Below the pieces are notes generated by a model. That model did not search any database. It was not told the origin of the DNA and saw only the letters and a list, made by a program, of their open reading frames with translations. The position numbers were made by a program, and so were the translations under genes. From the NCBI GenBank assembly GCA_965140415.1, contig OZ223209.1, positions 4,640,001 through 4,704,000 of the forward strand: a DNA stretch of 64,000 nucleotides, read 5' to 3'. Source of the DNA: Myxococcota bacterium. GTDB lineage: Bacteria; Myxococcota_A; SURF-8. Every line of letters begins with the position of its first letter. Within the stretch, counting starts at the first letter, position 1. Shown one piece after another: positions 1 through 64,000 of this stretch.

Positions 1-60
1 ATTATATTTATGCCCGCTGTGTGCGTTCGAGCGATTAGCTTTGCAGACCAACGGTGGTTA

Positions 61-639
61 TTACCCGACATTCAAACCCAGCATCTGTAACAGAGCGACT
101 GCCTCCGGTAAGCTCACGCGGGTTCCCTTGACGTTGTTTTCGCGCGGGTCGAATGCATAGCCGGCCGCCAGACGGAAATCGGCGTCGCTTAAATCGCAGC
201 GGGAAAAGAGCGCACCTTCCAGTTGCGCCTCGTTGAAATCGGCTTTCATGAGGCGGCAGGAAACGAATTCCGCCTGGCGCAGGTTGCAGTCTTTAAAGGA
301 AAGTTCATCCAGTTCGAGATCCGAAAAGAGCGCGTAGGACAGGTCGCAGGCTTCGAAGGACAACTCCAGCAGGGCGTCGTCGATGGAACTGAAATCCACG
401 CCGGTCAGTTTGCAGTCTTTAAAAGAGGCGTCCCGAAAAGCAACGCGGACGATTTTACAGTTGGAGAGATTGCAGCCGATGAAACGGCAATCCAGAAAGC
501 GCGAGCGGGAAAAGTCCGCTCCGCTGAAATCGCAGGACTCGAAGACGCAATCCCGAAAGCTGCGGTCGGTGAGCGTTGCCTGTTGGTATTTTTCATTCGT
601 GACGTGTTCGTCCTGCACTTCCATTTCGTTCGGGTTCAT
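61..639 (-). CDS. Pentapeptide repeat protein
   Basis: Tandem A(D/N)F/L-type pentapeptides (e.g. CDFSGADFSRSRFLDCRFIGCNLS) over the whole 192 aa. Confidence 0.9.
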   Translation of the reverse strand: MNPNEMEVQDEHVTNEKYQQATLTDRSFRDCVFESCDFSGADFSRSRFLDCRFIGCNLSNCKIVRVAFRDASFKDCKLTGVDFSSIDDALLELSFEACDLSYALFSDLELDELSFKDCNLRQAEFVSCRLMKADFNEAQLEGALFSRCDLSDADFRLAAGYAFDPRENNVKGTRVSLPEAVALLQMLGLNVG

Positions 640-657
640 GGCGCGTTTCCGTTTCTT

Positions 658-1632
658 TTATTCGACAATCGAAAGGCGCATCGGCGTGCTCTGCCGGTCA
701 ACCAGCACCCGTCCGTCGCGCTCCAATAAATCCAGATACGCCAGCGATTCCGATAAGGCCAGATACAAGTTGATCGGGTCCAGTTTGCCGAAAACAGCTT
801 CCGCCAATTCAAAGAGAGTCTCGTTTCCCGCCTGAATGCGCTTGATAAACAGCTTGGCGCGGCGCTCGATAAACATGCGGTTGCGTGCAATCAAGGCGGG
901 CACATCCTCGATATTCTTCCCGTGTCCCGGATAACCGACTGCGGCCTTCGTTTCGGAAAGCGTCTGTAATGAATCCAGATACTGCAACTGGCTGCGATAG
1001 CGGCGGTAGCCGTTTTCCGGGTCCAGGTAAAGCAGGGGATTGGGAGTGATGTGCGGCAGCAGCATGTCGCCGGAAAACAACTCGCCCGTTTCGGTATCCA
1101 GGTAGCAGAGGTGATCGGGACAATGTCCCGGAGTGTGCAGGCTGGTCAAGCTGCGCCCGCCGATCTCCAGGCGTTCGCCGCCGCGCAACAATCGGATCTC
1201 ATGTGGTTCGCTGTGCAGATCCGCGTTTTCGTCGCTGCGCTTGAATACCTTTCGCATTAAATCCAGCAATTCCGGCTTCGTACCGCAACGGATCAGCACG
1301 TTGAAAAGCCGCTGCAACGAATCTTCATCGCGTCGGTCGGACAATACGCAACGTTCATGCAGGAACAAGGTCGCCTTGCAGCGTTTGGAGAGCCAATAGG
1401 CCGCCCCGGCATGATCGTAGTGGCCGTGGGTGATGAGTATGTCCTGAATATCCGAAAACGTCACACCATGGCGTGTAAGTCCGGCCTCCAGGGCCTCCAG
1501 CGATTGCGGCGTATAAACCCCGGTATCCACCAGCGCCGGTTTCTCGCCCAGTATCAAATAGCTGTTGACATCCCCCACCGGATAGGGCGTAGGCAGTGGT
1601 AACTTGTGGATGATACTCGCTTTATTAATCAT
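658..1632 (-). CDS. MBL-fold metallo-hydrolase
   Basis: THGHYDHAG (HxHxDH), HTPGH, FSGD and PGHG motifs. Confidence 0.9.
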   Translation of the reverse strand: MINKASIIHKLPLPTPYPVGDVNSYLILGEKPALVDTGVYTPQSLEALEAGLTRHGVTFSDIQDILITHGHYDHAGAAYWLSKRCKATLFLHERCVLSDRRDEDSLQRLFNVLIRCGTKPELLDLMRKVFKRSDENADLHSEPHEIRLLRGGERLEIGGRSLTSLHTPGHCPDHLCYLDTETGELFSGDMLLPHITPNPLLYLDPENGYRRYRSQLQYLDSLQTLSETKAAVGYPGHGKNIEDVPALIARNRMFIERRAKLFIKRIQAGNETLFELAEAVFGKLDPINLYLALSESLAYLDLLERDGRVLVDRQSTPMRLSIVE

Positions 1633-1921
1633 GGTACAACCTTATGAACGTTTATGCGAATCCAGACGAGAACGCGTTCAGCAGTCGGTACAGATCCTAC
1701 CACGCCAAACCGATGTTGGAAGGGAAAAAAAGAGAAGTTCACCGGAATCGCGACACTTGGGAATACAAACGCGCGCAAGTCGTTCTTTCATCATGATACT
1801 GGGGAGTTTACTTGACAAAAACATGCGGCAATGACAGGATTCGCGAACTTGTGTTGAGGTGCTGTTTGACACGGATCTTCAGGTTACATTCAGAAAAACA
1901 ATCACGAATGAGGAGCGTATA

Positions 1922-3097
1922 GTGGGCGATCACGATCGATACAACGAGTTATGTTGCAGCGAACGTCAGCAACTGGGCGGCGGTATTCTGGAAATCACTC
2001 CCAAGTGTATTTTGAAAACCCACGAAGACCTGTCTCGTGTCTACACGCCCGGTGTGGCGGAACCCTGCCTTAGAATCGCCAACGACGTCACACAGGCCTA
2101 CACCTACACCATGAAAGCCAACACCGTTGCGATCATCAGCGACGGCACGGCGGTATTGGGACTGGGCGACATCGGCCCGCATGCGGCCTTACCGGTGATG
2201 GAGGGAAAAAGCCTGCTGTTCAAGACCTTCGGCAATGTCGATGCCATGCCCATCGTGGTGGACACCAAAGATGTAGATGAGTTGGAAAAGCTGGTGCGCC
2301 TGATTGCACCGACTTTCGGAGGCATCAATCTAGAGGATATCTCCGCGCCGCGCTGTGTGGATCTGATCGAGCGCTTGCAGGATCTGGACATCCCCGTGTT
2401 CCACGACGATCAGGACGGCACGGCGGTCGTTACCATCGCCGCGCTGCATAACGCGCTGAAAGTAACGGGAAAACACTTTACCGAACTGAAAGTCGTGCTT
2501 TCCGGTGCGGGAGCGGCAGCCTATGCCATCGTCAAGATGCTGAACTCCATGGACGGCTCGCCGCGTGAAATCCTGGTCTGCGATTCCAAGGGGATCATCA
2601 ACCGCAAGCGCCCACTGGCCTTCCACAAGGAATGGATTTTAAAGATGCCCGGCGTCGTGGAAGGAGAAGGCAGCCTGGCGGATGCACTGAAAGGCGCAGA
2701 CGTCTTTATCGGTGTGAGTAAGGCCGGGCTGGTCACGCGCGAGATGGTGGCTACGATGAACGCCGACCCGATCCTGTTCGCCATGGCCAACCCCGACCCG
2801 GAAATCACGCCGGAAGAAGCCTTTGCCGGAGGTGCGGCGCTGGTGGGTACCGGTCGTAGCGATTATCCCAATCAAGTCAACAACGTACTGGCTTTCCCGG
2901 GAATCTTCCGTGGGGCGCTGGACGCCCGCGCCCGCCAGATTACACCCGAAATGAAGCTGGCCGCCGCCATCGCATTGGCCGATTACGTGAAAGAACCGAC
3001 CAAGGAAAACATCCTGCCCGATCCCCTGGATAAAGCGGTCGCCATGCACGTCGCCAAGGCCGTCGCCCAAGCCTGGATCAAACAGGCGGATAAATAG
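1922..3097 (+). CDS. NAD(P)-dependent malic enzyme (short type)
   Basis: YTPGVAEPC, DGTAVLGLGDIG, LEDISAPRC, HDDQDGTA, GRSDYPNQVNN. The GTG at 1922 follows a GAGGAG RBS (the ORF track starts at 1859). Confidence 0.93.
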   Translation: MGDHDRYNELCCSERQQLGGGILEITPKCILKTHEDLSRVYTPGVAEPCLRIANDVTQAYTYTMKANTVAIISDGTAVLGLGDIGPHAALPVMEGKSLLFKTFGNVDAMPIVVDTKDVDELEKLVRLIAPTFGGINLEDISAPRCVDLIERLQDLDIPVFHDDQDGTAVVTIAALHNALKVTGKHFTELKVVLSGAGAAAYAIVKMLNSMDGSPREILVCDSKGIINRKRPLAFHKEWILKMPGVVEGEGSLADALKGADVFIGVSKAGLVTREMVATMNADPILFAMANPDPEITPEEAFAGGAALVGTGRSDYPNQVNNVLAFPGIFRGALDARARQITPEMKLAAAIALADYVKEPTKENILPDPLDKAVAMHVAKAVAQAWIKQADK

Positions 3098-3223
3098 CTG
3101 GAATTAAAGAGAAATGTGAGAATCGATTTATGAGCAGGATTTTTGTTCTGCCCTTTTCGTTTATCTTGAACCAGTAAAACAATGGCATTCAAGCAGATTT
3201 CATTTCGCCATCAAACAGCCATT

Positions 3224-3478
3224 TCATATGCTACCAACTTCTGTTATGGTAATAATGATTTTCCATGTTGTGACATCGCCAGGATAGGATTTCCAAAATT
3301 CCTTATCTACCATGCTGTCTAATAATCTATCCGCAACAGTGTTCAGGCAGACAAAAATAATGAACCAATAAAAGAACTGCCCGATATGCCGCACATCCTT
3401 CCATCCTGCCCAGTAACCGCGCTTAGGTGAAGGGATAGGAGCGTTTTCCTCCTGCATGTGTGTTTCTTCCACCGACAT
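3224..3478 (-). CDS. Small hypothetical membrane protein, possibly truncated
   Basis: 84-aa ORF starting immediately after the stop of the upstream gene, with one hydrophobic segment (IGQFFYWFIIFVCL). Confidence 0.4.
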   Translation of the reverse strand: MSVEETHMQEENAPIPSPKRGYWAGWKDVRHIGQFFYWFIIFVCLNTVADRLLDSMVDKEFWKSYPGDVTTWKIIITITEVGSI

Positions 3479-4372
3479 TTATTGATCCCCATCCACCCAG
3501 GCTTTGGGAATACAGATGTCGTTTACACAGGTAGTTTCGACATCGTAACAGAAATTTCCTGCACACATGCAGCCATAGGTTCCAAGATGATCAGGCCAGC
3601 ACTCCTCCAGACATATTGTGCCCAATCGACACTCCAACCCTTCCTGACAGGTCTCATCCGGATAGCAGGGACAATTCATGCCTCCAGGACAAACGATTTC
3701 TTCATCGCCATCAATTTCGCTCTCATCCAAGCAAATACCCTCATAGCAAATCCGACCATAAAGGCACCAGCCACCAATGCAAGGACAATGATGCTCTCCC
3801 GAATCGCAATACTCACAAATACCGTCTCTGCAAATATATTCCTCACCCAAACATTCATCATTCGGTAAACAGCTACACCATTCTTCACCGCGGATACACC
3901 CTAGTTCCTCCTCCAAATCGGTTTCCATAAGATCTGAATCGTCCTCCACTTCTTCTAAATCCCCATCGGTAATGCTCTCCGTGTCCCCGTCTCCGTCTCC
4001 ATCTCCCTCACTATCAGGTTCCAGCGAGTCGGAGGAGTCTATTTCCGACGTATCGAGGTCGCATTCGATCTTATCACCATCAACAGACGCATCCGCATCC
4101 AATTCCACTTGCTCCGTTTCGGTCAGATCGCCATCGGCTATGAGATCGAGATCTTCATCAGCTTGATCACGTTCATCCACGTCCAAATCGCCATCGACCG
4201 GGAGTTGATCCGTATCGTTATCGCCCGGCTGGAGTTCCTGCTCGCGATCCATTTCCGTTGATGAAATATCCTGATCACCATTTGCAGGATCGGAATCGGA
4301 GGACGGACAACCAGATGCAAACAGCATAATCCACAGGGAACACAGGATCAGAAACGCTTTCATTGAAACCAC
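3479..4372 (-). CDS. Lipoprotein with acidic DGD linker and four CxC-type Cys-rich repeats
   Basis: Lipobox FASGC, many DGD motifs, C-terminal repeats G-x3-C-x-C-x4/5-C-x-C. Confidence 0.8.
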   Translation of the reverse strand: MVSMKAFLILCSLWIMLFASGCPSSDSDPANGDQDISSTEMDREQELQPGDNDTDQLPVDGDLDVDERDQADEDLDLIADGDLTETEQVELDADASVDGDKIECDLDTSEIDSSDSLEPDSEGDGDGDGDTESITDGDLEEVEDDSDLMETDLEEELGCIRGEEWCSCLPNDECLGEEYICRDGICEYCDSGEHHCPCIGGWCLYGRICYEGICLDESEIDGDEEIVCPGGMNCPCYPDETCQEGLECRLGTICLEECWPDHLGTYGCMCAGNFCYDVETTCVNDICIPKAWVDGDQ

Positions 4373-4574
4373 CTTCTTGGAATCGCGTTAAGTTTCAGAA
4401 ACAATCATAGCTGCTGATTAACAAGGAAATAGCCTATTGATCCATTAACAACGTTCGGTCATGTTTACGCAACGTAAACTTTTAAAAACGAGACAGATCG
4501 AGCAGATTTTTCTGAATGCATGGCAGTAGGACCAGCATATGGAACAGGATAGGAGCCCTGCTCTATCGAATAAA

Positions 4575-4601
4575 GATGGGCATGGCAAATGCCCATCCTA
4601 C
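4575..4601 (-). repeat. REP-like palindrome (GTAG + hairpin)
   Basis: Minus strand reads GTAG-GATGGGCAT-TTGCC-ATGCCCATC, a perfect 9-bp stem preceded by GTAG. Intergenic. Confidence 0.55.
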
Positions 4602-4649
4602 TAGATATCTAAGCAACCAATAAGTACTATTAAAGCTCCCCTTCCCTAT

Positions 4650-5477
4650 TTACGACCAGATCCACTGTCCCTTGCCGATGAACACCGCCAGATCCATGGC
4701 AACTGCTGAAATGGCGTGCAGTAACCAGCAATACAACATGCTGCGTGTGCGTAGCGCCAAAGCCCCCAGGATCAAGCCTGCAAACACGGAGGCAAAGACT
4801 TCGGGTACCGGTTTACCGATGTGCAACAGCGCAAAGGGGATCATCTGCACCACGATGGCATACGCGCCGATAGCCGGATACAAGGCAAAGAGCAGGAAAC
4901 CTCGGAAAAAGAATTCCCAGGCAAAGAAGTAGAGTACGTAGAAACTTTCGTACAACAGGAAAAACGACAGCGACTTCAGAGCGTACTTGTTAAGGGGATA
5001 GTGTCGGGCAAAACTTTCCGTCTGATTGGCGAAATACACCACCACAATCATCACGGCGGCAAACAGCGCCAGGATCTTCAAGCCCAGTCGCCAGTCGCCC
5101 AGTTGCAGTCCAAACGCCTTCGGCTTTTTGCGAAAGCCGAGAATCAGCAGCATGGGAACGAGGCCGTAGAACAACGCGGAGGAGGAAAACCAGTAGAGAT
5201 GCGGCATGAGCCGGTGAAAGGAAAAATCCCTGCCGAAATGAATGTAGGCCCGATAGAACCTGGCTTGTCCGTACTCTTCTGTAACAATGATCAGGCAGGT
5301 CGCCGCGATCAATGCGACGGCGGCAAAAAGCTGCATCGGTTTTGCATATTCGCGCCACCACTGGCCCAACTCCACCACGATCCATTTCATGGCATTCCCC
5401 ATTGAAACGTACAATGCGGCAATCATAGCCCAACTCGCCACAAACGGCCAGAAATCGCCAGCCGTTTTCTTGGACAA
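4650..5477 (-). CDS. CPBP (Abi/CAAX, type II) intramembrane metalloprotease
   Basis: WEFFFRG, FALLH and C-terminal LLH motifs in a multi-TM protein. Confidence 0.9.
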   Translation of the reverse strand: MSKKTAGDFWPFVASWAMIAALYVSMGNAMKWIVVELGQWWREYAKPMQLFAAVALIAATCLIIVTEEYGQARFYRAYIHFGRDFSFHRLMPHLYWFSSSALFYGLVPMLLILGFRKKPKAFGLQLGDWRLGLKILALFAAVMIVVVYFANQTESFARHYPLNKYALKSLSFFLLYESFYVLYFFAWEFFFRGFLLFALYPAIGAYAIVVQMIPFALLHIGKPVPEVFASVFAGLILGALALRTRSMLYCWLLHAISAVAMDLAVFIGKGQWIWS

Positions 5478-5566
5478 AGTGAAAAATCACCATGTCGCGT
5501 ATTGTTATTTTTGGTCTCTATTTGTCAAAGCTGCACTTTCCCTCCCAAATCCTGTAATCTTTTGAA

Positions 5567-5595
5567 TTGACCTTTGAATCCTGCTTCCGTATAGT
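5567..5595 (+). promoter_or_regulatory. Putative sigma70 promoter for the DGD lipoprotein cluster
   Basis: TTGACC-N17-TATAGT upstream of the ATG at 5719. Confidence 0.5.
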
Positions 5596-5718
5596 ATTCT
5601 CAAGTGTCATAAACGGACTTCAAGGTGTTACTCGCCACAAGCAGGATGGTTTATGGATTGCCGGGAAGCATCCATACCGTTGTATTGCGATGCACGACAT
5701 AATCGGGAGGACAGGATC

Positions 5719-7011
5719 ATGAAACGCGAGTGGTTGGCGGTTTTATTGATTGGGCTATTGTGTATTAGCTGTTGGGGATGCGAAGAAGACGAGGACAGCT
5801 CGGACGGCGACATGATCACCGACGGAGATACGATCACCGATGGAGATCAAGACGGCAACAGCGTGTGCACTCCGCTGCAAATGAGAAGCTGTGTCTGCCC
5901 CAACGGTCAAGAGGGTCATCAGTCGTGTAACACATATGGAACCGCCTGGGGAGCCTGCGAAGGATGCGAGAACGCAGACGGTGATACATCCCCGGACGGT
6001 GACACATCCACTGACGGTGACACATCCACAGACGGTGATTCCACCCCGGATGGAGATTGTATTGCCGATGGCGATGTCGATGGCGATATACCAGTTGATG
6101 GCGACACGCCAGTAGATGGTGATACACCAGTCGATGGCGACACACCAGTCGACGGTGATACTCCAGTTGATGGCGACACGCCAGTTGATGGTGATACTCC
6201 AGTCGATGGTGATATGCCAGTCGACGGGGATATCATTCCCGATGGCGATGCAGAAGTGGATTCCCAGCAAACAGTCTGTACCGTTGCAGATGGATGTGTT
6301 TCCAACGATGAATATTGTTTCCCGAATACGCCGGGAGCGGATGAAGGCACCTGCCAGCCATATTGTAGTGCGGAAGGGGTAGATTGTCCTGCCGGATATC
6401 GTTGTGACTCCGGCGAATGTGAAGCAATCGAAGGATACTGCCAGAGCGATGCAGAATGTGAAATGGATGAATTTTGCAACAAACTGCCAACAGAAGAAGA
6501 TGGCATTTGCACGGAATACTGTTTCAACGTAGGCGCAAACTGTCCGGCTTCCTACTACTGCGAAGATGATCCTGAAGATCCAAACTACGGACACTGTGTA
6601 CCCAGTGATCAAACCTGCTATCCGTGCAGCGATGACAATGATTGCGAAGCGACCCAATACTGCGGAGTGATCGTCGGACATGATTCCGGTTGCTGTTATG
6701 AAAAGTGCGGTCCCGAAAATCCCTGTCCGGGACCACTGGTCTGCAATACGGAAGGCCATTGCGTAGTCGATGGTGATGTGCAAGATTGCGGCGGGTGCCC
6801 GCCGGGTTACGTTTGCGATACCATATACAGTGAATGTGTGCTCAATTGCCCAGCCTGTCCGCAAGATCACTGCTGCGACGCACAAAGCGCCCCAAACTGC
6901 TATTCCTGCACATGTACGAACCCATCATTTTGCGGCGTATTGCTGCCGCCTTGCTGTTTCGGGTACGATTGTTCGGCAGTCGTTTACGGAGTAATCGGCT
7001 ATTGCATTTAA
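5719..7011 (+). CDS. Cys-rich DGD-repeat lipoprotein (paralogue 1)
   Basis: ATG 5719 after GGGAGG, lipobox CWGC, PVDGDT tandem repeats, Cys-rich C-terminal half. Confidence 0.85.
   Translation: MKREWLAVLLIGLLCISCWGCEEDEDSSDGDMITDGDTITDGDQDGNSVCTPLQMRSCVCPNGQEGHQSCNTYGTAWGACEGCENADGDTSPDGDTSTDGDTSTDGDSTPDGDCIADGDVDGDIPVDGDTPVDGDTPVDGDTPVDGDTPVDGDTPVDGDTPVDGDMPVDGDIIPDGDAEVDSQQTVCTVADGCVSNDEYCFPNTPGADEGTCQPYCSAEGVDCPAGYRCDSGECEAIEGYCQSDAECEMDEFCNKLPTEEDGICTEYCFNVGANCPASYYCEDDPEDPNYGHCVPSDQTCYPCSDDNDCEATQYCGVIVGHDSGCCYEKCGPENPCPGPLVCNTEGHCVVDGDVQDCGGCPPGYVCDTIYSECVLNCPACPQDHCCDAQSAPNCYSCTCTNPSFCGVLLPPCCFGYDCSAVVYGVIGYCI
6091..6234 (+). repeat. Coding tandem repeat, 8 x 18 nt (PVDGD[T/M/I])
   Basis: Units of cca gtn gay ggn gay acn with varied third codon positions. 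Confidence 0.9.
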
Positions 7012-7220
7012 GAGCGAAACCCGCTCGTAAATAAACAAGTGAGAACACGTCATGAAAAGACGTTGATCTTCGATTAAAAGTACCTTATACTGTGTTCTAC
7101 TTCAATGTGCTTCTGCTTCATGAGTCCGGTCTCGCCACGCACGATCCTGCAAGAAATATTTCCTGCGGAAGGATGGTGTGGTGTCAGCAAACACAGGCAG
7201 TAAAGGGGGAGGGAGAAAAC

Positions 7221-8402
7221 ATGCGAGCTTGGACAATCGCAATCGGAATGATTCTTGTATTCGGTATGACATTGTGTGCCTGCTCCGAAAAGATCAGCGT
7301 TTCGTTTTCTTCCGATGGGGATCTCACCGCAGATGGCAACTTTTCCTCCGATGGCGATGTCGCAGAAGATGGCGACAGTTCAACCGATGGCGACTCACCA
7401 ACACCCATCGCGCAGTGTACACCCAATGTATACCGCTGCTATCATGACGACGTTCAGCTTTGCAACGATCGCTTCGAATGGACCTTCTACCGCGATTGCA
7501 GCGCAGAAGGAAAAAATTGTATAGACGGTCAATGTGTGGATACCGATGGGGAAACGATTCCAGATGGGGATCTTGTTGCCGACGGGGATCTGTCCACCGA
7601 CGGGGATCTGCCAATTGACGGAGATCTAAGCGAAGCGGAAGCGGACTCCGGAGAAACATCATGCACAAGCGATGCGGATTGCGTGGCACAAAATACCTAC
7701 TGCTTTTTCGAGAATTCCGAAGAAAATCATGGCGTTTGCCGCTTGTACTGCAACCAGGGCGGAGATTGTCCGCAGGGCTGGAATTGCTCCGCCGGAACAT
7801 GCGAGCGCATCGAAAACTTCTGCACTTCGGATACGGAGTGCGGCATTGATGAATTCTGCTCGGAAATCCTCCCCGGTTACGGCTTATGCACCAGCTATTG
7901 CTTTGCAATGAATTCAGAATGCTCGGAAGGCTCGATCTGCGATGAAGATGCACAGTCGGATACCTATGGACACTGTATCGAAGCACCTGGAGACGGTCAG
8001 GTTTGCAGAAAAGACAGCGACTGCGAGGACTCCGAGCACTGTAACCTTACGATGTTTCCGGGCATGTGTGCGCCCACGGAGGGCACCTGCATCGAAGATT
8101 GCGGCCCGAATAACCCCTGCCCTGCGGATAAAACCTGCAATAGCTACGGACGCTGCGTCAGCGGAGAACCGGACTGCGGCTACGATTGTCCTCAAGGCTA
8201 TGTTTGCGATCCGGTGTTCAATACCTGTGTGCTTAATTGTCCCGAATGCGGTCCGAATGAATGCTGCGATGCCGATAGCGCCCCCAATTGCTATATGTGC
8301 AATTGCACCAATCCTGCGGTTTGCGGCTTTGGCTTGCCTTCCTGTTGCTTTGGTTCCTGCTGTTCGGCAGTCATATACGGGGTAGCCGGATATTGCCTGT
8401 GA
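7221..8402 (+). CDS. Cys-rich DGD-repeat lipoprotein (paralogue 2)
   Basis: ATG 7221 after GGGAGGGAG, lipobox LCAC. The last 71 aa align without gaps to paralogue 1. Confidence 0.85.
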   Translation: MRAWTIAIGMILVFGMTLCACSEKISVSFSSDGDLTADGNFSSDGDVAEDGDSSTDGDSPTPIAQCTPNVYRCYHDDVQLCNDRFEWTFYRDCSAEGKNCIDGQCVDTDGETIPDGDLVADGDLSTDGDLPIDGDLSEAEADSGETSCTSDADCVAQNTYCFFENSEENHGVCRLYCNQGGDCPQGWNCSAGTCERIENFCTSDTECGIDEFCSEILPGYGLCTSYCFAMNSECSEGSICDEDAQSDTYGHCIEAPGDGQVCRKDSDCEDSEHCNLTMFPGMCAPTEGTCIEDCGPNNPCPADKTCNSYGRCVSGEPDCGYDCPQGYVCDPVFNTCVLNCPECGPNECCDADSAPNCYMCNCTNPAVCGFGLPSCCFGSCCSAVIYGVAGYCL

Positions 8403-8593
8403 AACGGACATAAACCTGCATGATCATCCATCTCACGTTGGAGTGAAAAAACGGCTCTAACAGAAACGGAATTGCCCCCTCAAAGCGCTTGCTCCCCTTG
8501 CAAGGGTGTGGTATGACTTGCATAATATTGGATCTTTACTGTGTAACGATACATTGATTTCCGGGGGGAAAAGCAAACGAAAGGTGTGGAATT

Positions 8594-11500
8594 ATGAAAA
8601 CACCGACGAATACTACCTGGTGGTTATTCTTCGCGTTGGCGCTAATGCTGTTTTTTATGCCCGTTGCCTGTGATAACAGCGCGGGTACGGCGGCAGACGG
8701 CGATGTAGCAGATGGCGATTGCGACTGCCCATATGGTTGCGATGACAATGGAACCTGCTTGGGACAACCCTGCCAGGACGACATCGACTGTCCCAGCGGC
8801 ATGCTCTGTGAAGACGGCGTATGCACCTCCACCGATCCGGTGATCGACGGGGATACAATCGATGGCGACAGCGACGGCAAGCCGATCCTGGATGGCGACA
8901 TAGAGGATGACGGGACGGACGATCCTGCCGATGGCGACAGCGAATTCGGCATCGATTTCGAAACCGACATTCCGCATTCCGACGACAATCCCTGGATTCA
9001 GGTCGAACCTTTATTGGTCGATTTCGGCGCGGTGCCGTTGTGGTCCACATTGGACAAGCAAGTGCGTATCTCCAACATCGGCATGATGACGCTGGTTGTA
9101 GACGATCTGTACCTCTACTACGAACGTAACGACACCTTAGAGGAACTCACACTTCAGCACGACAGCCTGCCACTGGAAATCTCGACAATGCAGGAAGCCT
9201 TTGTAACGGTTTCTTTTGCACCGCAGGATATGAACCCGGACACCGATCTGCTGGTAATTCATTCCAACGACCCCAGCGAACCGAATGTCGGCGTGCACAT
9301 CATCACCGATGTCAAAGCCACCGGTACCTTCAGCGTGCAGCCGCAAGCCATTGAATTCGGCGAGGTGCGCCTGGGCAATTACAGCCAGACCGTAGTGCTG
9401 GAAAACCGGGGTGGCTTGGACATTTTCCTGTTCCGCCTTGAACTGGAGAGCGACAGCCCGGAAATCACGGTTGAAGGAATCCCGGCGGATATCAGCCAGG
9501 ATACCCCTTACCGAGTCCGCGCCGGAGAAGATCTGGAACTGACGGTGCATTATGATCCCGTCGTAGACGATGGCGCGGAGGATTCCGGAATTCTGCACAT
9601 TCGCTGTAGCGATGAAATCACCCCGATTTACGAAATCCCGATCAGCGGCACCCCCTGCGAGCCGGATATCGACGTCCTTCCCGCCGCGCTGGATTATTCC
9701 GGCGTCGCGCTCGGCTCTTCCGATACCCAGTGTACGACGGTAACCAACGCAGGCTGTCATGCACTGACAATTACCGACATCGCCATCGAAGACGATGCCG
9801 ACGGCGCGTTCACCTGGCAAACCGATCCAGGCAGCAGCGCCGTATTGCAGCCCGAAGAAGAGCTGGAACTGTGCATCACCTTCACGCCGACGAGCTTGGA
9901 TCAGGACAGTGGTTTGTTAGTGATTACCAGTGACGATCTGGATGAGGGACACGTGGAAGTCCCGCTTTCCAGCGAAGTCATTCCCGCCGATATCGAATGT
10001 GAGCCGGAAGAGTTAGCCTTCGGCCCGGTGCCGATTGGCAGCTCGAAAACCCTTACACTTACCTGTCGAAACAAAAACGCAGCACCGTTATCGATCGATT
10101 ACATCAGCATTGAATATTCGCCGGGGCTGCTGTTTGAAATCACCAACCAGCCGGAAACCGAATTAGGATTGGGTGAAGAAACGACAATCGATGTCACCTA
10201 CAGCCCCACTGCGGAACAGGAAGATACCGCCGTGCTGTCCATCGTATCCAACGACCCGGACGAAAGCCCGTTTGATACTCCGATGTCCGGCGAAGGATAC
10301 GAACCCAACACCTGCCCGGTCGCCCAGATTTCCGTGGCCGATCCGCCGGTGGATGAAATCGAGCAATTCATGACCGTCACCTTTAACGGTGCGGATTCCT
10401 ACGACCCCGATGCGGGGGACTCCATCGCCGCCTATAGCTGGACGGTCATCAGCCGCCCCCTGGGCAGCACCAGCGTATTGCAGAATCCGACCGACGTGCG
10501 CCCCACGCTGGAGATGGACCGCGCCGGTGATTACACGGTTCAACTGGAAGTCGAGGATCAGTCCGGGGAGCCGTCCTGCGTGGCGGCTACGCTTACGATT
10601 ACGGCTGCCGTGCCGCCACCGGATCTGCTGTGCGAACCGGTAACGGTCGATTTCGGCAGTGTGGCGGTTGGAGATTCGCTCTCGCGCTACGTCACCTGCC
10701 GTAACATGGGCCGCAGCACCGTTGTCATCAGCCAGTATGAAGTCGTCACTCCGGCGGCTGGAGTTTTCAGCCTGGTAGGCTCACCGCTGATGGAACTGGG
10801 TTTCAGCGAAAATGTATTTTTGGAATTGTCCTACGCCCCGATTGCCGTAGGCGACGACGAAGGCCAGTTGCGTATTCATTCCAACGACGCCGATCAGCCA
10901 ATTATCGAAATCACACTGCGCGGCGGCAATTACATTCCCAACACCTGCCCGGAAGCGGTGATCGATCTGGTATCACCAACCGGCGATATCTTCACCGGCG
11001 ACACGGTGCGGCTCTCGGGAGCAAATTCTTCCGACCCGGATGCGGGTGATGGCATTTACCAGTATATCTGGTCGTTTGAAAGCACTCCGATTGGTTCGCA
11101 AAGCGAAATCCGGCCTTTCGGAAATGAACAACCGTCGTTCTACGTGGACATGCCGGGAACCTACGTCGTCAAATTGATTGTAAAAGACAACCAGCAGTTG
11201 GTCAGCTGCAACGTGGCCACCTTGCAGATAAACACCGAAACGCCGCCGCCGGATATCGTCTGTACGCCGATGATCGTCAACTACGGCGTTCTTCCCATCG
11301 GCAGCGAAATCACGGAAACCGTAACCTGCTACAACGTAGGACGCGGCGTGCTGCACCTTTCCAGCTATGTCGTCGCCCCCTCCGGCGGTCCCTTCAGCCT
11401 TACGAACACCCCGGAAACGACGTTGTACGAAAACGACACCACCACCTTCGACGTGCGCTACGCACCCACCAGCCCCAGCAGCATCAACGGAACCTTGACC

Positions 11501-12346
11501 ATCCAATCCAACGACCCGGATGAAGCTTCGGTCGTGATTTCCCTGGTGGGAAACAGCTTCGATCCGAACAACTGCCCCGTTCCGGTGATCAACGTCACCA
11601 GCCCGAATCTGGATTATCTGAAGCCTCTGGACACGGTGCAGTTCAACGGCGCAAGCTCCTACGACCCGGACGCAGGCGACGGCATCTCGGAGTATATCTG
11701 GAGCGTGGTAACGCGTCCCAGCGGTTCGACCAGCCAACTGCAAACCTCCAGCGACCAGAATCCAACCTTCTTCGTCGATCTGGCTGGAACCTATCAGATC
11801 AAGCTGGAAGTACGCGACCAGCAGGGCATGCTTTCCTGTTCTCCGGCGTACATCGAATTGAACGCCATTCCACGGGAGATCATTCACGTACAACTGGTCT
11901 GGGATACCGACGAAGGCGATATGGACCTGCATCTGATACGTCCCGGCGGTAGCATGTGGGGCAGTTCGGATTGCTACTATGACAATCTCAGCCCCAACTG
12001 GAGCAGCTACGGGCGCCCCTCGCTGGACATCGACGACCAGCACGGATACGGCCCGGAGAACATCAACCTGGACGATCCCGGTGCGGGAACCTATCGTGTA
12101 TACGCGCACTATTACAATTCGTGGGGCGAGCACAGCGACGTAACCACGACCGTGCGTATTTACATTTACGGTGAACTGCGCGGTTCGTTCGTTGTCGACT
12201 GGCCGGAAAGTTACGAGCATTATCGTTGGCCGGTAGCAGACATTGCCTGGGATGGCCTAGACGCCGTGGTAACCGGACTGGGAACGAATTTCGAATCCGA
12301 CGGTCACGGGCAGAAGGGCTTGACCGGTCCACCGAAAAAGAAGTGA
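8594..12346 (+). CDS. Large surface lipoprotein: repeated ASH/choice-of-anchor-D Ig-like and PKD-like domains, C-terminal YfaP-like domain
   Basis: Lipobox PVAC. Repeats of 'vdFG.V..G......v...N.G' and 'i.SNDPDE'. Three 'NtCP...S.DPDAGD...Y.W...P.GS...D..G.Y' units. C-terminal VQLVWD..DMDLH..DDQHGYGPENI. Confidence 0.85.
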   Translation: MKTPTNTTWWLFFALALMLFFMPVACDNSAGTAADGDVADGDCDCPYGCDDNGTCLGQPCQDDIDCPSGMLCEDGVCTSTDPVIDGDTIDGDSDGKPILDGDIEDDGTDDPADGDSEFGIDFETDIPHSDDNPWIQVEPLLVDFGAVPLWSTLDKQVRISNIGMMTLVVDDLYLYYERNDTLEELTLQHDSLPLEISTMQEAFVTVSFAPQDMNPDTDLLVIHSNDPSEPNVGVHIITDVKATGTFSVQPQAIEFGEVRLGNYSQTVVLENRGGLDIFLFRLELESDSPEITVEGIPADISQDTPYRVRAGEDLELTVHYDPVVDDGAEDSGILHIRCSDEITPIYEIPISGTPCEPDIDVLPAALDYSGVALGSSDTQCTTVTNAGCHALTITDIAIEDDADGAFTWQTDPGSSAVLQPEEELELCITFTPTSLDQDSGLLVITSDDLDEGHVEVPLSSEVIPADIECEPEELAFGPVPIGSSKTLTLTCRNKNAAPLSIDYISIEYSPGLLFEITNQPETELGLGEETTIDVTYSPTAEQEDTAVLSIVSNDPDESPFDTPMSGEGYEPNTCPVAQISVADPPVDEIEQFMTVTFNGADSYDPDAGDSIAAYSWTVISRPLGSTSVLQNPTDVRPTLEMDRAGDYTVQLEVEDQSGEPSCVAATLTITAAVPPPDLLCEPVTVDFGSVAVGDSLSRYVTCRNMGRSTVVISQYEVVTPAAGVFSLVGSPLMELGFSENVFLELSYAPIAVGDDEGQLRIHSNDADQPIIEITLRGGNYIPNTCPEAVIDLVSPTGDIFTGDTVRLSGANSSDPDAGDGIYQYIWSFESTPIGSQSEIRPFGNEQPSFYVDMPGTYVVKLIVKDNQQLVSCNVATLQINTETPPPDIVCTPMIVNYGVLPIGSEITETVTCYNVGRGVLHLSSYVVAPSGGPFSLTNTPETTLYENDTTTFDVRYAPTSPSSINGTLTIQSNDPDEASVVISLVGNSFDPNNCPVPVINVTSPNLDYLKPLDTVQFNGASSYDPDAGDGISEYIWSVVTRPSGSTSQLQTSSDQNPTFFVDLAGTYQIKLEVRDQQGMLSCSPAYIELNAIPREIIHVQLVWDTDEGDMDLHLIRPGGSMWGSSDCYYDNLSPNWSSYGRPSLDIDDQHGYGPENINLDDPGAGTYRVYAHYYNSWGEHSDVTTTVRIYIYGELRGSFVVDWPESYEHYRWPVADIAWDGLDAVVTGLGTNFESDGHGQKGLTGPPKKK

Positions 12347-12359
12347 ACGTATTCCGATC

Positions 12360-12386
12360 ATGGACCGGGAAACTCTCCCGGTCCAT
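12360..12386 (+). terminator. Stem-loop after the large lipoprotein gene (no clear U-tract)
   Basis: ATGGACCGGGA-AACTC-TCCCGGTCCAT, an 11-bp perfect stem. Confidence 0.45.
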
Positions 12387-12445
12387 CCCGGAATTTCCAC
12401 AATTGATGGGAATTCATCTCTTAAAGCCAAAACAGTGGCATCCAT

Positions 12446-14461
12446 ATGCAATGGACGGCTCATGTAAATAAGCTGAATGAAAACGGGATGGCGGATCGCC
12501 TTGTAGCGGCGCTTGTCATGGCGCTGATCGTAGCGACCTCCGCTCTGTGTTTCCGGCTGATCTTTCTGCCACCATTGGAAGCCAAGGTCAACCCATACGG
12601 AATCCAAACATTACAGGCCGCAGCGGAAAACGAACGGAACGTAGTACAGGCGGAACGGGTTTCTCTGCGATCCTGGCCGGGCGGCTTTATGCTGGTCTGG
12701 CTATCGGATGCGGATCAGCCCTTGATGCGCCTGAGCTTTGAGTCCGGTCTGGAATACGACGAGCAGAGCATCCGCTTTCAACCCGAGAGATCCTACATTC
12801 CGGAAGGAATCGACACGGCGCCAATTGTCGAGCGGCTACAGGCGGCGACGTCTGCCGGTATCTGGCATTGGCAACGCGCCGAAAGCCGGGCTGGGCTGGC
12901 GTCCAGGTTAGACCGTAGAGTCATGAAGAGCTTCCTGATGCTTCTTGCTGCGCTATGGGCGCTCGTAGGCTTGGCCGCTGCCTGGGTATTGGCTTCCGCC
13001 AAATGGAATCGCCACGATATCTGGCTGCTGCCGTTATTGTTAATCGCAGTCGCATACACGCTTTGGGCGGAACCGATTCCCTTTGATATCAAGCTACACT
13101 TTCTGCCATTGGATCTTGGGCGCGGCGATCTGGTGGGTGTCTACGGTTTCGGCTTTCCCGGTTTTGAAATGCTGGCGGCCATGCTGGCGGACCAAAGCCC
13201 GGTTTCGCTGTATAGCGCAATTACGGTTTGTGGATTGCTCGGTTTACCGTTGCTGTACGTCATCACACGGCAGGCAAGCGGCAACCGCCTGTATGCCTGG
13301 CTACTGGTGCTGGCGGTGATGTCGCTGCCGCTGTGGCTGCGGGCGATCCGCTCGGATAGTTCCCATGTGGCAGCCTGGACAGCACTTCTGACGGCGGTGG
13401 CTTTATTGCAGCAGCAAACGGAGCGCTGGCGCTACGTGAAGCCATTGTTAGCGGCGCTGGCACTGGCACTGGCGATGATGGTGCGCACTGAATTTGTGGT
13501 ATTACCGGTGGCAGGCTTGCTGCTTTTCGCCGCGATGAACTGGCGACCTGCTAAAGGACGTTTGCCGCTGCTGCTTGCCACTGCTGCCCTGATTCTGCTT
13601 TTACTGCCCAATTATCGCTGGATCGTCGGCGCGCTAAGTTGGGAAGCGGAAGACTTTCTGTTGCCTTCCCAAACCCTGAAAGCGGTAGTGGGAATCAGCC
13701 AGGGGAATCTGTTTTTTCATCCCGATTTCACACCACGCGCGTTCATGTGGTTTGCCTGCTTTGGCTGGGCGATGTTGCTGGCTAAACGACACTTTTTCAT
13801 TGCCGTATCCGCCTTGCTGTTTCCTGCCCTGTTCCTGTTTCACGAATTCACCTTAAAACCAACCTATCAGTCCGCGCACTATCAGTTCATGGCCTGGATG
13901 CCGTATGCGGCGCTGATGGCTTATGGGTTGTTGCAGTTAGTCAAAGGCTTCGAGTGGCTTAAACTGCCTAAGCTCACAATTGCAGTGGTGCTGGGGCTAT
14001 CTCTTTTCGCGATGATCACCCCCTCTCGCTATGCCACTCTCATGAGCCGGGAACCTACGACCATCCACCAGGAAGTCTCGTTCTTTACCGACAACCTGGC
14101 GTCGTTTTCGGATGTCGGTCTGGTTTATGCCTTTCAGGAGAACAACGACTCCGCCTTGAAGAACCCGGAGAACCTGCTACACGCATCGGGGGTGAGCTCG
14201 GTGGATTTCCGCTATTTCAATTTCGGCGAAGAAGACCGGGTGGAAGTAAGCCCCGGCGACTGGTACTATCGCGGGCTGGCCTGCTATACCGACCCCAAAC
14301 TCTGGAATGCTAAAAGCTGCTTCCGCTTTGAAGACAAATTGACGTTGCAACCCTTGGTGACCCGCCTTCTGGGGCAGCGTCCCTACCAAAACGCCGGATT
14401 GCCCCTGCCACAGGTGGAAATCGGCCTGTTTCGCGTGCTGGAAAACGAACAGGAAAAGTAA
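12446..14461 (+). CDS. Polytopic membrane protein, possible GT-C-fold (PMT/ArnT-like) glycosyltransferase
   Basis: About 12 hydrophobic segments plus a soluble C-terminal domain. Start could be 12488. Family call is tentative. Confidence 0.55.
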   Translation: MQWTAHVNKLNENGMADRLVAALVMALIVATSALCFRLIFLPPLEAKVNPYGIQTLQAAAENERNVVQAERVSLRSWPGGFMLVWLSDADQPLMRLSFESGLEYDEQSIRFQPERSYIPEGIDTAPIVERLQAATSAGIWHWQRAESRAGLASRLDRRVMKSFLMLLAALWALVGLAAAWVLASAKWNRHDIWLLPLLLIAVAYTLWAEPIPFDIKLHFLPLDLGRGDLVGVYGFGFPGFEMLAAMLADQSPVSLYSAITVCGLLGLPLLYVITRQASGNRLYAWLLVLAVMSLPLWLRAIRSDSSHVAAWTALLTAVALLQQQTERWRYVKPLLAALALALAMMVRTEFVVLPVAGLLLFAAMNWRPAKGRLPLLLATAALILLLLPNYRWIVGALSWEAEDFLLPSQTLKAVVGISQGNLFFHPDFTPRAFMWFACFGWAMLLAKRHFFIAVSALLFPALFLFHEFTLKPTYQSAHYQFMAWMPYAALMAYGLLQLVKGFEWLKLPKLTIAVVLGLSLFAMITPSRYATLMSREPTTIHQEVSFFTDNLASFSDVGLVYAFQENNDSALKNPENLLHASGVSSVDFRYFNFGEEDRVEVSPGDWYYRGLACYTDPKLWNAKSCFRFEDKLTLQPLVTRLLGQRPYQNAGLPLPQVEIGLFRVLENEQEK

Positions 14462-14476
14462 AGCTTTTACATACCG

Positions 14477-16039
14477 TCACTGCCTGTTTACCATCGCCGC
14501 AAAGGTCAGAAGCAAAAGCAAACATACTGCCGGAGAACCAACACCCGTACAACCATCGCCGGAGCCTTCGTCGGTTGTAACTCCCGATCCAGAATTGTAT
14601 GCGTCGATGTCGCCATCCAAGATGGGATAATCGTTTTCACCCGAGCGCTCATCGCCATCGGTCGCACTGGAATCGCCGTCGGTGCTTATCGTATCGCCAT
14701 CTACGGAAACCGGGTCCGAATCCGCGTCGGACGAAATCTCCGCATCCAGCAGGTCGTCATCGCCATCCGATTCGGCAAGTTCAGCATCTCCATCAACCGC
14801 CACGCAAGCACCGTTTACACAGATTTCTCCCTGCTGCGTGCAGGTCACCACCCAGTCCCAACGCTGCTCGCTTTCATTGCAAGTCAATAGATCCTGACCG
14901 GAGCACAGGGTTTCACCATCGGTGCAGAAGGGATCGTCGTCGCCGTCACTTGCGCCGCACTGGGCGGAGGCGTCGCCGGGGCATTGATCGCTTCCCGTGC
15001 CGCAGCCGTCCAAACGGGTATCGAGCGAACCGCGCGAGTCGGTGGCCCAGATCCACCAGTTTTCCAGCGCGAGGCGGTAGGTCTCGAACTTGGCCAGATC
15101 AGCGGACGACGGCGGCGTTCCCGGTGAATGCACGAAAACGAACGCCACTTTATAGTGACAGGGCGAACTTGACGGATTGCGCTCTCCCACGGCGCGAATC
15201 ACGTCCTCGATGCCGAAATCCTTTCGGTACCCGTAGATATCATGCGCCACGCCTCTGGCCTGGGGCCAATCCGCACAGCCATGCAAACCGTTGGCTTGCA
15301 CGTACCACAGCGGCCCGACTTCCTGCGAGGAACGCAAGCCCATCAGGTATTGGTCGAAATAGCTGAATTTTCTCGGACCGTTGATATCCGTAAAGCTGCC
15401 GTCGCCGTTGTCGGTCAACATGCCGCCGTACATGACCGAATCCGAGTTAAACCAGCAGGACCAGTGCGTGATCGGGCCGCTGTCCCGATAGCCGCGCAGA
15501 ATGTCGAGATCGCCCCGGCCATCGTTATGATTCACGTTGGCATACGCCAGCCAGTGATGCCCGATTTCATGGCCGATGATCTCCAGCCCGCTGATGGGAA
15601 TCTGCGAAAAGATGCCCTCCGGGCTGTCGGGCAGGCTTTGAATCGATCCCAATGTCACCGCTTGCAGCAACCGCCCCTGCGATCCGAGATGGGCATAGTT
15701 CCAGGGGGTTGTATCGTAGCCGATGCCCTTGACATCCGCCTGAACCGGATAACCGGTCTTTTCGCTGGCGGGAAGCGCTTTATTCGTGATGAAAATGAGG
15801 ATGTCGTAGTTGTCCGGATGTGTGGCGTAAAACGCCTGCCCGGCCTGTGGTACACAAAGACCATTGGGGTACATGAGGTTGCTGCAAAGCCCGCTCGCCG
15901 GTAGGATAGTACTAAAAGTATCTTCGATCACGGCGATCTGATCGTAGTCCTGACTATACGCAAATAGTGGAAATTTGATCGTAAAGACCACTAGAAGTCC
16001 AGTAAGAAAGCGCGTAAACCTTTGCCGGATTCGCTTCAT
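14477..16039 (-). CDS. Secreted zinc metallopeptidase (HEIGH) with DGD linker and MYXO-CTERM-like tail
   Basis: ATG 16039 after AGGAG, signal peptide, HEIGHHW...HWS, C-terminal GDGC-x6-hydrophobic-NRQ. Confidence 0.75.
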   Translation of the reverse strand: MKRIRQRFTRFLTGLLVVFTIKFPLFAYSQDYDQIAVIEDTFSTILPASGLCSNLMYPNGLCVPQAGQAFYATHPDNYDILIFITNKALPASEKTGYPVQADVKGIGYDTTPWNYAHLGSQGRLLQAVTLGSIQSLPDSPEGIFSQIPISGLEIIGHEIGHHWLAYANVNHNDGRGDLDILRGYRDSGPITHWSCWFNSDSVMYGGMLTDNGDGSFTDINGPRKFSYFDQYLMGLRSSQEVGPLWYVQANGLHGCADWPQARGVAHDIYGYRKDFGIEDVIRAVGERNPSSSPCHYKVAFVFVHSPGTPPSSADLAKFETYRLALENWWIWATDSRGSLDTRLDGCGTGSDQCPGDASAQCGASDGDDDPFCTDGETLCSGQDLLTCNESEQRWDWVVTCTQQGEICVNGACVAVDGDAELAESDGDDDLLDAEISSDADSDPVSVDGDTISTDGDSSATDGDERSGENDYPILDGDIDAYNSGSGVTTDEGSGDGCTGVGSPAVCLLLLLTFAAMVNRQ

Positions 16040-16174
16040 CGTTGTCTCCTGGCCAATGGCGAGTGATCGAGGCCATTCATTTATTGTCGCAGCTTTAGCA
16101 AACACGATTCTAATCCAAACAGGTGAGAGAACAAAGCCCTTTTCTTGGAAGTTCAAAAAGATGAATGCGACCTC

Positions 16175-16220
16175 TTGACAAGCTCCCCAGTCTGTTTTAC
16201 ATTTAGACAAGTATCGAATT
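16175..16220 (+). promoter_or_regulatory. Sigma70 promoter overlapped by an imperfect inverted repeat (possible ArsR operator)
   Basis: TTGACA-N17-TACATT followed by ATTTAGAC-AAGT-ATCGAATT. Confidence 0.5.
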
Positions 16221-16241
16221 GATACGGAAGGAGTGGCCGAT

Positions 16242-16538
16242 ATGGACACCAAACAACTCGCAAAAGTCATGAAAGCGCTCTCCAACGAGAACCGGCTGGC
16301 ACTGTATCTGGAAATCGCCAGGCATGAGGAATCGGATTTCGAAGCACCAGAGTGCGCCATCAGTGACATCGTAAAATTGTTCGGAATCAGTCCGCCGACC
16401 ATCTCCCATCATCTCAAAGAATTGACCAATGCCGAGCTGATCACCACCGAAAAGCGTGGAAAATACTTGGTTGCTCGCATTAACCGAGACACGCTGGTCC
16501 AGGTTCAACAAGTTCTTGACGGAATTGAAGGGATGTAA
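16242..16538 (+). CDS. ArsR/SmtB family transcriptional regulator
   Basis: KALSNENRL...ISPPTISHHLKEL winged HTH. ATG 16242 after AAGGAG. Confidence 0.9.
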   Translation: MDTKQLAKVMKALSNENRLALYLEIARHEESDFEAPECAISDIVKLFGISPPTISHHLKELTNAELITTEKRGKYLVARINRDTLVQVQQVLDGIEGM

Positions 16539-16539
16539 A

Positions 16540-17751
16540 GTGAGCCTTTTTTTTGACAGTACACTTCGATGGTTTTCGAATCGTAGAAGTATCAGGCGCT
16601 TCGGCCGCAAACACGTGTTTCTGGCCGCTGCTCTGCTTCTATTTTTAGCGGGAGGATTTGCGATCATGACACTATGGTCCGCAACCGGTAAACAGGCATC
16701 CGGCGAGCGTTTGGAAGTAATGAAAGTATCGCCGAATTGGAAGGACGGGCAATTCGTCAACTCGCTCCCAGAAAACGAGCCGAAGATTCTTGAAGCAATG
16801 GGAAAATGGCTGAGCAAAACGGCCAAAACGATTCCCGATGCTCCGATTTCAGTAGTCGAGCGCAAGGCGGAAGATTTTAAGACGCAACCGGAAAGCGGCC
16901 TGCGCATCACCTGGCTAGGACATTCGACATTTCTCATTGAAATCGACGGTCGCCGGGTGCTCGTCGATCCGGTGTGGAGCGAGCGCGTTTCGCCCGTAAA
17001 ATGGGCGGGACCGAAGCGTTTTCATAAACCGCCGTTAGCGCTTGAAGACTTGCCCACCTTAGACGCGGTAGTCATTTCCCACGATCATTATGACCATCTC
17101 GATTATCGCACGATCCTGGCTCTTGGAAACGATGTACCTGCATACATTATGCCGCTTGGCGTGGGCGCGCACCTCGAACATTGGGGAATATCGCCCGAGC
17201 GAATCGTCGAGCGCGACTGGTGGGGCGAGGTGCAGTTGGGCGATCTCACGTTTACCGCCACGCCCGCGCGACATTTTTCCGGGCGCTCTCCGGTGATGGC
17301 GGATAAGAAAAGTACCCTGTGGTCAGGCTGGGTGATCGCGACTGCGAAGCATCGCGTTTACTACAGCGGCGACACCGGCATGTTCCACGGATTCAAGGAC
17401 ATCGGCGAGCGTTTAGGCCCGTTCGATGCCGTTCTCATCGAAATCGGCGCATACAACCAATTGTGGGCCGACTTGCATATCGGGCCGGAACAAGCCATCG
17501 CCGCGCGCCTCGCTTTGGGCAGCGGTCTGTTCATTCCCGCTCATTGGGGAACTTTCGACCTGGCCTTGCATTCCTGGACCGAACCCGTAGAGCGCCTTCT
17601 GGTTGCCGCCGAAAAGGCTAAAGTGCCGCTGGCCATTCCAAAACCTGGAGAAAGCATCGAGCCGGTTGATCCTCCCAAAACGATTCGCTGGTGGCCGGAT
17701 GTCGCCTGGCAGAGCGGCGATGAAGCACCCGTGATCTCCAGCGGCCTTTGA
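16540..17751 (+). CDS. MBL-fold hydrolase, RomA/NAPE-PLD-like
   Basis: TWLGHST, ISHDHYDHLD, PARHFSGR, SGDTG, IGAY, HWGTF. GTG just after the ArsR stop. Confidence 0.88.
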   Translation: MSLFFDSTLRWFSNRRSIRRFGRKHVFLAAALLLFLAGGFAIMTLWSATGKQASGERLEVMKVSPNWKDGQFVNSLPENEPKILEAMGKWLSKTAKTIPDAPISVVERKAEDFKTQPESGLRITWLGHSTFLIEIDGRRVLVDPVWSERVSPVKWAGPKRFHKPPLALEDLPTLDAVVISHDHYDHLDYRTILALGNDVPAYIMPLGVGAHLEHWGISPERIVERDWWGEVQLGDLTFTATPARHFSGRSPVMADKKSTLWSGWVIATAKHRVYYSGDTGMFHGFKDIGERLGPFDAVLIEIGAYNQLWADLHIGPEQAIAARLALGSGLFIPAHWGTFDLALHSWTEPVERLLVAAEKAKVPLAIPKPGESIEPVDPPKTIRWWPDVAWQSGDEAPVISSGL

Positions 17752-17975
17752 CGATGTGAGGAGGACTGTCGGTTCCACTGGAACCGACCTACGGCTACAT
17801 CCATTTTCCCCTAGTTGGAGCATGGGCTCCTGCTCTGCTCCAAACATTTGTCTACTTGGCCGGGACGGGAGCCCCGACCGAAAACGATTGGTTCAAGACA
17901 GAGCCTTGAACCAATAAAAGATACAAAACGTTGCGCGCGGGATACAATCCCGCACGATCCAAGGACTATCTATAC

Positions 17976-18013
17976 AAAAACGCCCCTCAATCGGTGTGAC
18001 CGAAAGAGGGGCG
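17976..18013 (-). terminator. Intrinsic terminator after purH
   Basis: CGCCCCTC...GAGGGGCG stem followed by a T5 tract on the minus strand. Confidence 0.65.
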
Positions 18014-18039
18014 CATGAGAAAACGAATGTCAGGATGAC

Positions 18040-19290
18040 TTAGTGGCGGAAGCTGCGCTGTCCGGTAAAGACCATGGTGGCATCCACTTCGTTACAGGCT
18101 TCGATCGACTGATAGTCGTTCATCGAGCCGCCCGGTTGAATAACCGACTTCACGCCTTCACTCAGGCCGACATCGATGCCGTCGCGGAAGGGGAAGAAGG
18201 CATCGCTGACCATGGTGGAACCGATCAGGCCGCCATTCACTTTCTTGACATCATCCAGGATCTCCCGGCGTTTGTCTTCGTCCTTCAAATCGTTGAAGGC
18301 CATGCCCTGTCGCTCGAAGCAATAGCGATCGGCCAGCTTGCGATAGGCTTTGTCGCGCGCAATCTCGGCCACGCCGACGCGATCCTGCTCGCCGGTGCCG
18401 ATACCCACCGTCACCAGATCCTTGACGTACAATACCGAGTTACTGGTTACACCGGCTTCCACCAGCCAGCCAAAGAGCATGTCCTGATATTCGGCTTCGG
18501 TCGGCGTGCGCTTGACCTTGTACTGCTGGCCCTTGTATTCAGTTTCGGCCAGTTTCAGATCCTCTTTGCTGCGCGCCAGCGCGGAGAAGGAAGTCTGCGC
18601 GATCAGGCCACCGTCGATCAAGCCCTTGAATTCCACCGTGCGCAGCGGCGCGAATTCCTGCAAACGCTGCATGTTGTCGATGCGCATGATGCGCAGGTTC
18701 TTGCGGCTGGCCAGAATTTCCACCGCGCCTTCTTCGAAATCGGGGGCGACGACGACTTCTGCATAGCGCTTGGCGATTTCTTCCGCAGTCGCTTTATCCA
18801 CCGGACGATTGCAGGCGATGCAGCCACCAAACGCCGCCACGCGGTCGGCCAAATCGGCTTTGACATAAGCATCCACCAGATTGTCGGCCATCGCCACGCC
18901 GCAGGGATTGTTGTGCTTCATAATCGACACCGCCGGTTTCCCAGTCAGATAACGCAGGATATTCAAGGCGTTATCCGCATCGGTCAAGTTGGTCTTGCCC
19001 GGATGCTTACCGAATTGCAGCAGTTCGGCGTCTGTCACCAGGTAACGACCGGCTTCGATGGTTTTCACATCGCCTAACGTCAAATTGCCATTGACCAGCT
19101 TGTATAACGCGGCTTCCTGCCCCGGATTTTCGCCGTAGCGCAATCCCTTTTCCACGTCGTCGATGACCCAGGTGATTTTTTCGTATTGCAGCGTGCTGCG
19201 ATTTTCACCGTCGATAAACGAAATTTCCATGCGACCCGGGAAGTGGTCGTCCATGATCGTGCGATAGGCTTTTTTCAGATCTTCGGCCAT
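18040..19290 (-). CDS. purH: AICAR transformylase domain (C-terminal half of split PurH)
   Basis: LRYGENPGQ, KHNNPCG, AFGG, SDAFFPFRDG, IQPGGS..D, FTGQRSFRH. Confidence 0.9.
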   Translation of the reverse strand: MAEDLKKAYRTIMDDHFPGRMEISFIDGENRSTLQYEKITWVIDDVEKGLRYGENPGQEAALYKLVNGNLTLGDVKTIEAGRYLVTDAELLQFGKHPGKTNLTDADNALNILRYLTGKPAVSIMKHNNPCGVAMADNLVDAYVKADLADRVAAFGGCIACNRPVDKATAEEIAKRYAEVVVAPDFEEGAVEILASRKNLRIMRIDNMQRLQEFAPLRTVEFKGLIDGGLIAQTSFSALARSKEDLKLAETEYKGQQYKVKRTPTEAEYQDMLFGWLVEAGVTSNSVLYVKDLVTVGIGTGEQDRVGVAEIARDKAYRKLADRYCFERQGMAFNDLKDEDKRREILDDVKKVNGGLIGSTMVSDAFFPFRDGIDVGLSEGVKSVIQPGGSMNDYQSIEACNEVDATMVFTGQRSFRH

Positions 19291-19353
19291 AATGCCTCTC
19301 CTTTTCTACGGATTTCGCGCTGTAGGCAAACGCCGAGCGCGTTTTTTACTTGC

Positions 19354-20040
19354 TTAGTTTTTCAGACTGTAAATAGACGGTACCTCTTCGGGTTTCTGAT
19401 CCGCCAGATACGCCGCGATGGTCTTGTCATATTCGGCGGTATGGCCGAACGCCTTGGTGGAAAGCCGGAAACGGGTGGCCAGATCCAGTTTGCCGCCGTT
19501 GGCTTTGAGCGTTTCGGTCAAGCCGGCGTAGTCCTGCGGGTCCACGACGGAAGCGACACGCAGATAATTCTTGGCCGAAGCGCGAATCATGGTCGGTCCG
19601 CCGATGTCGATGTTGGCGCGCGCCTGCTCGACCGTCACATCCGCCTTGGCGATGGTTTCTTTAAAGGGATACAGGTTCACGCAAACCAGATCGATCGGCA
19701 CGCCGTTGGTGCGCTTGAGATCGTCCTGATGAGACGCATTATAGGTTTCGGTCAACAATCCGAGATAGATTTTGAAATCGAGCGTTTTGACCAGGCCGCC
19801 CTGGGTTTCGGGCTGACCGGTATAGTCGGAAACCTGCGTCAGATGCTTGGAAGCCAGTTCAGGGCCTAGAATTTTCTCGATGGCGCCATAGGTTCCACCG
19901 GTGGAAAAAATGCGCAGTTCGGGGCAGGCTTCGATCAATGCGGGAACAAAGCTATCAAGGCCGCTCTTATCGGATACGCTGATCAGCGCATGCTTGATAG
20001 ATACCCAGTTATCGGTGTCAGCTACGAAATTGACAGACAT
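19354..20040 (-). CDS. IMP cyclohydrolase / MGS-like domain (N-terminal half of split PurH)
   Basis: ALISVSDKSGL, STGGT, VSDYTG.PE..GGLVKTL, VNLYPF, NIDIGGPTMIRASAKN. Confidence 0.9.
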   Translation of the reverse strand: MSVNFVADTDNWVSIKHALISVSDKSGLDSFVPALIEACPELRIFSTGGTYGAIEKILGPELASKHLTQVSDYTGQPETQGGLVKTLDFKIYLGLLTETYNASHQDDLKRTNGVPIDLVCVNLYPFKETIAKADVTVEQARANIDIGGPTMIRASAKNYLRVASVVDPQDYAGLTETLKANGGKLDLATRFRLSTKAFGHTAEYDKTIAAYLADQKPEEVPSIYSLKN

Positions 20041-20224
20041 GGCTCTCTCCAGAAAGGTTGGTTACAGTTGCAAAAGTGACCTCACTATACTGAGAAGCGT
20101 TCAAAGATCAAGTGCAAAGAGACGTTTTTTGAATTTCCATTCATTTTTGAGATTCGCCACGAAGTCCCTGATTATTGCTGCTATGAACAATCCGGTGATT
20201 CCGTTTTTGCGCTCCGCCGGTCTT

Positions 20225-20285
20225 GTCATTCCTACGAAGATGGGAATCCAGAAAGAAAACAATAGCCTGGATCTCCTCGGATGAC
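20225..20285. repeat. Degenerate GTCATTCC-N8-GGGAATCCAG...CTGGAT...ATGAC palindromic element
   Basis: gtcattcctacgaagatgggaatccag and a partial inverted copy ctggatctcctcggatgac in the intergenic space. Confidence 0.55.
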
Positions 20286-20329
20286 GATCTGGGTGCCTGA
20301 TAAGGACGAACTTGAGGGCGCGCTCGGTA

Positions 20330-20845
20330 TCAGCGCAGCAGGTAGATATCTTCCCCGGCAGGAACCAGTTTCGTTTCGATTCTGGCCAATAGAATATGCA
20401 GCCAGGGAGCCAGCAGGGCCGTCATGCCGGCAGCGGCCAAGGCTTTGGAAACAAACACGCCGGGAGCGGCCAAAGGCAGGCCGAAATACAACATGGAGAG
20501 CCCGAAATGCATTCCCTGTAACAGTAATTCCATTGCAAACAGGAAAGCCGCCACGAAGAAAGGATGAAACAGGTTGATGGTCTTGCTAGTGCCGTAAACG
20601 GAAAACAAGAGCACAATCGCCTGCAACACAAGAAAAGAGGGGGAGGTATAGAGAAAACCCGAAACGAGCAGCGCCAGGGCGCTTGCGGTGAGCATTCCCG
20701 CCATGGGACGCCGCGTGCGCGCAACGTAAAAAACGAAGATCGCCAGCAGATCGGGGCGCATCAGGTCGATCTGGAAATATTGGAAGATCACACCGGCCAG
20801 CGTGCAGCAGAGCCAGGCGAACAGCATGATAAACAGCGTTCTCAC
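20330..20845 (-). CDS. mreD: Rod shape-determining protein MreD (probable)
   Basis: Five-TM protein with a PDLL motif near the N-terminus, overlapping the mreC stop. Confidence 0.7.
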   Translation of the reverse strand: MRTLFIMLFAWLCCTLAGVIFQYFQIDLMRPDLLAIFVFYVARTRRPMAGMLTASALALLVSGFLYTSPSFLVLQAIVLLFSVYGTSKTINLFHPFFVAAFLFAMELLLQGMHFGLSMLYFGLPLAAPGVFVSKALAAAGMTALLAPWLHILLARIETKLVPAGEDIYLLR

Positions 20846-21672
20846 GGGATGGCTCCTCTTGGAAGAATCACCAGCACTTCGCGCAGGCGCGTAAAATCGA
20901 CCTGCGGCTTGACGGTCGCTTCCTGAAAGATGCCCTGATCGGATTTCGAAACGTCCTGGATGTGTCCCAACGGCAGATCGGGCGGGAACTGCTGATCCAG
21001 CCCGCTTGTAATGATTTCATCTCCGACCTGCACATCTTCCGTGCGCAGCGAAAAGGCCAGCTGGCATAACAGGCGCTCTTCGGCATTGGTTCCCTGGATG
21101 ATACCGCGTGAGGAAGTCCGACGCACCAGACCGTCGATGGAGCTATGCGGATCGATCATCAATAGCACTTTGGAATAACCGCCGTGGACCTCGACCACGC
21201 GACCGACCACACCTGCGGATTCGACCACAGCGGCGTTGACCTTGATTCCCTGGTTACGCCCGGCATTAATCGTGACGGTGCGGAATTGACCGAGAATATC
21301 GGTGGCGATTACACGCGCGGGGAAGTAGGACAGAGGATGCCGTTTGGCAAAATCGAGCAGGCGCCGCAAGCGAGCGTTTTCCTGCTCCTGGGCCTGACGT
21401 TCGGTAAGGCGCATTTGCAACACGCGGTTGATCGCCTGTAAATCGTTCGCTTCTTGTCTGGCATCGATGAGACTGATATACCCATACCAGACACCCGTGA
21501 TGCCGTCGAACAAGGTGACCAGAGCATCCTGAAATGGAGCGGAAAGCGCAAAGAGACCACGCTGTAACAAGCCACTATGCTTGTCCGGCGGTTTGACGGT
21601 GAGCCCTGCCAGTACGATGATGAGCAACGTAAGCAGAATGACACCGGTTTTCTTTTTTTTAATCGCTCCCAT
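20842..21672 (-). CDS. mreC: Rod shape-determining protein MreC
   Basis: ENARLRRLL, ARVIA, GVVGRV, GDEIITSG..FP..LPLG, P.VDF..L.EV. Confidence 0.93.
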   Translation of the reverse strand: MGAIKKKKTGVILLTLLIIVLAGLTVKPPDKHSGLLQRGLFALSAPFQDALVTLFDGITGVWYGYISLIDARQEANDLQAINRVLQMRLTERQAQEQENARLRRLLDFAKRHPLSYFPARVIATDILGQFRTVTINAGRNQGIKVNAAVVESAGVVGRVVEVHGGYSKVLLMIDPHSSIDGLVRRTSSRGIIQGTNAEERLLCQLAFSLRTEDVQVGDEIITSGLDQQFPPDLPLGHIQDVSKSDQGIFQEATVKPQVDFTRLREVLVILPRGAIP

Positions 21673-21806
21673 AGCGCCTGATTTATACGTTCAACACAGC
21701 CGCACCATTAAGATGGCACAACCGCATTGATGCAATACAACGTTTCACAAAGTTTCCCGAAGCAACATGATGCTTCCGGTCAGCCTAGCCCCCGCTACGG
21801 AGTCTG

Positions 21807-22853
<1,047 letters not shown>

Positions 22854-23216
22854 TTAGAAAACAATCGGATGTAGCCGATTGGAAAGTTCAAATTCATCTT
22901 GCTGCTGCTTTCATACCAGAATAGCACAGGGGGTGCAAGTTCCAAAAGAGAGGAATTATCGGTAGATGCACATTTTCGAATGGATTAGAGTGTGCTTTGT
23001 TGAAACAAACGATCCGGCGGCAGTTCAAGACAACAGGAATTGGCAATCAATTCAAATACTTATTAGCACCACCAGTCGATTTGAGCTATTGAAAGTGGGC
23101 ATCTGATTCGAAAGCAGACACGTCCCCCTCCGGGCTATCTCGAATGGACAAACCCAGGCACAGGAATATTTTCCATATAAGCTTCTTGTTTGCGTTTGGT
23201 AGTAGAAACGATGGTC

Positions 23217-24125
23217 CTAGGCGAACATCTGGCTTTCCTGGTAGAAGGCCAAGTTGATCTCTTCGATCAATTCGTTGATGCGCGCTTCCGGAATTTTCAG
23301 GAATTCCGCTTCGGGACAGGCAAACAGGTCGTGATTGGCATCGGGCGAATTGAAGCCGATGCCCAGCCGCCGCATGAAACGATCTGCATAGGAAACGATC
23401 GCGATGTTAGTCTTGATACTCATATCCATTTCGGTCCACAGCACTTCCGGCAGGTTGTGATGATAACGCATCACCGCTTCCAGAGAAGGTGCGAGATTCC
23501 AGTTGCGGGCAAGTTGTCCACCCGCATGAGTATGGCAGAATCCGAACGCTTCGCGTTCTTTGTCCATTTCTTCCTGATACGTGCAGCTATGTGCGGCTTC
23601 GAAAATGTCTTTGGCTTTTATCGGATCGGTGCGCAGTATCAGCGCTTTACCCAGATTGTGCAACAAGCCCGCGACGAAAGCTTCGTCGGTTTCGGTCGAG
23701 TCAAACTCCAGAGAAAGCAAACGCGCCGCAATGCCAACGCCGACAGCATGCTCCCAGAACTTGATGCTTAACGGGTCCGAACTGCGGTACATATTCAAAA
23801 TCGCCGTCGAGACGGCGATATCTTTGATAGCTTTGAATCCAATCACCAGAATTGCGCGCTGCAAGGTGTTGACTTTGCGCAGCAAGCCATAAAAACTGGA
23901 GTTGGCGATTTTCAACAATTTAACAGTCAACGCCTGGTCGGACTGCACCACGCGCTCCAAATCCCCGGCAGTGGATTTTGGATTCTCGATAACAGACATG
24001 ATCTTGCGAGCAATCAGCGGAAGTTGTTTCAGATCAGAGGTCTTGTTGATAACGTTCTCAAGATCCGCCTGGGCCAGTTCGTCCAGGGCATCGATCTCAG
24101 CCAGGAAATCATACAGTTCTTTCAT
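23217..24125 (-). CDS. HDOD domain protein
   Basis: LPLIA, DQALTVKLLKIANSSFYG, FWEH, AFVAGLLHNLGK, FGFCH. Confidence 0.92.
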   Translation of the reverse strand: MKELYDFLAEIDALDELAQADLENVINKTSDLKQLPLIARKIMSVIENPKSTAGDLERVVQSDQALTVKLLKIANSSFYGLLRKVNTLQRAILVIGFKAIKDIAVSTAILNMYRSSDPLSIKFWEHAVGVGIAARLLSLEFDSTETDEAFVAGLLHNLGKALILRTDPIKAKDIFEAAHSCTYQEEMDKEREAFGFCHTHAGGQLARNWNLAPSLEAVMRYHHNLPEVLWTEMDMSIKTNIAIVSYADRFMRRLGIGFNSPDANHDLFACPEAEFLKIPEARINELIEEINLAFYQESQMFA

Positions 24126-24295
24126 AACGAACCCTTGTTCTACAGTTCAACAGTTGTTCTTACTCTTTTTTACTTCCTGTACTGCCAATCCGATGCACCA
24201 CTATACCACGAGGCATTCCAATTTACAATATAAAATTCCATACAAACCATTGCAGAAAATGGGTATTGCAATTGAAATATCCAATTCCGGCAATA

Positions 24296-24784
24296 CTATT
24301 CCGGTGCACCCAGCGCTTCTACCAGACGAGGAACTTCTGCAAAATGCTCCACCTGCAATACCGCCAGGTATAAAGCGATGTTCTCCATTTCATAACCGGC
24401 AGCGATTAGCGCATCCAACAACGCTTCCAGTTTCTGCGTATCGGCCTGAACCACCGGGTCCAATTCCTGCTCGGTAATGCCGTCTTCGTTGGGAATCTCG
24501 AAAAAGTTCAATGCGGCAGAAAGCATGGGGCGATGATCGTAGAGCCAGGTCTTGAACAACTCTTCGGCCATCTGACCATCCTGGCTTGCCACAACGCCAT
24601 CGCGTACGCTCAATGCCTGAATGCGCTTGTCTTTTCCCGTTTTCAAAGAAACGCGACGACCCTTTTTGACTTTCTTGCCGTATGTACCTTCCAGCATGTT
24701 GCGGATTTTCCGCGAACAGCTCTGATATATTTCCATGAATTTGTCGTCGGATAATTTACCCAGCAGACTAGGATGATCCCACAT
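24296..24784 (-). CDS. Hypothetical protein
   Basis: ATG 24784 after GGAGG. Globular composition (WLYDHRPML...FFEIPNEDG). Confidence 0.7.
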   Translation of the reverse strand: MWDHPSLLGKLSDDKFMEIYQSCSRKIRNMLEGTYGKKVKKGRRVSLKTGKDKRIQALSVRDGVVASQDGQMAEELFKTWLYDHRPMLSAALNFFEIPNEDGITEQELDPVVQADTQKLEALLDALIAAGYEMENIALYLAVLQVEHFAEVPRLVEALGAPE

Positions 24785-25002
24785 CGTGTTCTTGCCTCCA
24801 TTTTCAATTAGGGCATTTTCCAAGCATTCACCTAAGCCCGGTACACCCTGTAACGCCCTCTTTCATAACGTTTCATTTTTTTTCTTGCAAGATTTTTATT
24901 CTGACATACAATAGGGCCACTAGGAAAGTTCGGGGATGGGGGCTTTGATCGTTGCTTGCAACGGTCAAAGTTCGTGCTGTTTCCGAATTGGACTTTTCAC
25001 CG

Positions 25003-25040
25003 AAAAACCGAGACGACGCTTAACGTCGCCCCGGTTTTTT
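25003..25040 (-). terminator. Intrinsic terminator after the 25072 gene
   Basis: AAAAA-CCGAGACGACG...CGTCGCCCCGG-TTTTTT. Confidence 0.6.
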
Positions 25041-25071
25041 ATTCAGAGACCGTTTTCTTTTCAGCGTTGGT

Positions 25072-26760
25072 TTACTTTCCCAACAAACCACCAACCTTCG
25101 CCAGAACCTTTCCGAGAGCCGCATTGAAGCTCATCTGATCGGCCTTCTGCCATTCAGGCGAATTTGAATAATCCGGCAACTCCAATGCAGGAATATTCAC
25201 ATACATCATATTACCTAAAGTCGGATCGGAAAAGGCGATATAAGGCGTGATGACCGTGTGGCCATCGGCAGCGATTTCGAAGTCGGTGCCTACGAAGTGA
25301 GGCGCATCAATCAGACCTTCGCTATCCGCGCAGAACAGACCCGCCGATCCGTCGGGTAGGCCGTCTTCCATTTCCGCCTCGGAACATTCCCATTCCAATA
25401 ACAGCGAGTTTTCCAGTTTCGGTTTGTCACTGGTCCAATACGGCATCATGGCGCGAAGCGGTTTGGGGTCCTGATAATAAGCGTGCAGATCCAGCGCCAA
25501 CACATCGAAATTGACAAAACCATTGATCAGACCGACCAGGATTCCGGGGGTGATCAACGCCGGGTCCAGCCCCAGTTCCAGTCCCAACGAATCCAGCAGA
25601 CCGAAAGCGATCGGCAAAATGGCTGCGCTGGCAATGGTCGGCATCACGACCGAATCCATCGGCGTCGGATCTCCGCCGTCTCGTATTTGATCGCGCCAGC
25701 CGCCGACCGCCTGCACTTCATCGGCGGTGAGAATCGTGACCTGCTTCATTTCTTCCGCTTCTTCGTCCTTGTCCAGCGTCCAGATCTGCATTTTCAGGTT
25801 GATCACGCCACGCTTATCGACCACGACGAAAAACTCATCTTCCTGATCGGAATCCGTAGCCAGTTCGGCTTCGGCGGCTTCCACACCGTCAAGTACGTCC
25901 TGCAAGGCACCCAGCATCAAGTCGCCGGTATCGATGACCTGCTGCTTGCCCCCGTCTCTGAAGGCCAGGAATTTTTCTTCGTAATTGAGCAGATACGCCA
26001 CGATTCCCAGAATCTTGGTGATGTCCACACCATCCAGTTCCGGCGCGATAACGGCAATCAGGGTTGCAAGATCGCTCTTGACGTGATGGGCATTGATGAA
26101 ATCGAGGAGAATGGCAAACGTGCGCGACATGGCATCGAAAAAGAACACGTCCGCATCGTCGATTTCGCCCTTGATCACGGTAGGCTCATCCAAACCGACA
26201 TAAACCGGCAAACGGTTGAAGGTCATGGACAGGCCACCCTGCTCTTTAAGCGGACCGTACAGTTCAACCGATTTATTGAAACGATCTGCCATCAGGTTCA
26301 AGCCGGTTACCAATTCCTGATCGAACCAGTCGTCCCAGGTTTCATAATCGGCGGGGGGCGGCTTGGGGGCGGAGGTCTTGAGCATATCACCGATTCCCGT
26401 AACCGCTCCCAGAATCGTATCGGCAAATAACTCAAAAGCGACAAGCGATTCCGTAAAGGCATAACCGAATCGCGCCTGCGGATCGTTTGAATTCAATTCG
26501 AAAGCTTCTTTGAATGCGACATTGGCCAATACGGCTTCGCCGTTTTCCAGCCAATCCACACCGCGCGCCACCTGCTCGGAGACATCCACTCCGCTTTCGT
26601 CTTCCGCTTCGCCTTCCATCTCGGCGTCTTCCAGATCACCGTCGATGGTATCGCCGTCCAGATCGCCATCAGGCTGATCTTTACCGTCATCGCTGCAACC
26701 GATTGCGCTTATTCCGAATAGCACCAGCAGGATGACCAACCAGTAAATGTTTTTCTGCAT
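25072..26760 (-). CDS. Hypothetical lipoprotein with DGD linker and TPR-like start
   Basis: Lipobox SAIGC, PDGDLDGDTIDGDLE, mostly helical and acidic. Confidence 0.8.
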   Translation of the reverse strand: MQKNIYWLVILLVLFGISAIGCSDDGKDQPDGDLDGDTIDGDLEDAEMEGEAEDESGVDVSEQVARGVDWLENGEAVLANVAFKEAFELNSNDPQARFGYAFTESLVAFELFADTILGAVTGIGDMLKTSAPKPPPADYETWDDWFDQELVTGLNLMADRFNKSVELYGPLKEQGGLSMTFNRLPVYVGLDEPTVIKGEIDDADVFFFDAMSRTFAILLDFINAHHVKSDLATLIAVIAPELDGVDITKILGIVAYLLNYEEKFLAFRDGGKQQVIDTGDLMLGALQDVLDGVEAAEAELATDSDQEDEFFVVVDKRGVINLKMQIWTLDKDEEAEEMKQVTILTADEVQAVGGWRDQIRDGGDPTPMDSVVMPTIASAAILPIAFGLLDSLGLELGLDPALITPGILVGLINGFVNFDVLALDLHAYYQDPKPLRAMMPYWTSDKPKLENSLLLEWECSEAEMEDGLPDGSAGLFCADSEGLIDAPHFVGTDFEIAADGHTVITPYIAFSDPTLGNMMYVNIPALELPDYSNSPEWQKADQMSFNAALGKVLAKVGGLLGK

Positions 26761-26770
26761 GGTTTTTCTC

Positions 26771-29242
26771 CTATTCGTCCAGCATTTTTACGTACGAAGG
26801 TCTCGGCTCGTCACCCAGCAGATACCTGTAAATATGATCTCCAAGTCCTTTGTGACCGTCGAAGGTCGACCAGTTCCACTGTTTGGCTTCCTCGGCAAAA
26901 ACGCCCTCTTCCGGGTTGCGCCATTCCGGCATCGTCGGAACGATGACATCGTAAGGCGTCGTGTCTTTTTGATCGGTGAAAATATCCACCATCGGCGGAG
27001 CCAGCAGCGTGTTTTTGTTCATGGGAGGAAGTCCCAGAATCAACTCGATGGTGCGATACACCGACGGAATCGAGTAATGCACCGTGCTGGTGTAACCGCG
27101 CTTGACCCAGGGGCTGGCGACGTAGCACACGCTGCGATGCGCGTTGATGTGATCGCCCATCGAAGTCTGGGCGTCGTCTTGAATGGCAATCAACAAGGAT
27201 TTTTCCCAGAAAGGTGATTTCGACAGCCAATCGACCAGCATACCCAATCCATGGTCATTATCGGCTACCATCGTTTGCGGATGGATCGCACCGGCTTTGC
27301 CACCGGACGTATGATCGTTGGGTAGTACGATGTAAATGAAGGGCGGGAAAAGGCTTTCTTCGTCTTTTTCCACCGCCAGGTTCCATTCGCGAATGACTTC
27401 CGACGCCTTGGCGACATCCTTGGCGCCCATCGACCAGAAGGGGTATTTCAGATCGATTTTATCCATCCACTTGTCCAGTTCTTTGAAAGCGAAATTGACG
27501 ATTTCGCCATAGACTCGGAAATTGACGCCGTTTCTGTCCAAGTGGTCGAAGATGCTGCCCGAAGGCACGATCGTCATCGGGTCCAGGCCGGTAATCGGAA
27601 CGCGGTCGAAACGGGTGCGCTCGACAAAGTCGTTGCAATCGGCCTGAGTGGTCCACATGTGTCCCTGTAAACTGACTTCGGAATCGCAGTAGTAGTTGAC
27701 CATATCGACCCAGGTGCGTGCAATCGAATGGGCGTTGGGCGTAACGGTCGCCGTGGTTTCGTCCGCCAACGTCACTTCCTCGCCCCACAAACGCGCCAGA
27801 GCAGGATCGTGCCATTCGTCGCCTTCCGGACCGGCCAGATCTCCCAGCAATTCGTCGTAGGTCTTGTTTTCCTTGATTACCAGAATCACATGTTCGATGA
27901 CCGAACGTTCGTTTTCGTTCAAGGGCAGCGGTACGATGCGTTCACAATCGTTATCCGGGTAAAAGCCCAACGGACGCTCGGTGTTTTCCTTGACGACATT
28001 CGAATACTCTTCCAACTCGGTACTGTTGCTGGGCGTGTCTAGGATCTGGAACTGGCTGAATACGCCCGCGCCGGTGGAGTGGAAACGCCCTGTGGTGCCA
28101 AAGCCCTTGGCGTTGACCAGGGCAATCTTCGAGCCATCGTCGTTTAGCACGATGCGACTGGGATAAAACGCAGTCGGGATTTGACCGATCAACTGCCAGT
28201 TGGAAGTATCGATGACTTCCACCGCATTGTGATCGGCAGCGGTGACATAGGCACGCTCGGCGCTTGGATGACCGACAACGTGGTTGGGGGTCCAGCCAAC
28301 GAGATCGCTGTTGTCCGGGTCCAATTCGATGGTTTCCACGACCGTATTCGAAGCCGTTGCGATGACGCTGATGGTCTCGTCATTCGAATTGGTAACAAGC
28401 AGATGCTCACCATCGGCCAATAGCGCCAGTCCCTCGGGACCGTCGCCAACCTGGATCAGTTGGGTTTGAGTCATGCTGGCAGTGTTCACCACCGACACCG
28501 TTCCCGATCCCTGATTGGTCGCATACGCCGTCTGACCGTCGGCAGAAAGCGCTACATCGTAGGGATAGAACCCGACTTTGGCGGAAGTCGGCTCACCATC
28601 GGATACAGGAACTTTCCACAAAAGACTGTCGGTCGGGGAGACGGCATAGAGCGTCTGCTCATCGGCAGATAGCACAATAGAGGCAACATAACCGCTTAAC
28701 TTGATTTCACTGGTCTTGGCAAAGGTGTCGTTGTCCCAGGTAAAGATATGAATCACACCGCTGCGCGCGCCCGAAACATAGACAGTCTGGCCATCGCCCG
28801 TGACCGCGATTCCGTAACCGGTAGGCATCTCGATCGAATCTCCGAGCAACACGGGGTCGTCGCCGCTCAAGTCAATGACCTGCACACTTTGCGAACCGTC
28901 TTCCGCATTGGTGACATAGGCTCGCTGCCCATCCGGGGAAAGCGCCACGCCCCAGGCATAGCGGGGAACTTCCACCGTTTTGCCTGCCGGACTGACTTTC
29001 TGACCGTTCATGACGATAGCCGAATTCGTTTCCGGATCGTAGCCCATCGCCTCGGAAGCGCTGTCGGTCGGATCGCCGATATCACAGGCGGCTCCCAGCA
29101 CAGCCCGATCCAGTTGGGCATCGTCGGCAGAGGATGTATCTGCGGGTCCGGTTTCCGGTTCGCTTTCGAGCGGAGCGTTGGAGCACGCCCACAGCAGCGT
29201 CAGCGCCAGCAGCCAAACCAGCGGCATCATTCTGGCTTTCAT
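26771..29242 (-). CDS. Lipoprotein: YVTN/YncE beta-propeller fused to a phosphoesterase (alkaline-phosphatase-like) domain
   Basis: Lipobox LWAC. AYVTN and VG..P repeats. IEHVILVIKENKTYD, LPNDHT, DDAQ..DH..AHR. Confidence 0.88.
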   Translation of the reverse strand: MKARMMPLVWLLALTLLWACSNAPLESEPETGPADTSSADDAQLDRAVLGAACDIGDPTDSASEAMGYDPETNSAIVMNGQKVSPAGKTVEVPRYAWGVALSPDGQRAYVTNAEDGSQSVQVIDLSGDDPVLLGDSIEMPTGYGIAVTGDGQTVYVSGARSGVIHIFTWDNDTFAKTSEIKLSGYVASIVLSADEQTLYAVSPTDSLLWKVPVSDGEPTSAKVGFYPYDVALSADGQTAYATNQGSGTVSVVNTASMTQTQLIQVGDGPEGLALLADGEHLLVTNSNDETISVIATASNTVVETIELDPDNSDLVGWTPNHVVGHPSAERAYVTAADHNAVEVIDTSNWQLIGQIPTAFYPSRIVLNDDGSKIALVNAKGFGTTGRFHSTGAGVFSQFQILDTPSNSTELEEYSNVVKENTERPLGFYPDNDCERIVPLPLNENERSVIEHVILVIKENKTYDELLGDLAGPEGDEWHDPALARLWGEEVTLADETTATVTPNAHSIARTWVDMVNYYCDSEVSLQGHMWTTQADCNDFVERTRFDRVPITGLDPMTIVPSGSIFDHLDRNGVNFRVYGEIVNFAFKELDKWMDKIDLKYPFWSMGAKDVAKASEVIREWNLAVEKDEESLFPPFIYIVLPNDHTSGGKAGAIHPQTMVADNDHGLGMLVDWLSKSPFWEKSLLIAIQDDAQTSMGDHINAHRSVCYVASPWVKRGYTSTVHYSIPSVYRTIELILGLPPMNKNTLLAPPMVDIFTDQKDTTPYDVIVPTMPEWRNPEEGVFAEEAKQWNWSTFDGHKGLGDHIYRYLLGDEPRPSYVKMLDE

Positions 29243-29500
29243 GGAAAACTCCTTTCCGAAATGGATTTTTCTCGTTTGGATTTATCGATTTACACTTTAA
29301 TGAATATCTTACGTGAATCAGCTGGACACCAGCTTAGCCGGGAGCGCCAGCAAAAGTCAATCATTTGCAATGCAAGAAAACGATTAAAACACTGCTCGTC
29401 AATTCATTCAGCACCTTTTCAGTGCCTTCAACTCCGATTTTTCCCGAAAAGCAGACAAACCGATCCCTTAGCAAGTGACATTGCTTGTCAGTCAAGGCAG

Positions 29501-29531
29501 GGCAGACCGAGGACTAGATCACCGGTCTGCC
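29501..29531 (-). terminator. Hairpin downstream of the HesB-like gene
   Basis: GGCAGACCG...CGGTCTGCC, a 9-bp stem. Confidence 0.4.
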
Positions 29532-29556
29532 ATCCCCTGAACGTTCAGATGCCTCT

Positions 29557-29922
29557 TTAAGAGCAGGACGAGCAACCGCCCGAACTGCAATCCGCGGAGG
29601 GTTTGGCAAACGCAATCATCAAACCCGTACCACGCCAGGGATCGTTGACGTACTCGATCTTGAGTCCGCCTTCCTGGGTAATTTCCTGGCGCATGCGAGC
29701 ATCTGCCAGAAGGATTACGTTGTCTTTGGAATAAATGATGTCGTCGTCTTTGGGTTCATCCAGAACCAAGCCCAACTTGGGCCCGCCTCAACCAAAGCCT
29801 GCGATGTTGACCCGGACCGCTTTTCCCTGGTATTCCTCGTGGTCAAGCGCCCGAACCAGTTCCTCGTGAGCGTCTTGTGGAATAATCACGTTGACCATTC
29901 CAACTGCTTCGTTCTGGCTCAT
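29557..29922 (-). CDS. HesB/IscA-like selenoprotein (Sec at codon 45)
   Basis: ATG 29922 after AAAGGT. Reads ...VRVNIAGFG-TGA(29790-29788)-GGPKLGLVLDEP...CSSGGCSSCS, 121 aa. Confidence 0.88.
29745..29787 (-). promoter_or_regulatory. Putative bacterial SECIS element
   Basis: Immediately 3' of the UGA: stem GGUUC/GAACC with a UGGAU loop starting about 26 nt after the UGA. Confidence 0.55.
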
Positions 29923-30140
29923 TGATGTTACCTTTCTCAAACAGACTTAACGATCGGGTTTTACATTCGGAGTTTCGCCCCGATCCGGCGAAAGTTCCTT
30001 GATATAAGAAACTGACTCCGTTGTCAAAGACATCAGTAATAAAAACTCTATTCCCATTCTGTGATTAATTGACCTGTTCGTAGCCTTGGAGTAGAGTATC
30101 CTCGATTGTCCGCGACGATTTGGCAGCATCAGGAGGATTC

Positions 30141-32306
30141 GTGGAACCTGCACAAACATCCATTCAACGCCGTTTGTTTTACCTATACGGAATCCTGTTT
30201 CTGACTCCTTTACTGGGAGGAGGAAATCTCCCCTGGCTATTCAACGCCAAAGGCGGGGTGTTTTTATGGGTAGCGTCGGTATTGATTCTCTGGGCCTGGG
30301 TGACTGTTTCGCGCCCGGCTGGATTTAGAGATCTGCTGAAACATCAAGCACTTTGGCCGCTATGGGCTTTGGCGCTATGGTGGATAATCGGAGTTGCAAG
30401 TGCCGATGTGCTGGACTCCACCCTGCAAACGACCACCGTTTGGCTGGCGGTCTTGCTCTTTACGCTGGCAGTGCTGCAACTGCGATTACAAGCTACTGAA
30501 ATCAATAAACTTCTTGGTTTTCTTGTTGCGACCGGCGCTTTGGCCGCATTGTATGGAATATACCAGAATCTCTGGGGATTTGCCGCTACCGCCAACATGC
30601 AGGGACTCAGCGCCGACGATATGCGCCTGCTGCGCGAGGTTCACAGCCAACAGCGGGCGTTTTCCTTTTTCCCCGGCTCCAACATTTTCGGCGGTTTTTT
30701 ACTGCCGCTACTGCCGATTTCCGTTCTGCTGTGGCTCAATACCAAACATACCATTGCCAAACTGATGATTTTGCCGGCAGTTACGGCAATCATCGCCGGA
30801 ATTTTCTTTTCCGGTTCGCGTGGCGCAGTGCTTGGCCTGGTCCTTGCCGTACTGGCCATCGCTGCGGTTCTGTTTAAACGCAAAGGCAAACTTACGGTAC
30901 TCGCCCTGTTTATCGTTCTGCTAGTCGTCGGTTATCTGTTTTTGAATCTGCAACCGAGCACGGATTTGCAAGGCCACCCGATCCAAACCAGTTTCATGGA
31001 TCGCCTGGCCGGTCTGGCCAGCGCCAGCGACGTGTCCATCCGCGCGCGTGTGGGTTACTGGTCCACCGCCTGGCATATGGGACTCGCCAACGCATTCAAC
31101 GGCACGGGACTGGGAAGTTTTGCCGATGTTTCGCGCCTTTACCAAACCCTGCCCAACTACACCCGCGACCCGCATAATATCTTGCTGCGATTGTTTGCGG
31201 AAACGGGCCTGGTCGGCATGGGACTTTTTGTCTGGTTTTTGGTTACGGTAAGCCTGAGCGCATTTAGACAGGCAAAAAAAGGAGAGGGATCGACCACCCC
31301 CTTGCTGCTTTTCGTCGCATTGTCTTTGATGCTGCTTCATAGTCTGATCGATATCGATTTTCTCTCTCCGGCGTTTGTCGCCCTCTTCTTCCTGCTAGGC
31401 GCGCTGATTCTGACTCCCGAACTGCCGGGTATCGTGCAGAAGGGTCGCGAGGTTGATCCGATCTTGCGCACGCTTGCTGCAACAGCAGTCGTGGTGAGCC
31501 TGTTCATTCTTACTCTGCTGCCATTGATGAACCACAATTATCGTCAGCTTGCCCTGGCGGCGGAATCCACCACCTCGCTATCCAAAGCTATCGACCTGAA
31601 CAAGCAGGCTTCCGACTACTGGCCGATCGATGCGGCGGCGCACTACCGTTTGAGTCGCCTGCACTTCAAATTGTTTGAAATGAAAAAAGGGAAGCAAGAC
31701 GTCAAACTGGCGAAACAAGCGGTGGAACAGGCGATCAAGCGTAATCCGTATAACCCGGAATATTTTGTGGGCTACGCCGATACGCTGGCGGCTTCGGGCG
31801 AAATGAAACGGGTACTGCCGCAATTGCGCAAAGCCGCCGAGTTGTATCCGCTTTCGATGTACTATCAGACCCAATATGCGCAAGCTTTGACTTTTAGCGG
31901 TGACCGTCCCAAAGGCTTGAAACTGCTTTCGGATGCGTTGACAAAGCTGGAACCTTTGTATTTAAAGCATAGCAACCCCAATGGCTTCGAACTGATTTCG
32001 GCGCACTTCATGCGGGCGGCCATTTTCAACGACATGAACAAGTGGGATCTGGCTCGCAACGAATACGAAAACGTCATCAAATTGTGCGACCGCAAAGGTC
32101 TGGTATTGAATTCCTATACGAGTTCGCATAGCAGCAACGTCAGTTGCGAGCAGATCAAGAAGCAGGCGCAGGAATTCATCAAGCGCTCGCAAGAAAACCT
32201 GGACAAAGGAGCGGTTATCGATCCCGACGCCAAGCCGGTCGAAATTGAGCCGCCCGGAGATATTCGCGTTTCCAAACCACCCAAAGCAGGAGGAAAACGG
32301 CGTTGA
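30141..32306 (+). CDS. O-antigen ligase / O-oligosaccharyltransferase family (Wzy_C) protein with C-terminal TPRs
   Basis: SGSRGA, R..YW, GTGLGSF, PHN..L..FAETG..G, HSLID, then TPR helices. GTG after AGGAGG. Confidence 0.85.
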   Translation: MEPAQTSIQRRLFYLYGILFLTPLLGGGNLPWLFNAKGGVFLWVASVLILWAWVTVSRPAGFRDLLKHQALWPLWALALWWIIGVASADVLDSTLQTTTVWLAVLLFTLAVLQLRLQATEINKLLGFLVATGALAALYGIYQNLWGFAATANMQGLSADDMRLLREVHSQQRAFSFFPGSNIFGGFLLPLLPISVLLWLNTKHTIAKLMILPAVTAIIAGIFFSGSRGAVLGLVLAVLAIAAVLFKRKGKLTVLALFIVLLVVGYLFLNLQPSTDLQGHPIQTSFMDRLAGLASASDVSIRARVGYWSTAWHMGLANAFNGTGLGSFADVSRLYQTLPNYTRDPHNILLRLFAETGLVGMGLFVWFLVTVSLSAFRQAKKGEGSTTPLLLFVALSLMLLHSLIDIDFLSPAFVALFFLLGALILTPELPGIVQKGREVDPILRTLAATAVVVSLFILTLLPLMNHNYRQLALAAESTTSLSKAIDLNKQASDYWPIDAAAHYRLSRLHFKLFEMKKGKQDVKLAKQAVEQAIKRNPYNPEYFVGYADTLAASGEMKRVLPQLRKAAELYPLSMYYQTQYAQALTFSGDRPKGLKLLSDALTKLEPLYLKHSNPNGFELISAHFMRAAIFNDMNKWDLARNEYENVIKLCDRKGLVLNSYTSSHSSNVSCEQIKKQAQEFIKRSQENLDKGAVIDPDAKPVEIEPPGDIRVSKPPKAGGKRR

Positions 32307-32890
32307 GCGACATATTCATCCATCCAACCGCCATTGTAGACGAAGGCGCCAAAATCGGCGCGGGGACGAAGGTCTGGCACTTCTGCCACATCAGTAGCGA
32401 TGTCACTATTGGAGAACGTTGCAATTTCGGGCAGAACGTATTCGTGGCCGGATCGGTGATTATCGGTGAAAACTGCAAAATCCAGAATAACGTTTCCGTT
32501 TATGCCGGAGTCGAGCTGGAGCGAGATGTCTTCTGTGGTCCGTCGATGGTCTTCACCAATGTGCTCACGCCGCGCGCGCATGTCTCGCGAAAAGACGAAT
32601 ACTCCCGCACGCTGGTCAAACAGGGTGCGTCCATCGGAGCCAACGCCACCATCGTTTGCGGGCGCGAGATCGGACGCTACGCCATGATCGGGGCAGGCGC
32701 GGTTATTACGAAAAACGTACCGGATCACGCACTGATGACCGGCAACCCTGCACGCCAGAGCGGCTGGGTATGTCGCTGTGCGGAAGTATTGCGGGAAGAA
32801 AACGATCAATTTCACTGCCATCGCTGCGGCGATGTCTACGAAGAACGCAACCATCAACTGGTACTCGTTAAAGAAGGAGGCCAACCGTGA
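32303..32890 (+). CDS. Hexapeptide-repeat sugar N-acetyltransferase, WbpD/WlbB-like
   Basis: [37 protein letters not shown]...[15 protein letters not shown]. Confidence 0.88.
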
Positions 32891-34005
32891 ACGTTCCTCT
32901 GCTGGATCTGAACCGCCAGTATCAAGTCATCGGAACCGCGATGGAAGAAGCCCTGTTGCGGGTCAGCCGCAGCGGTCGCTATATCCTGGGACCGGAAGTC
33001 GAATCGCTGGAAAAGGAAATAGCCGAGATGATCGGCTGCGCCCATGCTGTGGGCGTGACCTCCGGCAGCGACGCCTTGATTATCGCGCTGATGGCCTTGA
33101 ATGTCGGTCCCGGAGATGAAGTCATCACAACGCCTTACACCTTCTTCGCTACGGCGGGAGCCATCGCCCGATTGGGTGCAACCCCGGTTTTCGTGGACAT
33201 CGACCCGGTCAGCTTCAACATCGATCCGGAAGGCGTACGCAAGGCCATCACCCAGCGCACCAAGGCGATCCTTCCCGTTCACCTGTTCGGGCGCACGGCG
33301 GAAATGGATGCACTATTGAGCATCGCGAAGCAGCATGAACTACCGATAGTGGAAGACGCCGCCCAATCGATCGGTTCCACTCTGGCGGATGGGCGCTTCA
33401 GCGGCACCATCGGCACCGTGGGTTGCTTCTCCTTCTTCCCGTCCAAAAACCTGGGCGCGATGGGTGACGGCGGATTGGTGACGACCAACGACAGCGAACT
33501 GTACGAAAAACTTAAAACACTGCGCGCGCACGGCTCCAAGCCCAAATACTTCCATGCCATTATCGGCGGAAATTTCCGGCTCGATCCGATGCAGGCCGCC
33601 GTATTGCGCGTCAAGCTGCCACATCTGGAAAGCTGGCACGAAGCCCGCAAGCAGAACGCCGACCGTTACCGGCAACTTTTCGAACAGCGCACCGACGCAT
33701 TACAGGGAAACGTGCAAAGCCCGGATGAAGGCGCGGGGCGGCACGTGTACAATCAGTTTGTCATTCGTTGTAAGCGGCGAGACGATCTGATGAAACACCT
33801 ACAGGAAAAAGGCATCGGTTCTGCAATTTACTACCCGCTTTCGCTGCACGAGCAGGGCTGCTTTGCGAATCTGGGTTACAAATCCGGCGATTTCCCAGAA
33901 TCGGAACGCGCCGCCAAGGAAACACTGGCACTGCCGATTTACCCGGAACTGACGGAAGCGGAACAGGTTTACGTTGCCGACACGCTGGTGGAATTTTACG
34001 GATAG
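32887..34005 (+). CDS. DegT/DnrJ/EryC1/StrS aminotransferase (WbpE-like)
   Basis: [39 protein letters not shown]. Confidence 0.93.
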
Positions 34006-34027
34006 AGCAGAGTTGAAGGTTCGAATC

Positions 34028-34065
34028 AATTACCGCTGGGAGAAACGTTCTTCCGGCGGTATTTT
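34028..34065. terminator. Terminator between convergent genes
   Basis: TACCGCTGGGAG...TTCCGGCGGTA-TTTT. Confidence 0.55.
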
Positions 34066-34067
34066 GT

Positions 34068-35201
34068 TTATGGATTGTCAATCCTAATGGTCGTGAAAAG
34101 GGGGGTATCCTGACCTTCGTCGAAAATCACGGTCATGCCACCACCCGGCACAAGACAGAGGCATTCAGGTTTGTAACCAGGGAATACGGCTTTACGAGTG
34201 GCAACGATACGCCCTGCGGTAAATTCTCGAATCAGGTTCACACTCCCCTGTTGATATTCCTTGTCCAATGCCGCAACGGTGGAAGCCATCCACAAGCGCC
34301 CCTGCTTGTCGAAAGTCATTGAAGAAATTCCCGCGTGCCGTCCCCGAACGTTTCCAAGATCCACCGTGGCAAACAGTGACAGCTGCCCGCTGGAGAGTTT
34401 GCCTTCCGATAGGAACCGATCCAAATCCGACAAGTGCCAGATCAAGGCACCGGTTTGCGGCACCGGCTCTTTCAGCCCGAAATAGAGGGAGTTCTTGCGA
34501 TAAGCCATTCCTTCGATGTTCAACAGCCAGTCACCCGTTTTCGTTTTGGCCGAAAGTCCCAGCGCCTGCTGCTCTTCCGGTTTCAAATCCCGCTTTAAAA
34601 TGGAGTAGAACGCAGCATGGCGCAGCATTGTAAACTCACGACCTTTGCGCTCCACTTCCCAGATCTGCTGCCGGGTTTCAGGACGCTTGCCTTTTTTGCT
34701 TTCCGATTGCGAGGAAATGAGGATCAGGCGACCATCTTCCCGCTCGGCCATCGCTTCCAAATCGCTGACCTTGGGTGCATTTCGAACGAGGATCGGGGTT
34801 TCCTCCACAACACCGTTTCGGTCCATCAGAAACAACCAGGGAGCATGGTCTTTATGCCTGCGAGTTCCGGTGTCGTCACTGATCAACAAGTAGCGTTGAA
34901 TGTCTTCCAGCCACATCGCCCCACTCGGCTCCAAGCGACTCTTTTTCCGTAAGTTTGTAGGAATGATAAATTTGGTCAGTACGGATTGTGTTTCCTGCGA
35001 ATCGGTTGCCACCGCGTTTTGTATGCGAGCTTCTTTTACCGAAGCTTGCAGAGACGTGTCAGCATTGCCCGATTGTGGGATGACGATTTTCCCCTCCTGG
35101 CTCTCCGCATTCTGACATCCAAAGCATAATGCAAGGGCCACCAAGATCAGAGATAATCGCCCCAGGTAAAACCGCTGTGTTTGGGTAAGTATCGCTTTCA
35201 T
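34068..35201 (-). CDS. Hypothetical lipoprotein, predicted beta-propeller (DUF3616/SdiA-regulated-like)
   Basis: Lipobox CFGC, recurring EPSG / DLEAMA / NIEGMA / KPECL motifs. Confidence 0.7.
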   Translation of the reverse strand: MKAILTQTQRFYLGRLSLILVALALCFGCQNAESQEGKIVIPQSGNADTSLQASVKEARIQNAVATDSQETQSVLTKFIIPTNLRKKSRLEPSGAMWLEDIQRYLLISDDTGTRRHKDHAPWLFLMDRNGVVEETPILVRNAPKVSDLEAMAEREDGRLILISSQSESKKGKRPETRQQIWEVERKGREFTMLRHAAFYSILKRDLKPEEQQALGLSAKTKTGDWLLNIEGMAYRKNSLYFGLKEPVPQTGALIWHLSDLDRFLSEGKLSSGQLSLFATVDLGNVRGRHAGISSMTFDKQGRLWMASTVAALDKEYQQGSVNLIREFTAGRIVATRKAVFPGYKPECLCLVPGGGMTVIFDEGQDTPLFTTIRIDNP

Positions 35202-35412
35202 GTAGACCCCGACTCTCGTGTGCTGGATGGTTGAAAACAGGGAATCAGTTTAGTTTGGCTATAGTCGAGACAATGATGATTTGGCCGCAATCCCAATCGA
35301 TTCCCAACCAACGAGGATATTCTACTCGCACATTGCCGATTTGCCAATCACTTATTTCACAGGAAATTTTCAAAAAAGAAGGTAATGATACATTCCTACA
35401 AAACAGAACCGG

Positions 35413-37053
35413 CTATTTTACAGGTTGTAAAATCTTGAATCCGTGAACACGCAAGGTATTGATGTGCATTCCGGGGCAGTTCTGCCGCAAGCGGCAGCTT
35501 TGGCAGCGCGTGGAATGCGACCGGTAATCCTTCACGATGTAAGCGCCCGTCAAAGCAGGCATATCCAGCTTTCCTTTTGAATTCAAGGTAGACAACCGCA
35601 GGGTGGGCGCTTCCGGCTCGATTGCGGAATGAATACAGGGTGTTACACCACGAGCGAGCAAACCGCTGTCTGCCCAATGTTTAAAGAATTCAACAGGATT
35701 GGGAAGTTCCTGGGCTTCGGTCAGGGTTTCCACGGAAGCAAATGCCAGGATAACCTTTCCATGTTTGGAAAGCTCCTGGCGGCGTAACAACAAGCCCTCG
35801 GCACTATTGCCATCGACAATGACTTCCAATTCCAAAGACAGGCTCATAAGCCGGTCCAGATCGTCGGGATTCTGGACCACAAGGCGCACCAATCCGGGGA
35901 AACGGACAAGCTCGAAGCGATTCCAGTCCTGTAATTGCAGTATCAGCCGTTCGGGTGAGGCGACTGCGGCGGCAATCCATTTCTCGGCCTGTTCGGCGTT
36001 TTTGGCTTTTACTCGCCATTCCGGCACGGATGTTTCACCCAGCGCGAGTTGCACGATCTCCGGCGCAGGCGACATTTCCCCGGTCAGATCGATGTCCAGA
36101 CATTCGAAATCATGGGTACGCAGGCGGCGCTCGGTATCCATGGCCACATCGCAGAGAGGGCGAATAAAGCAATGTTTGCAGCGCTCACCGTAGCACTGCA
36201 AGGGGCGACCGGTTTTCAAGAAATTGGCGAACTCGTCGCGGCGGCCATGGACCTCATCGTAGAGCTTATGCGGATCTTGAATCAACTGCTCCACGCCTTC
36301 TAAGAATTCGACGGGAAAGCGGTTGGTCCAGATGAAGTTCTCCGGCTGCTGGGCGTGCTTGAAACCTTCGTTGATATAAGGAAACGCCTGCTCGACATCG
36401 TAAAAGAGCTTGTCACGGTGCTCGTCCCACCAGGCACGCCCGAAAGGAACGATTTGAAGCAGATCGAACTCGTGGATACCCAACTTCATATAGAAGTCCA
36501 CGATTTCCTTAAGGTATTTATAGTTCAACCCGTTGATGACAATATCCACGTTGAGCACCACACGGCCATCGCGAATCAGATTGAGCATACCGCGCAATGC
36601 CTGTGCGAAAGCCCCTTTGATGCCTGTCAGCGTATCATGTAACTCCGAGTTGTGACCGTGCATGGAAAAGGTGACTTCGTTCAGTCCGGCGTCGGCGGCT
36701 TTCTGGGCGAATTCCTTGTAGGCGAACATGCGGCCATTGCTGATCGTCTGAATCCAGTCGTAGCCGATCTGCTTGCCGTGCGCGACAAAATCGATGAACT
36801 GAGGATGAATGCTGGCTTCACCGCCGGAAACGATCAGGCGCGCACCGGGTTGAAATCCTTTTTCGATCTCCTCAAAGACTTCCTTTGCCGGTCGATGCCC
36901 ACGCGGGGGCACGTCGCCATCCAGGCAGAAAATGCAACGGTTGTTGCAGGCGTAGGTCGTGCGCACCCAGTTGCGATGCTGATGCACCGCCTCCTCTTTG
37001 ACCTGCTGTCGCTCGGTATCTTCGATGTTGTCTTGCTCAGGCTTCGAAGTCAT
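35413..37053 (-). CDS. Radical SAM protein (HxsC-like) with extended C-terminus and two Cys clusters
   Basis: CNNRCIFC, SGGEAS, C.GERCKHC...LC, CQSCRLRQNCPG. ATG 37053 overlaps the end of the upstream gene. Confidence 0.85.
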   Translation of the reverse strand: MTSKPEQDNIEDTERQQVKEEAVHQHRNWVRTTYACNNRCIFCLDGDVPPRGHRPAKEVFEEIEKGFQPGARLIVSGGEASIHPQFIDFVAHGKQIGYDWIQTISNGRMFAYKEFAQKAADAGLNEVTFSMHGHNSELHDTLTGIKGAFAQALRGMLNLIRDGRVVLNVDIVINGLNYKYLKEIVDFYMKLGIHEFDLLQIVPFGRAWWDEHRDKLFYDVEQAFPYINEGFKHAQQPENFIWTNRFPVEFLEGVEQLIQDPHKLYDEVHGRRDEFANFLKTGRPLQCYGERCKHCFIRPLCDVAMDTERRLRTHDFECLDIDLTGEMSPAPEIVQLALGETSVPEWRVKAKNAEQAEKWIAAAVASPERLILQLQDWNRFELVRFPGLVRLVVQNPDDLDRLMSLSLELEVIVDGNSAEGLLLRRQELSKHGKVILAFASVETLTEAQELPNPVEFFKHWADSGLLARGVTPCIHSAIEPEAPTLRLSTLNSKGKLDMPALTGAYIVKDYRSHSTRCQSCRLRQNCPGMHINTLRVHGFKILQPVK

Positions 37054-37951
37054 GGGCTTTTTCACTACAGGGCTTGAACTCGTCCCAGCCAAAAGCTTCC
37101 GGGTATTCGCGCCAGGGGCCTTCGCAGACATCGTTGTACGCGCATTTTTTGCAGGGCGGTCCCTTGAGTTTACCTTCGTTCCAGCGGTAGTCGGTGTAAT
37201 TCTCCACGACGTGCTCGGCGTCGATGATTTTGGTGTGCGGGATGTAACGCTCGGCCACGAATGCTTCATAACCACTCATGAAGCAGTATGGTATCGCTTC
37301 GGTCATCACGCGACATCCGGCTTTAAGACCGACGGACAAGCCCTTCTTTACATAAGGCTCCACCAACGACTTGCGAGGGACGATCATTTCGAAATTCTGC
37401 TCTGCGCTACCTAAAGCATGGACAAAAGCGAACTGGAACTGATCCACCTTCAGTGCGGAAAACAAGCGGGCCATATCGGGAAGATGGCGGTAATTGGGCC
37501 GGGTGATGACGGAATTCATTACGATCGGCTGCCCTAACGCCTTTAAATTCTGAATGCCTTTCACCGTTTGCTTGAATGCACCCTTGGCATTGACCAGAAA
37601 ATCGTGCAGATCGGGACGATGGCCGTGCAGTGCGGGGCTGAATTCATTGGCTCCCGCTTCGATCAAACGCTCGCAAAAGGCTTTGTCCGCAAACAACCGC
37701 CCATTCGTCTGCACCTGAATCAACCGAAATCCCAACGACTTGGCATGGGCAACCAACTCCACGAAATCGCTGCGGATCGTCACCTCTCCACCGGTGAAGA
37801 CGATGCTGTCGGCATCTTTGATACCATCATCCAGAATTTGCTTAACCTGCTCGGTGGTTTTATTGCCGTACTTATGGCGTTTATCGCCCTGTACGCAGAA
37901 ATAGCAGCGATTGTTGCATTGAAATCCGCATTTTACATCGATCCGGTCCAT
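37037..37951 (-). CDS. Radical SAM protein (HxsC-like)
   Basis: CNNRCYFC, TGGEVT, QTNGR, IPYC, CKKCAYNDVCEG..EY. ATG 37951 after AAAGGA. Confidence 0.88.
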   Translation of the reverse strand: MDRIDVKCGFQCNNRCYFCVQGDKRHKYGNKTTEQVKQILDDGIKDADSIVFTGGEVTIRSDFVELVAHAKSLGFRLIQVQTNGRLFADKAFCERLIEAGANEFSPALHGHRPDLHDFLVNAKGAFKQTVKGIQNLKALGQPIVMNSVITRPNYRHLPDMARLFSALKVDQFQFAFVHALGSAEQNFEMIVPRKSLVEPYVKKGLSVGLKAGCRVMTEAIPYCFMSGYEAFVAERYIPHTKIIDAEHVVENYTDYRWNEGKLKGPPCKKCAYNDVCEGPWREYPEAFGWDEFKPCSEKAHDFEA

Positions 37952-38078
37952 CCGGTTGTATTCCTTTCTAACGACCAAAGGCAGAGGCCCAAGTTGGCGA
38001 AATCCACTATACTCCCGATTAAGGGAAACTTATTATGATCCGAGCGAGAAATCAATGCAAGGATTGAGAGCTTTTTTC

Positions 38079-38107
38079 TTGACAATAAAAAAATCGTTGT
38101 CTATATT
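38079..38107 (+). promoter_or_regulatory. Sigma70 promoter of the tRNA-Arg/tadA unit
   Basis: TTGACA-N17-TATATT. Confidence 0.65.
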
Positions 38108-38171
38108 TCGGGGCCTTGAAACGACCCGATCTTTACAGCATTAAAACCGCCCCCTTGATCGGGGCAAGTGT

Positions 38172-38248
38172 GCGCCCATAGCCCAACTGGAAAGAGCGCC
38201 GGACTACGAATCCGGAGGTTGGAGGTTCGAGTCCTCCTGGGCGTACCA
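38172..38248 (+). tRNA. tRNA-Arg (anticodon ACG)
   Basis: Acceptor GCGCCCA/TGGGCGT, anticodon arm CCGGA-CT-ACG-AA-TCCGG, T-arm GGAGG-TTCGAGT-CCTCC, encoded CCA. Confidence 0.95.
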
Positions 38249-38270
38249 TTTATTTTTATGAGATCAGGCC

Positions 38271-38750
38271 ATGGCGACTCACGAAGACTGGATGCGGCTG
38301 GCGCTACAAGAAGCGCAGATCGCAGGCGACGAGGGCGAGGTTCCCGTCGGTGCGGTGCTGGTGAGAAACGACGAACTCATCTGCTGCGCCCACAACCGCC
38401 GGGAAGCGATTCAAAGCCCGCTGTCCCACGCAGAGTTGGAAGTCATCGGAGAAGCGTCCAAACGGTTGCATTCCTGGCGTTTATCGGATTGCACCCTGTA
38501 TGTGACGTTAGAGCCTTGCCTGATGTGTATCGGCGGCGCAATCCAGGCGCGATTAAAGCAAATCGTGTTCGGTTGCCGCGACCCCAAAGCCGGCGCAGTC
38601 TGTTCGTTGTATCAATGTGCTCAAGACGAGCGGCTCAACCATCAGATCGATGTGGTGGAAGGGGTACTGGCCCAACAAGCCAGCACGCTGTTAAGTGACT
38701 TCTTCAAGAAGCTTCGCAGCAAAAAAGAAGACGGCTTCATCGACGAGTAA
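38271..38750 (+). CDS. tadA: tRNA adenosine(34) deaminase
   Basis: EVPVGAV, HAE, LYVTLEPCLMC, DPKAGA, RLNH, FFKKLR. Confidence 0.95.
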   Translation: MATHEDWMRLALQEAQIAGDEGEVPVGAVLVRNDELICCAHNRREAIQSPLSHAELEVIGEASKRLHSWRLSDCTLYVTLEPCLMCIGGAIQARLKQIVFGCRDPKAGAVCSLYQCAQDERLNHQIDVVEGVLAQQASTLLSDFFKKLRSKKEDGFIDE

Positions 38751-38829
38751 AATCTCTTTCGAGCCGCTTCTGAACAGTGAATGTTCTTTTCAAGATTGAC
38801 TAGTTGTCGCATCAGTAGCGTACACACGT

Positions 38830-38919
38830 GGAGAGATGGCCGAGCGGTTGAAGGCGCATGATTCGAAATCATGTGTACCTTTACGGGTACCCTGGGTTCG
38901 AATCCCAGTCTCTCCGCCA
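38830..38919 (+). tRNA. tRNA-Ser (anticodon CGA)
   Basis: GGAGAGA/TCTCTCC acceptor, CATGA-TT-CGA-AA-TCATG, long variable arm, CCA. Confidence 0.95.
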
Positions 38920-38972
38920 TTTTTACGAATTGCCTTTGAGCCTTCAGCCAAAGGTGTGTGCTATGCAAGTGC

Positions 38973-39063
38973 GGAGAGATGGCCGAGCGGTTGAAGGCGC
39001 ACGATTGGAAGTCGTGTGTACCTCAAAAGGGTACCCTGGGTTCGAATCCCAGTCTCTCCGCCA
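38973..39063 (+). tRNA. tRNA-Ser (anticodon GGA)
   Basis: Same scaffold, CACGA-TT-GGA-AG-TCGTG, long variable arm, CCA. Confidence 0.95.
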
Positions 39064-39103
39064 TTTTTTTATCATCATGCGGCTCTCTCCCGAGCCGCCG
39101 TTA

Positions 39104-39207
39104 TGGCAGCCGGGTCCCATGCGGCGGAGCCTGTGAACCGCGTCAGGTCCGAAAGGAAGCAGCGCTAAGCAGTTTACTCCGGGTGCCATGGGGTTGCCCG
39201 GTTGCCA
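39104..39207 (+). ncRNA. ffs: Signal recognition particle RNA (small, 4.5S)
   Basis: Conserved TCAGGTCCGAAAGGAAGCAGC domain IV in a long hairpin (TGGCAGCCGGG...CCCGGTTGCCA), upstream of dnaX. Confidence 0.92.
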
Positions 39208-39269
39208 CCTTTTCCCCTCTGTGCTATACTCCGCCAACATTTTGACCCCGGTTATTTCAGGGAGCGATC

Positions 39270-40958
39270 ATGTCTTATCTGGTCTTGGCGAGAAAGTACC
39301 GTCCGAGCAATTTCGAGGAAATCATCGGACAGCAGCACGTCACCCGCACGTTGCAAAACGCAGTCCGTTCCAATAAGGTTCACCACGCTTTTCTTTTTAC
39401 CGGAACGCGCGGCGTCGGTAAAACGACCACGGCCCGTGTGCTGGCCAAAGCGCTTTGCTGCCAGAACAGCGACGGCCCCACTGCCGAGCCTTGCGGCGAA
39501 TGTGCAAGCTGCAAGGGAATTGCGACGGGCAACTGGGTGGATGTCAACGAAATCGATGGTGCCAGCAGCAATAGCGTAAACGACGTGCGCGTGCTGCGCG
39601 ATAACGTGCAATATCGCCCGCAGCAATCCCGCTATAAAATCTACATCATCGATGAAGTGCATATGCTCTCCACGGCGGCCTTCAACGCGTTGTTGAAGAC
39701 CTTGGAAGAGCCGCCCGAACACGTCAAGTTCATGTTCGCCACCACCGAATCTCACAAAATTCCGCAGACGATTCTGTCCCGCTGCCAGCGCTACGATTTC
39801 AAATCGGTCGCAGCGGCGGAACTCGTAGAACTGTCCCGAACGCTGTGCGAACGCGAATCGATTCAGATTTCCGACGGCGGCCTGCGTATCGTGGCCCGTA
39901 TGGCGCGAGGCTCGGTACGCGACAACCTGTCGCTACTGGATAGCGTTATCGCCTACGGCGGAGAAAATGTCACCGACGAAGATGTCCGGCTGGTACTGGG
40001 TTTGGCGGATGCTGCGTTATTCAGCCGCATTACCCGTGCCCTGGTCGCCAGAGATGGCGCGGCGCTATTCGATGCGGTCGCCGATCTGGTTGATTACGGT
40101 CATGATATCCGCCAGTTCGGCTCCGATTTTTTAGAGTATCTGCGTGACATGCTGCTGGTCGCCACCGCACCCGCCTCGGCGAATCAGGTCGGTCGTCCGG
40201 AAGCGGAAGTAGCGGAAATCAAAGAGCTATCCAAGCAAGCAGAAGTCAGTGAATGGGTTGCCTGGTTCGATTTGATGGTGGAAGGCCAGGAGCGCATCGC
40301 CCGCAGCGAACAGGCGCGCTACATGCTGGAACTGACTTTGGCCAAAATGATCCAGGTCGGGAAATTGCGCTCAATCGACGATCTGTTGGCCGGGCTGGGC
40401 AAGCTGTCGCGCTCGATCGGAACGGGAAGCGCCGCCGCTGCGCCGCCGCCTGCAAGCCGTCGCGCACCCCGTCCTCGGAGCCTGGCAAACGATGAAAGCG
40501 GAGCTCCACCAAATAATGTTATTGACCTTCACCAATCGGAGCCGATGGAACAACAAGCCGCGCCGGGCAATTGGAAAGACCTGGTCTCCAGGGTGAAAAC
40601 ACAAAGCCGCACCTTGTGGGCGACGTTGAATAAAGTCGGCGTACTGGAATTTTCCGAAAATACCATCCGGCTGGAATGTCCGCGCGACACCATGGCCTGG
40701 CAGGAAATCGGAGACAAAGACGGGCGCCGCAAATTGGAACAGCTTTTTTCCAACATCTTCGGTCACCCCGTTTCGGTAACGGTGGAAGGCTGTGAAAACA
40801 AGGAAGCGCAGGCGCTAAGCCTGCACGAGGAAGCTCGCCGCCAGAAAAAAGAACACAGACAAGAAGTGACTCGTCATGGCGAGCAAGACCCGCAAGCACG
40901 TATCGTACAGGAAGTATTCGGCGGTGGTAAAATCGCCGTGAATGTCCGTAGAAAATAG
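39270..40958 (+). CDS. dnaX: DNA polymerase III subunit gamma/tau
   Basis: MSYLVLARKYRP, GTRGVGKTT, DEVHMLS..AFNALLKTLEEPP, SRCQ. Confidence 0.97.
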   Translation: MSYLVLARKYRPSNFEEIIGQQHVTRTLQNAVRSNKVHHAFLFTGTRGVGKTTTARVLAKALCCQNSDGPTAEPCGECASCKGIATGNWVDVNEIDGASSNSVNDVRVLRDNVQYRPQQSRYKIYIIDEVHMLSTAAFNALLKTLEEPPEHVKFMFATTESHKIPQTILSRCQRYDFKSVAAAELVELSRTLCERESIQISDGGLRIVARMARGSVRDNLSLLDSVIAYGGENVTDEDVRLVLGLADAALFSRITRALVARDGAALFDAVADLVDYGHDIRQFGSDFLEYLRDMLLVATAPASANQVGRPEAEVAEIKELSKQAEVSEWVAWFDLMVEGQERIARSEQARYMLELTLAKMIQVGKLRSIDDLLAGLGKLSRSIGTGSAAAAPPPASRRAPRPRSLANDESGAPPNNVIDLHQSEPMEQQAAPGNWKDLVSRVKTQSRTLWATLNKVGVLEFSENTIRLECPRDTMAWQEIGDKDGRRKLEQLFSNIFGHPVSVTVEGCENKEAQALSLHEEARRQKKEHRQEVTRHGEQDPQARIVQEVFGGGKIAVNVRRK

Positions 40959-41003
40959 CGCGGAACCGACCGCGTTTTTGACCCTTTTACAAGGAGATGA
41001 CGA

Positions 41004-41318
41004 ATGAAAGGCAACCTGAACCAGTTGATGCGCCAGGCGCAGCAGATGCAAGCCAAAATTGCCAAAATGCAGGAAGATCTGGCAAATGAAACCGCCGAAG
41101 GCCAATCGGGTGGCGGCATGGTGACGGCAGTCGTCAACGGCAAGCAGCAACTGATCAGCATCAAGCTGGAAAAAGACGTGGTGGACCCGGAAGACATCGA
41201 AATGCTGCAAGATCTGATCGTTGCAGCGGTCAATCAGGCCAGCAACAACATCCAGGAAAAAATCAACACCGAAATGAGTAAAGTCACCGGTGGAATGAAA
41301 ATTCCCGGATTGATGTAA
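41004..41318 (+). CDS. ybaB: YbaB/EbfC nucleoid-associated protein
   Basis: QAQQMQ, GGGMV, DIEMLQDLIVAAVN. Lies between dnaX and recR. Confidence 0.95.
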   Translation: MKGNLNQLMRQAQQMQAKIAKMQEDLANETAEGQSGGGMVTAVVNGKQQLISIKLEKDVVDPEDIEMLQDLIVAAVNQASNNIQEKINTEMSKVTGGMKIPGLM

Positions 41319-41324
41319 CCCGGT

Positions 41325-41924
41325 ATGTCGCCAGCCGATCCGATTCGTAAACTGATCCACGAGTTGTCGCGCCTGCCTGGTGTAGGCCGTAAGAGCGCCA
41401 CTCGACTGGCTTATTTTATCCTGCAAGATCCCAATGACTACGCCCTGAAACTGGCAGAGGTGCTGCAACAGGCCAAACAGGAAGTGGCGATCTGTTCGGT
41501 CTGCGGAAATTTGTCTGCCCAGCAACCCTGCCGGATCTGCTCCGATGCCTTGCGCGACGAGCATACACTCTGCGTGGTCGAGCACGTCCCCGACCTGCTG
41601 GCCATCGAAGCCAGCGGAGAATTCAAAGGACAGTATCACGTATTAAACGGCGTGATTTCTCCCTTAAACGGCATCGGCCCGGAACAGCTGCGCATAGGTG
41701 AACTGCTGCAACGTTGCGAACAACAGCCGGTGCGCGAAGTGATCGTCGCAACCAATCCGACTGTCGATGGCGAGGCGACAGCCTTGTATATCCGAAAAGT
41801 GCTGACCGATCGAAACGTGCGTATCACGCGGCTGGCTTCGGGAATTCCGATGGGCAGCGATATCGAGTACCTGGACCGGGTGACGTTGTCCCGCGCGCTT
41901 TTGGGGCGTGTGGAACTGGACTGA
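41325..41924 (+). CDS. recR: Recombination mediator RecR
   Basis: LPGVGRKSATRLA, C4 zinc finger, ATNPTVDGEATA, RLASGIPMG. Confidence 0.96.
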   Translation: MSPADPIRKLIHELSRLPGVGRKSATRLAYFILQDPNDYALKLAEVLQQAKQEVAICSVCGNLSAQQPCRICSDALRDEHTLCVVEHVPDLLAIEASGEFKGQYHVLNGVISPLNGIGPEQLRIGELLQRCEQQPVREVIVATNPTVDGEATALYIRKVLTDRNVRITRLASGIPMGSDIEYLDRVTLSRALLGRVELD

Positions 41925-41968
41925 AAGTCTCTGAACAACCAGCAAGATCATACGCAAGGGGAAACAGC

Positions 41969-42481
41969 ATGAGCGATGGACAAAAGCCGGAAAATCTTAC
42001 GCTTGCGTTGATTGTCGGTGTGATGGGCGGATCGCAATGCAGCAAGGAACAAGCTGAAGCCGCCTATCGCGTAGGGCAGCAAGTTGCCACACAGAACGCC
42101 GTGCTGCTTTGCGGCGGTGGTAGCGGCGTGATGGAAGCAGCGGCCAAAGGAGCAGCCGAAGCTGGCGGAATTACGGTAGGAGTTTTGTGGGGCGGCGACA
42201 AATCCAGCGCCAATCGATACATCCGAATTCCGATCGTGACCAATCTGGGCGATGCACGAAACCCGATCAACATTCTTTCCAGCGACCTCGTGGTGGCCAT
42301 CGGTGGCAGCGGAGGTACGCTGAGTGAAATCGCGTTGGCTTTGAAGAACGGAAAAGAAGTATTAGGCTATGATACCTGTGAGCCGATTTTCTCCGGTGGA
42401 CACAAACCGAACAATTTCATTAAGTTCAATACTATCGAAGACTTGTGCCTGGATTTGAGCAGGCGCTTGACAAGCCACTGA
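41969..42481 (+). CDS. LOG/DprA-like Rossmann protein (TIGR00725-type)
   Basis: CGGGSGVMEAAAKGA, TVGVL, RN..N..SSD, GGSGGTLSEIALA. Confidence 0.85.
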   Translation: MSDGQKPENLTLALIVGVMGGSQCSKEQAEAAYRVGQQVATQNAVLLCGGGSGVMEAAAKGAAEAGGITVGVLWGGDKSSANRYIRIPIVTNLGDARNPINILSSDLVVAIGGSGGTLSEIALALKNGKEVLGYDTCEPIFSGGHKPNNFIKFNTIEDLCLDLSRRLTSH

Positions 42482-42628
42482 ATTCCGCTTATATCTTTCC
42501 TACCAAAAAAGAAGGGAATGTTTGGGGGGCACGACCCGTCATAATGGGGTAAAGCTTTACTGACTCGGCGACCTGCAATTCAGGTCATCTTGCTGACAAG
42601 ATTTCAATAACGACGGAGGAACTCCAAC

Positions 42629-43078
42629 ATGAAGATTCGATTGATGATACTGGCATTATTGTCTGCGGCAGTGTTATTGCTTGCAAGCAGCGCGCTTTTT
42701 GCGGCTGAACTCGCTCCTGGCTCGGAAGAAGGAAAATCCGCCACGACTCAAGCTGAAGATACGACAGGCGGCTGCCCGCACGCCAAAGCGAAAAAGGCAG
42801 CGGCTAAAAGCGATTGCCCCTACGCCAAAGCCAGAGCAGAAAAAGAAGGTTCGGGCTGCGCCAAGGCAAAAAGTGGGGATTGCCCTTACGCCAAGGGCGA
42901 AAAGAGCGATTGTCCTCGTATGAAAGACGGCAAATCCTGTGAAGATTGCCCGAAGTACAAAGACGGCAGTTGCAAGGGATGTCCTTATGCCAAAGAGGGC
43001 AAGTCCTGCGAAGACTGTCCGAAGTACAAGGATGGAAGCTGCAAAGGCTGCAAAAAGAACAAAGCAGAAAAGAAGTAG
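42629..43078 (+). CDS. Secreted Cys/Lys-rich repeat protein
   Basis: GGAGG RBS, Sec signal peptide, CPYAK repeats and a duplicated GKSCEDCPKYKDGSCKGC. Confidence 0.75.
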   Translation: MKIRLMILALLSAAVLLLASSALFAAELAPGSEEGKSATTQAEDTTGGCPHAKAKKAAAKSDCPYAKARAEKEGSGCAKAKSGDCPYAKGEKSDCPRMKDGKSCEDCPKYKDGSCKGCPYAKEGKSCEDCPKYKDGSCKGCKKNKAEKK

Positions 43079-43121
43079 AAAGTAATTCTGCGGTATTGCA
43101 AGAAACACACGAAACGACCAC

Positions 43122-43163
43122 AAACGCGCCCCATTCAACACCTGGATGGGGCGTGTGTTTTTT
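43122..43163. terminator. Intrinsic terminator between convergent genes
   Basis: ACGCGCCCCATTCA...TGGATGGGGCGTGT followed by a T-run. Confidence 0.6.
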
Positions 43164-43180
43164 AGTGAAACTTCATACTG

Positions 43181-44086
43181 TTATTTGGGGGTATCCGCCT
43201 CGATGAAAATCTGTTTGGCTTCCGGCACAACCTGTTGAATATGGTTTTCTATCCGATCCACCAATGCCTCGATGGCATCCGTTTCCAGTCCATCGATAAA
43301 CGCCACATTCAGATTGACAAGCACTTCTTCCGGTCCCAGGTGCATCGTCAACAAGGTCAGTACCTGCTCGACTTCGTCGATGTCGTTTACGGTCTTTAAA
43401 ATACGCTCGTAATTTTCTTTACTTACCGCTTCACCGATCAGCAGACTCTTGATTTCAAAGGCTACGCTGAACGCCACCAGCGCCAATAACACACCGATAC
43501 AAACCGAGGCGATGCCATCGAAAATCAGATAGCCGGAATACGTGGCCAGTACAACACCGAGAAAAGCCAGAAATATTCCGCACATAGCCGCCGCATCTTC
43601 CATGAAGACGACGATCACCGCCGGGCGTTTGGATTCGTTCAAGGTACGCCACAGGGGCTGTTCGGGGTGGCTCTCACGCAAGGTCTTATACGCCAGAAAC
43701 AGCGGATAGCTTTCGAATAAGGCACTTAAGCCCAACACAAGGTAGATCCAGCCGACATGCTCGATTGGCTGCGGTTCGAGAATTTTATGGATGCCGTGAT
43801 ACAAACTCACCACCGCACCGACAACGAACATCGTGACAGCCACCATCAAGGCCCAGAAATAACGTTCTTGACCATAACCGAACGGATGGCGCACGTCGGC
43901 GGGACGCAAAGACAAGCGCATACCGACCAGCAGCAGGATCTGATTTCCGGTGTCGGCGGTGGAATGCACCGCTTCCGCGAAGAGTGCAGTGGAGCCCGAT
44001 AAAAACGCCACCACGAATTTAGACAAGGCTATCAACAGGTTACCGATTAACGCGGCGACCACGACTTTTTTCGATCCCTGGCTCAT
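43181..44086 (-). CDS. Cation diffusion facilitator family transporter
   Basis: AEAVHSTADTGNQ, HPFGYG, EDAAA, DG.ASV.IG, C-terminal dimerisation domain. Confidence 0.93.
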   Translation of the reverse strand: MSQGSKKVVVAALIGNLLIALSKFVVAFLSGSTALFAEAVHSTADTGNQILLLVGMRLSLRPADVRHPFGYGQERYFWALMVAVTMFVVGAVVSLYHGIHKILEPQPIEHVGWIYLVLGLSALFESYPLFLAYKTLRESHPEQPLWRTLNESKRPAVIVVFMEDAAAMCGIFLAFLGVVLATYSGYLIFDGIASVCIGVLLALVAFSVAFEIKSLLIGEAVSKENYERILKTVNDIDEVEQVLTLLTMHLGPEEVLVNLNVAFIDGLETDAIEALVDRIENHIQQVVPEAKQIFIEADTPK

Positions 44087-44136
44087 ATTCTCCCCATCTT
44101 GAAGGGACGAACGTCAAGCAAACGTAAAAAACGGAT

Positions 44137-45525
44137 TTATCTACAGCTAGGCGATTCGATCATCCAGATCTGCGGTTTTTCCGAGCCGTTGCAGAAGAAG
44201 CACTGTGAAGTACCAAGGTACAACTTATCGCGATATACGGCCATCGAAGGGAACCCGTAGTTGCGCTCGTCGCCGAAACCTTCCGGCGCCCAGCGGTCGT
44301 CTTCGCCCACAAGCTGCGAATAATCCAGACCGTTTCCAGACCGATACAGCGCCGCACCCTGTTGATAGGTGCTGAACAATGCCCCTTGATTCATGCAGCC
44401 CATCATCAGCGTATCGTCGAAGATTTCCAAAGCCCAACCGGTGCTCATGCGACCATCGCCGAAACCGTCGTCGCCGATCTTGTTAAAGTTGGCTCCATCC
44501 TTGGTGTAAAACACACCGAAACCGGTCAGTTGATTGCCGGTCGTAAACACTAGATTGCGCTTGAATAGCCGCATGGCTTCGATGCTGGTATGACCCGGAG
44601 GTACCGATTCGACATCCGCCAGGCCGACCAGTTGGGTATAATTCACACCGTCAAAGCGATACAGTTCCGCCGCAACGACGTTCGTGGTACCTGCGAAAAT
44701 ATAGCCCAGAAATTCGGTCATGGAACTGATGGCGGTATTGGAAGGGTTATCGAAGCCGCCTGTGACCCTGGTCATAAAACGACCGCTTTCCCACTTCAGG
44801 ATCTGACCGCCGCCGAAGGGATTTTCCGTTCCGACATAAAGGCTGCCATTGTAGCTCATCATCGAAGCGACGGCCCGATTTTCAGAGGCCCCAAAGCCAT
44901 AGTCGGCCATCAACTGCCAATTGGAACCGTCGGTGGTGTACCAGACTTCCGCACCGGTCACATAGTTCATCGTTCCTGCATACAGGCGACCATCATGAAC
45001 CACAAGCTCGCTAACGGCGAAATTATTCGGACTTTGCAGGCCGTCCGTCACCACGGTTTCCCAGCTTTGCCCGTCGTATACCAGAATCTCTGCGCCATGC
45101 GTACTGTTAGGGCGCTGACTGAAAACGCTGCCGCCTTCCCCGTTTAACGTTCCAACGTACAACTTGTCGTTGAATACGGCCATTGAATAAGCGATACGGT
45201 TCCAGGAATCCCCAACGCTATCATCCGATACCAGTGTTGCACAACGCACCAGCGGTTGTTTTTCGCTATCGATTACATCCAGATCGCCATCCGGCAACGG
45301 GGAATCCTCATCGCCACTGATGCCCTCCCCTTCCTGGTCCATATCGGAAGGAAGCTGGCCATCCCATTCGCTATCGCCATCGGACACTTCCGGTTCGTTG
45401 TATGCGTACATATCCGGCGGCATTTCGTGACAACCCTGCAATACCCACATTGAAAACAGCAGGAAACAACCGACCAGAACCGACGCTTTTGCAAAACTTC
45501 TCATTCCATCCATCCATTTCATCAC
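44137..45525 (-). CDS. Lipoprotein with DGD linker and beta-propeller repeats
   Basis: Lipobox LQGC. Repeats of 'GFG...N....SM..y.g.LYvGT.N...G..i'. Confidence 0.8.
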   Translation of the reverse strand: MMKWMDGMRSFAKASVLVGCFLLFSMWVLQGCHEMPPDMYAYNEPEVSDGDSEWDGQLPSDMDQEGEGISGDEDSPLPDGDLDVIDSEKQPLVRCATLVSDDSVGDSWNRIAYSMAVFNDKLYVGTLNGEGGSVFSQRPNSTHGAEILVYDGQSWETVVTDGLQSPNNFAVSELVVHDGRLYAGTMNYVTGAEVWYTTDGSNWQLMADYGFGASENRAVASMMSYNGSLYVGTENPFGGGQILKWESGRFMTRVTGGFDNPSNTAISSMTEFLGYIFAGTTNVVAAELYRFDGVNYTQLVGLADVESVPPGHTSIEAMRLFKRNLVFTTGNQLTGFGVFYTKDGANFNKIGDDGFGDGRMSTGWALEIFDDTLMMGCMNQGALFSTYQQGAALYRSGNGLDYSQLVGEDDRWAPEGFGDERNYGFPSMAVYRDKLYLGTSQCFFCNGSEKPQIWMIESPSCR

Positions 45526-45543
45526 GGCGCAAGGACGCCCGTT

Positions 45544-46083
45544 TCAGGATTGTTCTCGTTTCTTTTTGCGTTCCAGTTTATACCGTTGGCGGATTTGCAG
45601 CAATGCCTCATTGTATAAACCGCCCTTGAAATCGGGAAATCCCCATTCAAAGGGATAAAACGCTCCTTTTCGATAATAGAGCGTTGGGTCCGCATAAATA
45701 CCCCGATCCAGATAGATTTTCTGCCAGCCCGACTTGGCCGAGGCCAAGACAACCTTGAAGGTATCCATGTATCCGGGGTCCAAATTGATCGAGCGGCCTC
45801 CCTCGGAAAATAAAAACTCTTCCTCTAGCCGATTGCTTTCCAGTTTGACACTTACAATTTCCGCCGGATCGATCAGACGTTCGAAAGAAACGAACAAACG
45901 TCGGATGCCTGCTCCCATTTCCGGCTGATAGTAGTCGGTGGCATCGAAAACGAACGACTTGGAGGTGTAATCGATCGGACCAAAGCAGTCCCATAACCGC
46001 GCTTGCATGCGTTCCCAGTCGGCCTGTTCGGAAAGCAACACACCGCAGAATAGTTTGACCGGATCGACAGGTTGCGGTTGCAT
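45544..46083 (-). CDS. DUF4416 family protein
   Basis: TDYYQPEMG, RSINLDPGY, IYLDRGIYAD. Confidence 0.8.
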   Translation of the reverse strand: MQPQPVDPVKLFCGVLLSEQADWERMQARLWDCFGPIDYTSKSFVFDATDYYQPEMGAGIRRLFVSFERLIDPAEIVSVKLESNRLEEEFLFSEGGRSINLDPGYMDTFKVVLASAKSGWQKIYLDRGIYADPTLYYRKGAFYPFEWGFPDFKGGLYNEALLQIRQRYKLERKKKREQS

Positions 46084-46087
46084 AAAA

Positions 46088-46945
46088 TTAGATCTTTCGC
46101 TTGGGGCGCCGCTGATTCAGCAGATTGCGGGCCTGCTCGATTTTAGTGGCATCGATACCGAAAGCGTTGGATGCCTGCGAAGCCAGATCGACATTCAGAT
46201 TCGACTTGGCCACCCGGTCTCCCTGTATGGCGCGCAGATGCCGATTATGCAAATAGATCTGTCCCTGATCGGTCTGACGCGTAATCAGCAACTGATTCAT
46301 ATTGGGCCAGGAAAACGAGTCGTTCCAGCATTGAATGAACGTCGCCTTATCCGCCGGGCGGGGCTTCAATTCATAACGCAGATTCGGCTTTCCATTCCTC
46401 ATGCCGAACAAATGAAAGCGCCCGGTATCGCGATTATGCCGCAATGTCAAAGGTCCGCTCGGCGTTTGAATGATCGCGTCTCCATCCGGCAGTGTAACCG
46501 GTTCGTTGATCAGAAAACCGGGGTCCAGCAGGTAGGAACCATTGCCATGGTGAACCAGCAAAGCACAGTGACGATTCGGGCCACTTATCATATCCGCCAA
46601 TAACGGCTCGCTATGTACGCCGATTTCGGTCAAGACTTTCTGTAGAAAGTACGTCAACGAGTAGCAGGTGCCACCTAACCCATACGCAGCGTGATCTTCG
46701 ATAACCTCCAGCGGCGAGCGCCGCCAGTCGTCCGGGGTTTGCCCTGCGGTCGTTTTAAGCACCTTGGAAACATTTTCGTATGGTAACTGGCTGAATGCTT
46801 CCGCAATCTTGCCCAATCCAAGCAGGCTGTTCGCACTTGGATGAATACCGGTCAGATCGAAAAACAGATCCACTGCCTTTCGTTCCTGCTTTTGCTCCTC
46901 CACTTCCGAAATGGATCGCTGAAATTGGTTGTGCTTTACTTCCAT
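46088..46945 (-). CDS. Arylamine N-acetyltransferase family protein
   Basis: PYEN, GGTCY (Cys), RHCAL (His), LLDPG (Asp) catalytic triad. Confidence 0.85.
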   Translation of the reverse strand: MEVKHNQFQRSISEVEEQKQERKAVDLFFDLTGIHPSANSLLGLGKIAEAFSQLPYENVSKVLKTTAGQTPDDWRRSPLEVIEDHAAYGLGGTCYSLTYFLQKVLTEIGVHSEPLLADMISGPNRHCALLVHHGNGSYLLDPGFLINEPVTLPDGDAIIQTPSGPLTLRHNRDTGRFHLFGMRNGKPNLRYELKPRPADKATFIQCWNDSFSWPNMNQLLITRQTDQGQIYLHNRHLRAIQGDRVAKSNLNVDLASQASNAFGIDATKIEQARNLLNQRRPKRKI

Positions 46946-46966
46946 TCTTCGTAATCCATTTACCCG

Positions 46967-49393
46967 CTACGGCTGCGCCTCGACCAGATACAAGCGCCAG
47001 GTGTTCAATCGTCCAACATCATTGGCCTGCGTATCTTCCACCTGCAAACGCCATTGTCCCTGGGCGCTCATTCCGGCCAGATCGAACAAACTTCCCGGAC
47101 CGCTGGGATCGAGATAAATTCCGTATACCGTAACCAGATTCGCTCCGCTGCCGGTTCCATCGAACAAGCGGACTTTGCGGTTATCCGGGGCAATCAAATC
47201 GATCAGCAGGTTACGCACCTTGGGATGCGTGATCGAAATTCCCACATACAAGGCGCCGATTTCGACATCCTGATCAATCGTGATCGTACTTGACACACCA
47301 CCCGGCTTGTTATCCGGAATCTCTATCGGGAATTCATCTTCGCTAATGAAGATCTCACCCGGCACCGTATCGGAAACCTGCACCGGTACGGCGCTGGCTT
47401 CCACGGTCGGATCCTGTGGCGTAACCACAACGTAAACCTGACGATTCGGAGCATTCTCCGCAGCGCGCACCACGCCAAGACGCGATACGCTCACCACACC
47501 GGGAGCGGTAGAATAGTAGGAACAGCGACTATTCAAGCTCATCGTCACCAAAGGGAACAACGGCTCGAACAGGCCACTCACTGTCAGCAGACGCTGCTGG
47601 GAAGGCAGAAGGTTGACGACAGCCGGGCGCACGTCATAGCCACTTAGCCCACTGATGCGCAACTCGTAGCTACCGGTCTTGTGGGTCAGCAGAGCAGCGG
47701 GAGCGGCAGAAATCTTTACCCGAACGCGGCCATCTACCGGACAGGTAAGCAACAAGCGTTCGCTTTGCTGAGTAAATCCATCATTCGCGCTTGCCAACAC
47801 CGTAGTATCGTCCTGCTCATACACGGTAATCACCGGATCCAGTGAAGAAGCCTCGGCATCGATATCGACACCCAGCAACAGAATACGGTTCTTTTCACAG
47901 GAAAGCCTGTAGTAGTCTTCATCCCCGATTTCGCGCAGACGGCCACTTGTTTGTACAGGCGCTTCCGCGATAGTCTCCGTAACACCTCCACCGGGACGGA
48001 AGGGCAATGGACCCACGACATTATTGCTGCGATCCGGATCGGGAATCGTGTAGTCGGCATCGGCCTCCAGCCATACCGACCACACATCAAGGGGCGGGTT
48101 GGGAAAACGAAAGACTGCCGTCTCTCGTTCTCCCGCAAGCAATTCACTGTATACCGCGCTGCGATAGGCAGGAGCCTGCGGCTGTTCTTCCCCATACAGG
48201 AAGGCATCCAACTGGATATTTCGTGCCGGATCAGGACCGGCATTGTATAACTCGGCTGAAATCACGCTGATATTGCTGTCGGCATCGTGCTCGATCGAAA
48301 CGTTACCGACCTGCACATCCGCAGACTGACTCTGCGCGCCACTGACTTTCAATGTGAACTGACCACCGCGATTCTCCCAGCTATCCACCACCAGGTAATA
48401 GGTAGCGGTTTCTGGTGCAGTGAAGTCCAGACTATCCGACATCGAAGCACAACACTCATCGGAACCGGTCAGGCAGCTATCCGCCGGACGTTCGCAGTCG
48501 GCAAATAAGTAGATGGCTGGATCGAAATGTTGCGTCAATGAAGTTACCGTCGCATGAATCGCCTGCCCTTGCTGCAACTGAATGCGATACACACGATCCG
48601 GGCCAAGCATGGGCACACCGGAAGTTTCCCAGCAACTGGAATCGACTTCAATTGCGTTGATGGTCTCCGTGCTATCACCCGTAACAAGCTCGTTCAATGC
48701 AATTTCGGGAGCATCGCTGCACACGGAAACACAGGCACCATCTTGACAAGTTTGCGGCGGGCGACAGATACTTTGCAGCGTGTACTGCGTACCTTCCGGA
48801 CTACAGGAAAACACATCACCCGACTGACATTGAACCTGTCCCGGCTCACAGATGATGTCGTAGCAGTTATCGATAGCGCAGATTTGTCCAACCGGACAAA
48901 TTTCGCGGGTGTACGAATACCCATCGGCATTGCAGGTCAACAGTTTGTTGGTCAGGCAGATTCTTTCTCCAGGTGTACAACTCTCTATTGGTGGCGGCTC
49001 GAAATCGATCTCGGCAAACACGTCTTCCTGATCCAGATCGCCGTCGGAAAGCTCCTCTCCGTCGTTCTGCTCGAACGCATCCACTTCCAAATCACCGTCT
49101 ACAATGCTGTCCGGCTCTTCATCCGCAAGTTCCGCATCCGGCTCCAATTCGAGCTCACCCTCGATTTCGGAGTCAACCACATCGACTTCTTCATCGCCAT
49201 CCGTAACAGGGATCACGATTTCGTCGCTGTCGGTCGCATCGAAATCGCCGTCAACGTCATCCGTTCCGTCCGAACCACAGCCGGATGCCACCAGAACCAG
49301 TAAGGCTCCTAGCAGCAGCAACCAACAGCGGTTTTGAGCCAGTCCGATTATATTTGAATGCGTTGTCATTATGCTCGTCCCGAAAATTGCCAT
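46967..49393 (-). CDS. Multidomain lipoprotein: DGD linker, Cys modules, PPC-like domains, CARDB/Ig-like, C-terminal proprotein-convertase P domain
   Basis: Lipobox ASGC. DRVY...FDPAIYL...TYYLVVD, DEDYY, IPDN...ITH...L.IDLIAP...G.W.L.V.D...D.G.L..W.L. Confidence 0.82.
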   Translation of the reverse strand: MAIFGTSIMTTHSNIIGLAQNRCWLLLLGALLVLVASGCGSDGTDDVDGDFDATDSDEIVIPVTDGDEEVDVVDSEIEGELELEPDAELADEEPDSIVDGDLEVDAFEQNDGEELSDGDLDQEDVFAEIDFEPPPIESCTPGERICLTNKLLTCNADGYSYTREICPVGQICAIDNCYDIICEPGQVQCQSGDVFSCSPEGTQYTLQSICRPPQTCQDGACVSVCSDAPEIALNELVTGDSTETINAIEVDSSCWETSGVPMLGPDRVYRIQLQQGQAIHATVTSLTQHFDPAIYLFADCERPADSCLTGSDECCASMSDSLDFTAPETATYYLVVDSWENRGGQFTLKVSGAQSQSADVQVGNVSIEHDADSNISVISAELYNAGPDPARNIQLDAFLYGEEQPQAPAYRSAVYSELLAGERETAVFRFPNPPLDVWSVWLEADADYTIPDPDRSNNVVGPLPFRPGGGVTETIAEAPVQTSGRLREIGDEDYYRLSCEKNRILLLGVDIDAEASSLDPVITVYEQDDTTVLASANDGFTQQSERLLLTCPVDGRVRVKISAAPAALLTHKTGSYELRISGLSGYDVRPAVVNLLPSQQRLLTVSGLFEPLFPLVTMSLNSRCSYYSTAPGVVSVSRLGVVRAAENAPNRQVYVVVTPQDPTVEASAVPVQVSDTVPGEIFISEDEFPIEIPDNKPGGVSSTITIDQDVEIGALYVGISITHPKVRNLLIDLIAPDNRKVRLFDGTGSGANLVTVYGIYLDPSGPGSLFDLAGMSAQGQWRLQVEDTQANDVGRLNTWRLYLVEAQP

Positions 49394-49530
49394 AACCCTA
49401 TATTAATAGCGTAGTTGGCTTCCGGCTGCAAGCAAATGAAAGGATAGAAAGTGAATCGGGTAGGAATGTCGGATCAGATCAACCGTTTTTCAAAACCCGG
49501 ATTCGAGAATACGACCGTATTCTCACCGAC

Positions 49531-51690
49531 CTAGCGCTTCAACAGTGAAGAAAGAACCCCTTTTTTCTTCTTAGCATTCATTTCTTCCTGCTTACGCATT
49601 TTCAATAGTCTAACTTCACTTTGAGCGCGCGAGTGTTTCTTGTCGACCTGCAATGTTTTCAAGAACCATTCCGCAGCTTTATTGGTATCTCCAATCGCTT
49701 TATAAATCGTACCCATATAGAAATAGGCGTTCGACAGTTTCTCGTTTAATTCAATGGCTTTTTCAAGGTAACGAACCGCCTCCTGGCGAGTCACCAAATC
49801 CTGCGTGCTCATGTTGAAATGCACCCAGCCAAGTTCAGCAAAGAACTCACCTTCGTTGGGATTCAGCTTGATTGCCTCCTGCAAGTGGCGCTTGGCGGTA
49901 GTCCAATCTTTTTTCCTTGTAGCATTCTGAGCATCGAAGAAGAACTGTTCAGCGGCCAGGATTTTCGCCACTTCTTCGGTAGCATCTTCGTTTCCGCCTT
50001 CCGACATCTCTTTAATGTACTCTGATTTCTTGGTCGAATTGCTCAATGTTTCAGCAGCTTTGGAATAGGTGGTAAAGATCTGGTCCGCCAATTGCCGAAT
50101 TTCTGTAATGTCGCTATGTGCAATCGCATCCGGATGAAATTCCTTGGCGAGTTGCCGAAATTTTTCTTTAACGATGTCGGGTTTGACTTTCTGATCCACA
50201 TCCAACAGAGTAAAATAATCTTTGCCTGCCATCTCTTCTCGCAATTTATACAATCTGAGATAGTGAGCTTTTTGATCCTCATCCATTTTCTGGACGGCAA
50301 GCATCATTTCCATTTTCTGTAACTGCTCTTTACCCAGTGCTTTCGTTCTGGTCGATGTTTTGGAAACATCCTGCTCGGCTTCCTTATTCTTTTCCAATAG
50401 ATGCTTTGCATGTTGATGCATCGCACTTCGTTGTCGAATTCCTCCAGCCAGTGAATTTTCTTCTTCTTCCTCCAAATTTACTTCTTCCCAACTGGGTTGA
50501 TCGAGCGTCAAGGCCTGAATGACAATCAGATGCATGAGAAACGGCAGCATTTCCTTACGGTTCTTTATCGGGGAATCCAATAGTTCATCCAGCGTTTCGG
50601 AACCGTCCAATTGTTGGATATATCTAATTTCTTTAAGATTATAACCGCAAAGGTTCATACGCTCGGAGGCATCGTCCGCAGCCCGAACGGCAGATGTCGC
50701 ATAAGGACGCATCCATGATAACAAAGTTTCTTCTTTTACTTTGTTCATAATACCGTTGCGCAGCAACACAAATGGATGCGCGTCCAGGCGGGAATGCGGA
50801 GCCGGGACATTGGGTGAATTCTTAAAGCTGAAACTGGCACCGCGCCAATTGAAAACGGAATTCAGTTTCAAATCCAGTTGCTTTTTCAATGCTTCCGAGC
50901 GCTGGTACGGCGTGATCGCACCCAGTTCCACTAACAAATCACCATGCTTGCGCCCCGTTTTTTTGAGCAATTCAAAAGAAGAACGGAACATCTCCTCTCC
51001 GATTTCGTGCTCACGCAACATGATCTGGCCCAGACACTCTGAAATAATATTGGAAGCGATCCCGATTGGCTTGCCCTTTTCGAAGGTAATCACCTTCTTG
51101 GCTTTACCCCAGAGTATCATCAACATACCGCTCAAGCGGCGTTCGTAAAGTTGGTTAACGATAACAGGAAATGGCACTTCGTCCATTTTACCAGCAAGTG
51201 GAATCTGGCTCGGACTATAAAGGTAAAATGAGTTTTCAATAAAAGAACGTCCACGACCGGTATCACCAGGCCCTTGACTCTCTCTTTTCGGATAATCCTT
51301 TCCAAAAATCTTGCGCAACACACGAATGATACGCACCGGCGGAATCGGTTTTTCGATGTAATCAAACAACTTGTATTTGGCAATCGACTCACTGGCGTGT
51401 GTACCGCTGCGAAACACACCAGAAATCATCACGACCGGCACCTTGGAATACCCTTTGATCCATCGAAGTTTCTCGCAAACCTGGAAACCGTCCATGTTCG
51501 GCAATAAGGCATCTACAAACACCGCATCGAACACGCGTTCTTTTAAGGTTTCCACCGCAGCAAGACCGTTATATTCCGCATAGGCTTCAAAGCCTTCTTC
51601 CTGCAACAAAGCAAGAAAACCGCTGACAAGCTCCTTGTCATCATCCACCACCAGAACTTTTAACGCTTTTTGGGGGTCATCGTTGGCCAT
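49531..51690 (-). CDS. Response regulator receiver - DUF4388-like - DnaJ - TPR protein
   Basis: VLVVDD...D.LLPNMDG...KP receiver, DYFTLL...FHPD J-domain, C-terminal TPRs. Confidence 0.88.
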   Translation of the reverse strand: MANDDPQKALKVLVVDDDKELVSGFLALLQEEGFEAYAEYNGLAAVETLKERVFDAVFVDALLPNMDGFQVCEKLRWIKGYSKVPVVMISGVFRSGTHASESIAKYKLFDYIEKPIPPVRIIRVLRKIFGKDYPKRESQGPGDTGRGRSFIENSFYLYSPSQIPLAGKMDEVPFPVIVNQLYERRLSGMLMILWGKAKKVITFEKGKPIGIASNIISECLGQIMLREHEIGEEMFRSSFELLKKTGRKHGDLLVELGAITPYQRSEALKKQLDLKLNSVFNWRGASFSFKNSPNVPAPHSRLDAHPFVLLRNGIMNKVKEETLLSWMRPYATSAVRAADDASERMNLCGYNLKEIRYIQQLDGSETLDELLDSPIKNRKEMLPFLMHLIVIQALTLDQPSWEEVNLEEEEENSLAGGIRQRSAMHQHAKHLLEKNKEAEQDVSKTSTRTKALGKEQLQKMEMMLAVQKMDEDQKAHYLRLYKLREEMAGKDYFTLLDVDQKVKPDIVKEKFRQLAKEFHPDAIAHSDITEIRQLADQIFTTYSKAAETLSNSTKKSEYIKEMSEGGNEDATEEVAKILAAEQFFFDAQNATRKKDWTTAKRHLQEAIKLNPNEGEFFAELGWVHFNMSTQDLVTRQEAVRYLEKAIELNEKLSNAYFYMGTIYKAIGDTNKAAEWFLKTLQVDKKHSRAQSEVRLLKMRKQEEMNAKKKKGVLSSLLKR

Positions 51691-52087
51691 TTCAACTTGT
51701 CCTACTTATGATGCACTATTCCTAGCTATCTGAAAATAGTAACGGTTTCATATTCTTAGCGCAAGGAGAATTTCAACTTTGGTAAGAGATGTTCCCCCTT
51801 TTCCTATCGATGATGAAAATGGTTTCCTTAACAAACGTTTCGTATTTTGTTGTTGTAATTTACCTTGCCCGCTTGTTAGCGACTGATTCAGAATCCGACA
51901 TATCACATTTTCTTCCTGCTTCTCCCAAAGAAAGCCCATTTTCACTGCTCTTGTAAACTTGCTTCGCTGCGATTTAATCCTCTGATATTCGCTTGATTTT
52001 TCCCCTTCCTTTGCTTAAGATGATCGCTGACTATGCCCATTGCGCTTTCGGGAAATTCTAATCCACTTGCGGATGAAGGAAAGACAC

Positions 52088-52789
52088 ATGAGTTCGCAGA
52101 CTACGAAAAGTAAAAAGCAATCCACTCCTGCCAAGAAAACGAAGGCAGTTCCTAAAAGCAGCGCGACTAAAAAAACCAGTGCGCCCGCTAAAACCGCGAA
52201 ATCTACAAAAACGACCGCAAAAACCAAAACGGTTAAAAAAGCCGCTGATGGCATTCAAGACGCCACAATCGGCACCAATCAGGTAACATGGTCGATTAAC
52301 CCCAAAATCTATCCACTCGATGTCGTGTACCAGGCCGCTTTTGTGTTCATCGATCGTGCCTACATGCTGTTGGATGTGTCAGCAGACGGAGCCTGGCAGG
52401 TTACACTTAAAGGTAAAACCTCCTTGAAACAAAAAGATTTGACCGCGCTTCAAGGAGAATTTTTCAATGAGTTACTGAACCAAGCCGTTCGCAAGAAGAT
52501 CTCGAAGGACACGAAGAGCTTAAGAGAACTTATTTTAGCCAAGGCACTCTTTGCCGCCGCACGACCTGGTGAGTTGGATCAGATCCGAGAAAACGTCGCC
52601 GCCCCTCCCCGTCAGCAGTCCGAAGAAACCGTTCGGCCTTGGGACGAAGCAACTCAGGAAGAACAGGATGAACTGGACAAGCTGTTGAAAGAAATCGAAG
52701 AAGATTTCGCAGACGATCCGATGGGCATTGCCGTGCCATGGGATGAAAAATATGGCGAAGACGGCGAAAAGAAAAAAGAGGAGGATTAG
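52088..52789 (+). CDS. HxsD-like (His-Xaa-Ser system) protein with Lys/Thr/Ala-rich N-tail and acidic C-tail
   Basis: KIYPLDVVYQAAFVFIDRAY...GEFFNELLNQAVRKKI...RELIL.KALF resembles the TIGR03976 'LLNDYxLRE' family. ATG after AAGGA. Confidence 0.75.
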   Translation: MSSQTTKSKKQSTPAKKTKAVPKSSATKKTSAPAKTAKSTKTTAKTKTVKKAADGIQDATIGTNQVTWSINPKIYPLDVVYQAAFVFIDRAYMLLDVSADGAWQVTLKGKTSLKQKDLTALQGEFFNELLNQAVRKKISKDTKSLRELILAKALFAAARPGELDQIRENVAAPPRQQSEETVRPWDEATQEEQDELDKLLKEIEEDFADDPMGIAVPWDEKYGEDGEKKKEED

Positions 52790-52993
52790 GCAAGCCTTAT
52801 CCTAAAATCTCTTTGTTTTCGTTAATGATTCCCATTGTATCGCAGAACTGAAAAACGCCTCTCCATTGCACAGTCATCAACTTCGTGCTATCATATCGGA
52901 ATAATGAATGGTTAAAATCAGTTGTACTATATAGTATGAAAATAACCTGCGATAAAACACATTGCCAGGTTTTTTTAACGGTGTGAGGATTGA

Positions 52994-54112
52994 ATGAAGA
53001 AAGCATGGATCATTATCGCGATTTTAGCGATTGTGGCGATCATTGATATCGCTGTTCGATATTCCTCCAACCAGCCTAGCAGCGAACTCCAACCGCCTAC
53101 AGAATTTTCCAAAAATAAAAACGCAGATCAAACCAAACCACGCCCCAAGGGGCGTATCACGCGCCAGGAGTTCATGAAAACCCAGGGGAAGAAACAGGTT
53201 GTGCAGGCAAAACCGAAATGGTGCAAGTCTGCCATGCAGAATCTACTCTCTAAAAAAGGATCGGAAATCAACCGTAAGGATCTGGAATTTATCTCTCGCC
53301 TTGCCACTAAAAAAGCACGAGATTCTGCCTGGGTCTACATCAGTAACTATCTTGGTTGTCGGGCATTGGAAAATGATGACATCCGCTATTGCCGCCCGGT
53401 AAGTGGCGTCCACTTTTCAGAAACATTTCATGACTGCACCATCAATTTCAGATCCTGGCGTTTTCTGGATTTATACCTATACCGGAAAGTTGATTTGGCT
53501 GCATTTGAAACTGCCATCAAGGAATACAATGTAGACACCCAAACCTGGATGAAAACGGTGTATCAGGCTGTTCATGAAGATCGGTCTTCGGTTTGCGGCT
53601 CGTTGCCATTTGAAGAACGTTCATCGTGTACGATTTTGGTAGACACGATCAATGGACGGAATATTGAAGACAAAGTTGTGATGAATGACACCGTGAAAAT
53701 CATCCGAGAACTTTTCCAAACCCAAAACCTTAATATAATCAGTGACATCAGAAAATTGGATGGGGGCACTTACCTGGCTGACATTCTTAGCATGATTATG
53801 CTCAAACAAAGCCACTGCGAAAACATTCTGATCCGTGGGTTTGAAAACTCACTGTGTGAACCCCCACCTTTACAGATTAATCTTCCGCCACACCTACAAG
53901 ATCCATCCCAAATCCCGACCAAAAAAAATCAGAAAAATGATGGAATCGATGACTACGTAGCTGATCCAGACGATTTTAAGAATCAAGATAACGGTACACA
54001 AGAGAACCTGAACAACAGCGATCAAGCACAGCCAATGGATCTACCATCAGGACCATATCCATCTGTTCCACCTTCCCCTTCATCTCCATCGGAGAACGGT
54101 TCACCGGAGTAA
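52994..54112 (+). CDS. N-terminally anchored hypothetical protein with paired Cys and Pro-rich tail
   Basis: MKKA + hydrophobic WIIIAILAIVAII, 8 Cys, visibly more AT-rich than its neighbours. Confidence 0.75.
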   Translation: MKKAWIIIAILAIVAIIDIAVRYSSNQPSSELQPPTEFSKNKNADQTKPRPKGRITRQEFMKTQGKKQVVQAKPKWCKSAMQNLLSKKGSEINRKDLEFISRLATKKARDSAWVYISNYLGCRALENDDIRYCRPVSGVHFSETFHDCTINFRSWRFLDLYLYRKVDLAAFETAIKEYNVDTQTWMKTVYQAVHEDRSSVCGSLPFEERSSCTILVDTINGRNIEDKVVMNDTVKIIRELFQTQNLNIISDIRKLDGGTYLADILSMIMLKQSHCENILIRGFENSLCEPPPLQINLPPHLQDPSQIPTKKNQKNDGIDDYVADPDDFKNQDNGTQENLNNSDQAQPMDLPSGPYPSVPPSPSSPSENGSPE

Positions 54113-54119
54113 AAGCAGT

Positions 54120-55112
54120 ATGGCCAACCTCGGATATATTCAACTTGCCAGGCGATGCAATCAGAAGTGTGTCTTCTGTTCAAACCCTCCCAATGGACGG
54201 ATCATCAGCCTGGATGATGCCAAGCGTTTCGTCGATGACTTTATAGAACGCCAGTATCACGGCATCATCCTCACGGGAGGGGAGCCAACCCTGTTCGGTC
54301 CGATTACGGAACTGCTCAATTACGCCAGAGAGCGCGACATCCCCATGCGCATGGTCAGTAACGGCCAAAAGACTGCCGATTTCGACTATTTGAAATCGTT
54401 GGTCGATGCCGGACTGGTGCAATTGCACTTATCGATTCACAGCGTTCGCGAGAAGGTAGAGGACTACCTGACCCAAATTCCCGGCTCATTCAAGAATCAG
54501 ATGAAAAGCCTGGAAAACGCCGCTAAACTTGGTTTGAACACAGACATCAACTGTGTCATCAACAAGCTGAATGCCGATCATCTGGATGAAAATGTCAAAT
54601 GGCTGACCAATCGGTTTCCCAAGATTCATCATTTCGTGTGGAATAACTTGGACCCTTGCCTGAATGACGAAATGGACCGCTCGGTGATCGCTCGTCTCTC
54701 GGATTTCGAAATCTCGCTTTTCAAGGCCATGTATTACCTGGAACGCACCGGACGCAGTTTCCGTGTCGAGCGAGTACCACTCTGCTACATGGCCGATTAT
54801 GCTGCATTTTCTACGGAAACCCGAAAAATCATCAAAGACGAGGAGCGCATCGTTCATTTCCTGGATCAGAAAGAAACGGTACATCAAGTCAATTTCGCCC
54901 ATGGAAAATTCGATATTTGCAAAACCTGCCGATACGAACCGATCTGCGCTGGCCTGTTCATGCTTGGTAATGGTTATGATCCCAAAGAACTCTCCCCGAT
55001 CTTTTTGGATCCGAACAAGGTTGTGGAAAAAGTACTTCATCGACCCGATCCCGACCGGATTGAGCGTATCAAGCGCAAAAACAGTGACATGACCCATCCG
55101 GATCGGTCATGA
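54120..55112 (+). CDS. Radical SAM protein (HxsC-like)
   Basis: CNQKCVFC, TGGEPT, SNG, VPLCYM, CKTCRYEPICAG. Confidence 0.88.
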   Translation: MANLGYIQLARRCNQKCVFCSNPPNGRIISLDDAKRFVDDFIERQYHGIILTGGEPTLFGPITELLNYARERDIPMRMVSNGQKTADFDYLKSLVDAGLVQLHLSIHSVREKVEDYLTQIPGSFKNQMKSLENAAKLGLNTDINCVINKLNADHLDENVKWLTNRFPKIHHFVWNNLDPCLNDEMDRSVIARLSDFEISLFKAMYYLERTGRSFRVERVPLCYMADYAAFSTETRKIIKDEERIVHFLDQKETVHQVNFAHGKFDICKTCRYEPICAGLFMLGNGYDPKELSPIFLDPNKVVEKVLHRPDPDRIERIKRKNSDMTHPDRS

Positions 55113-56275
55113 CGGAAGACGTTGCGCCAGGGGGCTGGCTCCATTACTTGATTCTATTCCCAGCTCTTTATCTTGGCATCGTCACTTCTATCGAAGACAC
55201 CCGTTTCGGAAAAATCTACCGCCACCATATTCGGTTCGGCATCGTTATCGGCTTGGTCTGGTTGGCTGCTCTGGTCGTGTTTCATCTTTTCTTTCTAAAA
55301 GATTTCGGTTTCTTGTTGCAGAGCCTACCACACTGCCTTCTTGCCGCACTCATCGCGCTTGTGTTATCCGGCGGTATGTGGTGGTTCAACGTATGGTCGG
55401 CCGCGGACGCCAAGCTGTTTTCCGTTTTTACACTGCTGCTTCCCGTTCCGGTTATCATGGCGCACCATTCACCCACGCTGTTTTCACTGACGCTGATGGT
55501 AAACGTCTATACGGTGGCATTCGTATTGATCTGCGCCGATTTTATTTTACGCTTCACTTCTCGCGGCACGGGGAAGCTAGGCCTGTTCTTTCATGCAGCA
55601 TCTGCCGAAAGGCGAGATATCTTAAAAAGCGGAATTGACTATTTTCGTGAGAATGTACCAGGTTGGATTAAAACTTTCATCGGCATCGCGTTAATTCTAG
55701 TGCTCGTGCGCACACTCAGAAGAGCCGTCAGTGATGAATTGCAGCAGGTCGTAACACTAGACCCTACCCTGCTCTTTCTGGCTCTCTTCCTTGCTTTCCG
55801 TCCCCTGCATATGCTCTTTCAAATCAAAGCCGTCGCAATTGTCGCTCTGCTTGGATTTGTAACTTTCCTCGGCTACGAGTGGTACCTTGATCCTACAGGG
55901 CAACGCCTGCTCGAATCCGCCAGCGTTGGCGGTTGGGCATTGGGACTGATTCTATTCAGGCAGGTATACAGCTATTGGACAAGCCTGGTGGAACAAAGGC
56001 GAATTTCCCTGCAAGACCTGCGGGAACACCTGATTCTTGCTACCAGCACTCGCTCCGAGCTGCAAGCTCAGAATGTATTTTCAGAAGAAGAAATGAAACA
56101 GATCGGAGTTGAAGGACTCAACGCCGAACAAGTCTTACGGATTCAACAACTATACCAAGATCCGGAAGAACAGCAGCAGATTGCCATTGAAAATACAATC
56201 CCCTTTGCCCCCTTTATTTTCGGTGGTTACTTGGCCACCATCTACGTTGGAGATGTACTTTTAAAACTGCATTAG
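55109..56275 (+). CDS. A24-family (prepilin/preflagellin-type) aspartic peptidase-like membrane protein
   Basis: SIED...KI (first Asp), WSAADAKL (GxGD-like second Asp), C-terminal IPFAPFIFGG. Overlaps the rSAM stop (ATGA). Confidence 0.75.
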   Translation: MTEDVAPGGWLHYLILFPALYLGIVTSIEDTRFGKIYRHHIRFGIVIGLVWLAALVVFHLFFLKDFGFLLQSLPHCLLAALIALVLSGGMWWFNVWSAADAKLFSVFTLLLPVPVIMAHHSPTLFSLTLMVNVYTVAFVLICADFILRFTSRGTGKLGLFFHAASAERRDILKSGIDYFRENVPGWIKTFIGIALILVLVRTLRRAVSDELQQVVTLDPTLLFLALFLAFRPLHMLFQIKAVAIVALLGFVTFLGYEWYLDPTGQRLLESASVGGWALGLILFRQVYSYWTSLVEQRRISLQDLREHLILATSTRSELQAQNVFSEEEMKQIGVEGLNAEQVLRIQQLYQDPEEQQQIAIENTIPFAPFIFGGYLATIYVGDVLLKLH

Positions 56276-56297
56276 TCTTTAAGACGTTATCCTATTA

Positions 56298-56678
56298 TTA
56301 GTGCCCGCATCCGCCTCCATGCCCATGCCCGGCGCAAGTGTGCTGTGGGGTAAACAACGGCAACTCACCAGCATTGAACGCCTCAACCGCTGCACTGATA
56401 TTCACCATCGGTGCCTTGTAGACTTTAACTCCTCCCGCCAATAACTTGTTCAAAGCCCCCAGGCCGATTCCTCCAACCAAAATACCATCCACACTTTTGC
56501 CATCGATAGCATCCAGTGGACGGCACATACCATGCTCGTGATGCTGATCTTTATTCTGCAACGGTTCACATTGCAGCGTTTCCGTATCTACGATCATAAA
56601 CAGCGGTGCAGAGCCAAAATGGCCGTATACCACACTTTCCAAACCCTTGTTCAATGCTACGGGAATACACAATTTCAT
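56298..56678 (-). CDS. NifB/NifX family (dinitrogenase FeMo-cofactor-like) protein
   Basis: HFGSAPLF, GGIG.GA..KL...GVKV, His/Gly/Cys tail. Confidence 0.88.
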   Translation of the reverse strand: MKLCIPVALNKGLESVVYGHFGSAPLFMIVDTETLQCEPLQNKDQHHEHGMCRPLDAIDGKSVDGILVGGIGLGALNKLLAGGVKVYKAPMVNISAAVEAFNAGELPLFTPQHTCAGHGHGGGCGH

Positions 56679-56980
56679 CTTTCGTTCTCCTGATGTTTTA
56701 CAGGTTCACCTACAATCAACGCTTTACCGTGAACCAACGCCAAAGCTGTCTTTTTGCGAGCAGCGGTTACGATTCTCTGCACCGTCCCACGCGACACATT
56801 CATCCGTTCCCCAGCCTGCGCTTGTGTCAATCCTTCCAAATCGCAAAGGCGTAGCGCCTCTAATTCGTCAAGCGATAGAAAAAGGTGCTCTAATTGGTGC
56901 ATGGGAGTACCGGTCGGTTTAAAAGCACCTTTCGGATATGGACATTCACAAATACGCGGTTTAACGGGTCGAGCAGACAT
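56675..56980 (-). CDS. DUF134 family HTH protein
   Basis: RPVKPR, FKP.G.P, DELEALRLCDLEGLTQ..AG.RM.VSRGT.QR...AR.K. ATG after GGAGG. Confidence 0.88.
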   Translation of the reverse strand: MSARPVKPRICECPYPKGAFKPTGTPMHQLEHLFLSLDELEALRLCDLEGLTQAQAGERMNVSRGTVQRIVTAARKKTALALVHGKALIVGEPVKHQENER

Positions 56981-56996
56981 GCAACACCTCCTATTG

Positions 56997-57010
56997 TGTG
57001 CATATGCACA
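56997..57010. promoter_or_regulatory. Perfect 14-bp palindrome, candidate operator of the DUF134 operon
   Basis: TGTGCATATGCACA, about 17 nt upstream of the DUF134 start. Confidence 0.6.
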
Positions 57011-57091
57011 GTATAAAACAGAAGTCTTCCCGTCAAGGACTTTTGCCATTCTTTTAAAATCGATTTACTGGAGGTAGCTAATTGCCTACAG

Positions 57092-57126
57092 AAAAACGGG
57101 CCGCCTGATTTCAGGCGACCCGTTTT
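57092..57126 (-). terminator. Intrinsic terminator after secF
   Basis: AAAAACGGGCCGCCTGA-TT-TCAGGCGACCCGTTTT. Confidence 0.7.
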
Positions 57127-57156
57127 ATGACGATGTAAAGCTTTGGTGATTCTAAA

Positions 57157-58302
57157 TCACGCCTTGGCGTTTGCTGCGCGATGCTCAAGGAAACGATACA
57201 GATAGATCATGATCGGGGAGGCAACGAAAACCGAAGAATAGGTACCGACAAACACACCGATCAACAACGCGAAAGCAAAGTCAAGGATAATACCACCACC
57301 GAAAACGATCAGGGCGATCACGACCAGCAACGTCGTAGTAGAAGTCAGCACTGTACGAGACAGAGTCTGGTTTAAACTTTCGTTCACAACTTCTTCCAAC
57401 GGTTTGACTTTGACTTTGGATAGATTCTCACGGATACGATCGTACACGACAATTGTATCATTCAGAGAATAACCGACAATGGTCAGTAGCGCGGCGATAA
57501 TCGGGATGGTGAATTCGACATTCAAAATCGAGAAAATACCCGCAGTGATCGACACGTCGTGAACCAATGCAACCACCGCACCGGGAGCGAAGCGGAAGTC
57601 GAAACGGAACGCGATGTAAATGAGAATACCGATAAGCGCGTAGACAATCGACAAGATACCTTTTTGCTTAAGTTGCTCACCGACCTTGGGACCGACCGAA
57701 TCCAGACGTAGGATTTCAAATGAATCCTTGCCGAATTTCTGCTCCAACACTTTCGCGATCATCGGGGAAAGTCCCTCCAGCACGCAACGATACACGTAGC
57801 GTCCTTCGCTACCGGTCACGTTGATCTCGTTGACAGGAGCATCGGCAGATTTGAAGATTTCACGGATTTTGTCCTCGTCCGCCTTTTGCTTCAACTGGAA
57901 TTCGATTTTATCACCACCGCTGGTGGAATGATGAAACCGTCTGAAGCCTTTATCTCCAAACGCAGCCTGCAAGCCGCTCATGATGGCCGCTTCGCGTTTT
58001 TCGTTGACAAAGGAAATGTTCGCCAGCTTGATCAGGTATTCATTCGTTTCCGTCAAACCGAAGCGTTGTACTTCGGCAGCGATGTCCGTCAAACCACCAA
58101 TCGCCTCGCGTACGTCCGCAGCTTCGGCAGGTTGATTGAATTTCACCTGAACTTCCGTACCACCGGCGAAATCGATGCCGTAATTGAAACCATTGATCGC
58201 GACAATGATCAAACAGGCCAATACGACCACGCCCGAGGCGATCAGGAATTTCTTGGCATTGGGAATAAACTGTATATTGATGTCAGGGCTGATGAGCTGC
58301 AT
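57157..58302 (-). CDS. secF: Protein translocase subunit SecF
   Basis: GIDFAGGT, VGPKVG, HDV, LTIVGYSLNDTIVVYDRIRE, GTYSS.F.A. Confidence 0.96.
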   Translation of the reverse strand: MQLISPDINIQFIPNAKKFLIASGVVVLACLIIVAINGFNYGIDFAGGTEVQVKFNQPAEAADVREAIGGLTDIAAEVQRFGLTETNEYLIKLANISFVNEKREAAIMSGLQAAFGDKGFRRFHHSTSGGDKIEFQLKQKADEDKIREIFKSADAPVNEINVTGSEGRYVYRCVLEGLSPMIAKVLEQKFGKDSFEILRLDSVGPKVGEQLKQKGILSIVYALIGILIYIAFRFDFRFAPGAVVALVHDVSITAGIFSILNVEFTIPIIAALLTIVGYSLNDTIVVYDRIRENLSKVKVKPLEEVVNESLNQTLSRTVLTSTTTLLVVIALIVFGGGIILDFAFALLIGVFVGTYSSVFVASPIMIYLYRFLEHRAANAKA

Positions 58303-58317
58303 CGATTGACTCCTCGA

Positions 58318-60075
58318 CTAAATGCTCAGGGTTTGTTTGTTGCTCTTCTGATTGATGCCATCGAACACGAGACGTGTTACAACGATAGCAGTAAACATTG
58401 AGCAGGCGATACCAACCAACAAGGTCACGGCAAAGCCCTTAACCGGGCCAGTTCCGTAGCTCCACAGAACAAAGCCAGCCAGCGCCGTCGTGATGTTGGC
58501 GTCGAAGATGGTCCAGAAAGCTTTACTGTAGCCACTGTCCACCGCCGCTTTAGGCGTCTTACCAATGCGCAATTCCTCTCGAACGCGCTCGTAGATAATC
58601 ACGTTGGCGTCAACCGCCATACCGATTGTCAACACAATTCCGGCAAGACCAGGTAACGTCAGTGTGGCTCCGAAACCAGCCATCACCGCCATGATGAACA
58701 ACAGGTTCAGGAACAACGCCAGATTGGCGATCAAACCGGACATGTTGTAATAGATAATCATGAAAATCACGACCAGTACGAATCCGATCAGGATCGAAGT
58801 TTTTCCACTCTCAATCGAATCGTGACCGAGGGTCGGACCGACGGTTCGTGTCTCTTCGAATTTAACCGGGGCAGGCAGAGCACCGGCACGCAAAACAACC
58901 GCCAGATCCTGAGCCTCATTAAAGAGTTCATTGTAGCTCTGCAAAGTACCCAATGTGATCTGGGCACGACCGCCACCAATGCGCGCCTGGATGACCGGAG
59001 CAGACTTGATTCGGTTATCCAGCACGATGGCCATGCGCTCTTTTACATGATCGCCGGTCACCTTCTCGAACATCTTTGCACCTTGGCGGTCAAAATTCAT
59101 CGAGACGTATGGGCGATTCTGTCGCTGATCGATGGAGACACGAGCGTCGGTGATATAGTCACCTGTCAGCATGGTTTTACGCAACAGGTTGTAACTGCGC
59201 ATACGCGTTTCCATTTTCTTGGGATCTTCAAAATCCTCGAAGAGAATCTGATGCTGCGCATCCACCTTGTCTTCCAACCAAGCCCGGATAGTTTTGATGT
59301 TCTCGCCGTTTTTGTCTTTAACCGCTTCAAGGTAGGGAGCCCGAAGCAGATTACCGTTTTTATCGCGCAGGCTCTCGTACTTCATTTCCCAGTTTTCAGG
59401 AAGCTGATCTTTGTACTTGTTCAGATCGGTATAAGTATCGTCGACGATTTTGAATTCCAACTGCGCCGTTTGACCGATCATCTTGCGAGCGCGTTCGATA
59501 TCCTTGATACCCGGAATCTGAATCAGAATAGAGGTTTCACCCTGCTTGGCGACCATCGCTTCGCGCACGGCCATTTCATCGATACGATTGCGCAACGTTT
59601 CGATAGCCTGCAAGACCGCATATTGCTTGCGGTGCTTGGAGAATTCCTCCTTGATGCGATATTGAAGCGTGGTTTCCGGTTCGCTATTAGCAGTTTCACG
59701 ACTCATGTTGCCAAGGTACTTATCCAGTTTTTCCTCGGCAGCCTTTCGTTGTTCCGCATCGGCAAAGGTAATATCCATAACCGGCTCGCCTTCCAGCGTG
59801 CTCAGTTCTTTACACTTCAAGCCTTCTTCCTCGCAGAACTGGTCGACTTCTTCAGTAAGACGATCCACGTAATCCACCACGGCTTTGTCCACTTCGACGC
59901 CCAGCACCAAATGGATGCCGCCACGAAGATCCAAGCCGAGATTGATCTGCTTGTCCACAATTCCCCTGTACCAATCGGGGAGGCTCTTACCTAACAGGGT
60001 AGGCAACAGATAAGCAACCGCCAGAATAACCAGCGCTGCTACGCCCGTAAACTTCCACCACCATTTGCGTTCCAT
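58318..60075 (-). CDS. secD: Protein translocase subunit SecD
   Basis: LGLDLRGG, AIVLD, LRAGALPAP, VGPTLG, GMAVDANV..YER, DANITT. ATG 60075 after AAGGAG. Confidence 0.96.
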   Translation of the reverse strand: MERKWWWKFTGVAALVILAVAYLLPTLLGKSLPDWYRGIVDKQINLGLDLRGGIHLVLGVEVDKAVVDYVDRLTEEVDQFCEEEGLKCKELSTLEGEPVMDITFADAEQRKAAEEKLDKYLGNMSRETANSEPETTLQYRIKEEFSKHRKQYAVLQAIETLRNRIDEMAVREAMVAKQGETSILIQIPGIKDIERARKMIGQTAQLEFKIVDDTYTDLNKYKDQLPENWEMKYESLRDKNGNLLRAPYLEAVKDKNGENIKTIRAWLEDKVDAQHQILFEDFEDPKKMETRMRSYNLLRKTMLTGDYITDARVSIDQRQNRPYVSMNFDRQGAKMFEKVTGDHVKERMAIVLDNRIKSAPVIQARIGGGRAQITLGTLQSYNELFNEAQDLAVVLRAGALPAPVKFEETRTVGPTLGHDSIESGKTSILIGFVLVVIFMIIYYNMSGLIANLALFLNLLFIMAVMAGFGATLTLPGLAGIVLTIGMAVDANVIIYERVREELRIGKTPKAAVDSGYSKAFWTIFDANITTALAGFVLWSYGTGPVKGFAVTLLVGIACSMFTAIVVTRLVFDGINQKSNKQTLSI

Positions 60076-60182
60076 CTGGTGTGACTCCTTAGCCCTCACA
60101 ATTCAATATCGTTTTTGCCGATAACAGTCAATCAAGGTCCGACCGGAAATTTTCCGCTTATACCGTGACGACAACCAGAATG

Positions 60183-60524
60183 CTATTTCTTATCTTTAGC
60201 AACCGCTTCGGTTGCCTTCAAACCGGCGATCTGCGAGCGTTGCACCTTAATGCGTACGTTCGGCGCGACTTCAATCGTGACCACCTGATCGGTCAGGTTG
60301 GTAACTTTGCCGTAAATACCGCCCGAAGTCACCACTTCATCATCGTGCTTCAGGTTGTTTAATAACGCCATATGCTCTTTTTGACGCTTCTGTTGAGGAC
60401 GAATCAGCAAGAAATAGAAAATCACCAGAATCAGGCCGATCTGAATGATCAGATCCCACATTCCAGCCCCTTGCGCAGTCGATTCCTGGGTAACGACCAA
60501 TTGCAGCAATTGGGAAATCTGCAC
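60183..60524 (-). CDS. yajC: Preprotein translocase subunit YajC
   Basis: FYFLLIRPQQKRQK, DEVVTSGGIYG. Confidence 0.95.
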   Translation of the reverse strand: MQISQLLQLVVTQESTAQGAGMWDLIIQIGLILVIFYFLLIRPQQKRQKEHMALLNNLKHDDEVVTSGGIYGKVTNLTDQVVTIEVAPNVRIKVQRSQIAGLKATEAVAKDKK

Positions 60525-60833
60525 CGAACACCTCCTAAACCACGAAAACGGTTAACGATTCCAACCAGCATAGCAGTGCTGAAGAATCCGTTGTTTCTAC
60601 CAGATAACCTCCACAGGGTCAACAATTTCTTTTGCCAGTAATATGCTTTCCCACATGGGTTTATCTTTTCAACATTACCTGCTGTAGGCACCTGTATTTA
60701 CAACGTTTTTTAATTATCGAAGATTAAGAAAAAGATTGGCATCCGTTCGAACGGTTCGACTAGGTTCAAGGGAAGTTGCAAAGTGGATGAAGTTACACAT
60801 GTGATAGTAACAGTCACACAGAAACTCGACAGG

Positions 60834-61256
60834 TTAACCCGTTGCGTTACGTCTGCGCTTTGCAATCAACCTTTGAATACGCCACTTTTCCAAGAGATTG
60901 TAGCTGTTCCACTTTTCGATTTCCTCAGGATATCGAAAACAACCTTTACATAGAAATGTGGCAGAATCAATCCGACAATCCAGAGTACAAGGATTGGTGC
61001 GTCTTTTGGGTTGCCTATCCTGATTCCCCTGATTTTTAACTTTGCGGCTTCCTCCAATTGCGGCTCTTCGCTTTTCCAGCGTTTTCACCAGATCCAACTT
61101 TTCTCCATCGCTAAAATTGGACCATAATTTGATTTCGTCCAATGTCCGTAAGCAACCATTGCAACGTTTCAGGTTGGTGTCTATATCGCATTCCCCTCTA
61201 CAGGGAGAAGGCACACCGTATTGTGGTATTGACATCACGAGATTCCTTGTTTTCAA
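60834..61256 (-). CDS. Tandem DUF1289-like (Cys-rich) protein
   Basis: Two copies of PC...C......C.GC.R...EI..W. Confidence 0.75.
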   Translation of the reverse strand: MKTRNLVMSIPQYGVPSPCRGECDIDTNLKRCNGCLRTLDEIKLWSNFSDGEKLDLVKTLEKRRAAIGGSRKVKNQGNQDRQPKRRTNPCTLDCRIDSATFLCKGCFRYPEEIEKWNSYNLLEKWRIQRLIAKRRRNATG

Positions 61257-61483
61257 ACTACTTGCAGGCTCACGATCTTAGACAAGTCTATCTTTTCCTG
61301 CATACATTATTTATGCTACCAAATTTATGCTACCAAACAAATCCCCCCTATTCGTTGCCACTGTTCGATAGAGAGAAAACAAGAAGGACTTTCTTCCATG
61401 ATTTTTAGGATAGGATGAAAATCGGAAAGGAATGTTTTGGGAAGTGATCGATTTCTAAAACACAGCAAATCGATCATATTTTC

Positions 61484-61741
61484 TTAATGATGATGCGCCC
61501 CTCCACCACAACAAGAGCAGGCACCATGACCAGTATCACCGCCCAAGCCACATTGTGAAGCCTGGCTGCCACAAGGAGGAGCACTGCTTCCTTTGGTTAC
61601 CGTTGCAAATGCAGATAGAATGCGTTTGCCTTCACGAACTCCGCAGATTGGACAGTTCCATTCCACTGTCTCTTGCCCCTGCTTTGCAATTTCTTCGAAA
61701 ATTCGGCCACAACCGGTACAGCGATATTCAAAAATAGGCAT
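61484..61741 (-). CDS. FmdB family zinc-ribbon protein
   Basis: MPIFEYRCTGCG..FE....CPICG....RILS, Cys/Gly/His tail. Confidence 0.88.
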   Translation of the reverse strand: MPIFEYRCTGCGRIFEEIAKQGQETVEWNCPICGVREGKRILSAFATVTKGSSAPPCGSQASQCGLGGDTGHGACSCCGGGAHHH

Positions 61742-61816
61742 GCTGGTTTCTCCCATAAAAAAACGTGCCAGGTAAATGAACCTAGCACGCTTTAAAATTT
61801 CGATCTATGCAGTTGA

Positions 61817-62614
61817 TCAGAAAGTGTACTTCAACATCGGCGCGACATGCATACCGACAGCGGCCAACTGGATGTAGTAATCCACTTCAAGATCCAGACC
61901 GATAGAAAAATGACGCAAGCCGGTGTAATATTCGAAACCTAACCGCAAACCAGCCTGGTAATCCAACTCCGGGAAATCCTCATCGATCAAAGGGTCGCCG
62001 TTTGCATCTTTGGCTACGTTACGCGGGCTATAGGTGATTCCACCTGTAGGGGCCACATACAGTTCCCAGCGCTTGGTTGTGAAGTATTTGATGTTCAATG
62101 CAAGTTGCGTGCGCAGAAGCTGGATATCGCCGGAGATCTTCGCATCGTCGCGAATACCGCCCATGTCATCGCCGATTACATCGGCATTATGAAAAGACGT
62201 CAACACATCCAATTCCAACGACAGCAACCGCTTCATGACATCGTAACCCAGTCCAAAGCCAAACATGAAGCCCAGACCGTTGTTCTTGGTGTCATCGGTG
62301 ATATCACCAGTCAGATAGGTATTCAAGCCAAGACGGCCATTGATAAAGAAGCCTTTTTCAACTTCGTTAAGCTCTTCATCGCCCCAATAAGTTACGACAC
62401 CACGCGAAGCAACAGGAGATTCTTCCGGTTCACTCTCGTCGAATGCATCCAGTTCTTCTTCGGAAATGGCTTCATCACTTAAACTATCGGCACCTTGTCC
62501 GGCGTCTTCTTCCATTTCCTCACCGAAGTCCTCGTCCTCTTCCTGAGCGAACGATGAGAACGGGAAGGTGAACAGAAGGCCCGCCACCAAAATGCATACT
62601 AACCACCGTTTCAT
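61817..62614 (-). CDS. CglE/GltH-like outer-membrane beta-barrel (gliding machinery)
   Basis: Signal peptide, NEVEKGFF and EYYTGLRHFSIG motifs, terminal KYTF. Directly downstream of the gltG-like gene. Confidence 0.7.
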   Translation of the reverse strand: MKRWLVCILVAGLLFTFPFSSFAQEEDEDFGEEMEEDAGQGADSLSDEAISEEELDAFDESEPEESPVASRGVVTYWGDEELNEVEKGFFINGRLGLNTYLTGDITDDTKNNGLGFMFGFGLGYDVMKRLLSLELDVLTSFHNADVIGDDMGGIRDDAKISGDIQLLRTQLALNIKYFTTKRWELYVAPTGGITYSPRNVAKDANGDPLIDEDFPELDYQAGLRLGFEYYTGLRHFSIGLDLEVDYYIQLAAVGMHVAPMLKYTF

Positions 62615-62615
62615 A

Positions 62616-64000
62616 TCAGGTACCCTCTGCTTTGAAGATGAAGGGATAGGTAACGACAACGATACCACCGCCTTTGGGTCTCGGGAAAATGATGCGCTTA
62701 ATGGTTTTCGCTACACATTGTTCAACTTCGAAGTTTTTCATAGTTGAAACTGCGACGATTGAACTAGAAACCGTACCTCTTCCACTGATCGTAAACTTCA
62801 CAGTGATCTTACCGTAGAGTTTCGGGTTCTTGTTCAACTGCTTCTGATAGCAGTAACGAATCTGAGAGTAGTGCTTTTTGATGATCCGAGCGATGATCGA
62901 TTTATCCAGCGCACCGGCGATTGTCGGATTACCCGTTCTGATGTTGATATTTGCACCACGTTTTTTTAAATTACCGGCAGCGCCGATACCGTAGCGACCA
63001 CCTTTGCCGCCCCCACGACCCTTGGTGCCCAGACCACCGATACCCAGGGCAGTACCGCCACCACCAAGACCCGAACCGCGCGATCCCAAACCACCGGCTC
63101 CACGCATATCCAGGCCGCTGATGCCTTCGAGCATACCGAGGTTCTTTTCCAACCCGGCACCCAAGCCACCACCGCCGAACAGACGGTCCATATTTTCCAT
63201 ACCCTGATCCAAGGCTCCGAGAATACCGGAACTGTCCGCAACTTTTTCGTCTTCCAGGCGTTTCTTCTGCGAACCTTCGGTCTTATCGATCTCGGCTTCT
63301 TCCTTACCGACCTTACCTTCTTCACCCAGGGATTTCTCCGGGCTCTGAATTTTTTCTTCCTCCGGCGGAGGAGGCGGTTCTTCCATTTCCACCGGTTCCA
63401 AAACAAGTTTGGCGAAACGTTCAGGCGCGTCCAGAATATCAGCAACCTCCGGAGCCGGAAGCGACTTCAAATAGATGGACATCAGGGTGTAGATCAGGAA
63501 GAACACCACAAACAAGGAAGTGATCGGGTAATCGATTCTTTTTGTAAGTGGTACATGATCAACCTTTTCCAGGTCAACCAGGTGGAAGTAGTACTTCAAT
63601 GGATCGAAGTCATAGGTAATCGCCTGATTCGCTTTCAGCGACATCTGGTAGTGGTTACCTTTACTACTTGCCAAATTTTTGGAAACGGCTTCCTTAAAGG
63701 AGTAGCTGTCTCCGTTTTCCTGCACCGTACCAGTCATTTTGTCGGTGAAGTTTACAGCAAAGCTGCCACTTCCACCCGCCTGCGAAACTGTAAACGTTTC
63801 TTCCGGCAACAGTTCGGTATTGATGAACAGGGTGTTCGCTTTTTTCTCACCAGCAGTGATATTCTGAGGTTTGGCGAACTGATGCACGGTCAGAAGTGTT
63901 GTATCCCAAACAACTTCACGAATCTCTAAAACGGCATCCTTCGATTTCGGGACGACGTGTTTAGCGGGAATGGCTTCCAAATCATAGGCAACGAATTTCT
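62616..64000 (-). CDS. GltG/PglI-like protein with AgmX/PglI (TonB-like) C-terminal domain, 5' truncated by the window edge
   Basis: TM helix, PERFAKL, Gly-rich linker (GIGGLGTKGRGGG), GALDKSII...IRYCY...NPKL.GKI...FPRPKGGGIVVVTYPF. The frame stays open to 64000. Confidence 0.85.
   Translation of the reverse strand, partial: KFVAYDLEAIPAKHVVPKSKDAVLEIREVVWDTTLLTVHQFAKPQNITAGEKKANTLFINTELLPEETFTVSQAGGSGSFAVNFTDKMTGTVQENGDSYSFKEAVSKNLASSKGNHYQMSLKANQAITYDFDPLKYYFHLVDLEKVDHVPLTKRIDYPITSLFVVFFLIYTLMSIYLKSLPAPEVADILDAPERFAKLVLEPVEMEEPPPPPEEEKIQSPEKSLGEEGKVGKEEAEIDKTEGSQKKRLEDEKVADSSGILGALDQGMENMDRLFGGGGLGAGLEKNLGMLEGISGLDMRGAGGLGSRGSGLGGGGTALGIGGLGTKGRGGGKGGRYGIGAAGNLKKRGANINIRTGNPTIAGALDKSIIARIIKKHYSQIRYCYQKQLNKNPKLYGKITVKFTISGRGTVSSSIVAVSTMKNFEVEQCVAKTIKRIIFPRPKGGGIVVVTYPFIFKAEGT

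Follow-up and report, generated by a model that had tools for sequence, protein, structure and literature searches.

The described system closest to the locus analyzed here is the His-Xaa-Ser (HXS) system, in its canonical form a four-gene operon, HxsD-HxsB-HxsC-HxsA (TIGR03976 to TIGR03979). According to Li et al. (Nat Commun 2026, PMC13128918), canonical HXS is an anti-phage system whose product goes to the envelope, and 99.7% of the HXS systems of that paper are in Pseudomonadota. In E. coli, HxsA is reported there to have a peptidoglycan-binding domain and to be cleaved near its N terminus in a non-canonical way for which HxsB, HxsC, and HxsD are all required, and HxsD was recovered by pull-down with HxsC. 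The paper names no protease, and the words "peptidase," "protease," and "prepilin" are absent from its text. A full-text literature search on HxsA2, HxsA3, HxsA4, and HxsC4 found no paper, and our literature search found none describing an A24-type peptidase of an Hxs system.

Family A24 aspartic peptidases include bacterial PilD and TadV/CpaA and archaeal FlaK, PibD, and EppA, and their site has the consensus [KR]-G followed by a hydrophobic residue. Dedicated leader peptidases of modified peptides include the C39 peptidase domains of export ABC transporters.

Results

The window, a stretch of 64,000 nucleotides of a Myxococcota genome (contig OZ223209.1, positions 4,640,001 to 4,704,000), contains four co-oriented genes that a preliminary description had singled out, and the features given for them are all present (Table 1). 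Gene 1 is preceded by a Shine-Dalgarno-like AAGGAAAG and separated from gene 2 by 204 nt, genes 2 and 3 are 7 nt apart, and the stop of gene 3 and the start of gene 4 overlap in an ATGA. This order of HxsD, Cys protein, radical SAM, and peptidase genes was kept in five of six family genomes (G000, G001, G002, G003, and G005).

Table 1. Genes of the window discussed in the text, with positions counted from the first nucleotide of the window
Feature	Position	Strand	Product
HxsD-family gene (gene 1)	52088-52789	+	233 aa counted from ATG
Membrane-anchored 8-Cys protein gene (gene 2)	52994-54112	+	372 aa
HxsC-like radical SAM gene (gene 3)	54120-55112	+	330 aa
Divergent A24-type peptidase gene (gene 4)	55109-56275	+	388 aa
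HxsC-like radical SAM	37037-37978	-	313 aa; PF04055
Long radical SAM protein	35413-37275	-	620 aa; PF04055

The gene 1 product belongs to the HxsD family, as first proposed: its TIGR03976 match scored 64.8 bits against a cut-off of 50, and a genome-wide profile search found it to be the sole match of that model. The HxsD domain, at residues 71-155, follows a Lys/Ala/Thr-rich N-terminal extension and precedes an acidic C-terminal tail. Orthologues lie upstream of a radical SAM gene in G001, G002, G003, G005, G006, and G009. Gene 3 matched PF04055 at 90 bits and has two cysteine clusters, C13/C17/C20 (CxxxCxxC) and C267/C270/C276 (CxxC-x5-C). Its top NCBIfam match was TIGR03977 (HxsC), whose 98.1 bits are far below the cut-off of 267.9; this best match and orthologues that track HxsD and HxsB agree with its description as Hxs-like. 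Pairing of HxsC with HxsD was seen by pull-down in E. coli (PMC13128918) and is suggested here by conserved linkage, and the gene 3 enzyme is probably the partner of the gene 1 product.

Two more radical SAM genes of the window were compared with a related locus (L040 of G023). No protein of the genome scored higher on TIGR03977 than the 313-aa one (110 bits, under cut-off), which is 60% identical to an enzyme encoded two genes upstream of the radical SAM-peptidase pair there. The 620-aa protein shares 37% identity, over about 560 residues, with the enzyme encoded directly upstream of that orthologous pair. Judged by sequence similarity, both genes (window positions 35.4-38.0 kb) belong to the same Hxs system, with the shorter one displaced by about 15 kb. 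HxsC4 (NF038332) or HxsC was the best match of many cluster radical SAM enzymes, and none of those scanned reached the HxsC4 cut-off of 500.

The gene 2 product has a single N-terminal hydrophobic segment (residues 3-21) and eight Cys. It matched nothing in Pfam or NCBIfam, and its best Atlas score, 0.83, is at an uninformative level. Across eight orthologous proteins occupying the same slot, 14-19% identical to it, M1, K2, and all eight Cys were invariant, and no Gly or Ala was conserved before the hydrophobic stretch. The family was not found outside the window's own order, and in G006 and G009 it stands together with HxsD and the radical SAM gene, with the peptidase gene located elsewhere. 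The 8-Cys protein is an order-specific accessory sited between HxsD and the radical SAM enzyme.

It had been stated correctly that the window holds neither an HxS peptide nor HxsB, and the genome's copies map elsewhere. An HxsD_rel-HxsB-HxsA4-radical SAM locus was found at 3.575-3.578 Mb, 1.1 Mb from the window genes, with HxsB (3.577 Mb, the single one over cut-off in the genome) at 559 bits, HxsA4 (NF038313) at 63.8 bits, and the small protein HxsD_rel (NF038315) at 70.5 bits, all over cut-off. A second HxsA4 gene lies at 0.964 Mb. A genome search with TIGR03979 gave no match, and that model scored 17.8 bits on the HxsA4 protein. Among 41 related Myxococcota genomes, HxsD, the gene 3 orthologue (E<=1e-60), and HxsB were present in an identical set of 19, and in two of these (G015 and G017) the genes were contiguous as radical SAM-HxsD-(HxsD_rel)-HxsB-HxsA4. 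The window therefore carries some of the genes of an expanded Hxs system of the HxsA4 type that is dispersed over the genome, and the four genes are a detached part of that system, not a stand-alone pathway. The same co-occurrence and contiguity with HxsB and HxsA4 loci make a His-Xaa-Ser repeat precursor the likely substrate.

These results change the earlier reading in two respects. A variant doing without HxsA and HxsB, as had been proposed, is contradicted by the complete locus 1.1 Mb away and by the second HxsA4 gene, and a pilin-like or Cys protein as substrate does not fit with an HxsD and radical SAM pair that co-occurs with HxsB or with a Cys family that is order-restricted and has no conserved Gly/Ala. 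An hxsA-hxsB locus elsewhere thus accounts for much of what had seemed new; what had been said of the A24-type peptidase survives, because the canonical Hxs definition has no peptidase.

Gene 4 encodes eight strongly hydrophobic segments plus one at the C terminus, and A24-type motifs were recognized in it by eye: D30 followed by basic-x-x-x-K-I, [SA][AG][AG]DAK[LM] at D100, and IPFAPF near the C terminus. Among 72 family members with a mean column identity of 19%, D30, W91, W96, D100, A101, K102, and P112 were invariant. PF01478 matched 46 of the 72 at E<=0.01 (best, 7.8e-8) and was the only Pfam family matched by more than two of them; these matches were near full-length (profile positions 4-101 of 104) and, at 19-25 bits, sub-threshold. 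The family also gave weak matches to the archaeal A24 C-terminal domains Arc_PepC_II and Arc_PepC, some members are named FlaK, CpaA, or prepilin-peptidase-domain protein in public records, and Atlas feature matches of gene 4 pointed to A24 clusters (0.94). Gene 4 itself had no Pfam match at E<=0.1 (PF01478, 7.4 bits, E 8.4), and a six-frame PF01478 search of the genome at E<=10 did not recover it; because it has no such match, the term "A24-like" rests on family-level evidence. An hhalign comparison with a profile built from nine PilD proteins of Myxococcota aligned nothing but the P-F-x-P-F stretch at the C terminus (probability, 12% and 1.9%). Profile searches of PDB sequences matched no A24 structure, NCBIfam searches with three homologues matched no model at E<=1e-5, and the only NCBIfam model found for gene 4 was EppA (15.9 bits versus a cut-off of 450). 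The invariant Asp pair, the family-level PF01478 matches, and the Atlas clusters nonetheless uphold the original call, and on these sequence characters the gene 4 family is a divergent A24-type family. Like A24 peptidases, its members are polytopic membrane proteins with two invariant Asp, the second in a D-A-K-L-type motif, and P-F-x-P in the last helix. Unlike them, they are about 380-400 aa long, with about 240 residues outside the A24 core, among them additional hydrophobic segments and a soluble part near residues 290-360; they also lack the A24_N_bact domain of bacterial members and fall below the Pfam cut-off.

This family spans several phyla, with 917 cluster representatives matching at E<=1e-30. 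In a sample of 151 Myxococcota genomes it was found in 24 of the 59 HxsB-positive genomes versus 0 of the 92 HxsB-negative ones. Genomes of one lineage are not independent of each other, and these counts come from about 6 family-level lineages with the peptidase and about 11 without it. The other 35 HxsB-positive genomes lack the peptidase, which is thus optional. Across phyla, 68 of 80 peptidase loci had at least one HxsC-like radical SAM gene, 47 had at least three, and 53 had a radical SAM gene directly upstream of the peptidase. HxsB, HxsD, HxsD_rel, or an HxS ORF lay within 10 kb in 19 of the 80. For five peptidase genomes with no flanking hallmark, HxsB over cut-off was found elsewhere in four, as was an HxsA4-model match (four genomes, over cut-off in two). 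Three loci (L109, L111, and L121) are full clusters with HxsA4, HxsD, HxsD_rel, and HxsB beside the peptidase, and in L098 HxsA4 is directly upstream of it. The radical SAM and peptidase genes were adjacent in 7 of 10 related loci, the peptidase adjoining no radical SAM gene in G006, G008, and G009. Together with the 53 loci above, this bears out the conserved linkage that had been expected. The G001 orthologue is frameshifted, through either decay or assembly error.

The two HxsA4 precursors, 134 aa each and located at 3.576 and 0.964 Mb, are the only ORFs of the genome with at least four HxS repeats. They consist of an N-terminal leader, an uncharged hydrophobic signal-peptide-like stretch, a linker, and a C-terminal (His-Xaa-Ser)n array, and genome-wide they alone carry the conserved leader motif K-x-P-x-x-K-K ... 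F-L-x-x-E-E-G-K-I-x-K-K. Leaders were scored on two features, a net positive charge across the 10 residues that follow the two acidic positions and an uncharged run of at least 12. In peptidase-positive Myxococcota, 26 of 27 precursors from 22 genomes passed, the miss being a mis-anchored copy of the G000 precursor; outside that phylum, 14 of 15 precursors of peptidase-positive genomes passed, with an antisense-frame artefact as the miss. Overall, the basic patch and uncharged hydrophobic stretch were found in 40 of 42 precursors of peptidase-positive genomes, or 41 of 41 after correction for the two scoring artefacts. In peptidase-negative Myxococcota, 1 of 20 anchored precursors passed, or 1 of 26 with six more that have no such leader. 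The presence of the peptidase tracks the leader type of the precursor. In 11 aligned leaders the residue after E-E is Gly (nine) or Ala (two). Classical class III signal peptides are unlike this candidate site, which is acidic before the Gly/Ala and basic after it and has 6-7 residues between it and the hydrophobic stretch. In many leaders an A-x-A-like sequence, recognized by eye, closes the stretch and could be cut by signal peptidase I.

Discussion

The system of this genome resembles canonical HXS in having HxsD and HxsB over cut-off, an HxS-repeat precursor, and more than one radical SAM maturase, and in E. coli an N-terminal part of the precursor is removed and the product goes to the envelope (PMC13128918). 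It differs from the four-gene operon in being spread over at least four genome sites, in its HxsA4-type precursor, in HxsC-like enzymes that stay under the TIGR03977 cut-off, and in its extra radical SAM enzymes, extra HxsD_rel, A24-type peptidase, and, in the window's order, 8-Cys membrane protein. We consider it on balance probable that the window holds modules of such a dispersed HxsA4-type expanded system and that gene 4 is its dedicated HxsA4 leader peptidase.

If gene 4 acted in the Hxs system without being a leader peptidase, it could be a membrane scaffold, tether, or export device or could cut at another site, with signal peptidase I cutting HxsA4. Its translational coupling to gene 3, a radical SAM gene directly upstream in so many loci (compatible with a physical complex of that enzyme and a membrane protein), the large region beyond the A24 core, and the A-x-A-like sites would all suit this explanation, which we nevertheless regard as unlikely. 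Neither the two candidate catalytic Asp nor the D-A-K motif varies among sequences that otherwise share so little, which argues for retained catalysis, and a role on HxsA itself is in keeping with the way the peptidase covaries with a membrane-targeting leader. It is also quite improbable that the A24-type protein processes some other secreted or membrane protein encoded in the cluster and varying by lineage; the peptidase and the HxsA leader type would then be linked only indirectly, each being no more than a marker of an envelope-directed version of the system. Several loci do carry additional genes next to the peptidase, such as the 179-aa ORF that separates the radical SAM and peptidase genes of L109, but the loci examined have no such partner in common, and the one small precursor-type protein that recurs in peptidase loci and genomes is HxsA4 with its conserved leader.

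Little more can be said for a self-contained four-gene pathway, independent of HxsA and HxsB, in which an exported or pilin-like protein, for instance the 8-Cys protein, is the target of the radical SAM enzyme and the peptidase. The conserved gene order, and a Cys protein with a short basic N terminus, a hydrophobic stretch, and invariant Cys, fit this account, which we hold to have a small chance of being correct: the Cys protein is confined to one order, whereas the peptidase occurs in several phyla and, in the sample, always in HxsB-positive genomes; the Cys protein has no conserved Gly/Ala; the peptidase can lie away from the other three genes (G006 and G009); and HxsD, the gene 3 enzyme, and HxsB are identically distributed. 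A further reading, which makes gene 4 a standard prepilin peptidase of a type IV pilus or Tad system placed beside a radical SAM gene by chance, could appeal to the CpaA and FlaK names in public records, a PilZ gene near one locus, and an MshEN-domain protein near another. It is close to refuted, and we consider it highly improbable, since the genome has its canonical PilD at 5.548 Mb with A24_N_bact and PF01478 (80 bits), 68 of the 80 loci from several phyla show the radical SAM linkage, and pilus, Tad, and archaellum genes are lacking near the family (among 47 neighboring ORFs scanned, no Pfam family named for a pilin, secretin, or pilus ATPase domain was found).

Returning to the leader peptidase reading, gene 4 probably trims the leader of a His-rich peptide encoded elsewhere in the genome. 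The notion of leader removal at the membrane, already put forward in the preliminary description, gains from the A24-type features and the covariation with a hydrophobic leader. The family memberships, split architecture, co-occurrence, synteny, invariant residues, and leader covariation are observed; from them we infer proteolysis by gene 4, its cleavage site, and HxsC-HxsD pairing. In the cytoplasm, HxsB and several HxsC-like radical SAM enzymes would modify the HxsA4 repeats, the gene 3 enzyme probably acting in complex with HxsD as E. coli HxsC does, and the 8-Cys protein would serve as an order-specific accessory. The hydrophobic stretch of modified HxsA4 would then bring it to the inner membrane, where gene 4, as an intramembrane aspartic protease with catalytic D30 and D100, would cut off the leader at the cytoplasmic face, most likely beside the conserved Gly/Ala after the two Glu. 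Its substrate, a radical SAM-modified repeat protein with the candidate site E-E-[GA]-[KR], would set it apart from known A24 peptidases. The proposed role, removal of a recognition leader after modification and coupled to export, is like that of C39 domains, but those are cytoplasmic Cys protease domains of an unrelated family, and gene 4 has no fused transporter. Leader removal would release or license the mature His-rich product for the envelope, where, by analogy with canonical HXS, it may have an anti-phage role.

RESULTS

Genes 1 and 3 as predicted Hxs components

The four co-oriented open reading frames (ORFs) at positions 52088 to 56275, here called genes 1 to 4, were present as the preliminary description had them, and the gap of 7 nt and the overlapping ATGA that it had reported were both found. 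Gene 1 proved to be HxsD-like, as proposed, and was the sole TIGR03976 match in a six-frame search of the window's own genome, G000 (67.4 bits), in which the window spans C1:4640001-4704000. Canonical HxsD has approximately 90 residues (the model has 90 positions), whereas the gene 1 product has 233, its matched domain lying between an N-terminal extension with much Lys, Ala, and Thr and a tail that is acidic. In the N-terminal 60 residues or so (window 52088-52300), Lys, Ala, Thr, and Ser predominate, a composition like that of histone H1. An L-L-N-x-x-x-R stretch, noted by eye in the unaligned matched region, is related to but not an exact copy of the LLNDYxLRE-type motif that names the TIGR03976 model and that was mutated in the E. 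coli study (PMC13128918).

Gene 3 encodes a radical SAM enzyme (rSAM) with the CxxxCxxC and C-terminal CxxC-x5-C motifs previously noted. Its best NCBIfam match was HxsC (TIGR03977) at 98.1 bits; because this is below the curated cut-off of 267.9, the protein does not qualify as HxsC and is called HxsC-like. TIGR03977 had 40 matches in G000, 0 of them at cut-off. Elsewhere this genome also carries a gene 3 paralogue and several more HxsC-like rSAM genes in tandem sets (table).

The distribution of these genes was compared across 41 related genomes, which are Myxococcota according to the labels of matching public records. HxsD (TIGR03976), a gene 3 orthologue (E≤1e-60), and HxsB (TIGR03978) were each found in 19 of the 41, and the set of 19 was identical for all three. 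HxsD adjoins HxsB by coordinates in nine more distant genomes (G012, G015, G017, G021, G023, G028, G033, G036, and G038). The order rSAM (gene 3 type)-HxsD-(HxsD_rel)-HxsB is contiguous in G015 and G017, and in G015 HxsB is followed by the His-Xaa-Ser (HxS) repeat precursor HxsA4 and an rSAM of the 317-aa type. The four-gene order HxsD-Cys protein-rSAM-peptidase occurs in 5 of the 6 genomes of the window's family (G000, G001, G002, G003, and G005), the sixth, G004, retaining the rSAM-peptidase pair alone. Both G006 and G009 keep the rSAM together with HxsD and the Cys protein, with the peptidase at another site, and in G008 all are separated. Judged from profile matches and co-occurrence, genes 1 and 3 are predicted Hxs components. 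Their conserved linkage agrees with the pull-down of HxsD by E. coli HxsC described in PMC13128918.

The gene 2 product matched no family in Pfam and NCBIfam scans, and an Atlas search with it was uninformative. Eight aligned proteins from this slot, all from the window's order, share invariant M1, K2, and all 8 Cys at 14 to 19% identity to the window's protein. Gene 2 specifies a real, fast-evolving accessory protein, which is most simply read as having a disulfide-bonded extracytoplasmic domain.

Several neighboring genes were also recorded. The gene for the 719-aa protein is transcribed divergently from the HxsD gene and has a 38%-identical homologue in the same position in G002 (locus L035). 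The Nitro_FeMo-Co and DUF134 genes are tail-to-tail with the peptidase gene, with SecF, SecD, and YajC beyond them. Giant Cys-rich proteins like the 808-aa product also flank the HxsB locus (L018). The number of promoter and terminator sites found by scanning was not above that in shuffled sequence, Rfam gave zero matches in window 51000-57000, and PADLOC v2, which lacks an Hxs model, returned just generic rSAM matches to pVip.

Coordinates and properties of the features in the window and elsewhere in genome G000
Feature	Location	Strand	Length	Properties
rSAM	window 35413-37275	-		37% identical to the other rSAM near the rSAM-peptidase pair of G023
rSAM	window 37037-37978	-		60% identical to an rSAM near the orthologous rSAM-peptidase pair of G023
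Secreted-type protein	window 46967-49393	-	808 aa	Asp/Glu-rich repeats, Cys-rich modules, C-terminal proprotein-convertase P-domain
Multidomain protein	window 49531-51690	-	719 aa	Response-regulator receiver, DUF4388, DnaJ domain, TPR repeats
Gene 1, HxsD	window 52088-52789	+	233 aa	TIGR03976, 64.8 bits (cut-off 50) over residues 71-155
Gene 2, 8-Cys protein	window 52994-54112	+	372 aa	One N-terminal hydrophobic segment, 8 Cys
Gene 3, HxsC-like rSAM	window 54120-55112	+	330 aa	PF04055, 90 bits; C13/C17/C20 and C267/C270/C276
Gene 4, predicted A24-type peptidase	window 55109-56275	+	388 aa	Polytopic membrane protein
Nitro_FeMo-Co and DUF134 genes	window 56298-57049	-		NifB/NifX-type Nitro_FeMo-Co domain protein; DUF134 helix-turn-helix protein
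HxsD_rel	genome 3.575-3.578 Mb	-		NF038315, 70.5 bits (cut-off 41)
HxsB	genome 3576526-3577926	-		TIGR03978, 558.8-559 bits (cut-off 370)
HxsA4	genome 3.575-3.578 Mb	-	134 aa	HxsA4 model, 63.8 (cut-off 55)
rSAM	genome 3.575-3.578 Mb	-	317 aa	Beside HxsA4
Second HxsA4, orphan	G000:C1:963744-964148	-	134 aa	Same leader motif, long HxS array
Gene 3 paralogue	G000:C1:2933418-2934350	-		46% identical to gene 3
Tandem HxsC-like rSAM sets	G000:C1:2054692-2057586, 4263295-4264842, 5773873-5776042

Remaining Hxs genes are scattered over G000

A canonical HXS system is one contiguous D-B-C-A operon. G000 lacks such an operon, and its parts are instead found at two sites in the window (35.4-38.0 kb and 52.1-56.3 kb) and two elsewhere in the genome (3.575-3.578 Mb and 0.964 Mb). 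The 3.575-3.578 Mb site holds four genes on the minus strand, HxsD_rel, HxsB, HxsA4, and the 317-aa rSAM, and HxsD is 1.1 Mb away from HxsB and HxsA4. HxsB is common to the canonical system and to that of G000, whereas the TIGR03979-type HxsA of the former is replaced here by HxsA4: the precursor fails the canonical HxsA model (17.8 bits versus a cut-off of 121.65), and a TIGR03979 search of G000 gave no match at E≤0.001. In a six-frame motif scan, the HxsA4 leader motif was confined to the two HxsA4 ORFs of G000. The orphan copy is distant from every Hxs enzyme gene. In G023, homologues of both extra window rSAMs lie directly upstream of the rSAM-peptidase pair; given this orthology, the parts of the system within the window exceed positions 52088-56275.

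Gene 4 encodes a predicted divergent A24-type peptidase

The gene 4 product had no Pfam match at E≤0.1, and its sole NCBIfam match was the archaeal prepilin peptidase EppA (15.9 bits). Scored against PF01478 (Peptidase_A24), it reached 7.4 bits (E 8.4), compared to a Pfam gathering cut-off of 26.5. The A24 likeness claimed for it was borne out by evidence at the level of the family. When 72 members out of 80 loci were aligned (mean column identity, 19%), D30, W91, W96, D100, A101, K102, and P112 were invariant. At E≤0.01, 46 of these 72 proteins matched PF01478 (best, 7.8e-8), and no other Pfam family was matched by more than 2. The matches of five members shown singly, at 19.3 to 24.7 bits, are below the 26.5 cut-off; they cover profile positions 4-101 of 104 and residues ~12-149, both Asp included. 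Weak matches to archaeal A24 C-terminal domains also occur in the family, Atlas features pointed to A24 clusters at 0.94, and in public records a few members are named FlaK, CpaA, or prepilin-peptidase-domain protein, the majority being "hypothetical."

A24 peptidases have two catalytic Asp in conserved motifs, the second with a consensus of the G-x-G-D-x-K-L type. The invariant D30 and D100-A101-K102 of the gene 4 family conform to this, and the PilD of G000 carries the corresponding G-x-G-D-A-K-L. This canonical PilD is encoded separately and is the sole PF01478 match over cut-off in a six-frame search. When two alignments of the gene 4 family (A1 and A4) were compared with nine Myxococcota PilD proteins by hhalign, only 26 to 27 C-terminal columns, corresponding to the C-terminal P-F-x-P-F stretch, were aligned, at insignificant probabilities of 12.3% and 1.9% and with a shallow PilD profile (Neff 2.5). 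PDB sequence-profile searches returned no A24 chain, just designed membrane proteins and ribosome-recycling factor. Given these results and the PF01478 genome search, the A24 assignment rests on the subthreshold Pfam matches across the family, the invariant motifs, and the Atlas features. Taken together, they indicate that gene 4 is, by sequence, a divergent A24-type peptidase. The family is large: cluster representatives numbered 2828 (E≤0.001), 1922 (1e-10), and 917 (1e-30), most of them of 360 to 420 aa and matched end to end. The G001 orthologue (L042:1620-2790, minus strand) has a frameshift at about residue 195, which may reflect either decay or an error in assembly; the HxsD, Cys-protein, and rSAM genes beside it are intact.

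The peptidase family is found alongside Hxs systems

A scan of 185,579 species genomes with the pattern W[SA][AG][AG]DAK[LM][FY] yielded 224 relatives, of which the best 80 loci were kept; these are labeled Myxococcota, several Patescibacteria groups, Planctomycetes, Spirochaetes, Omnitrophota, Margulisiibacteriota, and others. Around these best 80 of 224 loci, genes were then counted in flanks reaching 10 kb at most. The proposed linkage of the peptidase with an rSAM was borne out in several phyla: an rSAM lies directly upstream on the same strand in 53 of the 80 loci, and at least one HxsC-like rSAM is in the flank of 68. Three or more rSAMs, with a maximum of eight, were counted at 47 loci, a gene 3 orthologue with an identity of 40% or higher at 35, and a hallmark, meaning HxsB, HxsD, HxsD_rel, or an HxS-repeat ORF, at 19. 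Several of the 12 loci without an rSAM have short flanks. HxsA4, HxsD, HxsD_rel, and HxsB were all over cut-off in three full clusters (L109, L111, and L121), and the same NCBIfam scan gave no family for their peptidase homologue. Expanded Hxs clusters, with up to 8 rSAMs, occur in Myxococcota, Patescibacteria, Omnitrophota-labeled, and other genomes, some of just 0.5 to 0.8 Mb.

Five peptidase genomes with hallmark-free flanks were searched in full. HxsB was over cut-off elsewhere in 4 of them, and an HxsA4-model match was found elsewhere in 4 (2 over cut-off); the fifth is a partial genome of 0.5 Mb. Among 151 evenly drawn Myxococcota genomes, the peptidase family was present in 24 and HxsB in 59, compared to a published survey that places 99.7% of HXS systems in Pseudomonadota (PMC13128918). 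The peptidase occurred in 24 of the 59 HxsB-positive genomes versus 0 of the 92 HxsB-negative ones and is therefore an optional part, seen only alongside an Hxs system.

The HxsA4 leader covaries with the peptidase

In 11 aligned HxsA4 leaders, P9, K12, K13, L19, E22, E23, and I26 are invariant. E-E is followed by Gly in 9 leaders and by Ala in the other 2; a basic patch comes next and then an uncharged hydrophobic stretch, which begins 6 to 7 residues beyond the Gly/Ala. This layout is like that of a class III signal peptide (a short charged leader, Gly/Ala at -1, and a hydrophobic stretch), but the detail is not: the HxsA4 site is acidic before the Gly/Ala and basic after it, with a spacing of 6 to 7 residues before the hydrophobic stretch. 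Downstream of that stretch, an A-x-A-like signal peptidase I site is also present in many leaders.

Precursors read out of the stored loci were scored as passing if the 10 residues that follow the two acidic positions carried a net positive charge and if an uncharged run reached 12 residues or more. In peptidase-positive Myxococcota (22 genomes), 26 of 27 precursors passed, the miss being a mis-anchored G000 precursor that has a G001-type leader when reading begins at F-L. In peptidase-positive members of other phyla, 14 of 15 passed, the miss being an antisense-frame artifact of repeat DNA. In peptidase-negative Myxococcota (20 genomes), only 1 of 20 precursors, that of G012, passed. Genomes within a family are not independent, and these counts correspond to approximately 6 family-level lineages plus the other phyla for the positives and approximately 11 for the negatives. 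Six further peptidase-negative genomes have precursors without a leader of this kind and, by eye, without a long hydrophobic stretch. Left out of the count were G021 (masked leader), G106, G131, the second G066 copy, the peptidase-positive G005 and G126 (no HxsA4 match at 1e-12), and a truncated L068 copy that by eye is of the positive type.

Two precursors differ in other ways. The HxsA leader of the peptidase-negative G012 (L136) has a twin-arginine-like T-R-R-x-F-L-S-K where peptidase-positives have K-I-T-K-K, which hints that the modified protein may be exported by Tat in that genome. The long precursor of G041 (L160, 1249-2847, plus strand) has an HxsA4-type leader and an HxS array fused to a C-terminal domain of ~330 aa in which repeats are not obvious.

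DISCUSSION

The preliminary description had interpreted the four genes as an Hxs-like variant in which radical SAM chemistry and leader removal at the membrane act on an exported or pilin-like protein. The window does lack both an HxS-repeat ORF and HxsB, and the observation itself was confirmed; the interpretation is supported in part only. Genome-wide searches located HxsB and HxsA4 elsewhere in G000, in the HxsD_rel-HxsB-HxsA4-rSAM locus at 3.575-3.578 Mb, and a stand-alone, HxsA/HxsB-free pathway was dropped. The 8-Cys protein, encoded by gene 2, was also considered as the general substrate of the peptidase. It was found only in the window's order and has no conserved Gly/Ala in its N terminus; with so narrow a distribution, it cannot be the general substrate.

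The best-supported reading is a three-stage processing of HxsA4. HxsB and the HxsC-like enzymes, partnered by HxsD and HxsD_rel, would act in the cytoplasm to modify the (HxS)n part; the hydrophobic stretch of the precursor would then enter the membrane; and at the cytoplasmic face the A24-type enzyme would cut off the conserved N-terminal extension close to the conserved Gly/Ala. A more specific proposal, which we offer tentatively and hold to be somewhat improbable as it stands, is that a radical-SAM-modified protein has gained a dedicated leader peptidase by recruitment of an intramembrane protease of the prepilin-peptidase family, which serves as an export checkpoint. The N-terminal extension of HxsA4 would be the handle for HxsD and the rSAMs and would hold the signal-like stretch inactive; only after modification would it be cut, following the conserved Gly/Ala at the cytoplasmic face, allowing the His-rich product to reach the envelope.

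The E. coli HXS system blocks phage DNA entry (2026, PMC13128918). In that article, cleavage of HxsA is described as "non-canonical" and as requiring HxsB, HxsC, and HxsD; the protease is unnamed, the authors invoke unknown host factors in the processing that HxsA undergoes at its N terminus, and the text is free of the words peptidase, protease, and prepilin. An anti-phage role of the expanded Hxs system would be an analogy with that of E. coli. Our literature searches turned up a single functional study of HXS, that of 2026, and nothing on HxsA4/HxsC4 variants or on a peptidase tied to Hxs or rSAM clusters. The window contributes the dispersed Myxococcota form, the co-occurrence counts, the order-specific 8-Cys gene, and the leader covariation.

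Hxs parts can scatter genome-wide; searches for a contiguous four-gene operon or for canonical HxsA miss such systems. If the checkpoint proposal is true, expanded Hxs clusters encode the enzyme that acts at a step left unexplained in canonical HXS. An A24-type protease that tracks a membrane-targeting leader is a concrete, testable candidate for the HXS processing step, and such a role would be new to the prepilin-peptidase family, beyond pili, secretion pseudopili, and archaella.
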